From assembly GCA_027063105.1 (NCBI GenBank), contig JAMOSL010000028.1, positions 2,886-66,885 on the forward strand: DNA of 64,000 bases. Direction: 5' to 3'. Both the position numbers and the translations under genes were made by a program. Positions within the stretch are counted from its first letter, which is position 1. Each line of letters opens with the position of its first letter. This document shows positions 1-64,000 of the stretch, piece by piece. The DNA comes from Campylobacteraceae bacterium. GTDB taxonomy: Bacteria > Campylobacterota > Campylobacteria > Campylobacterales > Sulfurovaceae. The notes beneath the pieces are model-generated. The model saw only the letters and a list, made by a program, of their open reading frames with translations, ran no database searches and was not told the DNA's origin.

Positions 1-72
1 TTATTGCGTTCTTTGCGTTAAAATCTAAGTGTAATGATTAGGTAGTTGAAATAATAATTCATCAACGATTGC

Positions 73-89
73 CCCCAGTTAAACTGGGG
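73..89 (-). terminator. G/C-rich hairpin just 3' of the nuoN stop; possible end of the nuo operon
   Basis: ccccag-ttaaa-ctgggg forms a perfect 6-bp stem 22 nt downstream of the nuoN stop. It is the only G/C-rich element in an AT-rich spacer. There is no clear U-tract. Confidence 0.35.
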
Positions 90-110
90 ATAATATAAAA
101 TTACTAAGGA

Positions 111-1601
111 TTAATATCCACTAGCACTTACCATATAGAAGATATATGATATTAGAGGTTGCATGAAGAATACTGATGATACAGTTGCAACAACAGCTAT
201 ACCAATAATTGTCATTAGAGGTTTTGTAATATTGTAATAAACTGTTTTATTATCATTTGATGGAGCCATTAAAAACATATATACTATTAATTTCAAATAA
301 TAATATGCTGCGATAGCTGAATTTAGACCCATTATAATTGCTAACCATATATAACCAGAATCAACTGCTGCACTCATGATATAAATTTTTCCCCAAAACA
401 CAGAGAAAGGTGGAATACCTGCTAAAGATAACATAAATAGACCCATTACAGCTGCACCCATTGGCATAACTTGAACTAACCCAGCAAATTTTTCATAAGG
501 GTGATCAAATCTATCATGGTGTACATTGTTTTTATGTCGGCTAATCCATAGCATTGTAAATGCTCCGAGGTTAGTAAACATAAATAATCCATAATATAAG
601 AATACACCTGTATTTGCTTTTGTTGTATCAAGGGCAATGGCTGCCATAACAAAACCAGCATGAGAAATAGAACTATATGCTAACATTCTCTTCACATCTT
701 GTTGAACTAATGCCATCATATTTGCTAATGTCATAGTAAGAACAGCCAAAACTAGAATTAAGATTCTAACCCACTCTATCCCTAAATCTATATACATACC
801 AAATATACGCATAGCAACAACAAATACAGCAATTTTAGGAACAATTGACATATATCCTGCTAGTGGAGCAGAAGCACCTTCATAAACATCAGGTGCCCAA
901 GTATGGAATGGGAAAAGAGATAATTTAAATCCAAATGCAACTAGTAGAAATATTGAACCTACCAATATTGCACCCATAACTGCTGGTTCATCTATTCTAC
1001 CTTGAAGTACATCAGCTACTTGATAAAGTTCAACACTTCCTGTAAGAGCATAGATAATAGCAGAACCCATAACAAAGAAACTTGCTGCTAATGCACCCAT
1101 AGTAAAGTATTTAATTGATGCTTCAATGGCATTATCTCTATTATGAAGAGCAATAAGTGTATATAATGATAATGAAGATGTTTCAATACCTACAAATATA
1201 AGAATAAGGTTATCACTTGATACCATAAATTGGAATCCAGCAATCATAAATAAGAAAAGTGCAAAAAATTCTGGATATGAGTATTCATGAAATCTTTTAG
1301 ATGTAAGGGCTAGAGGAATAAATAACATAGATGCTATTAATATTAATAGTTGGGAAACAATTGAAAGTCCATCAATAAGCATTACGTCAAAAAATCCCCG
1401 TTCATTTACATTTAATCCCATAACTGAACCGAAATCAATAAATAGAATCAAAATTGTCATCATAACATAGAGAGATTTATGCAATCCATCTTTTAGTAGG
1501 TCGATTATTAATATAATTAATCCACCTGCGATAGCAATAAGCATTGGTGATAGTGTAACTAAGTTTAAAGAAGCTAAACTCACATTAATTGGCTCTAACA
1601 T
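111..1601 (-). CDS. nuoN: NADH-quinone oxidoreductase subunit N
   Basis: 496-aa polytopic antiporter-like protein with the motif [18 protein letters not shown]. It is the last gene of the nuo operon and shares a TAATG stop/start overlap with nuoM. Confidence 0.93.
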
Positions 1602-3127
1602 TATTTTGCCTCCTTAATTGTCTTACTAAGTATTATTGTCTCTTTTGCTTCAGCAGTTTGTGCCTTTTCATGCATAAAACTAATTAATGCTTTCACACTT
1701 GTATCAATTGGTTCTAAAACAGGTTTAGGATATACGCCAAGCCATATAACAATAGCTACAAGAGGAACAAGAGCAGTTAATTCTCTACCATTTAAGTCTG
1801 GTAAATTTTCATTTTTTTCATTTGTAATTGGTCCAAAGAAAGTTCTTTTATATAGTCTTAACATATAAACTGCACCAAGTATAATAGTTGTACCAGCTAG
1901 TATAGTTGCAATTGGAGATATACTATAGAAACCTAGAAGAACTAGAAATTCTCCAACAAAACCGATAGTTAAAGGTAATCCAACTGATGCCATTAACATA
2001 ATACCAAAGATAAGAGCATATTTAGGCATAACCGAAGCTAACCCACCAAACTCACTCATCATTTTCGTACCTCTTCTGTCATATATTACACCAACTAACA
2101 TAAATAATGCACCAGATACAATACCATGTGATAGCATCAAAAAGATTGAACCACTGATACCCTCTGCATTCATTGCGAATGTACCAAGAACAATAACACC
2201 CATATGTGATACAGATGAGTATGCAATGACTTGCTTTATATCCTCTTGTGCATAAGCTATCATTGCTGTATATATAATCATAATGACGGCTATGACAGTG
2301 ATAAATGGAATCATAATTACAGAAGCATCAGGAAATAACGGAAGAGAAAATCTAACAAAACCATAAGTACCCATTTTAAGGAGTACAGCTGCTAGTATAA
2401 CAGAACCAATTGTTGGTGCTTGTCCATGTGCATAAGGTAACCAAGTGTGGAATGGAAACATTGGTACTTTAATTGCAAATCCTGCAAAAAGAGCTAAAAA
2501 TAACCATATTTGATAATCAACAGGTAGTACCAATGCATACCAATCGGTAATAGAGAAACTCCAAACACCTGATACACTTTGGTATAAATAAGCCATAAAT
2601 AATAGACCAACAAGCATGATTAAAGAACCTGTAAATGTATACAAGAAAAATTTAATAGATGCATATATTCTTAGAGGTCCACCCCATGCACCAATAATAT
2701 ATAACATTGGAACAAGAGATAATTCCCAGAATAGATAAAATACAATCGCATCAAGAGCTACAAAAACACCAATCATTGTCATCTCTAAAAATAGAAGAGA
2801 TATAATCATATTTTTAATATCTTTTTCAATACTCATGCCTATCATACCAAGAAGAGTCATTAGTGCAGCCATAACTACGATAAATAGACTGATTCCATCA
2901 ACACCTACATAATAATTTATGCCAAAATCAGGAACTAAAGGAATGAGTTCTATAAACTGCATTCCAGCATTTGTTCCATCAAAACTCATCCAGAGCCAAA
3001 TAGCAAGTAGTAACTCTACTGTTGCTACACTGATACCATAAACTCTAGCGCTACTTTTATCAACAACAAACCCCAACAATCCTGCAATTGCGGGGAAAAA
3101 TATCAATACACTTAAAATATTATCCAT
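1601..3127 (-). CDS. nuoM: NADH-quinone oxidoreductase subunit M
   Basis: 508 aa with the ND4/NuoM-type motif [20 protein letters not shown]. Operon position fits. Confidence 0.93.
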
Positions 3128-3138
3128 CTATCTACTCC

Positions 3139-5049
3139 TTAAGCTTTTAATGTATAGATTGTTGCTACAAGTAACATTATAACTAATCCAACTGCCATCC
3201 AGTTAAGATAGTTAGAGAGGTTACCTGTTTGCATTTTTCTAGTATTATCCCCACCTTTATAGAACATATTCGCAATTCCATCTACAGTGGCATCAACAAT
3301 TTTCATATCAACAGATTTCCATAGCATAGTTGAAATCAAAGCATAAGGCTTAGAGATAAACTCTGCATAAAAAGCAGGGATATAATACTGATTTTTCAAA
3401 AGTTGATAGATAAAACTATTTTCAACTTTTTCATTTCTAACCAAACCATTAGCATATTTTTTATAAGCTAATAATATTCCACCAATAGCAAATATTAGAA
3501 CAAGAATTCCTAAATATAATGCTAATTCATGCGTATGATGACTCATCTCATAATTTGGCATAATTTCTAAACTTGTCGTAATAAACTTGTGAAATTCTTC
3601 TTGAAAGAATCCAGCTATCATTGCTAATAGTGCTAATGGACTCATTGCAATAAGTACAAATTTATACATTTCATGTGGATGAATATTAAATTCTTTATAT
3701 CTTTCATTTCCATCAAAGGTTAAGAACACTTGTCTAAAGCTATAAAATGCTGTCATTCCAGCTGTTACAACAAGTATTGTCCATAAAACTAAAGTACCTT
3801 CATTAAATGCTGTTTCAATAATTGCATCTTTTGAGAAGAAACCAGCAAATGGTGGAATACCTGCAAGAGCTATAGAAGCGATACCCATATAGAGGTAAGT
3901 TCCTCTCATCACCCTTTTAAGTCCACCCATTTTAAAGATGTCTAGTTCATCATGCATTGCATGCATAACATTACCAGCACCTAAAAATAGAAGAGCTTTA
4001 AAGAATGCATGAGCTGCTAAATGGAAAAGTGCAATCCAGTAAGCTCCTAATCCAGCGGCAGCGAACATATAACCTAACTGTGAAAGTGTAGAGTACGCAA
4101 TAATTCTTTTAAGGTCTCTCTCTATTAAAGCCATAGATGCTGCAAAGAATGCTACAAATGTACCAAGAGATGCTATAAAGAAGCTAACTTCAGATACTTC
4201 AGGCATTGAATATAAAGGGTTAGCTCTAATTACTAAGAAAACCCCTGCTGTTACCATTGTTGCTGCATGAATTAAAGCAGAAACAGGTGTAGGACCTTCC
4301 ATTGCATCTGTTAACCAAGTATGTAGAGGAAATTGTGCTGATTTTCCCATTGCTCCAATAAATAGTGCAATAGCAGCAGTTGTTAAAATTGCATCATCTA
4401 AATATGGAAGTGCAGGGAAAACAACATCATATTGAAGTGAACCTGTACTCCAGTAAAGAACAAAGATACCAACAAGCATAGCAAGGTCAGCAATACGGTT
4501 TACAATAAATGCTTCATTTGCTGCCCAAGATGGAGAGATTGATGGATTAACATCTGGAGACTCATCAGGTTTATGATACCAAAAACCAATAAGTAACCAA
4601 GAACAGACACCAACTCCTTCCCAACCAATAAATAATCCTGCAAAGTTATCACTCATAACAAGTATTAACATAGAGAATACAAATGCTGATAGGTAAGAGA
4701 AAAATCTGTTAAAACTTTTGTCATGATCCATATAACCAATAGAATAAATATGAACAACAGTCGAAACTAAAGTTACAACAACCATCATTGTAACACTTAT
4801 CTGGTCAACAACGAATCCAAATGGAATATCTAAATCACCAGCACTGATCCAATCCATCATTGTAACATGAATACCATGACCAGTCTGAACAACATAAGTT
4901 GCAAGAATAGCTGAGGCAACAAATGAAGTTGCTAATAGAAGTGAAGAGATTACTCCAATAAAAGTCTTTTTAGGAGTCATTCCAAAAAGAGCAGCAAAAA
5001 GAGAACCAACTAACGGTGCAAAAAGTGCAATATATACAAACTTTTCCAT
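3139..5049 (-). CDS. nuoL: NADH-quinone oxidoreductase subunit L
   Basis: 636 aa with GKSAQFPLHTWLTDAMEGPTPVSALIHAATMV (ND5/NuoL signature) and a long C-terminal extension. Confidence 0.93.
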   Translation of the reverse strand: MEKFVYIALFAPLVGSLFAALFGMTPKKTFIGVISSLLLATSFVASAILATYVVQTGHGIHVTMMDWISAGDLDIPFGFVVDQISVTMMVVVTLVSTVVHIYSIGYMDHDKSFNRFFSYLSAFVFSMLILVMSDNFAGLFIGWEGVGVCSWLLIGFWYHKPDESPDVNPSISPSWAANEAFIVNRIADLAMLVGIFVLYWSTGSLQYDVVFPALPYLDDAILTTAAIALFIGAMGKSAQFPLHTWLTDAMEGPTPVSALIHAATMVTAGVFLVIRANPLYSMPEVSEVSFFIASLGTFVAFFAASMALIERDLKRIIAYSTLSQLGYMFAAAGLGAYWIALFHLAAHAFFKALLFLGAGNVMHAMHDELDIFKMGGLKRVMRGTYLYMGIASIALAGIPPFAGFFSKDAIIETAFNEGTLVLWTILVVTAGMTAFYSFRQVFLTFDGNERYKEFNIHPHEMYKFVLIAMSPLALLAMIAGFFQEEFHKFITTSLEIMPNYEMSHHTHELALYLGILVLIFAIGGILLAYKKYANGLVRNEKVENSFIYQLLKNQYYIPAFYAEFISKPYALISTMLWKSVDMKIVDATVDGIANMFYKGGDNTRKMQTGNLSNYLNWMAVGLVIMLLVATIYTLKA

Positions 5050-5051
5050 TA

Positions 5052-5354
5052 TTACCCTTTCATAGATGCTAAATCATCAAGATTAAGCGTTCCAAATTTT
5101 TTGTAAAGAACAATTAAAAGTCCTAAACCAACTGCTACTTCACTAGCTGCTACTGCGATAATAAAGAAAGCAAACATTTGACCTGTCAAATCATTATAAT
5201 AATAAGACACTGCAGCAAAAGCTATATTTGCTGCATTTAACATAATCTCTGTTGCAAAAAATAACATCAAAAGATTTCTTCTTCTTAAAACTCCTACAAG
5301 ACCAACTGAAAATACTAATCCAGAGAGTACAAGGTAATGACTAAGACCTATCAT
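5052..5354 (-). CDS. nuoK: NADH-quinone oxidoreductase subunit K
   Basis: 100-aa, three-helix ND4L-like protein located between nuoJ and nuoL. Confidence 0.9.
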   Translation of the reverse strand: MIGLSHYLVLSGLVFSVGLVGVLRRRNLLMLFFATEIMLNAANIAFAAVSYYYNDLTGQMFAFFIIAVAASEVAVGLGLLIVLYKKFGTLNLDDLASMKG

Positions 5355-5908
5355 TTTATTATCTCCTCTTTTTCTATTATTATATCTTCTTGAGTAGTTA
5401 AACTATTATCCATTTTTTTACCTGCTAATATAATACCTGAAATCATTGCAACTAAAAGCATAAGCGCAGCAACTTCAAATGGAACTAAGTATTTTGTAAA
5501 TAGAACTAATCCAACTGATTGAGCATTTCCTGCACCTTCTATCGGAGGATACATAGATTGAATATTATCACCCATAATTGGAGCTATAAATATAATTACT
5601 AACATTAAGGCGATCATACCACCTAAAAAGAATACTAAATAATTTGATGTTGTATTCTCTTTAATATCTCGAGTAGCATCAAAGAACATCATTGCAAATG
5701 CATATAGAGCCATTACAGCTCCTACATATACTATTAATTGAACTACACCTAAAAAATCTGCTTCCAATAGGAAGAAGAAACCAGAAATAAAAACCATGCC
5801 TCCAGCTAGTGAAGTCATAGCATAAAGTATATTTTTTGTTAAAACCGTTACTAAAAAAAGTCCTATAGTTAGGACTGAAAATAAATAAAAGGCTATTTGT
5901 TCATACAT
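5351..5908 (-). CDS. nuoJ: NADH-quinone oxidoreductase subunit J
   Basis: 185-aa ND6-like membrane protein with a 4-nt overlap with nuoK. Operon position fits. Confidence 0.88.
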   Translation of the reverse strand: MYEQIAFYLFSVLTIGLFLVTVLTKNILYAMTSLAGGMVFISGFFFLLEADFLGVVQLIVYVGAVMALYAFAMMFFDATRDIKENTTSNYLVFFLGGMIALMLVIIFIAPIMGDNIQSMYPPIEGAGNAQSVGLVLFTKYLVPFEVAALMLLVAMISGIILAGKKMDNSLTTQEDIIIEKEEIIK

Positions 5909-5925
5909 TTTTTCTCCTTTTTATT

Positions 5926-6549
5926 TTAGTACGCAAGTGGCGTTTTCTTGATATTCTCATCAGCATTTGGACTAACAGCACCAAATCCATCAAATTCTTT
6001 CTGTTGCTTAAGTGCATCAATAGGTGTTAGCATATCTTCAAATAATGAAAAACTAGCTCTCTGTTCCGAAGCTGTTTCATATCGTCCACCATGAACAATT
6101 GCAAGTTCAGGACACACTTCTGCACAATATCCACAAAATATGCATCTACCAAAGTTAATTGTATATTCACTAACCTCTTTTCTTTGATTTTCATCATATC
6201 TTGTATCCATTTTAATACAATCAGAGATACAAATTTTTTCACATAATCCACACCCAATACATCTATAGTGACCACTTTCAAGAAGTCTTAACATATCATG
6301 TATTGCTCTATATCTTGGAGAAATAGGAAGCTTCTCTAAAGGATATTTAATTGTATGCATTTTACCACCAAAGAGAGCATTTTTCATCTCTCTAAGGGTT
6401 ACCCATAGTCCAACAAAAAGTTCACCTTTAACAGTTCTTTTTGCTACTTGACCGAACTTACCTAATCCTGTTTCAGGGGTATGTTCTAAATCTAACATTC
6501 TGTAAGATTGTTCTCCTACATTTCTATTTTTAAATTCTTCTAAACTCAT
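5926..6549 (-). CDS. nuoI: NADH-quinone oxidoreductase subunit I (2x[4Fe-4S] ferredoxin-type)
   Basis: Two CxxCxxCxxxCP-type motifs (CIGCGLCEKIC and CIFCGYCAEVCP). 207 aa. Confidence 0.92.
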   Translation of the reverse strand: MSLEEFKNRNVGEQSYRMLDLEHTPETGLGKFGQVAKRTVKGELFVGLWVTLREMKNALFGGKMHTIKYPLEKLPISPRYRAIHDMLRLLESGHYRCIGCGLCEKICISDCIKMDTRYDENQRKEVSEYTINFGRCIFCGYCAEVCPELAIVHGGRYETASEQRASFSLFEDMLTPIDALKQQKEFDGFGAVSPNADENIKKTPLAY

Positions 6550-6558
6550 ATCTACTCC

Positions 6559-7587
6559 TTATATCATCATCACAATAGCTGTGATGAGAATGTTTACTAG
6601 GGCTAATGGCATAAGAACTTTCCAACATAGCCACATTAATTGGTCTGGTCTGATATGTGGCCAAGATGCTCTAACCCATAACATCAGAAAGAAGAAGAAT
6701 GAAATTTTAAGAATTATAATAAACCAACCAGCAATAAATCCTAAATCATTATATCCACCAAGGAACATTACAGATGCTAAAATAGCTACTGTAATCATAT
6801 TAGCATATTCACCAATAAAGAACATACCCCATCTCATACCACTATACTCTGTTGCATACCCAGATATAACTTCTGCTTCATGTTCAAGAAGGTCAAATGG
6901 TGTTCTGTTTGTTTCTGCAAATCCTGCGATTAAGAATAAAACAAATGCTACAGGTTGTTGCCAAATTAGCCACTCTGTAAATTCACCAGCTTGATATTCA
7001 TTGAAATCTACTAGAGATAATGAACCAACTAACATGATAGGTGCTAAAATAGATAACCCTGTAACAACTTCATAACTTAAAAATTGGATAGCTGTTCTAG
7101 CACTTCCGATAATACCCCATTTATTAGCTTGAGCCATACCTGCTAAAAGTGGACCATATAATCCAGCAGCCATCATTCCTAAAACAAATAATATACCAAC
7201 ATTTATATCAGCTGCTATTGATGGTACAAATGTTCCACCTAATATTGGAATAAATTCAGGAATTATAAAGTCAGGAAAAACAGGTACGGATGCTAAAGCT
7301 ATAAATGCTGTTGCTGCTGTAATTGCTGGTGCTATTTGAAAAATTAATTTATTAGCATTTTGTGGAATAATATCCTCTTGAGTAAAAAGTTTAATACCAT
7401 CTGCTGCAATTTGTAAAAGACCAAAAGGACCAACATGAGTAGGTCCTAATCTTCTTTGCATAAATGCCAAAATCTTACGCTCTATATAAGTACCAAATCC
7501 AGCTATTGCTGAGATTATTGTCAGAATAATTATCGCTTTGATAACTACTCCTAGACTGGTAACTTCAGGTAATACTGTTGCGTCCAT
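6559..7587 (-). CDS. nuoH: NADH-quinone oxidoreductase subunit H
   Basis: 342 aa with an ND1-type signature (RRLGPTHVGPFGLLQ; EAEVISGYATEYSGMRWGMFF). Confidence 0.93.
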   Translation of the reverse strand: MDATVLPEVTSLGVVIKAIIILTIISAIAGFGTYIERKILAFMQRRLGPTHVGPFGLLQIAADGIKLFTQEDIIPQNANKLIFQIAPAITAATAFIALASVPVFPDFIIPEFIPILGGTFVPSIAADINVGILFVLGMMAAGLYGPLLAGMAQANKWGIIGSARTAIQFLSYEVVTGLSILAPIMLVGSLSLVDFNEYQAGEFTEWLIWQQPVAFVLFLIAGFAETNRTPFDLLEHEAEVISGYATEYSGMRWGMFFIGEYANMITVAILASVMFLGGYNDLGFIAGWFIIILKISFFFFLMLWVRASWPHIRPDQLMWLCWKVLMPLALVNILITAIVMMI

Positions 7588-7589
7588 AT

Positions 7590-10046
7590 CTACACCTTTT
7601 TAATTGTTACGATTTTATATCTATCTCTACCAAATAGAGAATATACATCTTTGTCACTTTTGAAATCAGGGATAGATACAATATCGCCACCCATTCTATC
7701 ATCAGCTACTACACCTAATACCATACTTTCTTTTCCAAAGTTAACTTCAACTTTATCACCTAAGGCTTTTGCCTTAGAAGGACTTGCATAAAGAGAGAAA
7801 CTCTCAAAGATTTGATGTGTTTTATCTGTGAAATCATTAAATTGTCTTTGAGGATTACATCTATATGCAATTTCTCCATCTAAGACAATACTATCATCAA
7901 ACTTGTTTACTTCAAAATCACTATCTCTTTTCATTAAGTTTTCTAAAGCATAACCTCTATTCTCTTCACCACTATTTGTATAACCATTTGGTAAATCATC
8001 AAAGTTAGCAGAGATAAATCCTCTTTTTGATGCAAGTAAAGGAGTCCAATCAATAGTTAAATCTTGATTACATCCTAAAGATTTCATCAAATCATTTAAC
8101 TCATAGCCTTTATATTCCAATGCAGAATTTGTTGGAGTAACTCTTTTATTCATATTTGTAAGAGTTCCCTCTTGTTGATTCATTGCTGGAATATCAAAAT
8201 CTCCACTTCCTAAAGCAGATATTTCAAAATCACCTATTTCATTATATCCAACAACATATCCATCTTCACTCTCATCAAGTTCACAAATTAATGCTACACC
8301 TAAAGAGTTGGTTTTTGGTGGTATCATCGCTACTTTCATGTTACAACTAGTTTCAATTAATGCAACAAGGTTAGCTAAATTTTTAGCTTTAGGATGATAA
8401 TATAAATCCTCACCTATTATTAGGGAGAATGTCTCTTTTTTCTTCATGATTTTAGTAAATGTATCAGCAAATTTAGAATCACCACCAACAAGAGTTACTA
8501 ATTCATTAACATCTACTTCAACCTCTTTCTCAACCATTTCAGGAACTTTCTTAGTTATCTCTTTACTCTCACCAGTAGCTTTATCTGTCACTGTTTCTGT
8601 GATAGACTTCATTACTTTCTCTTTAACTATTACTGTTTTAGTTGAATGGAATGAGTTAATATAATCTATAGTATCTTCTGCTAATTTTGATTTATCTGCG
8701 AATAGGTCTAAAATAAGATATAAAACTGCCTCTTCTTGACCGACTTTATGGGCAAATGTAACTATATTTTTACCCATATCTGATATTAAAGAGTCAGCAA
8801 TTGGATGGAAATATAAACCTGAACCTTTATTCATTTTTTGAATATTATTAAAGGCGTATCTAGCATTTGGATTATCATTTCTTAGACTAGCTCCAACACT
8901 AATTACAAAATCCGTTTTCATAATCTCTTTAAAATCACTACCATAAAGAATTTGACCTGCTGGTTTTGAATATGCTCTTAAGAATTGTTGAAAAGCATAA
9001 GCATCAGAGTTAACTAATTTTTTACCAAATTCATCTTTCAGAGTTTGAAGCATTAAAGCCTCTTCATTAGTAATAACAGAGTTGAATTTAATTGTATCAG
9101 CTTTTTTAAGTGCTTCTACAGCCCTATCAAATGCCTCTTTATCTTTACCTTCTACACGATTTTCAAAATCATAACCAAATCTACCAGCTCCACATAGAGA
9201 TACATAGTTCCACTCATTTGTAACTCTATAAATCTTCTCTGTCTTATCTTCTATCGATGTATGTTTTGTTTCATAATAAATCTGGCAACCACTACTACAA
9301 TGAGCACAAGTTGCAGGAACTCTTTTTAATTCCCATGCGTTAGTTGTATATACAAAATCTTTACTAACTAAAGCACCCACAGGACATACAGCAATACACT
9401 CACCACAATCACTACAATTTGTTTGGTCTGTTCCATTACTTGGCACAATTACAGATTTTTGTAATTTATTCCACATAGCATAGGCATCTTTTGGCATTAA
9501 ACTTTTCTGCTCTTTACCAAGCTTTTCTCCACCTCTAGGGCCTGTTTTAATGGCACTATCACCCATCATATCTTTACATACTGTAGTACATCGTTCACAC
9601 ACAATACATAAACCTGCATCATAATGTAAAATACTACTCCATTCTATAGTTTCTCTTTTTGTATCAGGTATCATATAACTCTGTGAGTCAACACCTAATT
9701 CTAGAGTATAATTTTGAAGTTCACACTCACCACTTTGGTCACATACTCCACATTGAAGAGGGTGATTAACATCATAAACTTCCATAATAGCTCGACGCTC
9801 TTCTAAAATCTCTTCAGTTGTAGTAGTAACTTCCATCCCATCTTTGGCTTTAGCATTACATGCATAGACTCTTTTTCCATCAGCTTCTACCAAACAGATA
9901 CGACAAGCTAATGTTGGCGAACATCTTGTAAGGTAGCAGATAGCAGGAATAAATATATCATTAGCACGGGCAGCATTTAGAATATATTCACCCTCTTGAG
10001 TTTTATATTCAATACCGTCAATTTTAATTGTTATTTCATTACTCAT
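7590..10046 (-). CDS. nuoG: NADH-quinone oxidoreductase subunit G (distal of two tandem paralogs)
   Basis: 818 aa. The N-terminus has 2Fe-2S Cys spacing (CYLTRCSPTLACRIC...C). Then come HPLQCGVCDQSGEC, CIVCERCTTVC and CSDCGECIAVCP, followed by a large molybdopterin-oxidoreductase-like domain. Confidence 0.88.
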   Translation of the reverse strand: MSNEITIKIDGIEYKTQEGEYILNAARANDIFIPAICYLTRCSPTLACRICLVEADGKRVYACNAKAKDGMEVTTTTEEILEERRAIMEVYDVNHPLQCGVCDQSGECELQNYTLELGVDSQSYMIPDTKRETIEWSSILHYDAGLCIVCERCTTVCKDMMGDSAIKTGPRGGEKLGKEQKSLMPKDAYAMWNKLQKSVIVPSNGTDQTNCSDCGECIAVCPVGALVSKDFVYTTNAWELKRVPATCAHCSSGCQIYYETKHTSIEDKTEKIYRVTNEWNYVSLCGAGRFGYDFENRVEGKDKEAFDRAVEALKKADTIKFNSVITNEEALMLQTLKDEFGKKLVNSDAYAFQQFLRAYSKPAGQILYGSDFKEIMKTDFVISVGASLRNDNPNARYAFNNIQKMNKGSGLYFHPIADSLISDMGKNIVTFAHKVGQEEAVLYLILDLFADKSKLAEDTIDYINSFHSTKTVIVKEKVMKSITETVTDKATGESKEITKKVPEMVEKEVEVDVNELVTLVGGDSKFADTFTKIMKKKETFSLIIGEDLYYHPKAKNLANLVALIETSCNMKVAMIPPKTNSLGVALICELDESEDGYVVGYNEIGDFEISALGSGDFDIPAMNQQEGTLTNMNKRVTPTNSALEYKGYELNDLMKSLGCNQDLTIDWTPLLASKRGFISANFDDLPNGYTNSGEENRGYALENLMKRDSDFEVNKFDDSIVLDGEIAYRCNPQRQFNDFTDKTHQIFESFSLYASPSKAKALGDKVEVNFGKESMVLGVVADDRMGGDIVSIPDFKSDKDVYSLFGRDRYKIVTIKKV

Positions 10047-10048
10047 CT

Positions 10049-12292
10049 TTAACTATCCATTTTTTCTAATTTTGGTTGACTAAATCTATAAGAGGATACC
10101 AAAGTGCTACTTAATCCCATATCGAAAGTAGGATTAATAGCAATAGTTCCTTTCATTAATGTATCAATCTTAAACACTCTTTCATAATTAACGCCATTTA
10201 AAGTAAATTTAATTTTATCTTTATCTTTTAATTTTGCTACTGTGGCAAATTGAGAAGAACCCTTTAATACAGTTTCATTACTTAGATATTCACTTTTATT
10301 TGTAAATGCAGAAAACTGTGTTCCCTTATTACAATTATAGATTACACTGCCATCATAAGTTGGAAGAGTTGAAATTTCATCTAAATCTAAATTTTGTTCA
10401 TGATTGACTATATCTAATAAATATCCTCTATGCTCATTACCTATACTATCAAAATAATCTGGTAATTCATCAAATTTAATTGATTTATAACCATTCTTAA
10501 TAGGCAGATGAGGTGTATAATCTATTGTATATTTATTATTTAAACCTAAAGCATTTGCAATATCATTTAATACATATCCATGATACTCTAATCCTACATT
10601 TGTTGGAACAACTCTCTTATCAACAGTTGTAAAAGTTCCTTCTTGTTGATTAAGAGCAGGTATATCTAAATCAGTATTACCTAAAGCACTCAATACAAAA
10701 TCTCCTTCTGTATTATAACCGATTGTGTACCCATTTACCTCATCACTAAGGTCGCATATTAAAGAAACACCTAAAGCATTAGTAGCAGGTGGAACTATAA
10801 GAACTTCAAAGTTAGTATGAATTTCTATCAGTCCAAGTAATTTTGCAATATTCTTAGCTTGTGGATGATTATATAAATCTGAACCGATAACTAAACTAAA
10901 TCCAGATTTCCTGTTTAAAGATTTTGATAAATCAGCTAATTCCTCTTCTCCAATATTGCTCTCTGCACTTAGATTTCCAATATCTAAATCATCTAAATAA
11001 TTTTTAATATTCTCATCATCACTATTTATTAAAGTTCTAGCTAAAAGAGCTGTAACACCCTCTTCACTACCAACTTCATACTTAATAAATTGTGTAATAA
11101 TTTCTTTCATTGAATAATCTTCCATTGGATGCATATATATTACTCTAGCTCGTTTTCGTCTACTTGCCATTGTAATATGATATTTAACCATTGGATTATC
11201 ATCATTAATTCTTGAACCTAATACTATGATACCTTGTGATTTAGAGATATTTTCAAGATTTCCACTATATAAGGATTTGCCTGTAATGCTATTAAATTCA
11301 TTTAAAAATTTCTGATAACCTCTAGCTTCATCACATACTAAATTAATATCATATTTTTCTTTTATATTTTGAAGAATTAATGCCTCTTCATTTGTAATAG
11401 TTGCACTAAATCTAATAGTATCAGCTTTTTTAAATGCTTCTACTGCATTATCAAATGCTATTTCATCTTTGGTTACATTATTATTAGCATAATCAAATCC
11501 AAACCTACCAGCACCACAGAGAGATGAAAACTCATAATTATTTGTTACTCGATATATTTTTTTCTCATTATTAAAAATGCTATCTGCTTTAACCTCATAA
11601 CTAAGTTGACAGGCAGAACTACAATGAGAACAACTAGCAGGAATCTTATTTAATTCCCATGCATTTGATGAGTATTTAAAATCTGTACTAACTAATGCTC
11701 CAACAGGACATACAGACATACATTCCCCACAATTACTACAATCTTCATCTAGTTTTGTATTAATAATAGTAGAGTTATATCCACCTGAACTGATTGCTAA
11801 AACATTGTCTCCTACAATTTCGGTACAAACTCTTACACATTTTTCACACATAATACATAAAGATGGGTCATAAGATATAAATCCCCAATCTTGAACTGGT
11901 CTATGTTGCTCTTTAGCCGTAAATGTTTGTTTATCTACCTCAAATTCCATTGTCTTATTTTGTAAATCACACTCTCCACTCTTATCACATACTCCACATT
12001 CTAAAGGGTGATTTACATCATAAAGTTTCATAATATTTTTTCGTTGTTTTTCTATTTCTGGAGTTGAAGTTGTAATAATCGCCCCATTAATAGCTTTTTC
12101 TTGGCAAGATAATATCATCCCTTCAACACCCTCAACGGCAACAACGCACATTCTACAACTAGCAATAGGTGCAACTTTTGTTAAGTAACACATAGTTGGG
12201 ATATAAATATCATTAGCTCTAGCAATATTTAATATTGTATCACCAGCAACACCTTCACAATCCTTACCATTAATTTTAATTGAAATAGACAT
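10049..12292 (-). CDS. Second NuoG-like Fe-S subunit (proximal paralog)
   Basis: 747 aa with the same cluster-ligand layout as the 818-aa protein (CYLTKVAPIASCRMC; HPLECGVCDKSGEC; CIMCEKCVRVC; CSNCGECMSVCP). It aligns with that protein along its whole length by eye. Confidence 0.8.
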   Translation of the reverse strand: MSISIKINGKDCEGVAGDTILNIARANDIYIPTMCYLTKVAPIASCRMCVVAVEGVEGMILSCQEKAINGAIITTSTPEIEKQRKNIMKLYDVNHPLECGVCDKSGECDLQNKTMEFEVDKQTFTAKEQHRPVQDWGFISYDPSLCIMCEKCVRVCTEIVGDNVLAISSGGYNSTIINTKLDEDCSNCGECMSVCPVGALVSTDFKYSSNAWELNKIPASCSHCSSACQLSYEVKADSIFNNEKKIYRVTNNYEFSSLCGAGRFGFDYANNNVTKDEIAFDNAVEAFKKADTIRFSATITNEEALILQNIKEKYDINLVCDEARGYQKFLNEFNSITGKSLYSGNLENISKSQGIIVLGSRINDDNPMVKYHITMASRRKRARVIYMHPMEDYSMKEIITQFIKYEVGSEEGVTALLARTLINSDDENIKNYLDDLDIGNLSAESNIGEEELADLSKSLNRKSGFSLVIGSDLYNHPQAKNIAKLLGLIEIHTNFEVLIVPPATNALGVSLICDLSDEVNGYTIGYNTEGDFVLSALGNTDLDIPALNQQEGTFTTVDKRVVPTNVGLEYHGYVLNDIANALGLNNKYTIDYTPHLPIKNGYKSIKFDELPDYFDSIGNEHRGYLLDIVNHEQNLDLDEISTLPTYDGSVIYNCNKGTQFSAFTNKSEYLSNETVLKGSSQFATVAKLKDKDKIKFTLNGVNYERVFKIDTLMKGTIAINPTFDMGLSSTLVSSYRFSQPKLEKMDS

Positions 12293-12293
12293 A

Positions 12294-14303
12294 TTAGACC
12301 ACCGCCATTGATATATAATAACATCTCATACATCTCTCTGCTTCGCTAATAGCCTCTTCACCAGTAAATCCTAAATTAACTTCTCGATTATTATATTTTC
12401 TTTCATCAGTTTCTAGTTTTTCACTAACTACTCTAGGTAATCCTGGCATCCAACCTGTAACTTTTTCTTTTTTATCGTAAACTTTGAGCTTATTTAAATG
12501 GTCTTCCATTATTTCATCGTCAGTTAGACTAACTTTGCCATCATAAATATATCTAGTAATTACACTAGATGCTCTTTTAGCTTGTCCTACTGCATTAACT
12601 ATAGTCATAGGTCCATATTCACAGTCACCAGATGCAAATAATCCATCTCTACTTGTCATGTAATCTTTACCATTTGTTAAAATTGTATTCCAAGATGTTA
12701 ATTTTAAATCCCACTTTTCTGGTATAAGTTGTAAGTCTGCTGCTTGAGATACGGCAGGAATTAAAAAATCACAATCAATTTCAAAATCACCATCATCTAT
12801 TTTAACAAGTTGAGCTCTACCACCATCAGGGTCTGGAACTAATTCGAACTTGTTAATTAATAATTTCGTTATCTGATTATTTTCATCGAATATCTCTTCA
12901 ACAGCAGAGTGGAATATAAACTCAACACCCTCTTCAACTGCTTCATGATACTCTTCGTAAGTTGTATTTCTAATAATTGTTTTTTCATCTCTACGATAAA
13001 TCATAATTACTTTTTTCGCACCTTCACGAATAGAACATCTGACAACATCCATAGATGTAAATCCACCACCAACACATACAACTGTTTTATCTTTTAAGTC
13101 ATCAGAAGCAGATGAACCAATGCCATATTTAGTCCAAAGATTAACTTTATCAAGCATATCAATAGCACCCCAATAACCATCCATATCTGATTTTTCGTTT
13201 TTAGCTCTAACTTTTTTTGATAATCTTGTTCCAAAAGCTAACATAGTTGCATCATATTCTGCATCTATCTCTTCTAATCTTTTATCATCTACTCTATGGT
13301 TTGCATATACAGTTACTGCTTCCATAGAAGTAACAAGTTCAATATCTTTGTTATATTTATCTATTGGCATACGATACTCTGGAACACCAACAGCTACTTC
13401 ACCACCTAAAACAGGAAGTTCTTCAAAAATATCAACTTTAATACCTTCTAATGCTAAATAGTATGCAGTAGTTAAACCAGCTGGTCCAGCTCCAATAATC
13501 GCTACTTTTTTACCATCATTTTTAAGAGGTTTTGGTTCATATGGGTGTTGCCAATCTAATCCGTGGTCTGTCTCATAATCAGCACCTAATCTTTTAAGTT
13601 CCATAATTGATATTGGTTCATCAAGATTTGTTCGTCTACAAGCATCTTCACAAGGGTGTGGACATACTCTACCACATGTATGAGCTAAAGGCATAGTCTG
13701 TCTAGTTGCACCTAAAGATTCAGTGAATACCATATCTCTTACACCCTCAATATATGCAGGAATATCAACATGAGCAGGACACATATCAGTACAAGGTGCT
13801 GTCACCTTTGCAATATAATTTATATCTTGATCATAGTGTTTTGATTGCTCTTGATTATCAATACATTTATCAAATTGCTCTTTATAATGTTTCATTAAAT
13901 CTAATATTGGTTTAGGTACAGTTCTACCTATTTCACATTTAGACGTTACCATCATAGTTTCACTAACTTCTGTTAAATGTTCTATATCTTCATGACTTCC
14001 ATCACCTCTTGCTATTTTATCTAATAGGTCAAAGAGAATTCTACCACCCCATCTACCAGGAGCACATCTACCACAAGCTTCAGAGTATACTTGATATTGA
14101 GCTGCATATTCTGTAGCCAATCTAACAGCATCAACATCCTCTTGGAATATTGCTACACCGTCCCATCCAATAAATGCCTTTGAGCTTCTATCAGCAGTGT
14201 AATCCTCAGGGAGTTTGAATGCAGAGCTACTCCACTCTTCAGATGATTTACCTCTATTGTCAATAAATTCATCTTGCCAAGTAGAGAAAACAACAGCAGA
14301 CAT
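12294..14303 (-). CDS. Protein in the nuoF slot: NuoF-C-terminal-like Fe-S segment fused to a GltD/SudA-type FAD/NAD(P)H oxidoreductase
   Basis: 669 aa. EACGRCAPGRWGG...SKCEIG resembles the NuoF N3-cluster region with the third Cys replaced by Gly. PCTDMCPAHVDIPAYI and CGRVCPHPCEDAC are GltD/DPD domain-II-type motifs. There are two GxGxxG motifs (VAIIGAGPAGL, VVCVGGGFTSMD) and a terminal CMRC. It shares a TAATG overlap with the upstream 100-aa gene. Confidence 0.8.
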   Translation of the reverse strand: MSAVVFSTWQDEFIDNRGKSSEEWSSSAFKLPEDYTADRSSKAFIGWDGVAIFQEDVDAVRLATEYAAQYQVYSEACGRCAPGRWGGRILFDLLDKIARGDGSHEDIEHLTEVSETMMVTSKCEIGRTVPKPILDLMKHYKEQFDKCIDNQEQSKHYDQDINYIAKVTAPCTDMCPAHVDIPAYIEGVRDMVFTESLGATRQTMPLAHTCGRVCPHPCEDACRRTNLDEPISIMELKRLGADYETDHGLDWQHPYEPKPLKNDGKKVAIIGAGPAGLTTAYYLALEGIKVDIFEELPVLGGEVAVGVPEYRMPIDKYNKDIELVTSMEAVTVYANHRVDDKRLEEIDAEYDATMLAFGTRLSKKVRAKNEKSDMDGYWGAIDMLDKVNLWTKYGIGSSASDDLKDKTVVCVGGGFTSMDVVRCSIREGAKKVIMIYRRDEKTIIRNTTYEEYHEAVEEGVEFIFHSAVEEIFDENNQITKLLINKFELVPDPDGGRAQLVKIDDGDFEIDCDFLIPAVSQAADLQLIPEKWDLKLTSWNTILTNGKDYMTSRDGLFASGDCEYGPMTIVNAVGQAKRASSVITRYIYDGKVSLTDDEIMEDHLNKLKVYDKKEKVTGWMPGLPRVVSEKLETDERKYNNREVNLGFTGEEAISEAERCMRCYYISMAVV

Positions 14304-14605
14304 TACTTAGCCTTCTCTTCATCAGTCTGGGAGGACTTTCTTAATGCTATATTTTGACGAGCTTCTTTTGTTGCTTCATCGGCTTTCTTAACAACAATAG
14401 TCCAATCAACTTCATTAAATTTTAGTGAATTCATTAAATCATGACCTTGCTCTTTTATAACATCTGCACTTTTTTGAATAGATGAGAAATCATCAATTTC
14501 AAAGAGGAAGATACCAACCTCTGCAACTTTTAAATCTGTATCAATAAGCTCTACCATTCTATCATAAAATTCATCTTTCAAATGTCTTAAATCATATCGT
14601 TTCAT
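14303..14605 (-). CDS. Small Cys-free protein in the nuoE slot
   Basis: 100 aa with no cysteine, so it cannot bind the NuoE 2Fe-2S cluster. It sits 9 nt after nuoD and overlaps the next gene by 1 nt. Confidence 0.6.
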   Translation of the reverse strand: MKRYDLRHLKDEFYDRMVELIDTDLKVAEVGIFLFEIDDFSSIQKSADVIKEQGHDLMNSLKFNEVDWTIVVKKADEATKEARQNIALRKSSQTDEEKAK

Positions 14606-14614
14606 TGTACCTCC

Positions 14615-15844
14615 TTAACGGTCAACTTCACCAAATACAATATTGGTACTACCAATAATGGTTACAACATCAGCTATATATGTTCCTACTAAAATTTCTT
14701 GAAGTAGTCCTGTGTGGAAGAAGCTAGGAGCTCTACATTTTAATCTATATGCGTAAGGCTCTCCTTCTGATTTAATATAGAAACCTAATTCACCTTTTGG
14801 AGATTCTGTTGGTGCATATACCTCTCCAACTGGTGGTCTCATACCTTGTGTTACAAGCACAAAATGTTGCATTAAGGCATAATTCTGTGTCATAATTTCC
14901 TCTTTTGGTGCAGATATATATTGTGGAGAGTGTGCCATTAGTTTAGGTTCTGTTTTACTATGCATTGGAATAAGTTGTCTAAGAATTCTAACAGATTGTC
15001 TCATCTCTTCCATATATAAAGAATATCGTCCATAACTATCACATTTATCAGATACAGGAATATCAAAATCTAGTTCTCCATATAACTCATAAGGTTCTTC
15101 TTTACGAATATCATATTTAACTCCACTACCTCTTAACATCACCCCTGTACAGCCCCAAGATTGAGCATCTTCAGCACTAATAACACCAACATCTTCTAAA
15201 CGCATTTTCCAAATTCTGTTTTCTGTTAAAAGTGCTTCATAAGTATGTTCTATCTCATGATTTATTTTTGTACAGAATTTAGATAAATCTGTTAGCCATC
15301 TATTTGGTAAATCTAATGGAACACCACCTATTCTAACAGCAGAGTGAGTTAATCTAGCTCCACAATAATCTTCCATTAAATCCATTGCGAATTCTCTTTC
15401 ACGGAAAGCATATAAGAATACACTCATCGCTCCGACATCAAGTGCATGAGTTGCAACAAAGAATAAATGTGAAATAATACGGTTTAATTCAAGAAGCATA
15501 GTTCTAATAACTTGAGCTCTTCTAGGAACTTCAAGACCTAATAATCTCTCTACACTTAGGGCATAAGCATAATTATTTGAAGTTGAAGCTATATAATCTA
15601 ATCTATCAGTTGTTGGTAGAAATTCATTATATGTCATATTTTCGGCCATCTTTTCGATACCACGATGTAGATACCCAATATCAGGATAGGCTTTTTTAAC
15701 TAATTCACCCTCTAGTTCCAACACCAATCTAAGCTGACCATGAGCTGATGGATGTTGAGGACCAAAGTTGATAACCATAGTATTGTCATCTCTTTCAAAG
15801 TTTAGGTTTTCAAAGAATGGGGTTAATTTATTGGTTACTTGCAT
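14615..15844 (-). CDS. nuoD: NADH-quinone oxidoreductase subunit D
   Basis: 409 aa with the [14 protein letters not shown] signature; 49-kDa-subunit-like throughout. Confidence 0.93.
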
Positions 15845-15853
15845 ATTCTCTCC

Positions 15854-16645
15854 CTACTTTCTTTTACTTAAAGTTTTTGTACCTGTTGTATAGTCAACCA
15901 TAAATGTTTTACTATAAGCTATTGGATTTTCTTCTTCTTTATCTTTATTGATTTCTGAACCAAATGGAACTTCGTATCCGACTCTTGAGAACCTTTGACC
16001 ATCATATCTGTCTACATTAGATGGGTCTCTATTCTCTGGACCAATAACATCTCTATATTCTTTTCCAAATATTTTATCAACCTCATACCATGAAGCAAAC
16101 TCATCTCCTTGGAGTGGATATGTCTTAAGTAGAGGGTGACCTTCCCAATCATCTGGCATAAGAATTCTTTTTAAGAAAGGATGATTATTTGCTTTTATGC
16201 CAAACATATCAAACATTTCTCTCTCTGCAAAGTTCGCACTTTTGAAAAGACTAACAACTGATTTAACAGCTTCTTCTGGTTGAATACGACAGACAATTCT
16301 AACTCTTTTTGCCTCATTAAGATTTAACATTTGATAAAAAACTTCAAATTCTTTATCTTTTGCTAAATAATCAACTGCACTCATTTCGCTTAACATTGTA
16401 TATCCAGACTCATTTTTAAGAGTCTCTAATGCTTTAAAGTTATCTGTCGAATTAATAACTATTCTTAATTGTCCAAGCTCTATAGCAAATTCTTTAAGTT
16501 CAATAACATCTGACAGAGTTTTTACAACGCTATCAAAGTGTGAACCCTCTTCAACCATTTCTTTTGGAACTCGTGGAGCTACCCAAAATCTATCTGTATA
16601 ATAAGACTTTTTTTGAACATCATCTTTTGGTACATATTTTCTCAT
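15854..16645 (-). CDS. nuoC: NADH-quinone oxidoreductase subunit C
   Basis: 263 aa with 30-kDa-subunit motifs (FAEREMFDMFGI..F..HP). Operon position fits. Confidence 0.9.
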   Translation of the reverse strand: MRKYVPKDDVQKKSYYTDRFWVAPRVPKEMVEEGSHFDSVVKTLSDVIELKEFAIELGQLRIVINSTDNFKALETLKNESGYTMLSEMSAVDYLAKDKEFEVFYQMLNLNEAKRVRIVCRIQPEEAVKSVVSLFKSANFAEREMFDMFGIKANNHPFLKRILMPDDWEGHPLLKTYPLQGDEFASWYEVDKIFGKEYRDVIGPENRDPSNVDRYDGQRFSRVGYEVPFGSEINKDKEEENPIAYSKTFMVDYTTGTKTLSKRK

Positions 16646-16646
16646 A

Positions 16647-17159
16647 TTAAACTATCCTCTGCTTAACATTTTTTTTCATATCTGCTGACTCTCTTCTAAT
16701 TTTCTTTTGAAGCATCATCATTGCATATTGAAGGGTTTCTGGACGAGGTGCACAGCCTGGAAGATATATATCAACTGGAACAATTCTGTCAACACCTTGA
16801 ACTGTTGCATAAGTATTAAACATACCACCTGTATTTGCACAACTTCCCATAGATATAACCCATTTAGGTTCACTCATTTGGTCATATAGTCTTCTAGCAA
16901 ATTCAGCATGTTTCTTAGATAAAGTTCCAGCCAATATCATAACATCAGCTTGTCTAGGAGAGGCTCTAAAAATAGTACCCATTCTGTCAAAGTCATATCT
17001 ACTAGCACCTGATGCCATCATTTCAATAGCACAACAAGCCAAACCATAAGTTAAGGGCCACAAAGAGTTACTTCGTCCCCAGTTTACAAGTTTATCAACC
17101 GAAGTTAACGCTATTGGTAATCCAGCTGAACTGGCATAATTTACTTGATGTTGTGCCAT
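16647..17159 (-). CDS. nuoB: NADH-quinone oxidoreductase subunit B
   Basis: 170 aa with [10 protein letters not shown]...GSCANTGG...PGCAPRPE, the N2-cluster ligands. Confidence 0.93.
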
Positions 17160-17530
17160 TCAAGTGCTCCTTTTTTCCATGCATAGACGAAACCTATCGT
17201 CAAAAGTAATATAAACAGAATCATCTCTGCAAAACCGAACCAACCAAGCAATTTAAAATCTATTGCCCATGGAAACATAAATATAATCTCTACATCAAAA
17301 AGAATAAAAAGTAGAGCAATCAAATAAAACTGAATTGAAATAACATTTGGTTGTTTTGTTACCTCAGGCCCACATTCATAAATTGATAATTTTAGCTTCT
17401 GCGTATCAAGCCTTGCCAATTTCCGACTTACAATTCTAGCTAATGCTAAAGTTGCAGGGAAAGCAATAGCTGTCATTGCAAATAGAATAAAAACACCAAA
17501 ATATGGATGTTCTGTTACCACATGAGTCAT
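17141..17530 (-). CDS. nuoA: NADH-quinone oxidoreductase subunit A
   Basis: 129-aa, three-helix ND3-like protein ([15 protein letters not shown]). First gene of the operon. Confidence 0.9.
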
Positions 17531-17720
17531 TATAACCCCTTTCCTATAACGAGAATAATCTCAGAGAATTTTGCTTAATCATAACAAAAAAGAGGTTAAA
17601 GTGTTGATAGTATATTATTATCAAATCATTACTTTTTTTAGTGTAACAATGTGAAACAAGAAATTAGCATAAAAAGGCAATAAAAGCACAATCAATGCTA
17701 TATATTCTCATGATTGGATA

Positions 17721-19376
17721 TTAAATGAGTTTCTCAAAGGTAACTAATTCACCTCTTTTGAGTCTTGGAATTATATCATTTCTTATTTTACGAATTAGAA
17801 AACTTTTTTTATTGAAATCTATCATATTATTACTTGCTATATCTTTTAAAACTTTTGAATAGTATCTTTGCAAAATCCATAAAAGACTTTTATTTAAACC
17901 CATTTCATCCATTATTTTAATATTTTCATCAATGATTAGACCCATAAGAATAGGGTCTTTATATTCCTTTTTTATAATTAAATCAAATATATTTTGATAA
18001 TCTCCAAAAAAGCTTTTATCAATTACATTTAAAACATTATCAGCCAATGCTGGTTTATCCAAAATAGTTTTTAAAATATTCTGTAATTCAATTTTATCTA
18101 TATTATTAGAAAAACTTTTTTGAACTTTTGAAATATCTACTGACTTCCCGAATAGGATAGGGGAAACTCCTAAATATGTTGATGCCATTGGAATATAAAA
18201 ATCTTGCATAATAGGGCTAAGTGAAAATAGATACCCCTTTATCTCTTTAAATGCTTCCTCTTTATCTCTTGGATTATAAAGATCATATTTTTTTGTCGTT
18301 GCCTCTAATATGAATGGAATTAATGGTATGGCCTCTCTTAAAAGTTTAGCAACAATATCACTCTTCCCTTGTGAAATCATATCTGCTGGATCTTGACCAT
18401 CTGGGAATAAAACAATACCTCCATCAAATCCAGAGATTGTAAGCATTTTAGATGCTTTTAATCCAGCCCCAATACCTGCTTTATCACCATCATATGCTAG
18501 TATGATATATGGTGAACCTTTTCTTAACAGAGGTAAATGTTCAGCAGTTAGTGCTGTTCCTAGAGTTGCTACAGCCTCTGTAAATCCTGCTTGATGAAAA
18601 CTAATGACATCTAAATAGCCTTCGCAAACAATTAGCTTTTTATTTTTATAAATAGATTCTTTTGCTTTATGATAGCCATATAATAATCTTGATTTGTTAA
18701 ATAGTTTTGTTTGAGGTGAATTTATATATTTAGCTGGATGATTACCTAGAGTTCTTCCACCAAATCCAACTATCGAACCATTAGATGAATATATAGGAAA
18801 TATAACTCTCTCAACAAGCCTTGCATAAAATTCGCCTCTTTCACCTTTTGCAATAACTCCAGACTCTTCGGCTTTTGGAAATGGAAAAAGATTTGATGAT
18901 AAAAAGTTTAAGACATTTTGACCTTTTCCAACATATCCAATCTCAAATTTTTCAATAGAACTGTTTGTTATTCCTCTATTATATAAATACTCTTTTGCCT
19001 CTTTATTTAAATCCAAATTCTTTACATACCATTTTTGAACACTTTCTAAAACTCGTTTAGATTCACTATAATCACTACTTCCTTTTGTATATTGCAGAGT
19101 AAAATTATAAGTAGATGCGACCTTTTCTATAGCTTCTGGATAACTAAGCTTCTCTATTTCCATTACAAATTTAATAGCATCGCCACCAACACCACAACCA
19201 AAGCAGTGATATATTTGCTTAGAAGGACTTACTACAAAGCTAGGAGTTTTCTCTCCATGAAATGGGCAATTTGCTTTAAAATTTGCTCCAGCTTTTTTTA
19301 GTTCAATATAGTTACCAATTACATCTATAATATCAACTGTACTTTTTAATATTTCTATTGAGTTATTTTCTATCAT
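17721..19376 (-). CDS. dnaG: DNA primase
   Basis: 551 aa with a zinc-ribbon (CPFHGEKTPSFVVSPSKQIYHCFGCG) and a TOPRIM region (VCEGYLDVIS...YDGDKAG). Confidence 0.92.
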   Translation of the reverse strand: MIENNSIEILKSTVDIIDVIGNYIELKKAGANFKANCPFHGEKTPSFVVSPSKQIYHCFGCGVGGDAIKFVMEIEKLSYPEAIEKVASTYNFTLQYTKGSSDYSESKRVLESVQKWYVKNLDLNKEAKEYLYNRGITNSSIEKFEIGYVGKGQNVLNFLSSNLFPFPKAEESGVIAKGERGEFYARLVERVIFPIYSSNGSIVGFGGRTLGNHPAKYINSPQTKLFNKSRLLYGYHKAKESIYKNKKLIVCEGYLDVISFHQAGFTEAVATLGTALTAEHLPLLRKGSPYIILAYDGDKAGIGAGLKASKMLTISGFDGGIVLFPDGQDPADMISQGKSDIVAKLLREAIPLIPFILEATTKKYDLYNPRDKEEAFKEIKGYLFSLSPIMQDFYIPMASTYLGVSPILFGKSVDISKVQKSFSNNIDKIELQNILKTILDKPALADNVLNVIDKSFFGDYQNIFDLIIKKEYKDPILMGLIIDENIKIMDEMGLNKSLLWILQRYYSKVLKDIASNNMIDFNKKSFLIRKIRNDIIPRLKRGELVTFEKLI

Positions 19377-19400
19377 TTAGAAATTATACTATAATCTTAG

Positions 19401-20429
19401 TTACTCCTCAATATTTAATAATTGATCTTTATAGAGTTTTGTAAAGATTTGATAAAAAATTAATATAATAAATATAAATATAATTAATCCCCAAAATCCA
19501 TCTTCTATATTACTAAAAATAAATATTCCTAGTAATGTAAAAAATATTTGAATAAGATATAGGACTATCACTGTAATTTTTATATTATTGTTAAATATAT
19601 TTAATAAAATATGATGAATATGACTTTTATCAGCTTTAAATGGAGATTGACCATGACTTATACGCCTAATAAATACAATAATAGTATCTAATATTGGTAA
19701 AGCAGATAGATAAAATATACTAATAGGATGAATATGTGTTATTGCTTTTATACTTAGCATAGATATTATAAAACCAAGCATTAAACTCCCACTATCTCCC
19801 ATAAAAATAGATGCTGGATTCCAATTTAATATTAAAAATCCAAATAATGCAAAAATTGTTGATATACTAAGTATAAAGATAAAATTATCATTATTTGAGT
19901 ATCCAATATATGCTAACGATGATATTATTATTAATGCTATTCCACCACTTAACCCATCTAATCCATCTATAAGATTGAAAGCATTCGTGAAACTTACAAC
20001 AGCAATTAGAGTAAATGGAAATGCAAAATATCCTAAGCTTAAAGTCTCACCTAAATATATTCCTAATATGTCAATTCTAATATCATTTAATGATAATAGT
20101 GCAGTAGCACTTGTTATAACAAAAAGTTTTATCTTTGGAGAAACTTCGTTAATATCATCCCAAATACCTATGAAAAATACACCTAATATAGCACTGAATG
20201 CCCATAAATATGATTGAAAAATAGATATATAAAAAAATGGAGCAATGGTAAAGACACTTAAAAAAATTCCTATACCAGCCCCTCTCGGTGTTATCTTTAT
20301 ATGAGAACTTCTTTCATTTGGTATATCTATAAGGTTAAAATATTTGGCATAACTTATAATTATTTTTATAAAAATAATTGAAAATAAAAAAGATAAAAAT
20401 GACATTATATAAAGTTTTGTTTCTATCAA
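19401..20429 (-). CDS. Polyprenyl-phosphate sugar-1-phosphate transferase (MraY/WecA family, GT4)
   Basis: 342-aa polytopic protein with the NLIDGLDGL and FMGDSGS motifs typical of WecA/MraY. Confidence 0.8.
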   Translation of the reverse strand: MIETKLYIMSFLSFLFSIIFIKIIISYAKYFNLIDIPNERSSHIKITPRGAGIGIFLSVFTIAPFFYISIFQSYLWAFSAILGVFFIGIWDDINEVSPKIKLFVITSATALLSLNDIRIDILGIYLGETLSLGYFAFPFTLIAVVSFTNAFNLIDGLDGLSGGIALIIISSLAYIGYSNNDNFIFILSISTIFALFGFLILNWNPASIFMGDSGSLMLGFIISMLSIKAITHIHPISIFYLSALPILDTIIVFIRRISHGQSPFKADKSHIHHILLNIFNNNIKITVIVLYLIQIFFTLLGIFIFSNIEDGFWGLIIFIFIILIFYQIFTKLYKDQLLNIEE

Positions 20430-20497
20430 AAAATACTCCTTAGCTTAAGATATTTATTATAGCCAAAAAAGAATGAGAATAGATAATTAGAGTAATA

Positions 20498-21604
20498 TCA
20501 TATTTGTTTTGAACTATGTCTAGATATAGCTATTAAAGATAATATAGCTATCAGTGCCTCTATCAAGAACATACTCTCTCCATATATTTTTCCTGCCAAT
20601 AATGCCCCTACTGAACCACCTAATCCAAATGCTATTCCTAAAAAGAATTGTTGAGCTAGTTTTTTTTGAGTATAGAGAGAAAATACATAAGATATTGATG
20701 CTGTATGATATAGTGCAAAAGTTATAGCATGAAGAGATTGTGATATAAAAATCATAGTTATAGAATTTGGATATAAATATAGTATCAACCATCTAATAAC
20801 CGTCATAATAATAGCAAATTGTATTATGGTTAACAGATTTCTTTGGAGCAGAGAACCTTGAAAATATAACATTATAATTTCGCATACAACCCCAAAACTC
20901 CACATCCAACTAGTCATCTCTAAAGATATTCCATGGCTTGTTTCATATATTGTAAAAAAATTATAAAATCCACCAAAACTAACTTGCATGAAAAATATGC
21001 TAATCCAAAACCAAGGATATTTTATAATAGAAAAAGGTTCTTGATGATCTGTTGTTTCCATTTTTGTATCTTGGTCATAATATATAATCATTGTTCCAAA
21101 AATCGCTGTTAATAGCGTAAATGAGATTAAGTAATATAGAGCTTCATATGCTGAAGTAAGAACTTGTCCTAGCCATAAAGCTGTTAACATAAATCCGATA
21201 GAGCCATATAATCTAATTTTTCCATATCGGCTTTTAGATAGAGTATGCAGAGATATAGTTTCTACATAAGGAAGAGATATTCCCATACTTGCCCCAAATA
21301 GTAAATTTGCTAATAAATATAGCCAAAAATTATCTATTGTTCCTAAGAATATAATAGTTGATAGTAAAGATAAAAATAGAGATATTACAAATATTTTATG
21401 GTCAAGAGTTATAAATCTACGAAATACAAATGGTATTATAAAACGCATGAATGGTGCAGATGCATATATTATTCCAACTTCAACATTATTATAATTAAAG
21501 TCTAGTAGTAATTTTGGCATAAAAATAATATATACAGCAACTAAAGAGAAATAAAATAGATAATAGAGAGCTAAGGGTATCTCTATTAAGATTTTTGATT
21601 GCAT
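20498..21604 (-). CDS. MFS-type transporter
   Basis: 368 aa with about 12 predicted TM helices in two 6-helix halves. No specific family recognised. Confidence 0.65.
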   Translation of the reverse strand: MQSKILIEIPLALYYLFYFSLVAVYIIFMPKLLLDFNYNNVEVGIIYASAPFMRFIIPFVFRRFITLDHKIFVISLFLSLLSTIIFLGTIDNFWLYLLANLLFGASMGISLPYVETISLHTLSKSRYGKIRLYGSIGFMLTALWLGQVLTSAYEALYYLISFTLLTAIFGTMIIYYDQDTKMETTDHQEPFSIIKYPWFWISIFFMQVSFGGFYNFFTIYETSHGISLEMTSWMWSFGVVCEIIMLYFQGSLLQRNLLTIIQFAIIMTVIRWLILYLYPNSITMIFISQSLHAITFALYHTASISYVFSLYTQKKLAQQFFLGIAFGLGGSVGALLAGKIYGESMFLIEALIAILSLIAISRHSSKQI

Positions 21605-21606
21605 AT

Positions 21607-22128
21607 TTATTGTTCTAAAGTTTTATCTTGATTCGTCTTAATAAGAACTGTTCCTGATAATAAATCATGGAGAGATTTTCTATCATCTCTAAAAAATGCC
21701 ATAAATAATCCGAAAATAGATATTATGGATAATATTTCAAAATAGTATCTAAGTATTATTGCTAAAGGATGAGGTTTTTGGAGTGTTTTACTATCAACTA
21801 ATTTTATTGCATAAGCTCTACATCCAGGAGTTTGCCCACTTCTCCAAAAAAATAAAAATATAATTATAAAGTTAGGTATTAAAATATATAGCCAACCCTC
21901 TATTTTATGTTCTTGAAACTCTTGCAGAGAACCTATAATTAAATATGTAACAATATACATCAGTGGCATTAAAAGCATAAATAAATCTGTAATAAAAGCT
22001 TTTATTTTTAATCCTATAGGAGCATAATTTATAGATAATTTTATTGAATAATTATTCTTTGTTTTATCGGATATATTGCCTTTTTTAATATCTCTGAATC
22101 TTGGTTTCTTTGCCATAATAGTTTCCAT
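21607..22128 (-). CDS. RDD-family membrane protein
   Basis: 173 aa with three TM segments and a conserved R..D..D-like pattern (FRDDRKSLHDLLSGT). Confidence 0.55.
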   Translation of the reverse strand: METIMAKKPRFRDIKKGNISDKTKNNYSIKLSINYAPIGLKIKAFITDLFMLLMPLMYIVTYLIIGSLQEFQEHKIEGWLYILIPNFIIIFLFFWRSGQTPGCRAYAIKLVDSKTLQKPHPLAIILRYYFEILSIISIFGLFMAFFRDDRKSLHDLLSGTVLIKTNQDKTLEQ

Positions 22129-22169
22129 TTATAATAAGTTCTAAAATTAATTTATATTTTTTTGAAGAG

Positions 22170-22201
22170 GTGAAGAAAGAGATTATTAAACCGTTGAAAG
22201 C
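22170..22201 (-). terminator. AT-rich 10-bp hairpin after the outer-membrane protein gene
   Basis: agattattaa-(12 nt)-ttaataatct is a perfect inverted repeat 26 nt 3' of the stop at 22227. There is no strong U-tract. Confidence 0.35.
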
Positions 22202-22226
22202 TTAATAATCTATATAATTTAGTTGA

Positions 22227-22931
22227 TTAGAATTTATAACTTACAGCCACAGTTACAGTATCAACTGAAGAATCATTTTCTATAGCATACTCTGTGCCAT
22301 TAACACCTAGAAGACTATCATAAGAAGCATCAGCAATAACTACATAATCAAGAGATACAGATACATTTTGGTTAAATGCAAATCCTGCACCTAAACCCCA
22401 AGAGAAACCATCTTTATCTGTTGTACCTGAAATAGCACCATAATTTACATCATATGTAGCTATAGAATAACCTAAAAGTGCATATAAATTAAATGTATCA
22501 GATATTGAATAAGATGGTTTGGCATAAATACCATAAGCGCTTAAATCTGCTGAACCTTGTCCACCCAAATTTTTATCAAGTGCAGGAACATCTTCATCTC
22601 CCATACCTTTCCAATATCTATATTCAACTGCTAAATATTCATTTATTTTATAACCAATTTGAAACATTACTGTATCATAGTCCAAATCTAAATTAGAATT
22701 ATATTCATATTGAACATTAGTTATATGATTTTCTGCTGTTATAGTTCTTTCAAAACCTAATGCTCCATAACCTAATCCTAGATAAAAACCAGCTTCATTT
22801 ACTATTACTTCTTCTTCCATCATTGCAGGAACTTCTACTATAGGCTCTTCTATTGGAACAATATCTCCACCTGCAAAAGTGAACGAACTCATTGCTAATA
22901 TAGTTGTTAATGATAATACAATTTTTTTCAT
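22227..22931 (-). CDS. Outer-membrane beta-barrel protein (OmpA-beta-barrel/Opa-like family)
   Basis: 234 aa with a signal peptide (MKKIVLSLTTILAMSSFTFA), alternating amphipathic strands and the C-terminal ...VSYKF aromatic signature. Confidence 0.7.
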   Translation of the reverse strand: MKKIVLSLTTILAMSSFTFAGGDIVPIEEPIVEVPAMMEEEVIVNEAGFYLGLGYGALGFERTITAENHITNVQYEYNSNLDLDYDTVMFQIGYKINEYLAVEYRYWKGMGDEDVPALDKNLGGQGSADLSAYGIYAKPSYSISDTFNLYALLGYSIATYDVNYGAISGTTDKDGFSWGLGAGFAFNQNVSVSLDYVVIADASYDSLLGVNGTEYAIENDSSVDTVTVAVSYKF

Positions 22932-23035
22932 TTTAAATCCTTTTAAAAATTTCTTTTTTCTTATTTAATATAAATGAATTATATCATATTCTATTTATAA
23001 ATGTCAAGGGTTTTTTAAAATTTATTAACAAATAA

Positions 23036-23656
23036 TTAACAATGGGTTAATAAACACTCTTTAAATAGATATTTATGCTCATTTGGTAAAATATTATATA
23101 GTTCATTAGCTAAATCTCTAATTTCCCATAATGCACTTTTACTACTTCTAAGTGTAATAAAGTTTTGGAGACTTCTCGCATTAATCGTCCAAGTTAACTC
23201 CGTTCTATAACTTTCTGGTAGACAAAATTTAGCTATATCATTGCTAACACCTTTTTTTAAAATATCTTGTAGGTTATTAAGTGCTTGAATAGAAGCTGTA
23301 TCAACTAACTTATTATTCGTTAAAACTATGAATTTACTAGCTCCATGATAATCATCTTCTTTGAAAGACTCTATATTTTTTAATTCTTTAAGTGTATATC
23401 TAGTTGATTTTACACTAGGACTTGCAATTCTATGTCTGGCAAGTTCTTGAAGTAATGCACGGCTTACTCCTGTAATGTAAAAATTATAGGATAAGTGTTC
23501 TAAAGTTGAGGCATGTTTAAACTTATTTCCAACTCTATCAATTAGTTCTTTATCTTTCTCACCACCACTATCACTCTTATCAAAACTACTCCAACAAGTC
23601 CTAATAGCATGAGAACATACTTCTAATGGTGTATAGTGTAAAAGTGTAACTTTCAT
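23036..23656 (-). CDS. thyX: Flavin-dependent thymidylate synthase
   Basis: ThyX motif RHRIASPSVKSTRY. I chose the start at MKVTLLHYTP (AAGGA 6 nt upstream) rather than the longer track ORF that begins at 23695. Confidence 0.92.
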   Translation of the reverse strand: MKVTLLHYTPLEVCSHAIRTCWSSFDKSDSGGEKDKELIDRVGNKFKHASTLEHLSYNFYITGVSRALLQELARHRIASPSVKSTRYTLKELKNIESFKEDDYHGASKFIVLTNNKLVDTASIQALNNLQDILKKGVSNDIAKFCLPESYRTELTWTINARSLQNFITLRSSKSALWEIRDLANELYNILPNEHKYLFKECLLTHC

Positions 23657-23717
23657 ACAAATCCTTTTAAAATTGCTTTTACGATATAATAGCATTATTA
23701 AATAAAAAAGATAAAAT

Positions 23718-25103
23718 ATGATAAAAAAAGTAGCTATATTAGGTCGTCCTAATGTCGGGAAGAGTTCCCTATTTAACCGTTTGGCAAGAGTTCGAGATGC
23801 GATTACATCAGATGTATCTGGAACTACTAGAGATGTAAAAAAACGAATTGTAACAATTTCTGGAGATAGAGATTTTGAGGTTCTTGATACAGGTGGTATT
23901 GATTATAGTTCTGAACTATTCAGTAAAGTAGCAGAGCTTTCTTTAAGAGCTGGAGCAAATGCAGATGTTATTATATATATGGTAGATGGAAAAAGTATAC
24001 CAGCTGATGAAGATAAAGAACTTTTTTACCGTCTTCAAGAGCTTAATATTCCATTAGCATTAGTTGTTAACAAAATAGATAATGATAAAGAAGAAGAAAA
24101 CTATTGGGATTTTTTAGAGTTTGGAGCAGATAGAACATTTCCTATGTCAGTTAGTCATAATAGGTACTTTAATGATGTTTATGAGTGGCTTGAGGAGTAT
24201 ATTCCAAAAAGAGTTGTTGTAGAGCAAGAGATTTCTCAATCGAAAGATATTCATAATTTTGAAGAAAGTCTAATAGATATTAATACACAAGATGAAGAGA
24301 TAGACAATGATATTAGAGTAGCTATTATTGGAAGAGTAAATACTGGTAAAAGTTCCCTTCTTAATTCTCTTTTAGGTGAAGAACGCTCAGTAGTTAGTGA
24401 TGTAGCTGGTACAACCATTGACCCTATTGATGAAATGATAGAACATAATAATTATAATATTACATTTATAGATACAGCAGGGATTAGAAGGAGAAGTAAA
24501 ATAGTTGGCATAGAAAAATATGCATTAGGAAGAACAACAGCTATTTTGGAGAAAGCTAACCTTGTATTATTAATGATTGATGCAACAGTTGGTGTCACAG
24601 AACTAGATGAGAGGGTTGCAGGACTTATTGATAAACACCGTTTAGCTTGTTTAATAGTAATTAATAAATGGGATATTCGAGAAGATAAAAATTATGAAGA
24701 TGCAGTTAATGATATTCGAGATGAATTAAAATTTTTGCACTATGCACCATTAATTACAATATCAGCAAAAACGGGAATGAGAGTACATAAAATATTAGAT
24801 CAAATTACGGCTATATTTGAGAGATACAAGCAACGAATTTCAACATCTAAACTAAATGATGTATTAAGAGAAGCGATAAATAGACATCATCTACCATCTT
24901 ATAATGGAGCTTATGTAAAAATTAAATTTGCAACACAATATGAAACGAAACCACCTAAAATTGCTTTAATTAGTAATAGACCTGATGGAGTACATTTTAG
25001 TTATAAACGATATTTATCTAATTTTATAAGAAGTAGATTTGATTTTGAAGGTGTACCTTTAGATATAGTAGCTAGAAAAAGAGGAGAAAGGTTAGAAGAG
25101 TAA
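23718..25103 (+). CDS. der: Ribosome-biogenesis GTPase Der/EngA
   Basis: Two tandem G domains (GRPNVGKSS and GRVNTGKSS P-loops; DTGG and DTAG; NKID and NKWD) plus a KH-like C-terminus. Confidence 0.93.
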   Translation: MIKKVAILGRPNVGKSSLFNRLARVRDAITSDVSGTTRDVKKRIVTISGDRDFEVLDTGGIDYSSELFSKVAELSLRAGANADVIIYMVDGKSIPADEDKELFYRLQELNIPLALVVNKIDNDKEEENYWDFLEFGADRTFPMSVSHNRYFNDVYEWLEEYIPKRVVVEQEISQSKDIHNFEESLIDINTQDEEIDNDIRVAIIGRVNTGKSSLLNSLLGEERSVVSDVAGTTIDPIDEMIEHNNYNITFIDTAGIRRRSKIVGIEKYALGRTTAILEKANLVLLMIDATVGVTELDERVAGLIDKHRLACLIVINKWDIREDKNYEDAVNDIRDELKFLHYAPLITISAKTGMRVHKILDQITAIFERYKQRISTSKLNDVLREAINRHHLPSYNGAYVKIKFATQYETKPPKIALISNRPDGVHFSYKRYLSNFIRSRFDFEGVPLDIVARKRGERLEE

Positions 25104-25114
25104 TCTTCTAACCT
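25089..25114. terminator. Bidirectional rho-independent terminator between convergent der and fusA
   Basis: aggttagaaga-gtaa-tcttctaacct forms an 11-bp perfect stem, followed by cttttaaa. It overlaps the der stop and lies 12 nt from the fusA stop. Confidence 0.6.
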
Positions 25115-25125
25115 CTTTTAAATTA

Positions 25126-27207
25126 TTAACCGTTTCTCTTTGCAATAATTTCTTTTGCAACATTTTGAGGAACTTCATCATAATGGTCAAATTCCATAGC
25201 ATAAGTAGCACGACCTTGAGTCATACTTCTTAGGTCTGTAGAATATCCGAACATTTCTGATAATGGAACAAATGCGTCTATAATCTTGTTACCAGATCTA
25301 TCACCCATTCCACTTACTTGACCTCTTCTTTTAGAGATGTCACCAATAACATCACCCATATAATCTTCAGGTACTTCAACTTCAACCTTCATTCTTGGTT
25401 CAAGAATAACTGGTTTAGCTTCTCTACAACCATCTCTAAAACCCATTGAACCAGCAAGTTTAAATGCCATTTCAGATGAATCTACATCATGATATGAACC
25501 ATCATAAAGAGTTACTTTAATATCTTCAATAGGATAACCAGCTTGGATACCTCTACCCATTGCTTCTGAAATACCTTTATTAACTGCAGGAATAAATTCT
25601 TTTGGAATTACACCACCTTTAATAGAGTCAACAAATTCGTAACCATCACCTGCTTTTTGAGGTTCAATTTTAAGATATACATGTCCAAACTGACCTCTAC
25701 CACCAGACTGTTTAGCATATTTATATTCTTTCTTAACAGATTCTCTAATAGTCTCTCTATAGGCAACTTGAGGTGCACCAATATCAGCTTCAACTTTAAA
25801 TTCTCTCATCATTCTATCAACAAGAATTTCAAGGTGAAGTTCACCCATTCCAGAGATAATAGTTTGACCAGATTCTTCATCTGTAGCTACTCTAAATGAT
25901 GGATCTTCTTGAGCTAGTTTACCTAATGCAATACCCATTTTCTCTTGGTCAGCTTTTGTTTTTGGTTCAACAGCAACAGAGATAACTGGATCTGGAAACT
26001 CCATTCTTTCAAGAATAACTCTATCTTTTTCACCTGCAAGTGTATCACCTGTAAGTGTACTTTTAAGACCAACAACTGCACCAATCTCACCTGCATAGAT
26101 AGCATCAACTTCTTCTCTTTTAATGGCGTGCATCTTAAGAAGTCGTCCGATACGCTCTTTTTTACCTTTAGTTGTGTTATATACATAAGAGCCAGAATGA
26201 AGTACGCCACGGTATACACGAATAAATGTTAACTGACCAACGAAAGGATCAGTCATAATCTTAAATCCAAGTGCAGCAAACTCACCATCATCAGTAGACT
26301 CTACAATAACCTCTGTACCATCTTCATACTCACCTCTAATCTCTTCAACCTCAGTTGGAGCAGGGAGGTAATCAACAACAGCATCAAGAAGAGTCTGAAC
26401 ACCTTTATTTTTAAAGGCAGTACCACAAGTCATAGGAATCATAGAGATAGCTAAAGTTGCAGCCTTGATACCAGCTTTGATTTCATCTTCGCTAAGGGCT
26501 TCGCCCTCCATGAATTTTTCCATCAACTCATCACTAGTCTCAGAGACTGCTTCTATAAGCTTTTCTCTATACTCTTCAGCGAGTTCTACCAAATCTTCAG
26601 GAATAGCAGTCTCTTCAAACTCTTGACCCATCAATGATTGATCATCATTCCAGATAGTTGCTTTCATTGTCACAAGGTTAATAATACCTTTGAAGTTCTC
26701 TTCAGCACCAATAGGGATTTGAATAGGAACAGCATTTGATTTTAGTCTTTCATTGATTTGTCTTTCAACTTCAAAGAAATCTGCACCAGTTCGGTCCATT
26801 TTATTAACAAATACCATTCTTGGAACACGGTATTTGTTTGCTTGTCTCCAAACAGTCTCAGATTGTGGTTGAACCCCACCAACTGAACAAAATACTGCAA
26901 CAGCACCATCAAGAACTCTCATAGATCGCTCAACTTCGATAGTAAAGTCAACATGCCCAGGAGTATCAATAATATTAATCTGGTGACCTTCCCACTCACA
27001 AGTAGTTGCAGCAGAAGTAATAGTAATACCTCTCTCTTGCTCTTGTTCCATCCAGTCCATTGTTGCAGCACCATCATGTACTTCACCAATTTTATGAGAT
27101 ACACCTGTATAGAATAAAATTCTTTCAGTTGTAGTTGTTTTACCTGCATCAATGTGAGCTGCGATACCAATATTTCTTACTTTATCAAGATTGTGACTTC
27201 TTCCCAT
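25126..27207 (-). CDS. fusA: Elongation factor G
   Basis: 693 aa with [15 protein letters not shown] and DTPGHVDF; full EF-G architecture. Confidence 0.97.
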
Positions 27208-27218
27208 AACTTAATTCC

Positions 27219-27704
<486 letters not shown>

Positions 27705-27733
27705 TTATAATCTAAAATGTTTGATTTACTCAA

Positions 27734-27763
27734 GTATTATCCCCTAAGGATTAATGATAATAC
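27734..27763 (-). promoter_or_regulatory. Hairpin in the rpsL-rpsG intercistronic spacer (candidate S7 translational operator)
   Basis: gtattatc-(14 nt)-gataatac forms an 8-bp stem inside the 108-nt spacer. The loop contains the palindrome cctaagg. Confidence 0.3.
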
Positions 27764-27795
27764 CTGCCTACTCTCGACTCTACTAGTTCTAATAA

Positions 27796-28167
27796 TTATT
27801 TAGGTTTTTTAGTACCATATTTAGAACGAGCAACTCTTCTGTTTGCAACACCTGAAGTATCTAATGCACCACGAACTATGTGATACTTAACACCAGGTAA
27901 ATCTTTTACTCTTCCGCCTCTTACTAGAACGATTGAGTGTTCTTGAAGGTTATGACCTTCACCACCAATATATGAAATTACTTCAAATCCACTAGTCAAT
28001 CTAACTTTAGCTACTTTTCTTAAAGCTGAGTTAGGTTTTTTAGGTGTAGTTGTATATACTCGTGTACATACTCCTCTTCTTTGTGGACAGCTTACTAAAG
28101 CTGGTGATTTTGATTTTTTAATCACTCTTTTTCGTTCTTTACGAATTAACTGATTTATAGTTGGCAA
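27796..28167 (-). CDS. rpsL: 30S ribosomal protein S12
   Basis: 123 aa, [13 protein letters not shown]...[11 protein letters not shown]. Confidence 0.97.
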
Positions 28168-28209
28168 ATCGTCTCCTTTTTTATGTATGGTAAATTAAAA
28201 TAGTCAAAC

Positions 28210-28215
28210 ATTATA
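28210..28215 (-). promoter_or_regulatory. Candidate -10 box (TATAAT) of the str operon
   Basis: The minus strand reads tttacTATAATg, 43 nt upstream of the rpsL ATG and 8 nt after the stop of the preceding glycosyltransferase gene. Confidence 0.35.
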
Positions 28216-28222
28216 GTAAAAC

Positions 28223-28990
28223 TTACTTCATTTTAACTGAATACTTTAGTATTTCAAGTAGAAAAAGTGGTGTAGATATGAAGTTTCGTCTCCATAATCT
28301 TCTAGGCTCTTTGAAAAATCTAGGTAGCCACTCTAAGTGCATATTAATCCAAAAATTAGATGGCCTCACAATTTTATTAGCATAAAAATCAAATACAGCA
28401 CCTATAGATGAGGCAATTTTGAAATTTAATTTATCTCTATTCTTATATAACCATTTCTCCTGTTTAGGTGCAGTCATTCCAATAAAAAGAACATCAGGAG
28501 TAAATCTATTAATTCGTTCTATAATCTCACTATTTTCATTTTCTGAAAAAGTATCTTTAAATGGAGGAGAGTAACTATCTATTCTTATATTTGGATATTC
28601 TTTAAATATTTTTTGTTTTATAATATTCAATGTATCTTGAGATGCACCCATATAAAATACTTTACCATTAATATTATTTAATAATTCTAATAAATGTTGA
28701 TGTAAATTAGCACCAGCTATCTTTTTTATTTTTTTATTTTTTAATATTTTAGATGCTAGGATAATTCCACTTCCATCAGGTAGTAAAGTATCAGAATTAT
28801 TCAAAGCTTTATAAAAAACCTCATCATCTTTAGCCACCACAAAAGAGTGTGGATTAATGGTATTAATAATCTGCTTTTTATCATTTAATTTTATACTTGA
28901 TAGGTTATCAGTAAAAACTGAATATCCCATAATATCTATATTTTTATACATTATGACTCTCTTTAAATATGTTAAGAAAATTCTTTTCAA
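28223..28990 (-). CDS. WecG/TagA/CpsF-family glycosyltransferase (GT26)
   Basis: 255 aa with family-typical ...INTINPHSF..A..D..F...LN..D.LLPDGSGI... and GMTAPKQEKW. The true start may be Met14 (28951). Confidence 0.8.
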   Translation of the reverse strand: MKRIFLTYLKRVIMYKNIDIMGYSVFTDNLSSIKLNDKKQIINTINPHSFVVAKDDEVFYKALNNSDTLLPDGSGIILASKILKNKKIKKIAGANLHQHLLELLNNINGKVFYMGASQDTLNIIKQKIFKEYPNIRIDSYSPPFKDTFSENENSEIIERINRFTPDVLFIGMTAPKQEKWLYKNRDKLNFKIASSIGAVFDFYANKIVRPSNFWINMHLEWLPRFFKEPRRLWRRNFISTPLFLLEILKYSVKMK

Positions 28991-30044
28991 ATTTTCTTAG
29001 TGTAAAATGATTTAAATATCTATCTCTACAATATATAGAAGTTTCTCTATTTAATAAAGTATTAACAGCTTGATTCAAAGCATTTTCCAGATTATCCAAA
29101 TTATTTAAAATAATTCCACTTTTGTTATCTAAAATATATGGAATTGAACCTTCATCTGTAGATATGATAGGTATTCCATAAGATAAAGCTTCTAAAATAG
29201 TTAATGGAAAAGCTTCATTTTTATATCTTGTTGGAAACATAAATATATCACTTTTTTTAAATAAATCACTCTTCTCTTTTCCATTTATAAAACCATAAAA
29301 AACTACTTTTTTAGATAAATCATTTTCTTCTAAATATCTAAAAAATTCCTCCTTATCATCATCATCTTGCCAACCACCAGCAAAATGATAATATATCCCT
29401 CTATCTTTAGTTTTATTTGCTAATTCTAAAACAGAAAAATAGCCCTTAGACTTTATCATATTTGATAAATATAGTATATCAACTCTATCTTTTTTAACAA
29501 ATTCTATATTATTTAGAATATTTTCTACACCATTTGGAAGATAATATACTTTATCAAAAGATTTAATCTTATTGAAATCAGAAAATAATATTGGGCTAAG
29601 AAGTATTAAATTAACATTTTTTATAAAAAAAGAGGTGAGTTTTAGATTTCTTTCTGAAGATGATACAAAATTATTAATTCCTTTTGTATGATAATGGTAA
29701 TATATATTTACATTTTTAAATAATCTATAGATTTTCCATAATGATGATACAACTAAATCTCTATAAAATGCAACACCACTAATAGATGCTGTAAAATATA
29801 TTTTATTAGGACGAAAAGATATTAAAGCCCATAGAATTTTAATATATAGCTCTATAACCAAATATATCTTTTTAATACTAATTTTACCAATATCACTTAT
29901 AGTATCAGATGATTTAATAGTTATATAATAACAGTCGAATTCTTCATTTATATTTTGACTAGATGATATAAAATCTCCAACTTTAGATGCTCCATGAGCT
30001 GGTGGTGAGCGATGAAGAATGGATAATAATTTAATTTTTTGCAT
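28944..30044 (-). CDS. Glycosyltransferase family 1 (GT4-type)
   Basis: 366 aa with the C-terminal EAFPLTILEALSYGIPIISTDEGSIPYIL (E-x7-E region). Confidence 0.75.
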   Translation of the reverse strand: MQKIKLLSILHRSPPAHGASKVGDFISSSQNINEEFDCYYITIKSSDTISDIGKISIKKIYLVIELYIKILWALISFRPNKIYFTASISGVAFYRDLVVSSLWKIYRLFKNVNIYYHYHTKGINNFVSSSERNLKLTSFFIKNVNLILLSPILFSDFNKIKSFDKVYYLPNGVENILNNIEFVKKDRVDILYLSNMIKSKGYFSVLELANKTKDRGIYYHFAGGWQDDDDKEEFFRYLEENDLSKKVVFYGFINGKEKSDLFKKSDIFMFPTRYKNEAFPLTILEALSYGIPIISTDEGSIPYILDNKSGIILNNLDNLENALNQAVNTLLNRETSIYCRDRYLNHFTLRKFEKNFLNIFKESHNV

Positions 30045-31047
30045 ATTTTGTTCCTAATATATGTAATAATTTTTTTTCAAACAGATAACTACTATTATTT
30101 ATACTTTTTAATATAATCTCTTTAATTAAAAATAGTTGTAGTATATTTAGTATATTATTATCAATTTGTGATAATATATAATCAATTAAATCAACATTAT
30201 CTAATTTATTTAATAATTTACCAACCATATAATGATATTTTATTAAATCAAAATATTCAATTCCATCTTCTATAAAATACTCAAAATCAAATATTGTATA
30301 TTCTTCTTTATTTTTTATGATATTCCAAGGTGTAAAGTCACCATGTTCATATACTAGATTATACTTCTGTCTTGATATATTTATAATAGAATTAGTAACA
30401 TCAAGATATTCTTTTAAATTAATATCTTCTTTTAAACTTCCTAATATACTATTAATTCTAGGATGTTCAGATAATGAGTATTTGCTATTTCTACCTCTAC
30501 TAAAATCAGATAATATATTCTTTAATTTTGAGCTTGATATATTATCAATAATACCATTTAAAGGTTTTAAAATTATAAATGGTATTTCGTTAAAAGTTGA
30601 ATATAAAAGATACTCTTTAGATAAAATATCCATAGCATTCTTTTCATTTTTGATATGCTCTATACCTGTATTAGTAATAGGATATTTTAAGTAAGCAATA
30701 ACTCTATACTTCTTATCTTGAAGTTGAAGTACAACTTTATCTCTATCTGTTGCCAAATAGATTGATGATATTAAATTTTGATTTAATTTTTTTTCTAAAA
30801 AGTTTATAAACTTAGATTTCTCATATAAATTTGTTTTATATAAAACTCTACTAAATATATTGAGTTTACTAAATAAAAAATTTAAAAAAAATTTAAAAAA
30901 TTTACCATTCTTAGAAAAAGGATTATATAGATTAAAAGAGTTACTTGCTATTTGATTATTATCAATAGCTAAAAGTAATTTGGGATTATTTTTTGTTGGA
31001 ATAGATACATATCTATTTGATGAGGTAAAAAAATTAATATCTATCAC
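30031..31047 (-). CDS. Choline/ethanolamine-kinase or APH-fold small-molecule kinase (LicA-like)
   Basis: 338 aa. The catalytic-loop-like YEHGDFTPWNII and the IFDFEYF motif match the ChoK/APH HxDxxxxN and IDxEY signatures. Confidence 0.6.
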   Translation of the reverse strand: MIDINFFTSSNRYVSIPTKNNPKLLLAIDNNQIASNSFNLYNPFSKNGKFFKFFLNFLFSKLNIFSRVLYKTNLYEKSKFINFLEKKLNQNLISSIYLATDRDKVVLQLQDKKYRVIAYLKYPITNTGIEHIKNEKNAMDILSKEYLLYSTFNEIPFIILKPLNGIIDNISSSKLKNILSDFSRGRNSKYSLSEHPRINSILGSLKEDINLKEYLDVTNSIINISRQKYNLVYEHGDFTPWNIIKNKEEYTIFDFEYFIEDGIEYFDLIKYHYMVGKLLNKLDNVDLIDYILSQIDNNILNILQLFLIKEIILKSINNSSYLFEKKLLHILGTKYAKN

Positions 31048-31808
31048 TATTTAATCTTTATTTTAACTATGGTAAAAACTATCAATCTAAAAATATAAGA
31101 AAATATATTTTCAATGGTAGATAATCCTGCATATTTTCTAGCTATATATCCCTCTCTTAACCTCTTAAAGAAAGGCATATTTCCACTAATTCCACCTAGC
31201 CTAAAATTAGTTAGAGGTTTATTTATATAATAAAATTTATTTTTATCCTTTAATAAAGATTTAAGTACAAATTGATAATCTGCATGAGATGCCAAATTAA
31301 TATTATATATATGCTCTTTATACTCTTCATCTGAAATAAACATGGTTGGATGGCTAAATGTCATAGAGTAATATTTAAACTTTAATATAGAAGGATTGTA
31401 ATTAAATCTTCTTCTCTCTTTACTCTCTAAAATATCATATCTATCTCCATGGAATATAGATTTATTGGGATTTTCTTGATATGCTTTAACAACCATTTCT
31501 ATCGTATTAAATTCATACCAATCATCACTATTAACCATACCGATTAATTTACCTTTGGCTAACTTAATACCTTTATTCATAGCATCATAGAGACCTTTAT
31601 CTTCTTCACTAATCCAATAATTAATTATATCTCTATTATCTTTAATAATATCTATAGTTTTATCTGTTGAGCCACCATCTATAATTATATATTCAATATT
31701 TTGATAACTTTGTTCTTTTATACTATTTATAGTCTGCTGTAAATACTTTTCACCATTATATACAACTGTAATAATGCTTACTAATATATTATCTCTTTTC
31801 AAATTCAT
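31047..31808 (-). CDS. Glycosyltransferase family 2
   Basis: 253 aa with VSIITVVYNGEKYL...IIIDGGSTD...NSDD (DxD-type). Confidence 0.85.
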   Translation of the reverse strand: MNLKRDNILVSIITVVYNGEKYLQQTINSIKEQSYQNIEYIIIDGGSTDKTIDIIKDNRDIINYWISEEDKGLYDAMNKGIKLAKGKLIGMVNSDDWYEFNTIEMVVKAYQENPNKSIFHGDRYDILESKERRRFNYNPSILKFKYYSMTFSHPTMFISDEEYKEHIYNINLASHADYQFVLKSLLKDKNKFYYINKPLTNFRLGGISGNMPFFKRLREGYIARKYAGLSTIENIFSYIFRLIVFTIVKIKIK

Positions 31809-33051
31809 ATCCTTTTTTTATTTTTATTAAAAGATCACTGTTTTTTAATTTTCTATTTTTAGTAGATACAATAGTTCCTGCTGCCATCCATAATAATAGA
31901 AATTCAGCAGAATATATTGCATAAGAATTAATCATCCATAGCAATAAATATATTACAATATAATATCCACAAGCCCTAGTAATAATATTTCTTGAAGCAA
32001 AAATACCTAAATAGGCTGCCGGAAGTAAGATTAAGAGATGCAATGCCATCATTATAATTCCACCTTTCAATATCATTTGGAGATATCCAACTTCATTGGC
32101 CATTCTATTTGGATTATCACCACCTAATCCATGTCTACGAGTATATTCAAAATATGGACTATAATATGTACCTGATGCACCTTTTCCTATAATTAATTGA
32201 TAAGGTTCTAAATCAGCAAATAATTCAACAAATAAAAATGTTCTTGTATCTGTTTGTGCATCTTCATCACCTTCAACTTTTTCTATCATTTTATCTACTT
32301 GTGAAAGTAGCAACATCATAAATATTAATATTCCAAATAAAACGGATATTTTTTTATACATTCCTACCTCCTTCTGTCTATAAAACTCAAATATCATAAA
32401 TGATATAATCATTAATATTAGCCCTAAATTTGCTCTTTGCCCAGAAAATATAGAATTTATTATAAACGCTAAAAGAGTTATATATGCTATTCGTTTATTT
32501 CGTTTATTATGATACATAGATGTCATAAATAAAATAGGTAAGAATACCATGTCTTTTGATATTCCAAAAATAAAATTCATACTATAAAATGGACTGCCTA
32601 ATGTTAATATAGAACCAATTAAAGATAGTGTTGATATAAAATCGAAAATCATTATCCAATTAAATATATTAAATCCAAATACAACCGCTAATGGACTCAT
32701 CCATGCCCAACCAATTAAAAAGTGCCCAAAAACTGTAATAAATGCTTGTGGATTTAAAGACAATGCTCTAAAAACTGTAATAAAACACCAACTAATTAAT
32801 AAAAAAAACATCACTTTAAAATAAGTATTTGTATCAAAATTTTTAAAAGCTATTTTGAAAAAGAATATTAATAATAGAATACTAGATAAATTCATAAATA
32901 ACATGCTAATTAATCTTATTATTCCACTTCCACCACCTGTAGCATTAAATATAAAAGCATTAATCATTGAACCAAACAGAATTATTTTAAGAGCTTGAAT
33001 CCTATTTATTTTTAGCATAAAATCTTTTTTTGAGAAAACTAATAATATCAA
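31789..33051 (-). CDS. O-antigen polymerase/ligase-family membrane protein (Wzy-like)
   Basis: 420 aa with about 10-11 TM helices and one large loop (EGDEDAQTDTR...RHGLGGDNPNR). It lies in the glycan operon. The start is uncertain. Confidence 0.55.
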   Translation of the reverse strand: MILLVFSKKDFMLKINRIQALKIILFGSMINAFIFNATGGGSGIIRLISMLFMNLSSILLLIFFFKIAFKNFDTNTYFKVMFFLLISWCFITVFRALSLNPQAFITVFGHFLIGWAWMSPLAVVFGFNIFNWIMIFDFISTLSLIGSILTLGSPFYSMNFIFGISKDMVFLPILFMTSMYHNKRNKRIAYITLLAFIINSIFSGQRANLGLILMIISFMIFEFYRQKEVGMYKKISVLFGILIFMMLLLSQVDKMIEKVEGDEDAQTDTRTFLFVELFADLEPYQLIIGKGASGTYYSPYFEYTRRHGLGGDNPNRMANEVGYLQMILKGGIIMMALHLLILLPAAYLGIFASRNIITRACGYYIVIYLLLWMINSYAIYSAEFLLLWMAAGTIVSTKNRKLKNSDLLIKIKKGYEFEKR

Positions 33052-33649
33052 AAATAGGTCTTATATTATTCTTCAAAAAGTTTTTAATAATTAAATATAT
33101 ATTTGGATTACATGCATGTGCATCTTTTATTGGAACTCTCCAATTCGCTCCATAATGTTTTATAAGATATTTCTCTGATTCCTTAGGAATTTTAAATTTA
33201 CTATCCATAAAATTATAATCTACAATATCTATTAAATATTTCTCTTTTAACCTTTCATTTCCAAACTCTCTATATCCAAATAATTTTTTTCTAAATATAT
33301 ATATATCTATATACTCACCATTACGAATTAAGCTTAAAATATCATCTGCATATCGACCTATTGTAAAATTATTGTTTAAAAAAATATTTAAAATATTTAA
33401 AAAATCGTCTCTATCTTCATCTAAGATAGCTACATCTATGTCTTCATCATGGGTTATAAAATCATTTTCTCTAATAGCTCCGAGGAGTGTTCCATAAGCT
33501 AAGGTAAAAATAATATTATGACTATCCATTATTTTTTGAAATTCTAATAAATTATCTTGTGCTATCTTTTTATCTATAAATTTTGAGCCTAATATAAATT
33601 TATAGGGTTCAAAATTTATATTTCCTTTATTTGTTTTAATAATTTGCAT
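33002..33649 (-). CDS. LicD-family phospho-headgroup transferase
   Basis: 215 aa. YGTLLGAIRENDFITHDEDIDVAI matches the LicD signature (GTLLGA.R...FIPWDDD.D). Confidence 0.8.
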   Translation of the reverse strand: MQIIKTNKGNINFEPYKFILGSKFIDKKIAQDNLLEFQKIMDSHNIIFTLAYGTLLGAIRENDFITHDEDIDVAILDEDRDDFLNILNIFLNNNFTIGRYADDILSLIRNGEYIDIYIFRKKLFGYREFGNERLKEKYLIDIVDYNFMDSKFKIPKESEKYLIKHYGANWRVPIKDAHACNPNIYLIIKNFLKNNIRPIFDIISFLKKRFYAKNK

Positions 33650-35454
33650 TATATATCTTTTAGTTTCTCTATCATAAATTCATTATCATTAAAATCTTTT
33701 ACTGCAATTCTGATATATTCTTTGTTCTCAAATCCAATTTTCCCTGTTAAGTCTTTTATATACAAATCATATCTATCTAATAATATCTCTGTAAGTTCTA
33801 AAGCTGAAAATTTACTATTTACCTCTATTAAAAAGTAGTTTGCTTGAGAATATATAACGCTAAGATAATCTATCTCTTTTAATCTATTATAGAATCTATC
33901 TCTCTCATTTGCAATAACATCACAAGCTTTTGTATAATCTTTTTTATATTTACCTATTGTCTGTAAAAAGAATTCACCATAAGAATTTATATTCCAAATA
34001 GTTAATTCTTCCTCTATTTTATTCATAATTTCTTCATTGCTTGTAGCTAATATACCAAGTCTAACACCAGGTACACCATAACTTTTTGAGATACTTTTTA
34101 TTATTATAAGATTTGAATAATTATCTAAAATATTTTGTTCCAACATACTCTCATCTTCGCCATTAGTCGAAAAATCTACAAATGATTCATCTAATATAAT
34201 ATTCTTATTCATATCTTTTAATTTTGATACTAAAATAATTAAATCATTTTTTGAAATGAAGTTTCCACTAGGATTATCTGGATTTATAAGTAGTAAATTA
34301 TCTGATATTTTTGCTAACTCTAACATATTATTTAGATCATAAGAAAACTCTTTGTTCTCTGGTATAAATTTAACAATTCGATCGTATCCTAAACTTTCTG
34401 GATATTCGTTAAATGTTGGAAATGCTAATCCAAATGTTCCATCTATAACATCGCCTAATCCTCGAATAATTTCAGATGCACCATTACCTACTATAATATT
34501 TTCACTCTCAATTCCAAACATTTTTCCAGCTAAAAGCCTTTGTGTCTCTTGTCCTGATGGATATTGAGATATAAGTTCATAAAAATAAGCTTTCATCTCT
34601 TCTTGCATCTTTTGTGTTGGAAAGTAAGGATTAACTAAATAGCAAAAGTCTTTTAATTCAGGAAATCTCCAATATCCACCATATCTGGCTTGAATAAGTT
34701 TTAATTTTTCTTTTGCATTTGGTGCAAATATAATTTCTGAATTAGCCTTATCTTGAATATCATCTATCTCATACCACTTTTCACCATTTAATCTCTTTGC
34801 TCTCAATTCATGTCCATCTAAAATAGTTAGAACTCTAAGAACAGATTCATAATATTCATTATCTCCCATAGCTTTTGAGTAAGCTTCTAAAAATGGAATA
34901 TATATTTTATTACTAAATTCTTTTGAAAATTTATATATATTTACTGTTTTATAATAGTTATTTACATCTTGAAATCGAAAGGTCTTTTTAGGTAAAAAAT
35001 TTATTATATTATCTTCATCATCTAGTGTTACAGAAGTTCCATCCATCCAAGCTTCATATTTATCTACAATTGCTAAAGATTTTCTTTCATCCTCTACTAA
35101 ATCTTGTAATATTTTTTTATCAAATATAATATCACTTTCTAATAAAATAGTATCGTCTTCTGCTAATTTATCCCTTGCGAGAAATAGAGAATATATATTA
35201 TTTGTTTTATCATATATTGGATTTTCTACATACTCTATCTCTACATCTTTATATCTGTCTCCAATATGAGAAATTAGATTATCTTTTTTGTATCCAACAA
35301 CTAAAATAAGTTTTTTTATTCCTACGCTATTTATATTCTCTAGTGCTTGTTTAATTAATGTTTCTCCATTAACCTCTAACATACATTTTGTATTCTCTTT
35401 TGTATGTTTACCTAACCTACTTCCTGTTCCTGCTGCGAGCATTAGACCCTGCAT
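33649..35454 (-). CDS. Bifunctional LicC-like nucleotidyltransferase / class I-II aminotransferase-fold PLP enzyme
   Basis: 601 aa. The N-terminal LMLAAGTGSRLG is a sugar/phospho-base nucleotidyltransferase loop. The C-terminal NPDNPSG and SISKSYGVPGVRLG are the PLP-lysine motif of the HisC/CobD fold. Confidence 0.8.
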   Translation of the reverse strand: MQGLMLAAGTGSRLGKHTKENTKCMLEVNGETLIKQALENINSVGIKKLILVVGYKKDNLISHIGDRYKDVEIEYVENPIYDKTNNIYSLFLARDKLAEDDTILLESDIIFDKKILQDLVEDERKSLAIVDKYEAWMDGTSVTLDDEDNIINFLPKKTFRFQDVNNYYKTVNIYKFSKEFSNKIYIPFLEAYSKAMGDNEYYESVLRVLTILDGHELRAKRLNGEKWYEIDDIQDKANSEIIFAPNAKEKLKLIQARYGGYWRFPELKDFCYLVNPYFPTQKMQEEMKAYFYELISQYPSGQETQRLLAGKMFGIESENIIVGNGASEIIRGLGDVIDGTFGLAFPTFNEYPESLGYDRIVKFIPENKEFSYDLNNMLELAKISDNLLLINPDNPSGNFISKNDLIILVSKLKDMNKNIILDESFVDFSTNGEDESMLEQNILDNYSNLIIIKSISKSYGVPGVRLGILATSNEEIMNKIEEELTIWNINSYGEFFLQTIGKYKKDYTKACDVIANERDRFYNRLKEIDYLSVIYSQANYFLIEVNSKFSALELTEILLDRYDLYIKDLTGKIGFENKEYIRIAVKDFNDNEFMIEKLKDI

Positions 35455-35455
35455 T

Positions 35456-36703
35456 TTATCTCCTTTTCCAGAGTAATTTCTCTCTGTTTATGTAATATCC
35501 CCGAAATAGCAGTCCTGACAACTCATATATAACAATAGAGAATGCCACCATATATATATCATTAAATAATATAGAACTTATGCTAATAGCTATTAAATAT
35601 ATAAAAGATGCATAAATTAAACTATTATTTGCGTATTTTATATGTCCAAATCCAGCTAATAATGGATAACCAACTAATGCACTCATAATTCCAAATATAG
35701 AACCACTAAATACAATAATAAATAATTTTGACAACATTATATCTTCTACATTAAAAACTAACAATAGTAATTCTTTATTGAAATACATTGTTGGTATTAA
35801 TATTATTATAGATAATAGTATTATAGATAAAAAAATCTTTTTAAAAAATCTAATATCTTTTGTTCTGCTCATATAAGGATAAATTGTTTGAGATACTACT
35901 CCACCTAAGCTCATAAAAGCAAAAAAAAGCTTTTCAACCATAGAATAATATCCAACTGCTATATTTCCAAAATATATTCCTATTATAGCTGTAGCATAAT
36001 ATCTACTACCATTATTAGCAACTCTGGATAAAAAGAAATGATAACTATCTACAAATTGTTTTTTTAATATATCAAATTTTGGAATTTTAAATTTAATATC
36101 AAATAATTTATTTATAAGAAATAAAGAGTATATTCCTCCCAAAATTGCCCCTAATGAATTTAAAATAGGAACAAATATATAATCATTTTCATCTTTTACA
36201 AAAACAAAAATTAAAACCGTAAATATGACTCTAAATGAAACATTTATATATGTAATATATTTCATTCTTTCCATTCCTTGAAAAAACCAAGTAGGGAATA
36301 AAACCGTTCCTAATACTATACCAAATGTCATATAATATAATAATGCATTTTTGCTAAAACTTTCTATAAAAAAGATTAGAAAAAATAATATCAAAAACGA
36401 TAAAATAAACAGAATCGTTTGTATTATAATGACTGAAGAAAAAATTTCTGTAACTTTTTGATGATTATCTCTATTTATAGAGAGTTCTCTGGTTGCAGAC
36501 AAACTAAATCCAAAACTAACTATGATAGTAAAAAACATAACAATAGATAATGCAAAATTAATTAATCCAAAATTCTCAACACCTAAAACTCTAACAAGAT
36601 ATGGTAAAGTTATAAGTGGCAGTATCATATTAATTCCTTGCAACGCAGAAAGTGAAAAAAAGTTTGATAGGAGTCTTTTTTTATCTTCTGTAAGTTTTAA
36701 CAT
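35456..36703 (-). CDS. wzx: Wzx-type polysaccharide flippase (MOP superfamily)
   Basis: 415 aa with about 12 TM helices and the N-terminal FFSLSALQGINMILPLITLPYLVRVLG signature of O-unit flippases. Confidence 0.8.
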   Translation of the reverse strand: MLKLTEDKKRLLSNFFSLSALQGINMILPLITLPYLVRVLGVENFGLINFALSIVMFFTIIVSFGFSLSATRELSINRDNHQKVTEIFSSVIIIQTILFILSFLILFFLIFFIESFSKNALLYYMTFGIVLGTVLFPTWFFQGMERMKYITYINVSFRVIFTVLIFVFVKDENDYIFVPILNSLGAILGGIYSLFLINKLFDIKFKIPKFDILKKQFVDSYHFFLSRVANNGSRYYATAIIGIYFGNIAVGYYSMVEKLFFAFMSLGGVVSQTIYPYMSRTKDIRFFKKIFLSIILLSIIILIPTMYFNKELLLLVFNVEDIMLSKLFIIVFSGSIFGIMSALVGYPLLAGFGHIKYANNSLIYASFIYLIAISISSILFNDIYMVAFSIVIYELSGLLFRGYYINREKLLWKRR

Positions 36704-36706
36704 AAA

Positions 36707-37798
36707 TTAATTATTCTTTTTAATATACCAGTTGTATAGCTTTTCAATTCCATCACTAAGTTCAACAGTATGTTTCCAACCTAAATTATTTAGTTTTGTT
36801 ACATCTGTAAGCTTTTTCATTGTTCCATCAGGTTTATCTGTATTAAAATATAACTTACCATTAAATCCAATAGTATCCTTTATTGTATATGCTAACTCTT
36901 TAATGCTTATATCAATACCTGTACCTATGTTAATATGAGTATTTCTAACCTCTTTTTCATTTTCTGGATAGGTATCTTTAAAATCTCTATTCTCCATTAA
37001 GAAAACACAAGCATCTGCCATATCTAAACTCCAAAGAAATTCTCTTCGTGGTAACCCACTACCCCAAATTTCTATCTGAAGCTTATTATTTGAACAATGT
37101 ACACCATAACTATCTAATTTAGCAATAATATCCTCTTTAGAACTATTACCATCTATATCTTCAATAGGTAGAGAATTTAAATCAGCTCTAATATCCACCC
37201 AATTATCATCTTCTAACGCTTTACCTAAATGTATTTTTCTAATTAATGCAGGTAGTACATGACTCTTTACTAAATCAAAATTATCATTTGGTCCATAGAG
37301 ATTAGTAGGCATTACAGATATAAAATTTGTACCATATTGTAAATTATAACTTTCACACATCTTAATTCCTGCAATTTTTGCAACAGCATAAGGCTCATTT
37401 GTATACTCTAATGGAGAAGTTAATAATACATTCTCATTCATAGGCTGAGGTGCTTCTTTAGGATATATACAAGTGCTTCCTAAATATAAAAGTTTTTCAA
37501 CACCATTAAGATAACTTTGGTGAATAATATTATTTTGAACTTGAATATTTTCATATATAAATTCTGCACGATATATATTGTTTGCAATAATACCACCAAC
37601 TTTAGCTGCTGCTAAAATAACAAATTCTGGCTTTTCTTCTTTGAAGAATTTAGAAACAGCATAACTGTCTAATAAATCTAACTCTTTATGGGTTCTGCCA
37701 ATAATATTATTATAGCCCTTCGATTTTAAGTTTGCTACAATTGCACTACCAACTAATCCATTATGACCAGCTACATATATTTTTGAATTTAAATTCAC
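36707..37798 (-). CDS. fcl: GDP-L-fucose synthase (GDP-4-keto-6-deoxymannose 3,5-epimerase/4-reductase)
   Basis: 363 aa with a GTG start, KIYVAGHNGLVGSAI, the YAVAKIAG catalytic YxxxK, and PTNLYGPNDNF. Confidence 0.88.
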   Translation of the reverse strand: MNLNSKIYVAGHNGLVGSAIVANLKSKGYNNIIGRTHKELDLLDSYAVSKFFKEEKPEFVILAAAKVGGIIANNIYRAEFIYENIQVQNNIIHQSYLNGVEKLLYLGSTCIYPKEAPQPMNENVLLTSPLEYTNEPYAVAKIAGIKMCESYNLQYGTNFISVMPTNLYGPNDNFDLVKSHVLPALIRKIHLGKALEDDNWVDIRADLNSLPIEDIDGNSSKEDIIAKLDSYGVHCSNNKLQIEIWGSGLPRREFLWSLDMADACVFLMENRDFKDTYPENEKEVRNTHINIGTGIDISIKELAYTIKDTIGFNGKLYFNTDKPDGTMKKLTDVTKLNNLGWKHTVELSDGIEKLYNWYIKKNN

Positions 37799-37863
37799 TA
37801 AAGACCTTTTTAATAAAGTTTATCATAAATCAATAATATCACTATTTATCTTATAATAAAATT
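37784..37863. repeat. Direct repeat copy A (first 15 nt of fcl plus its upstream region)
   Basis: 80 nt that aligns with 38477-38560 at roughly 80-85% identity with two small indels (hand alignment). Confidence 0.85.
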
Positions 37864-37866
37864 ATA

Positions 37867-38376
37867 TCATATATTCATACTTATAATTTTTGCAGGATTA
37901 CCTGCTACTATAGTATTTACTGCTACATCTTTTATTACAACTGAACCAGCACCAATAATAGAGTTATCCCCTATCTTAATATTACCTATGATTACACTGT
38001 TTGGAGCTATTATAACATTATCTCCGATTATTGGAGAACCTAGATTATTGCCATCTTTATCCATTTTATTACCTATTGTTGTATTATGTTTTAAAGTTAC
38101 ATTATTCCCTATAACAACATCAGCATTTAAAACTGTACCTCTGCCATGATGTATAATTAAGCCTCTTCCTATTTTTGTTGAAGCTGGTATTTCACAGCCT
38201 AAGACTATATCAGTAATAAATTTATATATAATAATTATAGGTGCAAAAAGTATGTATAAGAATCTATTAGTCATTCTTTTACGAAAATATCTCATAATAG
38301 TATATGATATCACTATTATTTTACCTTTTATATTTTTATTATTTTTATTATCTTCTATAATATTATTTATTAACAT
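37867..38376 (-). CDS. Hexapeptide-repeat O-acetyltransferase (CysE/WcaB-like)
   Basis: 169 aa with left-handed beta-helix repeats (IGRGLIIHHGRGTVLNADVVIGNNVTL...IGDNVIIAPNSVIIGNIKIGDNSIIGAGSVV). Confidence 0.8.
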   Translation of the reverse strand: MLINNIIEDNKNNKNIKGKIIVISYTIMRYFRKRMTNRFLYILFAPIIIIYKFITDIVLGCEIPASTKIGRGLIIHHGRGTVLNADVVIGNNVTLKHNTTIGNKMDKDGNNLGSPIIGDNVIIAPNSVIIGNIKIGDNSIIGAGSVVIKDVAVNTIVAGNPAKIISMNI

Positions 38377-38377
38377 C

Positions 38378-38410
38378 TGTATTTCCTCTCATATCCTATT
38401 AATCCACCTT
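38378..38410 (-). pseudogene. Remnant of the 3' end of the ACC-deaminase/DcyD-family gene
   Basis: 18 + 15 nt identical to 40940-40957 and 40979-40993 (the C-terminal codons of the gene at 40935-41816), with a 21-nt internal deletion. It ends exactly at the acetyltransferase ATG. Confidence 0.75.
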
Positions 38411-38491
38411 TAAACTTTAACAAGCAGCTCAAATAATAAACTTAGGTTTCTCTTCTGTAAGAAATCTAACTCTTTATGAATTTGAATTCAC
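38411..38491 (-). pseudogene. Degraded 5' fragment of a second fcl allele
   Basis: The minus strand reads GTGAATTCAAATTCA, then TAAAGAGTTAGATTT, then agaagagaaacctaagtttattatttgagctgcttgttaaagtt. These align with fcl codons 1-5, about 37-42 and about 53-67, with two internal deletions and an in-frame TAA. Confidence 0.7.
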
Positions 38492-38560
38492 TAAAGACCT
38501 TTTAATAAAGTTTATTATAATTATGATATATAATATCAGTACTTATCTTATAGGAGAATT
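38477..38560. repeat. Direct repeat copy B (fcl 5' remnant plus upstream region, now the 5' leader of the MBOAT gene)
   Basis: 84 nt homologous to 37784-37863. It ends in taggagaatt-ATG, which provides the AGGAG ribosome-binding site of the MBOAT gene. Confidence 0.85.
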
Positions 38561-40006
38561 ATGTTATTTAATAGCTATGAGTTTATTTTTATATTTTTGC
38601 CAGTATCTTTTTTGATATATTTTTATCTAAATTATAAAAAATTTATAATTTTATCCAAGGGTTGGCTGATCTTATCATCACTCTTTTTTTATAGTTGGTG
38701 GAATATTATATATTTACCACTTATTTTAATATCTATGTTATTTAATTATTATATTGGTTCAAAATTATCAAAGGATAATAATAAATTTATATTATCTTTT
38801 GGAATAATAATGAATCTATTATTACTGTTCTATTTTAAATATTTTGATTTTTTTCTAGTAAATATAAATATATTATTTCATTTAGATTATGAATTAATAA
38901 ATTTAGCACTACCTCTAGCTATATCATTTTTTACATTTCAACAAATAGCTTATTTAATAGATAGTTATAAACAAGAAACAAAAGAATATGACTTCTTGAA
39001 TTATTCACTTTTTGTCACATTCTTTCCTCAATTAATAGCTGGTCCAATAGTTCATCATAAGGAAATGATGCCACAATTTTCTAAGTTAAATAATAAATTC
39101 ATAAATTATAAGAATATATCAATGGGAATTTTTATATTTTCTATTGGACTATTTAAAAAAGTTATTATTGCTGATACATTTGCTAAATATGCTAACTATG
39201 GATTTAATACATCTCAACCATTAGATTTATTAGAATCATGGATTACTAGTTTATCATATACATTTCAGTTATATTTTGATTTTAGTGGTTATACAGATAT
39301 GGCTATTGGATTAGCTCTTTTATTCAATATTATTCTACCTATAAACTTTAATAGTCCATACAAGGCTTTAAATATTCAAGATTTTTGGAGAAGATGGCAT
39401 ATTACACTTAGTAGATTTTTAAAAGATTATTTATATATTCCATTAGGGGGGAATAGGTATGGAGATATAAGAACTTATTCTAATTTACTAATAACTTTTA
39501 TATTAGCAGGAGTATGGCATGGAGCTGGTTGGACATTTATTTTTTGGGGCTTTCTACATGGTATTGCATTAATAATACATAGAGTATGGAGTAAAGTTTT
39601 AAGATTTAGTATCTCAAAAGTATTTGCATGGTTTATAACTTTTAACTTTATAAATATAGCTTGGGTATTTTTTAGAGCAAATGAATGGAATGATGCTATT
39701 AGAATTTTAAGTGGAATGATTGGATTAAACGGAATACATCTTCCAAGTTTCTTTACTTCAAAGTTATCATTTTTACAACAATATTATAATATAGAATTTA
39801 GTAATTTTTTATCTAATATTCACGGAGACTTAACTATACTAGTATTTTTACCTATAGCGTTTATAATTACTATATTTTTTAATAATTCTATATCATATTT
39901 AAATAAAAACTATACAACTATTCATGCATTCTTTATATCTTTTATTTTGATTATTTCTATATATTCTTTAGGCAATAAATCTGAATTTTTATACTTCAAT
40001 TTTTAA
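38561..40006 (+). CDS. MBOAT-family membrane O-acyltransferase (AlgI/DltB-like)
   Basis: 481 aa, polytopic. It has FWRRWHITLSRFLKDYLYIPLGGNR and the conserved His in VWHGAGW. Confidence 0.88.
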   Translation: MLFNSYEFIFIFLPVSFLIYFYLNYKKFIILSKGWLILSSLFFYSWWNIIYLPLILISMLFNYYIGSKLSKDNNKFILSFGIIMNLLLLFYFKYFDFFLVNINILFHLDYELINLALPLAISFFTFQQIAYLIDSYKQETKEYDFLNYSLFVTFFPQLIAGPIVHHKEMMPQFSKLNNKFINYKNISMGIFIFSIGLFKKVIIADTFAKYANYGFNTSQPLDLLESWITSLSYTFQLYFDFSGYTDMAIGLALLFNIILPINFNSPYKALNIQDFWRRWHITLSRFLKDYLYIPLGGNRYGDIRTYSNLLITFILAGVWHGAGWTFIFWGFLHGIALIIHRVWSKVLRFSISKVFAWFITFNFINIAWVFFRANEWNDAIRILSGMIGLNGIHLPSFFTSKLSFLQQYYNIEFSNFLSNIHGDLTILVFLPIAFIITIFFNNSISYLNKNYTTIHAFFISFILIISIYSLGNKSEFLYFNF

Positions 40007-40014
40007 GGACAATT

Positions 40015-40938
40015 ATGAGAAATAAAAAATGGCTTTTAACACTATTAATATTTATAATTAGTAATATAATCATTATAGAGACAATATATCAGGTAAATAA
40101 TTATGATAGGCACGAAGTTGATTATTTGATAAAAAAAAGAATACCTCAATATAAAAATAAAGAATTTGAAAATATTTTATTAGGTGATAGTCTGGCAAGA
40201 AATGCTTTAGGCAATATGGTAATGCCAAGTGATATAGTTGAACTAACATCAAATAATGCTGTTTCAATGGCAGGAAATTATTTTATTTTAAAAAGGTATT
40301 TAAAAAATAATAAAAAACCCAAAAAACTATATTTATTCTGTATTCCAGATCATTTATATCAAGATTTAAATACACAGCATACATATTCTTATTTTGAAAA
40401 AGTTTTTACAGATAAAAAAGAGATAGCAGAGATACAAAAAATTAAGCCTTCTCTATTTAAAAATCATTTTTCTTTTAATAAATATATAGAAAGTAGATTA
40501 AAAACTTTAAAATTTTTACAATACTATAGAGGAAAACAAAAAGAAAAATTTACTTTGATGATAGAAAAACCATTATGTGAAAAGAAAGATTTTATGAATA
40601 AAGATATTAAAAGAGAAATTAATGATATGCAGATGAATAAAGATATAATTTATGAAATACCAAAAATATATATTGATAAAATGAATAATTTATGTAAAAT
40701 ATTAAATATTAAATTTACAATCGTAATTGAACCTATTCCCGAGGATATAAATAAGATATTTAAGATATCAGCTATTTATAGATATATCAAAAATAAAAAA
40801 ATAAAAATCATCAATATTAATGATTTCTATAACTTTAATAATTATTTTTTTAAAAATGATGGTACACATATTCATGGAAATACAAATTTATATTATCAAA
40901 ATCTTATTAATAAGCATGTCATAAAATTAGAAAGCTAG
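40015..40938 (+). CDS. Membrane-anchored partner of the MBOAT protein, SGNH/DltD/AlgJ-like (tentative)
   Basis: 307 aa with an N-terminal TM anchor, LLGDSLARN (a GDS-like block I) and a C-terminal DGTHIHGN (DxxH-like block V). It starts 8 nt after the MBOAT gene. Confidence 0.5.
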   Translation: MRNKKWLLTLLIFIISNIIIIETIYQVNNYDRHEVDYLIKKRIPQYKNKEFENILLGDSLARNALGNMVMPSDIVELTSNNAVSMAGNYFILKRYLKNNKKPKKLYLFCIPDHLYQDLNTQHTYSYFEKVFTDKKEIAEIQKIKPSLFKNHFSFNKYIESRLKTLKFLQYYRGKQKEKFTLMIEKPLCEKKDFMNKDIKREINDMQMNKDIIYEIPKIYIDKMNNLCKILNIKFTIVIEPIPEDINKIFKISAIYRYIKNKKIKIININDFYNFNNYFFKNDGTHIHGNTNLYYQNLINKHVIKLES

Positions 40939-41816
40939 TTGTATTTCCTCTCATATCTAGCTAACATACTCTCATTTCCTATTAATCCACCTTGATGTAT
41001 ATATAATGTTGTTTCTGTGAATATATCTGGATAGGATGAGACTATAATCCATCCTTTTGGGTCATATAATAAATCAAACTCAATACCATTATTCTTTAAT
41101 TCTTTATAAATATCATAGAATCCTCTATACAATTTGCCAAAATGATATTTTTTTTCTGTATTTAAGATAATTGGGTGATACTTTGTATTTCTTTCCAACA
41201 TTGAAAATTGTTTTTTTAGATACTCTTCATCTCCAACACAAGGAGTTGTATAAACTTTATATTTCAAATGCTTCTGAAGATATAACGCTGTTGTACCTGT
41301 TCCTGAGGGTAAGAAGATTTTTAAATTCTTAATATTATTATTCTCTTTCCATCCAATAATTTCTTTGGCTAATATTTCAATTCCATACTCTGCTTCTTTA
41401 CCTCTAGCCCCCTCTTCTATAAATAAAGTATTATCATCTAAAGATATTTTTTTATCATCTTTAATTGACATATTCATTCCATTTTTTAATGCTCTTAGAT
41501 AATTTCCCTGTGGGTTTTCTTTTAAATATGTAGGTATATGGTCGACAAAATAATCAAATTTCCAATTCTTTATTTTTGCAAGTTCTGACATAGAATACAT
41601 AGCATTTGATTGATTTGAACCATAGGATATGATTTTTTTAATTTTTGGAAAATCTTTTTGTAGATAGTAGTATAATTTTCTAGCTTTATTTCCAGAAAAT
41701 TTAGAGTGAATAGTATCATCTCTTTTAATGTAGAATGAGTCTCCTCTAAAAGAGAACTCATCTATTGAACTAGGTAATTTTAGTTCCTGTTTAAAATTTA
41801 ATTTCTGCCTACGCAA
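40935..41816 (-). CDS. PLP-dependent ACC deaminase / D-cysteine desulfhydrase-family protein
   Basis: 293 aa with YIKRDD....SGNKARKL, the PLP-lysine motif of the family. Its stop shares a CTAG overlap with the convergent gene. Confidence 0.75.
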   Translation of the reverse strand: MRRQKLNFKQELKLPSSIDEFSFRGDSFYIKRDDTIHSKFSGNKARKLYYYLQKDFPKIKKIISYGSNQSNAMYSMSELAKIKNWKFDYFVDHIPTYLKENPQGNYLRALKNGMNMSIKDDKKISLDDNTLFIEEGARGKEAEYGIEILAKEIIGWKENNNIKNLKIFLPSGTGTTALYLQKHLKYKVYTTPCVGDEEYLKKQFSMLERNTKYHPIILNTEKKYHFGKLYRGFYDIYKELKNNGIEFDLLYDPKGWIIVSSYPDIFTETTLYIHQGGLIGNESMLARYERKYN

Positions 41817-42871
41817 TTTAAATCTTCGAATGCTCTTTTTAATCTACCAATCATAGCAACTTCACCTGCTCTTAACCATTTTCTTGGGTCATAATGACCT
41901 TTGTTTGGTTTATCATCTCCATCAGGATTACCAATTTGCCCTTGAAGATAGTCATGATTATCTTTTGCATAATCTCTAACACCATCCCAATATGCCCATT
42001 GAGTATCCGTATCAATATTCATTTTTATAGCTCCATAACTGATAGCTTCTCTAATCTCTTCTAAAGCAGAGCCTGAACCACCATGGAAGACAAAATTAAC
42101 AGGTTTTTCATCCGTTGAATATTTATCTTGAATATATTTTTGTGAGTTATCTAAAATTTTTGGAGTTAATACAACATTACCAGATTTATATACACCATGA
42201 ACATTACCGAAAGATGCAGCAATTGTAAAGTTAGGACTAATTTTACTTAACTCCTCATACGCATAAGCTACCTCTTCTGGTTGAGTATAAAGTAAAGAGT
42301 TGTCAATATTTGTATTATCAACACCATCTTCTTCTCCACCTGTAACACCTAATTCTATCTCTAGTGTCATACCCATTTTACTCATTCTTTCAAGATAAGC
42401 TTTACAAGTAGAAATATTTTCTTCTATTGGTTCTTCTGATAAATCAATCATATGAGATGAAAATAGAGGTTTTCCATATTTTTCAAAATGCTCTTCACTT
42501 GCATCTAACAGACCGTCAATCCAAGGTAAAAGTTTTCTAGCAGCATGGTCTGTATGTAAAATAACAGGAACTCCATAAGCTTCAGCCATAATATGTACAT
42601 GTTTTGCACCAGAGATTGTTCCTAAGACAGCTGACTCAGTACCAGATAGTGCTTTTCCAGCATAAAAAGCTCCACCACCATTACTAAATTGAACTATTAT
42701 AGGAGAATTTACCTCTTTAGCAGATTCTAATACAGCATTTATAGAGTTACTTCCAACTACATTTACAGCAGGAATAGCATATCCTTCTGATTTTGCAATA
42801 GAAAATACTCTTTCCAAATCCTCACCAGAAATTACACCAGCATTAACTACATCTAAAACTTTTGTTGACAT
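41798..42871 (-). CDS. fba: Class II fructose-1,6-bisphosphate aldolase
   Basis: 357 aa, collinear with E. coli FbaA-type sequences (PAVNVVGSNSINAVLESAKEVNSPIIVQFSNGG; HTDH; HGGSGS). Confidence 0.93.
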   Translation of the reverse strand: MSTKVLDVVNAGVISGEDLERVFSIAKSEGYAIPAVNVVGSNSINAVLESAKEVNSPIIVQFSNGGGAFYAGKALSGTESAVLGTISGAKHVHIMAEAYGVPVILHTDHAARKLLPWIDGLLDASEEHFEKYGKPLFSSHMIDLSEEPIEENISTCKAYLERMSKMGMTLEIELGVTGGEEDGVDNTNIDNSLLYTQPEEVAYAYEELSKISPNFTIAASFGNVHGVYKSGNVVLTPKILDNSQKYIQDKYSTDEKPVNFVFHGGSGSALEEIREAISYGAIKMNIDTDTQWAYWDGVRDYAKDNHDYLQGQIGNPDGDDKPNKGHYDPRKWLRAGEVAMIGRLKRAFEDLNCVGRN

Positions 42872-42882
42872 TAATTTTCCTT

Positions 42883-43488
42883 TTATTTAATAACTATTTT
42901 AGCTTTTTTCATTAGATTTTTAGAGAATTTTTGTTGTCTTATTGTCATAATAATATACTCTTCAACCTTTTTAAATGTTAACTGTTTACCTTTTTTATCT
43001 TTAAATGCTTTTTTATTTTTGTTATAAAACTTTTTTGCTTCAGTTTTGCTAACTTTAATAGATTTTAATTTTTTACTCATCCAATACTGAGCAGCCAATT
43101 TATTTTTTTCTGCTTTTGTTACTTCTTTTCTTGAACGAACTTCAATTAAAGTTGTAGCAGCTAAATTTTTTACAATTTCTTCTCTTTGTTTTTTAGGTAA
43201 TCTATCAAAATCTTTTATTTTCCCTTTTGTAGCTATCTTCAGAAATTTATCGGCTTTAATTTTTCTTATATTATAACCATTCACTGTTCCAATAATTGCT
43301 TTACCTGAACGAGATTTATGTTGTACAACTTTTGGTTTTGCACCAACATTTAAATTATCTAAATCAACCATATCACTACCATTACTAGAAGATGCACTTG
43401 ATAAAAGACTATTTTTTAGCTCATCAGCATAGCTCAAAGAGCTTACTGCTAATGATATAACTAGAGTTATTATTACTTTTTTTACCAT
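42883..43488 (-). CDS. Lys-rich secreted protein (SurA-N-like chaperone domain?)
   Basis: I chose the start at MVKKVIITLVISLAVSSLSYA (signal peptide), 1 nt after the PPIase stop. There is no PPIase motif and about 25% of residues are Lys. Confidence 0.5.
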   Translation of the reverse strand: MVKKVIITLVISLAVSSLSYADELKNSLLSSASSSNGSDMVDLDNLNVGAKPKVVQHKSRSGKAIIGTVNGYNIRKIKADKFLKIATKGKIKDFDRLPKKQREEIVKNLAATTLIEVRSRKEVTKAEKNKLAAQYWMSKKLKSIKVSKTEAKKFYNKNKKAFKDKKGKQLTFKKVEEYIIMTIRQQKFSKNLMKKAKIVIK

Positions 43489-43489
43489 A

Positions 43490-44347
43490 CTACTTTTTCT
43501 TCTCTTCAACTTCAACTTTTGCTGTTTCTGTATAAGTTACTTTTGCTTTAGATTTAAGCTCTTTAGCTACTTCTGTTAATTTATCTTGAAATTGTTTTTG
43601 TTTTAAAGATTGAATAATTTTATCTTTTACATCTTTATATAAAATAACTGAACTGTCTTGTGTATTCTCAAGATAAATAATATGGAAACCAAATTGAGTT
43701 TTTACTGGAACTAAAGTAATTTCACCTTTTTTAAGTTTAAATACTGCTTCATCAAATTCTGGTACCATTTGACCTTTAGCAAAACTTCCAAGATCTCCAC
43801 CTTTTGTACTAGTTGGTCCTTTAGATTCAGCTTTTGCTAACTCTATAAATTTATTTTTAAGCTCATTTCCCTTAAGAGATTTTAATTTTTCAATAACATC
43901 TTTAGCTGTTTTTTCATCTGGAACTAAAATATGTCTAGCATGAACTGTTGCTGGAACTTTAAATTTATCTGGATTTTTTGTATAGAAATCTTTTGATTCA
44001 CTATCACTTACAAGTGCATTTTCCATCTGTTTTTTCATCCATAAACTAACAAGTAATTCATCTTGAAGTTTTTCTAAATTTTCTTTAAATTCAGCACTTT
44101 TTTCTATACCATCTTTTTTACTAGCTTTTAAAAATAAAACTCTTTCAACTAATCTTTCTGTAACCATTTTTTGTTGATTTGCAGGTAACTGTTCAAAAGA
44201 TGCTTGAGGTGCTGTAGCTTTTACAAATGACTGTGCATCTTGTTTTGTAATATTTTTTCCATCAACTGTAGCTAAAACATCAGATGCTACTAAACCACTA
44301 ATCATCATTGTTGCAGTAATTGCTGATATTTGTATCAATTTTTTCAT
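43490..44347 (-). CDS. Periplasmic parvulin-type peptidyl-prolyl isomerase (PEB4/HP0175-like)
   Basis: 285 aa with a signal peptide and a parvulin core (ARHILV...GGDLGSF..GQMVPEFD...FGFHIIY). The nth-PPIase-fba synteny matches Campylobacter. Confidence 0.85.
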   Translation of the reverse strand: MKKLIQISAITATMMISGLVASDVLATVDGKNITKQDAQSFVKATAPQASFEQLPANQQKMVTERLVERVLFLKASKKDGIEKSAEFKENLEKLQDELLVSLWMKKQMENALVSDSESKDFYTKNPDKFKVPATVHARHILVPDEKTAKDVIEKLKSLKGNELKNKFIELAKAESKGPTSTKGGDLGSFAKGQMVPEFDEAVFKLKKGEITLVPVKTQFGFHIIYLENTQDSSVILYKDVKDKIIQSLKQKQFQDKLTEVAKELKSKAKVTYTETAKVEVEEKKK

Positions 44348-44443
44348 ATTTTTGAACCTTTATATAAGTTTATTTGATTATGATTATATCTCTGATTAGT
44401 AAATCGTTTATTAACCATTTATCAGATATTTTATTCTAAAAAA

Positions 44444-45106
44444 GTGATAACAATAATGACAATAGTAAAGAGTTCTACAAAAAAAGAAATTGAAGCAATT
44501 AAAGATATATTCTTAGTTAATTACCCTAATAGTGTAAGTGAATTAAATTATAATAGTCTATATGAACTTATAGTTAGTGTAATGCTATCCGCTCAATGTA
44601 CTGATAAAAGAGTTAATATTATAACTCCTAATATTTTTAAAGCCTATCCAGATATTCATTCTTTATCTACTGCATCTTTAGATGATATAAAAGAATATAT
44701 AAATAGTTGTTCTTTTTTCAATAATAAGGCAAAAAATTTAATAAAAATGGCACAAAAAGTTATAGAAGATTTTAATGGAGAGATACCTTTAACACAAAAA
44801 GAATTAATGACTTTAGCAGGAGTTGGTCAAAAAACTGCAAATGTTGTTAGAATAGAGTATATGGAAGCAAATGTGATGGCAGTTGATACTCATGTATTTA
44901 GAGTAGCTCATAGATTAGGATTAAGTAATGCTACGACTGCTACAAAGGTAGAAGATGAGTTAACTAAAAAATTTAAAACAGAGTTGCATATTTTACATCA
45001 AGCAATGGTTCTATTTGGACGCTATAGATGTAAAGCTATAAGTCCAGATTGTGAAAATTGCTTTATGGAAAATTATTGTAAAAGTAAAGCTAGATTTAAA
45101 GTTTAA
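44444..45106 (+). CDS. nth: Endonuclease III
   Basis: HhH-GPD (LAGVGQKTANVV, VDTHVFRV) and a C-terminal 4Fe-4S loop (CKAISPDCENCFMENYC). The start is either GTG 44444 or ATG 44456. Confidence 0.92.
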   Translation: MITIMTIVKSSTKKEIEAIKDIFLVNYPNSVSELNYNSLYELIVSVMLSAQCTDKRVNIITPNIFKAYPDIHSLSTASLDDIKEYINSCSFFNNKAKNLIKMAQKVIEDFNGEIPLTQKELMTLAGVGQKTANVVRIEYMEANVMAVDTHVFRVAHRLGLSNATTATKVEDELTKKFKTELHILHQAMVLFGRYRCKAISPDCENCFMENYCKSKARFKV

Positions 45107-45210
45107 AATTAGAGATTCTTTAACATATCACTAAATCCATATTAAGCATTCCATAAAACCTATTTAGGCCTACTCATAATTAATTATTTTTATATTCATA
45201 AGTGATAAAA

Positions 45211-46575
45211 TCATAACCACCAAACCCTGAATTTTCTTCCTTTTATTTTACCCTTTTTTAATCCATCAAATGCATTTCTAATGCTTCTTTTATCTATTGC
45301 TACAAAAGATTTAGAATCAAAAATATCTATTTTTCCAATTTGTTCACCTGATATGCCAATATCTTTGCTTAATGCACCTAAAATATCACCTGCTCTTACT
45401 TTATTCTTTTTGCCACCATCTATACAGATAGTAGAATATGTAGATTCCATAATAAATTTTCGATCTATTGATATTTTATTAATATCTCTTTTTTCTATAT
45501 TTTTAGCTACATCAAATAGTTTGTCTTTCTCTCTATTTGTATATAAAGTTATAGCTTTACCTCTTGCTCCTGCTCTTGCTGTTCTACCTATTCTATGAGT
45601 ATAAACTTCATCACCATGTGGTATATCATAATTTATTACTAATTCTATATTTTTAACATCAAGTCCCCTAGATGCAACATCAGTAGCAACTAAAACAGCT
45701 ATTGAACCATTTGCAAACATTAAGAGAGCTTCTTCTCTCTCTCTCTGATCTAAGTCGCCTTGTAAGTCCATAGCTGAAAAGTTCTTTTCTCTTAGGAAAT
45801 CAGTTAACTCAATAGTCTCTATCTTCGTATTACAGAATACTAAAGCAGTTTTTGGTTTATATGATTTAAATAATTTTATTAAAGCTTCAGTTTTTGAAGA
45901 TTTTTCAATTTCATAGGCTACCTCTTCAATTGCTAATACTTCATGCGTTGTATCTGCTTTAATTGTTGTAGGTTCTGTTAATATCTCTTTAGCTAATTTT
46001 TGAATATTAGGAGGATATGTAGCAGAAAATAACATAGTATGTCTTTTTTTCGGAATATTAGATATGATTTTTTTAATTTCATCATAAAATCCCATATCAA
46101 CCATTCTATCAGCTTCATCTAGTACTAAAGTATTAATATCTTTTAGATAGATTGTTTCTCTTGATAAGTGGTCTTGGATTCTACCAGCTGTACCAACTAG
46201 AATATGTCCACCTTGTTCTAATGATGCCATTTGTGGACGCATAGGTGTACCACCACATAGAGTTAATATTTTTAGATTGTTTTTATATCTCGCGATGGAA
46301 CGCAACTCTTTTGCTACTTGGTCTGCCAATTCTCTTGTGGGACATAAGATCAAAGTTTGGGGATTTCTATTTTTAGTATCTATTTTTTCAATAATTGGAA
46401 TACCAAAACTAGCAGTTTTTCCAGAGCCAGTTTTGGCTTGGGCTATAATATCTTTTCCATCAAGTAGTATAGGTATAGTAGCCTCTTGAATTGCTGTCAT
46501 AGTTGTATATTCTAGCTGTTCTAAATTCTTAATAAGTTCCGATGATAGGGAGGTAATAGTGTTAAATTTTTTCAT
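45211..46575 (-). CDS. dbpA: DEAD-box ATP-dependent RNA helicase, DbpA-like
   Basis: AQAKTGSGKT, VLDEADRM, SAT and HRIGRTARAG motifs, plus a C-terminal DbpA-type RNA-binding domain (GGKKNKVRAGDILGAL). Confidence 0.88.
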   Translation of the reverse strand: MKKFNTITSLSSELIKNLEQLEYTTMTAIQEATIPILLDGKDIIAQAKTGSGKTASFGIPIIEKIDTKNRNPQTLILCPTRELADQVAKELRSIARYKNNLKILTLCGGTPMRPQMASLEQGGHILVGTAGRIQDHLSRETIYLKDINTLVLDEADRMVDMGFYDEIKKIISNIPKKRHTMLFSATYPPNIQKLAKEILTEPTTIKADTTHEVLAIEEVAYEIEKSSKTEALIKLFKSYKPKTALVFCNTKIETIELTDFLREKNFSAMDLQGDLDQREREEALLMFANGSIAVLVATDVASRGLDVKNIELVINYDIPHGDEVYTHRIGRTARAGARGKAITLYTNREKDKLFDVAKNIEKRDINKISIDRKFIMESTYSTICIDGGKKNKVRAGDILGALSKDIGISGEQIGKIDIFDSKSFVAIDKRSIRNAFDGLKKGKIKGRKFRVWWL

Positions 46576-46593
46576 GCAAAAGTCTACACTAAC

Positions 46594-47499
46594 TTATCTA
46601 TTATTAAGTTGAAGTTCAATTCTCTCTTTTAGTTGTATTAATTCTAATGCTGTTACGTCTTTAAATTGTGAGTTATTAAAAGTATTCTGTCTTTTTGCCA
46701 ACCTTCTAGTATTTATTATTATTTTTTCTTCTAACATGTTTATATCTAATCTTCCATCAAAATAATCTAATGTCTCTTTTATTCCTATAGATTTCATAGA
46801 ATTAGGTGAACGATTATATTTTTTTTCAAGATATGCTACTTCATCAATTAAACCTGTTTCTATCATTTTCTTAGTTCTTATTTTTATTCTTTCACGCAAA
46901 ATATCTCTATCTGTATTAATAGAATATATAGGCAACTTACCTATAATTGTAGATTTTGGTGGATTGTCTCTAAAATAATCTGTTGGGCTTTGAGTTGTTG
47001 ATAGATATATACTTAATGCTTTTTCTATTCTATACTTATCATTAGGAAAGATTCCTGCCATGTATTTATTATCTACATTTACCATCATTTGATACATTTG
47101 TGGCATTTCATATTTTAAAAGATCAGCTACTTCCTCTTTTGTCTCTTGTGAAATAGTGGGAAAAGAAGATATACCATCTATTAGGCTTTTTAAATAGAAA
47201 CTCGTTCCACCTACTATTATTAAATTTTTGTTTTTGTTTTTAGCTTTATTATATATTTTTTTATAAAGTTTTATAAATATAGTAACATCAAAAGCTTCAT
47301 TGGGATAGATTAAATCTATTCCATAATGTTCTATGCCATCTCTCTCTTCTATTGTAGGCTTTGCTGATACAATATCTATCTCTTGGTATATAGATAAAGA
47401 GTCAAGAGATAAGATGATGGCATTAAACTTTTTTGCAATATCAATTGATAACTGAGTTTTTCCAGAGGCAGTTGAACCTATAATTGCTATTTGTCTGAT
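46594..47499 (-). CDS. miaA: tRNA dimethylallyltransferase; N-terminal boundary uncertain (no ATG/GTG/TTG start)
   Basis: The frame is open from 47511 and encodes KALDIRQIAIIGSTASGKTQLSIDIAKKF...DSLSIYQEIDIVSAKP (P-loop and MiaA motifs) upstream of the first ATG at 47106. The end given here is a candidate ATC start preceded by AGAAAG. Confidence 0.75.
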   Translation of the reverse strand: MRQIAIIGSTASGKTQLSIDIAKKFNAIILSLDSLSIYQEIDIVSAKPTIEERDGIEHYGIDLIYPNEAFDVTIFIKLYKKIYNKAKNKNKNLIIVGGTSFYLKSLIDGISSFPTISQETKEEVADLLKYEMPQMYQMMVNVDNKYMAGIFPNDKYRIEKALSIYLSTTQSPTDYFRDNPPKSTIIGKLPIYSINTDRDILRERIKIRTKKMIETGLIDEVAYLEKKYNRSPNSMKSIGIKETLDYFDGRLDINMLEEKIIINTRRLAKRQNTFNNSQFKDVTALELIQLKERIELQLNNR

Positions 47500-47511
47500 A
47501 TCTAATGCTTT

Positions 47512-48330
47512 CTAGTTTGGGTTTACTAAATAATAACTTCCCATAAAGAAGATAGGTATTAATATAAAATATTTAATTGCAACAGCTGTAAAACTAACAA
47601 CTTGACAACCTGTACAAGATATAACTTTACTTGCTTCATATTTAGCATAAGCTAAATATCCGATTGTTAATAGAAATGTCATTATTGTTGCAAAAATTCC
47701 ATAATGATATAATGTTTCTAAAGTCTCTTTTTTCAAAGAAAATAATGGAGTAAATAGAGTTAGTCCTTGAAAGAATAGAAGTTTATTAATTGCACTTTTA
47801 AAATATTCTCTTTTTGAGAAGTTACTATCTGAATTAAATTCACCTTTAGCACCGTTTATTGATAATTTCTTTTCTACCATTTTTCTATGTTTTCTATCTA
47901 GTTTATTTGCAAAAGTTCCACCGAATGTATAATCAAATTTTCTTTGAAGAAGATAACTAAAGTGACCAGAGACAGTCATTGAGTGTTGTTTCCCCATTCT
48001 ATCTTGATATATAAATGTAATTTGTTCATGTCGAGGTATCTCTTCTTCTATATCTGGCATATATAATGATGTCTCAGAGGAGATAGTTTTTCCTGCTGTT
48101 TTAAGTATTCTAGGATTACAAAAGGTATGCCATTCACCATGCGTATCTTTTGCAACAACAACAGATATCGGAATAGCTATCTGAATTGCAGCTAAACCTT
48201 CAGTGTCATTTGCCTCAATAGTTTCTTTCATATCTTGGACAAGTTCATCTACCTCATCATTAAATTTTCTTACATCAGTTGATAGAATATTTATTCTTTC
48301 ATCAGGGTAACGAATAAGCTCTTGTATCAT
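47512..48330 (-). CDS. Peptide-deformylase-like protein with substituted metal ligands and a C-terminal membrane anchor
   Basis: 272 aa. YPDERI and TEGLAAIQIAIP fit PDF motif 1. ETSLY replaces EGCLS, and QRKFDYTFG replaces QHExDHLxG. The C-terminal third has three hydrophobic helices. Confidence 0.7.
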   Translation of the reverse strand: MIQELIRYPDERINILSTDVRKFNDEVDELVQDMKETIEANDTEGLAAIQIAIPISVVVAKDTHGEWHTFCNPRILKTAGKTISSETSLYMPDIEEEIPRHEQITFIYQDRMGKQHSMTVSGHFSYLLQRKFDYTFGGTFANKLDRKHRKMVEKKLSINGAKGEFNSDSNFSKREYFKSAINKLLFFQGLTLFTPLFSLKKETLETLYHYGIFATIMTFLLTIGYLAYAKYEASKVISCTGCQVVSFTAVAIKYFILIPIFFMGSYYLVNPN

Positions 48331-48461
48331 TAAAATAGTCCTTAGTTGTAGAAGTTATAGTAAACTTATTTTAAAACTAAATAGCTTAAAATATTGAATT
48401 TAAAAAAAAGTCTTATTATATTTAGAAGATGAATATCCCTAAAAAAGAGATATTCTTGATT

Positions 48462-48629
48462 TTAGTGGTGACTCTTTAGAATAAGAATAGTCATTCTAAT
48501 ATTAATAGCAACAAATCTAACTAATTGCCATAAAACACAAGTTCTTAAAAATTTTGCTCCACCTAAAGGTATCATTGTCCCAAATTGAGGACTATATGGT
48601 TCTATATGATTTACATGTTTTTTTGACAC
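48462..48629 (-). CDS. Candidate 55-aa small membrane protein (below the ORF-track cutoff)
   Basis: GTG start with AGGAGATAAA immediately upstream. Sequence: MSKKHVNHIEPYSPQFGTMIPLGGAKFLRTCVLWQLVRFVAINIRMTILILKSHH, with one hydrophobic helix. Confidence 0.35.
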   Translation of the reverse strand: MSKKHVNHIEPYSPQFGTMIPLGGAKFLRTCVLWQLVRFVAINIRMTILILKSHH

Positions 48630-48663
48630 TTTATCTCCTAATTATTTTAATTATTTTAATAAA

Positions 48664-48680
48664 CAGAGGAAAAACCTCTG
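48664..48680 (-). terminator. Rho-independent terminator of sqr
   Basis: cagagg-aaaaa-cctctg hairpin 26 nt 3' of the sqr stop, followed on the minus strand by TTTATT. Confidence 0.6.
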
Positions 48681-48705
48681 CATAGCATATTATATAAGAC
48701 AACTC

Positions 48706-50175
48706 TTATTCAGGAATTAAAGTCCATCCTGGTTTAAGTTTTGCTTTCCATATAAATAAATGGTGAAGAATATGCTTAACCCAGTGAGCAGCAAGTCCTA
48801 ATTCTCCAGTTGTACCATTAAGGTCTCTACCAACTCCTGGATATTTTTCAAAATCTGGAACGATTGGGAAAACAGTCATAGCAGCAGCAGTACCAGTAAA
48901 TAGACCTTTACCTGCAGATGCAACACAAGCAGCACCCATTTCTGACATACAAGCAGTATGTGTAGGTTCAGTAGATTTACCTTTTATCATATCAAGAATA
49001 CTTAAAGCAACTGCTTTACCCATCATCGCTGATGGCATACCAGTTCTTGGTGGTGTAGGGTTGATAGGAGTTCCATTTGGTGAACTCATTGGTTTAGAAA
49101 TTAAATGTGGAGGTGCGAAAGCAATTCCTACAGCAAATACATTTCCATAATCTGGGTTTTGAAGAGTTCGTGGCCAGTCAGAAGCTTTCCAATTTTCATA
49201 AGCACCAGCATTATAATTTGCATCAACTTTCATAAATCCATTAGGAGCAAATACTTTACTTGTAATATCACTTCCATCTTTAGCGATAGCTTTTAAGCCA
49301 ACACCTGCGAATGGTGGAATAAGCATAGCAAAATCAAATTCTTGTTCATCCATAGTTCCATCAAGAGACTCATAAGTTACCTTACCAGCTTCAACTTTAT
49401 TAACATGAGCACCAATAATCCAATCCATACCTCTTTCAGCATATAAAGATTCAGCAAATACTTTACTTGAAGTTGCAAATCCACCCATTTTAAAGTGAAG
49501 TCCACCCATACCAAAGTCACCAAGAAATGATTCATTTGTAATAAATGTAATATCTGCCATATCTCTAACACCCTCTGATTTGAGTTTATGTTCAATATTA
49601 AAGATATATTCAAATGCAGCACCTTGACAAGTACACATACCATGACCTGTACCAATTAGGAATGCTTGTCTTTCACCGTTTCTCATTTTTTCAATACAAG
49701 AATCTAATTCGTGACTTGCATGATCTGCATGGTCTGCTGTACATACGGATACTGTATGTTCTCCAAGGTTAGAACCTTCACCAAGACCTGGAGTTGCACC
49801 AAAGTTTAATTTTGGTCCAGTTGCATTAATAAGATAATCATAAGTTAGCTCTTCAGTTGTGCCACTTTTTTCTTCATCTGTATACTCAATAACAATATAT
49901 GGAGTATCCGAATCAGCTTTACCTTCTGGATGAATTCCTAGAGCTTTAGCTTGTCTATAATCAATACCTGCTTTTTTATATACAGGAGCTAGAGGAAATA
50001 CTACCTCTTCAGCTGACATCTCTCCAACACCTACCCAGATGTTTGATGGAATCCAGTTCCAGTTACTATTAGGTGTCACAACAACAACCTCATGTTTTTT
50101 ACCAAGCATATCTTTTATGAATGTAGCAGCTGTATGTCCTGAAACACCACCACCCATTATTACTACTCTTGCCAT
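48706..50175 (-). CDS. sqr: Sulfide:quinone oxidoreductase-type flavoprotein
   Basis: 489 aa with the N-terminal VVIMGGGVSGHTAA FAD fold. WIPSNIWVGVG and the overall layout resemble long SQR types. The subtype is not determined. Confidence 0.78.
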   Translation of the reverse strand: MARVVIMGGGVSGHTAATFIKDMLGKKHEVVVVTPNSNWNWIPSNIWVGVGEMSAEEVVFPLAPVYKKAGIDYRQAKALGIHPEGKADSDTPYIVIEYTDEEKSGTTEELTYDYLINATGPKLNFGATPGLGEGSNLGEHTVSVCTADHADHASHELDSCIEKMRNGERQAFLIGTGHGMCTCQGAAFEYIFNIEHKLKSEGVRDMADITFITNESFLGDFGMGGLHFKMGGFATSSKVFAESLYAERGMDWIIGAHVNKVEAGKVTYESLDGTMDEQEFDFAMLIPPFAGVGLKAIAKDGSDITSKVFAPNGFMKVDANYNAGAYENWKASDWPRTLQNPDYGNVFAVGIAFAPPHLISKPMSSPNGTPINPTPPRTGMPSAMMGKAVALSILDMIKGKSTEPTHTACMSEMGAACVASAGKGLFTGTAAAMTVFPIVPDFEKYPGVGRDLNGTTGELGLAAHWVKHILHHLFIWKAKLKPGWTLIPE

Positions 50176-50337
50176 GGCTATCCTTTCTTCAATAAAATTT
50201 ATCTATTTTGTATTCTAAGACAATTTACTTTAATAAGAAGTTAAATTTTATAATTCTTTTATAATGATTATCAGTTATTATATTAAGGATAAATAGTTAT
50301 TATAGTTATGAAATTATTTATATAGTAGGAGCTAACT

Positions 50338-51843
50338 TTGAAACTTTTAATATCTTTTTTAATACTTTTTGTAATATTAATTCAATCCTCAACTTTACAA
50401 CTTAGTATATCATCTTCACCATCAAGAGTAAATCCTCTGTTAGCAACAGACTCTGCTAGTTCGGAAATTGCAGATTGGATATTCAATGGATTAGTAAAAT
50501 TTGATAAAGATGGTAATATTATTGGAGATTTGGCAAAGAAATTTTACTTTGAAAATAATACAACTTTAGTTTTTGAACTTAGAAAAGGAATCAAATGGCA
50601 TGATGGAGAAATATTTGATGCTGAAGATATTCTTTATACTTTTAATCTTCTAAAGTCTCCAAAATTATTAACTCCTTACAAGGATAACTTCAAATATATT
50701 AAATCAGTTGAAATTATAAATTTATATAAAATAAAAGTAGTATATAAAGAGGCATATTTTAAAGCATTAAGTATATGGATGATGGGTATTTTACCAGAGC
50801 ATCTGTGGAAAAATGAAAATAATCCTATGACATCTAAACTTAATAAAATGCCTATAGGTACAGGTTCTTATATGCTAAAAAAGGCATTTAAAGTAAATGA
50901 AAAAATTATACTAGAAGCCAATCCAGATTATTTACCACATAAGCCAAATATAGATACTATCAAATATAATTATATAGGAGATACCTCAACTGAATTCATT
51001 ACATTAAAGGCAAAGAAATTAGATATAGGTTCATTAAATCCATTACAAATAAATAGACAACTTAATGATGATTTTAAAAGTTATTATAATATTATAGAAC
51101 AACCATCACAATCTTATACATATATGGGATTTAACTTAAGAAAAGAAAAGTTTAAAAATAAAAAAATTAGAGAAGCTCTAAATTATGCAATAGATAAACA
51201 AGAATTAATAGACCTATTATTTTTCTCCCATGGTAAAATATGCAATGGTCCATTTATGCCGAATAGTCCTGTTTATCCTAATAATTATAAACCAAAAGGG
51301 TATAATCCAGAAAAAGCAAAAGAGATATTAAGAGAGTTAGGATTTACAAAAGATAATCCATTTAAATTTGAACTTATTACAAATACAGGAAATGATATTA
51401 GAATTAATGCATCGCAGATAATACAATATCAACTAGCTAAAGTTGGAATAAAAATGTCTATCAGAACAATGGAGTGGCAATCTTTTTTGAATACCGTCGT
51501 AATGCCTCATCAATTTGAAGCAGTTTTAATGGGTTGGAGTTTATCATTAATTCCTGATGCTCATAGTATTTGGCATAGTGAGGGAGATAAACAGGGAGGA
51601 TTTAACTTTATAGGTTATCGCAATAAAATTGTAGATAATTTAATTATAAAATCTCAAAAGATAATAGATTCTATAAAATTTGCAAAAGAGTATCAGAAGA
51701 TATTTAAATTAATAGCTAATGATACACCTTATATTTTCTTATATATTCCGAATAGCATAACCGTAGTTAATAAGAAAATAAAAGGTATTAATCCATCAGT
51801 AATAGGAATTATGCATAATCAAATAGATTGGACTAAAGATTAG
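50338..51843 (+). CDS. ABC-transporter substrate-binding protein, family 5 (peptide/nickel type)
   Basis: 501 aa with a TTG start after AGGAG, a signal peptide and SBP_bac_5-like motifs (KWHDGE.FDAEDI; GTGSY). There is no adjacent permease or ATPase. Confidence 0.85.
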   Translation: MKLLISFLILFVILIQSSTLQLSISSSPSRVNPLLATDSASSEIADWIFNGLVKFDKDGNIIGDLAKKFYFENNTTLVFELRKGIKWHDGEIFDAEDILYTFNLLKSPKLLTPYKDNFKYIKSVEIINLYKIKVVYKEAYFKALSIWMMGILPEHLWKNENNPMTSKLNKMPIGTGSYMLKKAFKVNEKIILEANPDYLPHKPNIDTIKYNYIGDTSTEFITLKAKKLDIGSLNPLQINRQLNDDFKSYYNIIEQPSQSYTYMGFNLRKEKFKNKKIREALNYAIDKQELIDLLFFSHGKICNGPFMPNSPVYPNNYKPKGYNPEKAKEILRELGFTKDNPFKFELITNTGNDIRINASQIIQYQLAKVGIKMSIRTMEWQSFLNTVVMPHQFEAVLMGWSLSLIPDAHSIWHSEGDKQGGFNFIGYRNKIVDNLIIKSQKIIDSIKFAKEYQKIFKLIANDTPYIFLYIPNSITVVNKKIKGINPSVIGIMHNQIDWTKD

Positions 51844-52315
51844 CGTAATAAACACTTCCATCAGGATAAGTATTTACGGTAAGCTTAGAAAAATTTTCTA
51901 AATAATCCCAGAAATCTTTTATAAGAACTTCATCAATATTTTCTAATTCTTTTAATGCTTCTGCCATAGTTCCAAGCCACTCAACTCTTGATTTTTCATA
52001 AATAGAGAAATCATCATGCAGTCTAACCATAAATTCATTTAACTCCATGCCTTTAGTATCTTCATTATAAACTTTTGGTCCGCCACAAATTTCTATAAAG
52101 AATTTAGTATTTTTAATTTTAACTTGTTCAAATTCATCTTCATCTTGAGGAAAAAAGTGAGCTATATCACTATCATAAACTTTATCATAAAAGCTATACA
52201 TTAATTTTTGCATACCTTCATCTCCACCAACAGCATCATAAAAGTCTTTGATAGGGTTCTTAAACTCAACTTTCTTTCCCTTTTCAACAGGTGTAATTTT
52301 ATAATTCATACCCAA
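51833..52315 (-). CDS. Truncated-haemoglobin-like globin (group II/YjbI-like)
   Basis: 160 aa. FYDAVGGDEGMQKLMYSFYDKV...FF...ICGGP..Y...G...L..RLHDDF.I...RVEWLGTMAEAL matches the trHb pattern, including the proximal His. Confidence 0.65.
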   Translation of the reverse strand: MGMNYKITPVEKGKKVEFKNPIKDFYDAVGGDEGMQKLMYSFYDKVYDSDIAHFFPQDEDEFEQVKIKNTKFFIEICGGPKVYNEDTKGMELNEFMVRLHDDFSIYEKSRVEWLGTMAEALKELENIDEVLIKDFWDYLENFSKLTVNTYPDGSVYYANL

Positions 52316-52344
52316 TATCCTTTTTTAAGAGTATTTTATCATAA

Positions 52345-54048
52345 TTATCTACTATTAGAATAGTTTCCTATCCATTCTGCCTTACTTGACATTAATGTTT
52401 GACAACTTCCATATAACATTAAATCTTTAACATATAAACCTTTACTCTTTTCTATTATTCTTTCATTGAAATAATCCATCTTTTTTAGTATTTTTAACTT
52501 ATCACTTCTGCACTCTACACTACTTGAAAATGCTTTATTAGCAGAACTATATAATAAAATATTTGGTATATCATCCTTTCCTATCTCTTTAAAACAATCT
52601 CTCTTTCTCTTTTGTTTTCCATTATTTATAATATTTATATACTCCTCTACCATTTTTTCATCATCAGAAAAATACTGTATAACTTGCAAATCATCAAATA
52701 ATCTTAAATATGTACTAATAGATATATCTAGTGTAGCTTCATGTGCATAATGAGCAGAGTATAATCCTCTTCTTGCAAATTGATAAGAGAGATAATTATC
52801 TGGATATGAAGTTGTATAATCATATAATGCATCACACCATGGAGTATTATCTAATTTACTTGTAGCTATTGGATGAAGTGTTGATTTTAATTTCCCTCTG
52901 ACTGGATTTACACTAAGTGTTCTTATTTCATTTGGATAATCTGTAATTGAACCAACATTAACTTCAACTATACCTTTTGTGTTTGTATCTACAAATCCTA
53001 AATGTGTATGTCCTGATATATATCCTAAAGCATAAGAGTTATTTTTTATAAGATTTTTTATCCATATTTTCTCTTTTGAGTTAAATGCTTTAAGTGGATG
53101 ATGTCCGAATATCATAAATGGTTCTTTATTAATTTTAAATTTATCACTCCATTCTTCTATAATTTTTTGTTGGGGTTTTGTAACTTGACCTATTTCTCCA
53201 GGATTATAATGTCCAGCTATCTTAAAATGACCTAATACATTCAATGGTTTTTTAGTATATGATACTGTATCAATAACTATACCTCCTAAACCTTTTTTGT
53301 TAGAATTTTTTGATGGAATATTAACTCTTTGGGCTAAGAATGAGCTATATTCATCTCTTTCATTATTAAATCTTTTGACAAATATCTCTTGAATAAAGGC
53401 ACTCTTTCCCTTTTTTGTAAAATATCTATTAGTTGTATTTGGAATATATCCAATATCTACAAACTTTAGATACTTATTAATAAATTTACCTTTTGTAAAT
53501 CTTTTATTATCATCAGCATTCTTATTTGTTATAGGATATTTATCATCACATGCAATTGCCCAATCAATTTTATCATTATTATAGTTTCCATTGGTTACCC
53601 CATACCAATAAAAGTCATGATTCCCTAATGCCATTACAAACTTATTTTTATCTACATTTGCTAATGATTCTTCAAATATATCCCACTCATTGGAACATGC
53701 AATATTAAGTGTATCCCCTAAATGAATAACAAAGTTTTCTTTAGCATTGTATTTTTGCAGTGTCCAGTTAAATAGTTGAGGGGAAAATATATCAACCTGA
53801 GGTGGTCTTATCGAAACTTCAGCAAAACTATCTGCATAAAAATTTCTTAAAATAGTTGGGTCTGTATATATATTATTAAATTGATTATCTGCAATTAGAA
53901 TAACTCTATTCTGTAATGGCTCAACTTTGGCTTTATCAAAATATTTTTCATAAGCAACAACTCTCTTAGATAACTCTTCATTAATTCTATCTGCAGTTGT
54001 ACAACCTGTCATCAATATAAGTATAGAAATAAAAATAATTTTTTTCAT
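52345..54048 (-). CDS. Calcineurin-like metallophosphoesterase lipoprotein
   Basis: 567 aa with a lipobox (LMTGCTT) and the motifs HLGDTLN, LGNHDFYW, GHHP and SGHTH. Confidence 0.8.
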   Translation of the reverse strand: MKKIIFISILILMTGCTTADRINEELSKRVVAYEKYFDKAKVEPLQNRVILIADNQFNNIYTDPTILRNFYADSFAEVSIRPPQVDIFSPQLFNWTLQKYNAKENFVIHLGDTLNIACSNEWDIFEESLANVDKNKFVMALGNHDFYWYGVTNGNYNNDKIDWAIACDDKYPITNKNADDNKRFTKGKFINKYLKFVDIGYIPNTTNRYFTKKGKSAFIQEIFVKRFNNERDEYSSFLAQRVNIPSKNSNKKGLGGIVIDTVSYTKKPLNVLGHFKIAGHYNPGEIGQVTKPQQKIIEEWSDKFKINKEPFMIFGHHPLKAFNSKEKIWIKNLIKNNSYALGYISGHTHLGFVDTNTKGIVEVNVGSITDYPNEIRTLSVNPVRGKLKSTLHPIATSKLDNTPWCDALYDYTTSYPDNYLSYQFARRGLYSAHYAHEATLDISISTYLRLFDDLQVIQYFSDDEKMVEEYINIINNGKQKRKRDCFKEIGKDDIPNILLYSSANKAFSSSVECRSDKLKILKKMDYFNERIIEKSKGLYVKDLMLYGSCQTLMSSKAEWIGNYSNSR

Positions 54049-54054
54049 ATTTTA

Positions 54055-54882
54055 TTAACCTTTAATTTGTTCTTTTAAAACATCAATATTAACATCTAAA
54101 TCAAATTGACTATTCTCTTTAAGTCTTTTAAATTCGCTTTCAAATTTAACTTCAACATCTTCCATAAGTTCTAATAGCCTATTTCTCGTATCTTTACTAA
54201 TATCATTTTCATCTAAATTATTATATGATGAGGTAACATTTGCGATTCCATCAATATATACAATTAAAAATTTTCTAGCTTTTCTTACATCTTGAGGTTT
54301 TTCGGTTATTGCAACTAAAATAATATCAGCTCTCTCTAAAGCCTTATGAATTTTATTTTTTAAAAGAGTATCACTTATATTATCTATATCTTTTTTAATT
54401 TGAGATATTTTATCTTGAGCTTCTTGTAAAGTTTCTAAAACAATATCAGCTGATATATCTCCAAAATTATCTAATTTATCTTTTTGTGGATCAAATCCAT
54501 AATATAACCAATATCCAATAATTGCCACAATAGACATAATAATAGAGTCAAAAAGTCCTACTTTCCCTGCAATATAAGCAGAAAACATAGTAGAAATACC
54601 TAAAAGATAAGATGATATTTGTTTATAAGGAATTTTAGGTGCTTTCGTAAGTTTAGCTTTATTATAATCCATCTCTTGAGCAAATCCAATTTTGGATAAT
54701 ATAATAACTCCAAAGAATAATAAAAAAGCTATAATATTTAGTAAAAAAGCCATATAATTTGTTCCAAATAGTGCAATAATAACACTTAAAAAGAGAGGAA
54801 TCAAAAAGAGATATAATAAAAAGCCTTTTTTTATAATTGAGGCATCAGTTTTTTTAGGGTTATATCGTTTCGCTTTACTCAT
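54055..54882 (-). CDS. Membrane protein, XpaC-like (5-bromo-4-chloroindolyl phosphate hydrolysis family; tentative)
   Basis: 275 aa with four N-terminal TM helices and a coiled C-terminal domain carrying KPQDVRKARKFLIVYIDG. Confidence 0.45.
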   Translation of the reverse strand: MSKAKRYNPKKTDASIIKKGFLLYLFLIPLFLSVIIALFGTNYMAFLLNIIAFLLFFGVIILSKIGFAQEMDYNKAKLTKAPKIPYKQISSYLLGISTMFSAYIAGKVGLFDSIIMSIVAIIGYWLYYGFDPQKDKLDNFGDISADIVLETLQEAQDKISQIKKDIDNISDTLLKNKIHKALERADIILVAITEKPQDVRKARKFLIVYIDGIANVTSSYNNLDENDISKDTRNRLLELMEDVEVKFESEFKRLKENSQFDLDVNIDVLKEQIKG

Positions 54883-54983
54883 TATAAACCCTTAAATAGT
54901 TGTGTTAAAGGAGCTATTACTGAATAGCCAACACCAAAAAGCAAGAAGATAAATCCAAATATTTTTTTATATGCAGATGACAT
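54882..54983 (-). CDS. Candidate 33-aa single-helix peptide, translationally coupled to the XpaC-like gene
   Basis: MSSAYKKIFGFIFLLFGVGYSVIAPLTQLFKGL. Its TAA shares a TAATG overlap with the downstream ATG. The ribosome-binding site is weak (AAGG). Confidence 0.3.
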   Translation of the reverse strand: MSSAYKKIFGFIFLLFGVGYSVIAPLTQLFKGL

Positions 54984-55020
54984 TAAAAAACCTTTTTAAA
55001 TTATTATACCAATATATATT

Positions 55021-55149
55021 TTAATTAGGATTGATTTTATAAAAATCTTCCATTGATTTTTTTTGAACAGGTCTGTTACTAAAATAGTGATAATATTTTG
55101 CCAATTTAGGCTTTGCTTTTGCTAGAAGTGGATTATTTTGTTGATTCAT
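55021..55149 (-). CDS. Candidate 42-aa basic peptide
   Basis: MNQQNNPLLAKAKPKLAKYYHYFSNRPVQKKSMEDFYKINPN, with GGAGAAG about 12 nt upstream. It would be the first ORF of the minus-strand operon divergent from napA. Confidence 0.25.
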   Translation of the reverse strand: MNQQNNPLLAKAKPKLAKYYHYFSNRPVQKKSMEDFYKINPN

Positions 55150-55197
55150 CTTTTAACTTCTCCATTACCTTCACTATTGTAAATATTGCTTAAACTT

Positions 55198-55211
55198 TTG
55201 ATATATATCAA
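55198..55211. promoter_or_regulatory. Perfect Crp/Fnr-family operator (TTGAT-N4-ATCAA)
   Basis: TTGATatatATCAA lies 58 nt upstream of the napA ATG, in the divergent region shared with the globin-containing operon. Confidence 0.55.
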
Positions 55212-55213
55212 CT

Positions 55214-55242
55214 GTTGACAATCTTGATAATGGTATCCTAAT
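55214..55242 (+). promoter_or_regulatory. Candidate nap promoter (-35 TTGACA, 17-nt spacer, -10 CCTAAT)
   Basis: A consensus TTGACA at 55214-55219 lies 2 nt after the Fnr-type box. The -10 is only a 4/6 match, and the AGGAG ribosome-binding site is at 55259-55263. Confidence 0.35.
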
Positions 55243-55268
55243 GGTTATAAAAACTAAAAGGAGGATAT

Positions 55269-58121
55269 ATGTCAGTAAGTAGACGAGACTTTTTGAAAAG
55301 TTCAGCAGCAGTAGCAGCTGCAGGTGCAGTGGGGATTTCAGTTCCACAAGAGGCACAAGCAGAAGCAGCTAAGGCAGAATCAAATTGGAGATGGGACAAA
55401 GCAGCATGTCGTTTCTGTGGTACTGGTTGTGGTATTATGTTAGCAACAAAAGGTGGTAAAATTGTTGCAGTTAAAGGTGATCCAGCAGCACCAGTAAATA
55501 GAGGTTTAAATTGTATTAAAGGTTACTTTAATGCTAAAATCATGTATGGAGCAGATAGACTTAAAACTCCACTTCTTAGAATGAATGATAAAGGTGAATT
55601 TGACAAAAAAGGTAAATTCAAACCAGTATCTTGGAAAAGAGCATTTGATGAGATGGAATTTCATGCTAAAAAAGCACTTAAAGCTAGTGGTCCAGAGGGT
55701 GTAGCTGTATTTGCTTCAGGTCAATACACCGTTATGGAAGGATATGCTGCGCAAAAGATGATGAAGGGTGGTTTCCGTTCAAATGCTATTGATCCTAATG
55801 CAAGACATTGTATGGCATCTGCTGTTGTTGGTTTTTATCAAACATTTGGTATAGATGAGCCATCTGGTTGTTATGATGATATTGAAATTACAGATACTAT
55901 TGTAACTTGGGGTTCTAATATGGCAGAGATGCACCCAATTCTTTGGTCTCGTGTATCTGATAGAAAATTATCTAATCCTGATAAAGTTAAAATTGTAAAT
56001 ATTCAAACTTATACTCATAGAACTTGTGATATTGGTGATATTAATATCATATTCTCTCCAAATACTGACCTTGCTTTATGGAATTATATTGCAAGAGAGA
56101 TTGTATACAGAGATAAAAAAGGTGGAGGTAAAGAGGATATTATTGATTGGGATTTCATCAATGAAAATATTGTATTTACAGCAGGTCCTACTAATATTGG
56201 TTATGGTCTGAGAAGAGCAGGTGAAAAATCAATTACTCCTGTTAATCCTGATGGAAGTGCTGGAAAGTATACAGCTCTTGAGATGGAAATTATAAATAAA
56301 GAGATGGAGAAAAAAGTTTCTGCGAAGGAAGCACCTGCACTTGAACCATTTGGTTATAAAGAGGGTGATACAATGAAGCATACTGCTGGTACTCTTAAGC
56401 ACTGGCATATCTCTTTTGAAGATTATAAAAAATCTTTAGAACCATATACACTTGAATATACAGCTGAAATTTCTAAAGGTGATCCTAATGAATCAATGGA
56501 AAGCTTTAAAGAAAAACTTCAAGCACTAGCTGAACTTTATATTGAGAAAAATAGAAAAGTAGTTTCATTTTGGACAATGGGTATGAATCAACATACTAGA
56601 GGTACTTGGGTAAATACACTTAGCTATAATGTTCACTTTATGCTTAATAAACAAGCTCTTCCAGGAAATGGTGCATTCTCATTAACAGGTCAACCTTCAG
56701 CTTGTGGTACAGCTAGAGAAGTTGGAACATTCTGCCATAGATTACCTGCTGATATGATGGTTAAAAATCCTAAGCATAGAGCGATAACTGAAAAAACTTG
56801 GGGAATTCCAGCAGGAACACTTAATCCAGTTGGTAACCAACATATCATGAAAATTCATAGAGATATAGAAGATGGTATTGTTAAGTTTGCTTGGGTGAAT
56901 GTATGTAATGCATATCAAGATAGTGCATCTGCTTCTCATTGGATTAAAGCAGCAAGAGAAATGGATAACTTTATTGTAACTTCAGATGGTTATCCAGGTA
57001 TTTCGGCAAAAGTTTCTGACCTTGTTCTTCCATCAGCAATGATTTATGAAAAATGGGGTGCTTATGGAAATGCTGAAAGAAGAACACAACATTGGAGACA
57101 ACAAGTATTACCAGTAGGTGATGCAATGTCTGATACATGGCAGTGGATGGAATTTGCTAAAAGATTCACAGTTAAAGACCTTTGGGGTGGATATACTCTT
57201 AGAAATGGTAAAAAACTTGCAGATGTTAGAGCAGATGCTAAGAAATTTGATTATACAGATGATACAACTATGTATGATATTCTTTTTGCAAATAAAGGTA
57301 AAGAGTATAAACTTGATATGACTAAATTTCCTCAAGAAGGTTATGACAATTCTGAATGTATCGGAGATAGTCGTAATGTTAAAGGTGGAGATGGCGAAGT
57401 CTTTAAAGGTTATGGGTATATGGTTCATGAATATTTATTTGAAGAGTATGCGTCATTTGGTAGAGGACATGGACATGACCTTGCACCATTTGAAGTTTAT
57501 CATAAAGTTAGAGGACTTAAATGGCCTGTTATTGATGGTAAAGAGACACAGTGGAGATTTAATGTTAAATATGACCCTTATGCAGCAAAAGCAGTTAAAG
57601 ATAGTGGAAATAACTCTACTCATGCATTTTATGGTCCATTAGCTAAAAACTTATTACAAGGTAACCTTAGTGGTCCAGATAAGTCTAAAGGAAAAAAATC
57701 TCTTAAAAATAAAGCTAAGATATTTGCTAGACCATACATGGATCCACCAGAAATGCCAGATGAAAAATATGATACTTGGTTATGTACAGGTAGAGTTCTA
57801 GAGCATTGGCATTCAGGTACTATGACAATGAGAGTTCCAGAACTTTTCCGTGCTGTTCCAGAAGCATTATGTTATATGCACCCTAAAGATGCTAAAGCAA
57901 AAGGTCTTAAAAGAGGTGAACTTGCATGGGTAGAGTCAAGAAGAGGTAAAGTTAAAGCTAGAGTTGAGACAAGAGGAAGAAATAGACCACCACAAGGATT
58001 GGTATTTGTGCCTTGGTTTGATGAGAAGGTATTTATTAATAAAGTTTGTCTTGATGCAACTTGTCCTATGTCTAAACAGACTGATTATAAAAAGTGTGCA
58101 GTAAGCATTAAAAAAGTATAA
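55269..58121 (+). CDS. napA: Periplasmic nitrate reductase catalytic subunit
   Basis: 950 aa with a Tat signal ([17 protein letters not shown]), the N-terminal 4Fe-4S motif CRFCGTGCG and the molybdopterin domains. Confidence 0.97.
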
Positions 58122-58123
58122 AT

Positions 58124-58948
58124 ATGGCTGACTCTAACAACAATAGACGAAAGTTTATGGCAACGACTCTTCAAAGCGTAGGTCTTACGGCTCTTGGTGG
58201 ATTGTTGTGGAGTGGCTATAGTGATGAGGTTAAAGCATCGCCATTAGTTCTTAGACCACCAGCAGCAATTGAAGAAGAAGATTTTTTAAAAGCTTGTATA
58301 AAGTGTGGTTTATGTGCTGAAGCTTGTGTTAATCGTGATAGTAATAAGAATACTGATGGAAGTCAACGAGATGGAACGCTAATAATGGCAAAAGGTGGTG
58401 ACCATAAGATGATAGGAACACCATTTTTTATACCTACAGAGATACCATGTTATATGTGTGATGATATTCCTTGTGTACCTGTATGTCCATCTGGTGCTTT
58501 AGATATGAAAAGTGTTCTTAATAAAGAGAATGAACTTGATATTAATTTAGCAAGAATGGGGTTAGCAGTTGTACATAAAGAATCTTGTGTAGCATTTTGG
58601 GGAATTCAGTGTGATGCTTGTTATAGAGCTTGTCCTATTCAAGGAGAGGCTATCACTATTGAACATCAAAAAAATGATAGAACAGGTAAACATGCTTTTC
58701 TATTACCAATTGTTCATTCTGATATTTGTACTGGTTGTGGCTTATGTGAAAAGGCTTGTATTACAGAAGAACCAGCTATATTCGTATTGCCTGTAGAAGA
58801 GGCAACAGGAAGAGCAGGTAATCATTATGTTAAAGGTTGGGATATGAAAGACCAGCTTAGAGTTAAAGACGCAAAAGAGATACATACTGTAGATGAACGA
58901 AGTGACAAAAAAGCTAGTGATTATCTGAATATGGAGGTAGAATATTAA
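58124..58948 (+). CDS. napG: Periplasmic poly-ferredoxin NapG
   Basis: 274 aa with a Tat-like NNRRKFMATT and four Cys clusters (CIKCGLCAEAC; CYMCDDIPCVPVCP; CDACYRACP; CTGCGLCEKAC). Confidence 0.9.
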   Translation: MADSNNNRRKFMATTLQSVGLTALGGLLWSGYSDEVKASPLVLRPPAAIEEEDFLKACIKCGLCAEACVNRDSNKNTDGSQRDGTLIMAKGGDHKMIGTPFFIPTEIPCYMCDDIPCVPVCPSGALDMKSVLNKENELDINLARMGLAVVHKESCVAFWGIQCDACYRACPIQGEAITIEHQKNDRTGKHAFLLPIVHSDICTGCGLCEKACITEEPAIFVLPVEEATGRAGNHYVKGWDMKDQLRVKDAKEIHTVDERSDKKASDYLNMEVEY

Positions 58949-59751
58949 TGAAAAATATTAAATATTTACTTCTAAGAAGAGTATCACAGTTTACAATTTT
59001 GTTTCTTTATTTTGGTGCTAATGCTTATGGTTGGCATATGTTAGAGGGAACATTCGGGGCTTCAAGATTATTTGGTTTTATACCATTATCTGATCCATAT
59101 ATGGTTATACAAGTATTAGCAAGTGGATTTGTATTAGGTGTTGATGTTCTTTTGGGTGCATTGATAATCATTCTATTCTATATGATAGTGGGAGGACGAG
59201 CTTTTTGTAGTTGGGTATGTCCTATTAATATGGTTACAGATTTAGCTAATTGGTTGAGACGGAAATTGAATCTTGATAAAGAAGAGATTAACTATCGTTT
59301 TATAAAAAGACGAGCTAGATACTGGATTATGGTATTAGGTATTATCGTATCAGCTGTTGTTGGAGTTGCTGCTTTTGAAGTTTTAAGTCCTATCACAATT
59401 ATGCAAAGAGGTATTATCTTTGGTTTTGGTGCAGGGATAGCTGTGGTAATTGCCATATTCCTTTTTGATTTGTTTGGAATTAAAAATGGTTGGTGTGGAC
59501 ATTTATGTCCTTTAGGTGCTACATATTCTATTATTGGAAAGACTAGTTTAATAAGAGTTGACCATAATCATGAGAATTGTACAAATTGTATGGATTGTAA
59601 AGTTGTTTGCCCAGAAAATCAAGTGTTATATATGATAAATAAGGAGAGTATCATGGTTACAGATGGAGAGTGTACCAATTGTGGTCGCTGTATAGATGTT
59701 TGTAATGACGATGCTCTAGAATTTAATATTAGAAATTTTATAAAAAAATAG
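58948..59751 (+). CDS. napH: Membrane quinol-dehydrogenase subunit NapH
   Basis: 267 aa with four TM helices, two CxxxCP motifs (CSWVCPIN, CGHLCPLG) and two C-terminal 4Fe-4S motifs. Confidence 0.9.
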   Translation: MKNIKYLLLRRVSQFTILFLYFGANAYGWHMLEGTFGASRLFGFIPLSDPYMVIQVLASGFVLGVDVLLGALIIILFYMIVGGRAFCSWVCPINMVTDLANWLRRKLNLDKEEINYRFIKRRARYWIMVLGIIVSAVVGVAAFEVLSPITIMQRGIIFGFGAGIAVVIAIFLFDLFGIKNGWCGHLCPLGATYSIIGKTSLIRVDHNHENCTNCMDCKVVCPENQVLYMINKESIMVTDGECTNCGRCIDVCNDDALEFNIRNFIKK

Positions 59752-59766
59752 TATAAAGGAGAGATA

Positions 59767-60723
59767 ATGACAAAAGTTTTAAAAGTTATTGCATTAGGTT
59801 CATTAATTGCTACATCTGCATTATATTCAGCAGGAACAGCAGGTTGTCTTGGTTGTCACGGAGCTTCATTTGAGAAAAAAGCAATGGGTAAATCTAAAGT
59901 CGTAAAAGATATGAGTAAAGAGGATATTATCAAATCACTTAATGGCTATAAAGATGGTTCTTATGGTGGAGCTATGAAAGCTATGATGATAGGACAAGTT
60001 AAGTCTTTGGATGCTGCTGCAATTAATGCTTTGGCAGATGCTATTAAAGGTGATTCGGTTGCTCCAGTAGTTGAATCAGCTCCAGTAACAGAGAAAAAGC
60101 TTATAGATATTAATTCTAAAATGAGAGATGCTAAGAGATTAGAGAAAGAAGATTTAGGAAATAAAAAAGAAGTTTCTGAATTAACTTTAGGTCTTAGACA
60201 AACTGATTTATATAGTGAGAAAGATGAAACAACAGGTGTAAAAACTGATTATAGCAGACCAGCACCAGGAAGTTCAACTAAATTTGAAAGAGCTTATGTT
60301 AATGCTCCTCCTATGATACCTCACTCTGTTGATGGACTATTACCTATTATGCAAAATAATAACCAATGTTTAGGCTGTCATATGCCTGAAGTTGCAAAAA
60401 GCATGGGTGCTACACCACTTCCAGTATCTCATTTTACAAATTACAGACCAGAAACTGTACTTAATAAAGATGGTGAATTGCTAAAAGAGGGTAAAATTGT
60501 TGGTATCAATAAAGGTGATATGGGTAATGTAAGTGATATAGTTATTGCTAAAGCTAAGAAATCAGATAAACTTTATCAAGGTAGATTTAACTGTTCTCAA
60601 TGTCATGCACCACAATCTAAAACTGATACAGTTGTAGGAAATACATTTGAATCAGATGGTCTTACAGATAAATTAAAGGGTCATTCAAGCCTAGCAGATG
60701 CTATGAATGAGGGTGTTGAGTAG
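59767..60723 (+). CDS. napB: NapB di-haem subunit with an N-terminal cytochrome c553-like mono-haem domain (three CxxCH)
   Basis: 318 aa. CLGCHG...GYKDGSYGGAMKAMM closely resembles Desulfovibrio c553. An approximately 70-aa linker follows. The NapB core is then ERAYVNAPPMIPH, CLGCHM and CSQCHA. Confidence 0.85.
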   Translation: MTKVLKVIALGSLIATSALYSAGTAGCLGCHGASFEKKAMGKSKVVKDMSKEDIIKSLNGYKDGSYGGAMKAMMIGQVKSLDAAAINALADAIKGDSVAPVVESAPVTEKKLIDINSKMRDAKRLEKEDLGNKKEVSELTLGLRQTDLYSEKDETTGVKTDYSRPAPGSSTKFERAYVNAPPMIPHSVDGLLPIMQNNNQCLGCHMPEVAKSMGATPLPVSHFTNYRPETVLNKDGELLKEGKIVGINKGDMGNVSDIVIAKAKKSDKLYQGRFNCSQCHAPQSKTDTVVGNTFESDGLTDKLKGHSSLADAMNEGVE

Positions 60724-61250
60724 TGGCAAGTAGAAGAGATTTATTTAACTCTTTTACAAAACCTTTACGACAAAATCAAGAGGAGGATATTCCCCTCTTG
60801 ATTAGACCACCTTATGGAAAAGATGAATCTATTTTTCAGAGTGAGTGTCCAAGTTGTGAAAGTAAAGCTTGTGTTGCTTCTTGTGATGAGAAGATTATCT
60901 TTATTAGTGATGATGGTACACCAACATTAGATTTTTCTAAAAATGGTTGTACTTTTTGTGATGAGTGTGCTAATGTTTGTGAGAAAGATATTTTATCTTT
61001 GAAAAATATAGATACTTCTGAAAAATTAAATGCAATGTTTAAAATATCATTAGAGGGTTGTGTAGCTCATCACGGAGTTATCTGTTATTCTTGTAAGGAA
61101 CCTTGTATTGATGATGCAATTTTATTTAATGGAATGTTTAATCCTATAATAGATGAAGATAAATGTACAGGTTGTGGCTTCTGTATGCCACGATGTCCGG
61201 TTAAAGCAATAGATTATGTAGTTTTAGAATTAAAGGAGAATAAAGAATGA
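60723..61250 (+). CDS. napF: Cytoplasmic Fe-S maturation protein NapF
   Basis: 175 aa with a GTG start, SRRDLF, and several ferredoxin-type Cys motifs (CTFCDECANVC; CTGCGFCMPRCP). Confidence 0.85.
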   Translation: MASRRDLFNSFTKPLRQNQEEDIPLLIRPPYGKDESIFQSECPSCESKACVASCDEKIIFISDDGTPTLDFSKNGCTFCDECANVCEKDILSLKNIDTSEKLNAMFKISLEGCVAHHGVICYSCKEPCIDDAILFNGMFNPIIDEDKCTGCGFCMPRCPVKAIDYVVLELKENKE

Positions 61251-61585
61251 GTTTATCAATAAAGTATCCAAAGATATTTGAGAAGTTAGAAGACAAGGAT
61301 TTAGAGTTAAGGCATCTTTTAGGTATTGATGAAAATTATGAAGATTATGATTCAGAAGAATATGATTTTAATTTTGAAGATTATAATTTTGTTTTATATA
61401 TTGCTGAGCCAATTCAAAATATATTAGGCGAAGATAAAATGAATAAATTATTAGTAAAACTAAGTGAAAATAATTTATTTGAGAATTTTCGAGCAGATGA
61501 GATAGATTTGTATGGAGTTAAAACTGTTCTAAATGAAAATGAATTATCAACTTTATTATTAGATCAGATAGAAAATATTATATGA
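61247..61585 (+). CDS. Acidic 112-aa protein of unknown function inserted in the nap operon
   Basis: 4-nt overlaps with both napF and napL. About 30% of residues are Asp/Glu, there is no Cys and no signal peptide. Confidence 0.6.
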   Translation: MSLSIKYPKIFEKLEDKDLELRHLLGIDENYEDYDSEEYDFNFEDYNFVLYIAEPIQNILGEDKMNKLLVKLSENNLFENFRADEIDLYGVKTVLNENELSTLLLDQIENII

Positions 61586-62532
61586 GAAAGATATTTATTC
61601 CTCTAATATTAATATCAATAACTTGGGCAGTTCCTACAATAATACCAACCTCAATTATAGATATAAATGGAACTGTAAAAGATATGGTGTTAGATGGTGA
61701 TAATTTAATAGTAGCTACTGATATGGGGCATATAGAGGTTATTAATACTATAAATAATAAAAAGATTAGAGATATAAATATTCCTGATATTAAAGATTTT
61801 GTGGGTGATGTAACACCTGCTAGAGTTATGAGTAGTGATGTCATTAATAATAAATATTTACTTCTTAGTGATAGTGGGAAAAGTGGATATACAAATTTAT
61901 TTATTTATGAGAATAATTTAACTCAAATATTATCACCAAAAAATAAGAATACAATTATTAAAGCAAGATTTATAGACAGCACACATATTCTTTTAGGTTA
62001 TTTAAGTAATGAAGTTTCACTTTTAGATTTAACAACTAAAGAAGAAAAATATAAAGTTCAACTAAGTGAATCCAAATTTTCTGATTTTGCTTTAAATGAA
62101 GATAAAAGTAAAGTAGTTTTTGCTTGTGAGAGTGGCATACTAAACTTAGTAGATGTTAAGAGTGGCAAGATATTAAAAGAGTTAAAAGGTCAAAATGTAG
62201 ACAATGTTTATAGAGTTGATTTTAAAAACAACATTATATCAGGTGCAGGTCAAGATAGAAGAGGTTCGATATATAGTGCTTCTAGTGGAAGAGGAAGTTA
62301 TATTACAGGAGACTTCTTAATATATTCAACAGCCTTAAGTCCAAATAGTTCTAAAGTGGCATTTTCAATGGACGAAAAGAATAATATATCAATCTATAAT
62401 AGACTTAGCAAATCAAAAATAGCAATATTAAAAGGTCAGAGAAGTACTCTAAATGCTATAATATTTAAAGATGAAACAAGAATATTTTCATCTAGCGATG
62501 ATAGTAGTATAATGGTATGGGATTTAAAATAA
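61582..62532 (+). CDS. napL: Periplasmic beta-propeller protein NapL
   Basis: 316 aa with a signal peptide (MRKIFIPLILISITWA) and a WD40-like repeat pattern (the last repeat ends SSDDSSIMVWDL). It occupies the expected position between napF and napD. Confidence 0.75.
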   Translation: MRKIFIPLILISITWAVPTIIPTSIIDINGTVKDMVLDGDNLIVATDMGHIEVINTINNKKIRDINIPDIKDFVGDVTPARVMSSDVINNKYLLLSDSGKSGYTNLFIYENNLTQILSPKNKNTIIKARFIDSTHILLGYLSNEVSLLDLTTKEEKYKVQLSESKFSDFALNEDKSKVVFACESGILNLVDVKSGKILKELKGQNVDNVYRVDFKNNIISGAGQDRRGSIYSASSGRGSYITGDFLIYSTALSPNSSKVAFSMDEKNNISIYNRLSKSKIAILKGQRSTLNAIIFKDETRIFSSSDDSSIMVWDLK

Positions 62533-62544
62533 TAAAGGGAAAAA

Positions 62545-62910
62545 ATGAATATTTCAAGTATAGTAGTACAAGCACCATCAGATAATATAGATGCATTAGT
62601 AGAACTTTTTACAGAAGCAGATTATTGTGATTACCATTTCCACGATAAAGAAAGAGGAAAGATTATTCTTACAATAGAAGGTAAAGATGTTGGGGAAGAG
62701 ATTAAGAAATTAGTTAAAATCCAAGAATTACCCCAAGTTATGGCAGCAGATATGATGCAAACCTACCAAGAAGACCAACTGGATGAAGAGATAAAACTAA
62801 TGAACGAACAAGATTTCGTACCAGAAGTTCTGCAAAGAGAAGATATAGACATAAGAGATATTGTTTATAATGGAGATTTAAAAAAGAAAGATTTTTTAGG
62901 TGGAATTTAA
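62545..62910 (+). CDS. napD: NapA chaperone NapD
   Basis: 121 aa. MNISSIVVQ...ILTIEG....EIKKLVKIQELPQV fits the NapD fold pattern. It has an acidic C-terminal tail. Confidence 0.8.
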   Translation: MNISSIVVQAPSDNIDALVELFTEADYCDYHFHDKERGKIILTIEGKDVGEEIKKLVKIQELPQVMAADMMQTYQEDQLDEEIKLMNEQDFVPEVLQREDIDIRDIVYNGDLKKKDFLGGI

Positions 62911-62988
62911 TTAGAAAATAGAAAGATTCAAGAAAGTTTTAAATAGCGATATGCTATAACCTTTTTAATTATAAAAATAGGAATAGAT

Positions 62989-63765
62989 ATGAGCGAAATA
63001 TTAAAAATTGGAAAATATGAATTAGGAAGTAGACTAATTGTTGGTAGTGGGAAATATGATAGTTTTCAAACAACACTAGATGCAACCTTAGCAAGTGGTA
63101 GTGAGTTAATTACAGTAGCAGTAAGAAGAGTCAATATTACTAATCCAAATGAAGAAAATTTAATGAGTTATTTTAAAGATACTAGCGTTAAATTTTTACC
63201 AAATTCAGCAGGTTGTACAACAGCAGAAGATGCTATTACTCTTTTTAGACTTACAAGAGAAGCAACAGGAATTGATTTAATCAAGTTAGAAGTTATTGGG
63301 GACACTCAAAAAACTTTATATCCTGATGTATTAGAGACTATTAAAGCTTGTGAAATTTTGGCAAAAGATGGATTCACAATTATGGCATATACAAGCGATG
63401 ATCCAATTATAGCTAAAAGATTAGAAGATGCTGGAGCACATGCAATTATGCCTTTAGCAGCACCTATTGGTTCAGGACTTGGTATTCAAAATAAATTTAA
63501 TATTCATTTTATTAGAGAAGCTGTTAGCGTACCTGTTATTGTTGATGCTGGAATTGGATGTGCTAGTGATGCAAGTGTAGCTATGGAGTTAGGTGCTGAT
63601 GGTGTTCTTACAAATACAGCTATCGCTCAAGCTAAAAATCCTATGCTAATGGCAGAAGCTATGAAGTATGCAGTTAAAGCAGGAAGAATGAGTTATGAAG
63701 CAGGAAGAATTGCTAAAAGACCTTATGCGACAGCTTCATCTCCTGTAGATGGAATGATATTCTAA
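62989..63765 (+). CDS. thiG: Thiazole synthase
   Basis: 258 aa with LIVGSGKY...TVAVRR...LPNSAGC...KLEVIGD...DAGIG. Confidence 0.95.
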
Positions 63766-63768
63766 AAA

Positions 63769-64000
63769 ATGTATCAATATGATAAAACAAAAAGAGTCTC
63801 TAGTAGATTCTTTTTATTTATACAACTAATATTTCTCTCATTCACTTATATTTTTATATATACAGGATTTATAGCAACTAAACTAGCTATAGAGCAATAT
63901 AATTTATCAAATATATCATTTTTACCAGTGATTTTTTCTATATTCTCTTATCCATATATGTTATATTTATCTAAGGTATTATATATGAAAAGTGGTAAAT
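63769..64000 (+). CDS. Partial ORF (5' end) of a membrane protein, running off the window
   Basis: ATG at 63769, open to the window end (77 codons), with two hydrophobic segments. No family recognised. Confidence 0.35.
   Translation, partial: MYQYDKTKRVSSRFFLFIQLIFLSFTYIFIYTGFIATKLAIEQYNLSNISFLPVIFSIFSYPYMLYLSKVLYMKSGK

Follow-up and report, generated by a model that had tools for sequence, protein, structure and literature searches.

The periplasmic nitrate reductase (Nap) contains, in its canonical form, a di-haem NapB, as in H. influenzae (1JNI), R. sphaeroides (1OGY_B) and C. necator (3ML1_B), with about 40 residues between the two CxxCH motifs. Cytochrome c553 of Desulfovibrio vulgaris, whose potential is low for a class I cytochrome, is a free soluble carrier of 79 aa and a partner of formate dehydrogenase, hydrogenase and oxidase. 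Tethered-carrier enzymes are exemplified by the campylobacterial cNosZ with its NosGH/NosC1/NosC2 module and by subunit II of caa3 oxidase, and the monohaem cytochromes NosC1 and NosC2 have been proposed to act as relays within the NosGH module of the campylobacterial N2O reductase. Nap respiration requires Qcr in C. jejuni and also, according to the paper on that species, in W. succinogenes; the same paper calls the path between QcrC and NapB unknown and finds the soluble cytochromes CccB and CccC dispensable (PMC6195509). Canonical Sox hands over its electrons at the cytochrome c level, from where a Nap that depends on quinol cannot be supplied (bioRxiv 10.1101/717884).

The nap operon described here lies in a 64,000-nucleotide stretch of DNA from a member of the Sulfurovaceae, which was analysed as a whole (the window). 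With C. jejuni and W. succinogenes (PMC6195509) it shares the phylum, the napAGHBFLD operon type, a di-haem QcrC and the proposed transfer from cytochrome c to NapB. Whereas those two species combine a di-haem NapB with a requirement for napGH, the present operon encodes a c-type domain inside NapB itself, and two relatives carrying such a protein lack napGH.

Domain architecture of the tri-haem NapB

All genes of the operon lie on the forward strand in the order napA-G-H-B-F-(orf112)-L-D. The catalytic Mo/[4Fe-4S] subunit NapA (55269..58121, 950 aa) is 74-84% identical to NapA of related loci, whether the neighbouring napB is fused or not. It is followed by the poly-ferredoxin gene napG (58124..58948, 274 aa), with orthologues of 73-76% identity in sister genomes, and by napH for a membrane FeS protein (58948..59751, 267 aa). 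Downstream of napB are napF (60723..61250, 175 aa), a conserved acidic ORF of 112 aa (61247..61585), and napL (61582..62532, 316 aa) and napD (62545..62910, 121 aa). According to tblastn, homologues of the 112-aa ORF occupy the equivalent position in about 70 nap loci. napF directly follows napB in 68 of 70 loci with a fused napB, and napH was found in 161 of the 250 family genomes.

The napB frame (59767..60723) is unbroken, is preceded by an AAGGAG ribosome-binding site 7 nt 5' of the start, and codes for 318 aa plus stop with three CxxCH motifs (C27-H31, C201-H205 and C276-H280); the continuous frame, the length and the number of motifs agree with an earlier note on this DNA. From the N-terminus, a signal peptide, a c553-type monohaem domain, a variable 15-aa linker and an N-terminal arm with the di-haem NapB follow each other; this assignment draws on the ORF, Pfam profiles and matches to c553 and NapB structures. 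The signal peptide (residues 1-22, 59767..59832, MTKVLKVIALGSLIATSALYSA, with a putative cleavage site) resembles the N-termini of free c553 proteins encoded in other nap operons and is nearly identical to those in loci L061 and L089. The linker (residues 96-110, 60052..60096, DSVAPVVESAPVTEK) is recognised as flexible by its low pLDDT, an identity of 33% and its length variation. The earlier note had placed a Ser/Pro/Lys/Glu-rich linker between the c553-like part and the NapB core; the truly variable stretch comprises only these approximately 15 aa, and residues 111-175 (60097..60291; LIDIN...KEDLGNKK...LGLRQTDLY...RPAPG) are a conserved arm that also occurs in many unfused NapBs of the Sulfurovaceae.

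The c553-type domain (residues 23-95, 59833..60051) was delimited by phmmer, AlphaFold2 (AF2) pLDDT and Foldseek. Residues 24-90 match class I cytochrome c profiles (PF13442, 37.4 bits against a threshold of 27; PF00034, 30.8 against 21.3), and residues 25-92 align without gaps over 68 residues to D. vulgaris c553 (1DVH, 1C53, 2DVH and the complex model 1E08) with about 46% identity and E = 2e-14 in phmmer. Both proteins have the pattern CxxCH...GYxDGSYGG...AMM, the position of the methionine and the fold in common. The haem 1 motif, CLGCH (C27, C30, H31; 59845..59859), lies at the N-terminus, and about 43 residues further on Met74 (59986..59988), the predicted sixth (axial) ligand, aligns with position 57 of the D. 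vulgaris protein, where Met57 is the axial ligand. Unlike the soluble carrier of D. vulgaris, a free protein of about 80 residues, the module here is a tethered domain of a 318-aa nitrate reductase subunit and belongs to a different phylum. The c553 part of the AF2 model superimposes on 1DVH/1C53 with a TM score of 0.81 and an rmsd of 1.3-1.9 Å, and the convincing Foldseek matches of the whole-chain model are limited to this part. pLDDT is 77-91 in the c553 domain, below 50 in residues 97-120 and 55-76 in the NapB core, which is thus moderately modelled; with a whole-chain pTM of 0.37 and no stable inter-domain contact, the model gives no fixed inter-domain geometry and is no basis for haem-haem distances. 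Judged by alignment and model, the domain is complete and of the Desulfovibrio c553 type, with a predicted His/Met haem. The three c6/c551-like cytochromes of 109-110 aa in the same genome belong to a different subfamily. An identification with the CccA-type 'c553' of C. jejuni was also considered and rejected, as a complete genome of about 1.7 Mb from another family (G036) contained no c553-type match.

The remainder of the protein, the di-haem core (residues 176-318, 60292..60720), matches the Pfam NapB family (PF03892, 112.1 bits against a gathering score of 25.1) and the structures 1JNI, 3ML1 and 1OGY, and contains the haem 2 motif CLGCH (C201-H205, 60367..60381) and the haem 3 motif CSQCH (C276-H280, 60592..60606). 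With canonical NapBs it shares, besides the Pfam family and the two CxxCH motifs, the PPMIPH and SHF histidines and the napA neighbourhood. H186 and H222 of the core are assumed, by reference to solved NapB structures, to be the distal His ligands. The score of 66.4 bits against the NCBIfam equivalog NF008609 (PRK11586), whose profile has 149 positions, is under the cut-off of 230; by its profile matches the product is nevertheless a NapB, though outside this narrow enterobacterial equivalog. Relative to canonical NapB, the protein has gained the N-terminal monohaem domain and linker, the long arm and an insertion of about 35 aa between the two NapB haems, whose CxxCH motifs are 75 residues apart. 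The description of the protein as twice the usual size of NapB is right with respect to the proteobacterial NapB of about 150 aa but not within its own lineage, where di-haem NapBs already reach 185-271 aa, so that the c553 addition amounts to only about 95 aa.

Distribution, conservation and origin of the fusion

About 89 of the 159 NapB-bearing Sulfurovaceae species genomes encode the fusion, which is rare outside this family. Cultured carriers are Sulfurovum sp. NBC37-1 (BAF71262.1 / WP_011979995.1) and S. indicum (S. indicum / ST-21, WP_197548350.1), whose tri-haem NapBs of 322 aa are 66-69% identical to the protein described here and occupy the equivalent operon position. The tri-haem NapB is common in deep-sea sulfur oxidisers and dominant in Sulfurovum. 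Sulfurovum and its relatives, which use Nap as their nitrate reductase, are among the main primary producers of hydrothermal vents, sulfidic sediments and animal symbioses, and also among the main organisms that consume nitrate there.

Among 184 distinct fused homologues, C27, C30, H31, Met74 and all NapB haem residues, including both core CxxCH motifs and H186 and H222, are invariant (184/184). Pairwise identity is 73% in the c553 domain, 74% in the NapB core, 61% in the arm and 33% in the linker, which varies in length from 9 to 38 aa. Measured by these identities, purifying selection acts on the c553 domain as strongly as on the core. This bears on the trivial explanation that two genes have been run together by a missed stop or a frameshift, or that the domain is a decaying relic that has lost haem binding. 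Broken versions do exist: an apparently frameshifted fusion (L088/G206), a fusion with three stops (G235), in family f19 a second paralogue of napB in which no more than the last c553 helix survives as a relic, and one S. indicum database entry that begins at an internal start and comprises 233 aa. However, the 184 distinct and continuous sequences come from independent assemblies, closed isolate genomes among them, and on this ground a frameshift or misassembly is rejected; the complete conservation of the haem ligands, together with a domain conservation that equals that of the core, also makes a relic extremely improbable. The structural reading that the earlier note had deduced from one sequence has thus held up throughout: a c553-like class I domain fused in frame to a canonical NapB core, behind a single signal peptide and free of a frameshift or missed stop.

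A tree of the NapB core requires at least eight changes between the fused and unfused states (14 by parsimony), with repeated loss of the fusion. The nearest relative of the core described here, in locus L047 (84% identical), is without the c553 domain. The domain must therefore be regarded as dispensable in many backgrounds.

In other nap operons, free c553 genes coding for 94-95 aa with their own signal peptide are located between napH and napB. One of them is paired with an unfused napB (L089), and others stand beside a fused napB (L031, L034, L038, L043, L051, L061 and L071). As far as gene context can tell, such genes are Rosetta-stone evidence for a functional linkage that is independent of the fusion. 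The fusion probably originated when a c553 gene with its signal peptide, situated between napH and napB, was joined in frame to the mature part of NapB. A tree of fused, operon-linked free and other free c553 domains (74 columns) did not resolve where the fused domain came from and is compatible with one origin as well as with several. In genome G020 (L011), both free c553 genes have housekeeping neighbours and no redox partner beside them.

Proposed electron supply with and without NapGH

The earlier note had suggested that the additional domain provides a port for periplasmic donors, beside or in place of NapGH, and the comparative evidence favours this proposal. Among the 69 fused loci with enough flanking sequence, napH lies directly 5' of napB in 64; of the five others, two have truly lost it and three are explained by ORFs called too long. 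General replacement of NapGH by the c553 domain is therefore ruled out, and the presence of NapGH beside nearly all fusions fits a role in addition to it. The two true losses are independent of each other. Sulfurovum sp. NORP62 (L073, 94% complete) has the arrangement napA-napB(3 haem)-napF-napD, and in L056 napGH is replaced by a 34-aa napG remnant. In both genomes, which are metagenome bins, NapG and NapH are absent genome-wide while a cytochrome b is kept, and sister genomes have NapGH. Both lineages retain napA, napF, napD and a tri-haem napB with intact haem ligands, so that these deletions would fit a role instead of NapGH. At unfused napB loci, napH was missing only at contig ends. Overall, the tethered c553 would probably be an electron-entry port for donors at the cytochrome c level, which usually acts alongside NapGH and sometimes replaces it.

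For the tri-haem NapB, we infer haem loading, the direction of electron flow and the identity of the donor. The c553 domain, attached by its flexible linker of 9-38 residues to the NapB arm that holds NapA, would most likely collect electrons from a donor and pass them from its haem to the two bis-His haems of NapB and on to the [4Fe-4S] cluster and Mo site of NapA. The donor may be the di-haem QcrC of the menaquinol:cytochrome c reductase, cytochromes that receive electrons from Sox or other periplasmic dehydrogenases, or both. The same genome encodes QcrB, a di-haem QcrC-like protein, SoxA and SoxX. The potential of D. vulgaris c553 is low, however, and the real potential of the domain could favour other partners. 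In most genomes the domain would operate beside NapGH, and in the two lineages it would have made NapGH dispensable. The principle is that of cNosZ and caa3 oxidase, in which a soluble carrier is tethered to the enzyme, and the cNosZ cluster likewise combines a G/H-type FeS module with monohaem cytochromes; the enzyme differs, however, and the fusion partner here is the electron-transfer subunit rather than the catalytic one.

Alternatively, the c553 domain might be an internal relay of the NapGH route, taking electrons from periplasmic NapG and handing them to NapB, by analogy with the role proposed for NosC1 and NosC2. The position of free c553 genes directly after napH would agree with such a relay, as would the retention of NapGH by nearly all fusion loci and a distant relationship of the domain to a NosC2-like protein of the same genome (C103:763-1266). 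The homology to the latter is marginal (28% identity, pairwise E = 5e-4, a common K..(F/Y)K.G...MKG pattern), and the nap-linked free c553 genes follow napH instead of lying between the G and H genes as a NosC-type gene would. The two lineages that lost napGH nevertheless keep the domain with all its haem ligands, and most Campylobacterales, including the experimentally studied species, combine NapGH with a plain di-haem NapB. A relay function thus appears rather unlikely.

The direction of transfer might also be reversed if NapB were fed by NapGH or Qcr and the c553 haem stored an electron or supplied other periplasmic reductases, such as a cd1 or Cu nitrite reductase, cNosZ or cytochrome c peroxidase. 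Modules of the c553 type are used promiscuously in the phylum, as two to four tandem repeats or fused to unrelated C-terminal domains (P0132, P0133, P0137, P0222, P0224 and P0226), and the genome has nos-type genes and a di-haem peroxidase-like ORF. Such an outlet or buffer is improbable, however, as free c553 genes are embedded specifically in nap operons, the tolerance of napGH loss would be left unexplained, and none of the loci examined combined the fusion with nir or nos genes.

If the c553 domain is instead an electron-entry port, a further-reaching version of this idea, which we regard as tentative and rather doubtful, is that Nap, through the tri-haem NapB, becomes a nitrate reductase that depends on cytochrome c and has no need of NapGH, with the c553 domain docking on QcrC. 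Were this correct, docking on QcrC would make nitrate reduction electrogenic via the Q cycle and supply the link between Qcr and NapB that is missing in the work on C. jejuni and W. succinogenes. Direct intake from Sox-reduced cytochromes would also become possible, and would explain how vent Campylobacterota can couple the oxidation of thiosulfate or sulfur at the cytochrome c level to nitrate reduction. The minimal form of a cytochrome-c-dependent Nap would then be seen in the napABFD operons of NORP62-type Sulfurovum. The tri-haem NapB is in any case a concrete candidate for the connection between cytochrome c and Nap, including a feed from Sox into a Nap supposed to be quinol-dependent (bioRxiv 10.1101/717884), and a bench test is feasible because the cultured strains NBC37-1 and S. 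indicum carry the fusion.

The fusion is apparently unstudied. The searchable literature yielded no paper on a NapB-c553 fusion and no study of the extra domain in the NapBs of NBC37-1 and S. indicum; subscription papers were not covered, and a brief earlier mention is possible. The entries for these two organisms have been public since 2007 under the generic name 'periplasmic nitrate reductase, small subunit', which hides the c553 domain, and at least one entry has been shortened by the choice of start codon.

Domain architecture and conservation of the fused NapB

The nap cluster of the window comprises napA (55269-58121), napG (58124-58948), napH (58948-59751), napB as its fourth gene (59767-60723, + strand), napF (60723-61250), an ORF for an acidic 112-aa protein (61247-61585), napL (61582-62532), and napD (62545-62910). 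The napB ORF is preceded by an AAGGAG ribosome-binding site 7 nt 5' of the start codon, and its unbroken frame encodes 318 residues with three CxxCH motifs (C27, C201, and C276). Since tblastn homologues of the 112-aa ORF occupy the equivalent position in about 70 fetched Sulfurovaceae and related nap loci, it did not arise by chance but belongs to the conserved gene set of such operons.

The earlier note had read the napB product as a cytochrome c553-like domain joined in one frame to NapB, and this is borne out by the intact ORF, the Pfam domains, the closest structures, and the predicted fold. Pfam places both NapB (PF03892, 112 bits vs. a cut-off of 25) and, on residues 24-90, class I cytochrome c (PF13442, 37.4 vs. 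27; PF00034, 30.8 vs. 21.3) above their thresholds. Among all PDB sequences the top matches are four cytochrome c553 entries of Desulfovibrio vulgaris (E = 2e-14), to which residues 25-92 align without gaps at approximately 46% identity, followed by the NapB structures 1JNI, 3ML1, and 1OGY on residues 166-226. Met74 aligns with c553 position 57, which we take to be the axial methionine. In an AlphaFold2 model based on an alignment of 83 rows, pLDDT is 77-91 in the c553 part, below 50 at residues 97-120, and 55-76 in the NapB part; the pTM of 0.37 corresponds to two bodies whose relative orientation is not fixed. The modelled N-terminal domain superimposes on 1DVH/1C53 with a TM score of 0.81 and an rmsd of 1.3-1.9 Å (Foldseek). 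It thus resembles Desulfovibrio-type c553 in sequence, ligands, and fold, but is not a free carrier. The whole protein belongs to the NapB family according to its profile score, its pair of haem sites, for which the distal histidines are conserved, and its operon context, but it falls short of the narrow enterobacterial NapB equivalog (66 vs. 230 bits). Two details of the initial description need adjustment. The protein is indeed long, but di-haem NapBs of this lineage already measure 185-271 aa, so that the addition amounts to about 95 aa. Likewise, a linker is present, but only residues 96-110 are truly variable, whereas residues 111-175 form a conserved N-terminal arm common to unfused relatives.

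A word-indexed search retrieved 1,979 homologues, the best 120 of which are all 310-343 aa long and have identical two-domain Pfam content. In 184 distinct fused sequences, collected from this search and the fetched loci, C27, C30, H31, M74, both NapB CxxCH motifs, H186, and H222 are invariant. Mean pairwise identity is 73% in the c553 domain, 74% in the NapB core, 61% in the arm, and 33% in the linker, which varies from 9 to 38 residues. Such a pattern is what a flexibly tethered, functional haem domain would show, and the c553 domain of the fusion is evidently under selection, as far as sequence conservation can tell. With 184 distinct fused sequences and invariant ligands, it is extremely improbable that the fusion is an artefact of a frameshift or missed stop, or that the domain is dead. 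Since clustering at 50% identity collapses the entire fused family to one representative, this family forms one compact sequence clade.

Distribution, gain, and loss of the c553 domain

The nearest named relatives of the window NapB are from Sulfurovum and Nitratifractor bins and animal-associated Campylobacterota. NapB was detected at a threshold of 1e-30 in 159 of 250 Sulfurovaceae species genomes, approximately 89 of which carry the full-length fusion according to a tally by hand in which two or three contig-end fragments are unclassifiable. The fusion predominates in genera g4 and g8, with scattered occurrences in g1 (window genome and G004), g2, g6, g9, and g10. Outside Sulfurovaceae the fusion is rare: in a sample of 401 genomes of the order, the only further carriers are one genome each of families f6 and f8 and two of the 32 genomes of f19, and no case turned up among the large families to which the well-studied genera belong. 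Two loci of genus g3 (L134 in G047 and L135 in G049) encode a divergent NapB of 192 aa that lies below the 1e-30 threshold and has a short inter-haem spacer, as does the NapB of locus L089.

Exact look-ups identified the fusion in the cultured Sulfurovum sp. NBC37-1 (BAF71262.1/WP_011979995.1, 322 aa) and Sulfurovum indicum/ST-21 (WP_197548350.1, 322 aa), and the plain form in Nitratifractor salsuginis (ADV46853.1, 220 aa); the product names of all these entries are generic. The napB gene of S. indicum is also deposited with a different start codon (QOR63031.1, 233 aa), and this internal start removes the entire c553 domain. Surveys that go by the lengths of database entries will therefore miss some fusions.

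In a maximum-likelihood tree of the NapB core (109 rows, 68 fused), fused and unfused forms interleave, with 14 changes under parsimony and at least eight forced by strongly supported branches; the c553-domain tree was unresolved. The well-supported clade of the window contains fused (window, L013, L014) and unfused (L047, L009) proteins, and the L047 core is 84% identical to that of the window. In both unfused proteins the arm comes immediately after a retained signal peptide of the c553 type, as if the haem domain had been lost in frame. In family f19 (genus g49), napB occurs as a tandem pair (L119:2146-2916 in G571, protein P0126; also G367, G355, and G443). The second copy encodes 254-271 aa, and a segment after its signal peptide (MDM.RVNALA.QIK.G) aligns with the last c553 helix, contains no CxxCH, and looks like the relic of a lost fusion. 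Hence the c553 module is useful yet dispensable, and it undergoes gain, duplication, and loss on short time scales.

Five operon states exist among the fetched loci. Between napH and napF lie a di-haem napB; a free c553 gene (94 aa) and a di-haem napB, each with its own signal peptide (L089); the fused napB alone (window and most others); or a free c553 gene and a fused napB (L031, L034, L038, L043, L051, L061, and L071). The fifth state consists of broken fusions, one apparently frameshifted (L088/G206) and one with three stops (G235). In locus L135 (G049), a free c553 gene of 104 aa is located some 1.4 kb past napD. The signal peptide of the fusion, with a putative cleavage site, is of the c553 type (MTKVLKVIALGSL... 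in the window vs. MTKVIKVIAVASL... and MTKIVKVIGLVSL... in the free genes of L061 and L089, respectively). It follows from this resemblance that a c553 including its signal peptide was joined to mature NapB. That c553 recurs in nap operons, as a free gene or as part of the fusion, points to a functional partnership with NapB that does not depend on the correctness of one gene model.

Locus L008 (5365-6438, G021) encodes a 158-aa lipoprotein-type c553 located 200 nt upstream of a napB missing its 5' part. The frame of this napB opens at ...NAPPMIPH and is preceded by AT-rich, stop-containing sequence; the gene is truncated or rearranged in an otherwise complete genome. Among six other proteins (P0132, P0133, P0137, P0222, P0224, and P0226), c553-type modules occur two, three, or four times in tandem, or as the N-terminal domain of proteins of 279-342 aa whose C-terminal parts are unrelated and uncharacterised.

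Electron supply to NapB and the loss of NapGH

In 64 of the 69 fused loci with sufficient flanking sequence, napH lies directly upstream of napB. Of the five exceptions, three are due to over-extended ORF calls and two are real losses. L073:3107-7861 (Sulfurovum sp. NORP62; G119, 94% complete) consists of napA, tri-haem napB, napF, and napD, with a gap of 84 nt between napA and napB; the small ORF and napL are also gone. L056:2953-8496 (G205, 80% complete) contains napA, a 34-aa napG remnant, tri-haem napB, napF, the small ORF, an 85-aa napL remnant, and napD. Genome-wide, neither bin encodes NapG or NapH, which are present in sister genomes (L053, L055; 73-80% identity); both retain a cytochrome b gene. 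These are two separate napGH deletions, each documented on one contig, although the cases are few, derive from bins, and come from relatives that do not count as independent. A family-wide NapH scan detected no further genome with NapB and without NapH beyond contig ends or truncated napB, and no unfused napB without napGH.

In Campylobacter jejuni, nitrate respiration via Nap needs the Qcr complex, as reported likewise for Wolinella succinogenes; CccB and CccC, both soluble cytochromes, are dispensable for it, and the authors call the route from QcrC to NapB uncertain and the role of NapGH unclear (PMC6195509). A published model for sulfur-oxidising Campylobacterota points out that canonical Sox delivers its electrons to cytochrome c, from which a Nap that depends on quinol cannot be supplied (bioRxiv 10.1101/717884). 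The window genome (G000) encodes QcrB, a di-haem QcrC-like protein, SoxA, SoxX, and cbb3-type subunits, as well as NosC/NosH-like proteins and three small c6/c551-like cytochromes; a free c553 paralogue was not found in this 81% complete bin.

The c553 domain is probably a tethered entry port, as the earlier note had proposed for periplasmic donors, and would operate at the cytochrome c level; that it binds haem, its potential, its partners, and the way electrons flow are all inferred. It would collect electrons from QcrC and/or Sox-reduced carriers and pass them via the NapB haems to NapA, usually alongside NapGH and now and then as its substitute. Alternatively, the domain might sit between NapG and NapB as an electron relay, comparable to NosC of the nos module. 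The gene position and a marginal similarity (28%) to a NosC2-like ORF of G000 would fit such a relay, but the domain persists where napGH has been lost, which counts against this explanation, and we consider it unlikely. A role as outlet or buffer toward other reductases appears more doubtful still. The design of the fusion protein recalls that of other reductases and oxidases carrying a cytochrome c domain, namely campylobacterial cNosZ and caa3 subunit II.

Fused NapB sequences have been publicly available since 2007. The searchable full-text literature yielded no description of a tri-haem NapB, although passing mention elsewhere is possible, and the protein is widespread and apparently unstudied. 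It bears on an open bioenergetic question, and cultured carriers exist for testing.

The window genome has further cytochrome genes. Contig C103 (158-2177) carries a nos-type accessory block with NosC1/NosC2-like monohaem cytochromes (a 202-aa lipoprotein and a 167-aa protein), followed by a NapH-like membrane FeS protein of 301 aa. The 167-aa cytochrome is a remote relative of the NapB N-terminal domain (28% identity). In addition, contigs C64 (9968-12346) and C192 (8203-9294) contain ORFs of 792 and 363 aa with 12 and five CxxCH motifs, respectively.
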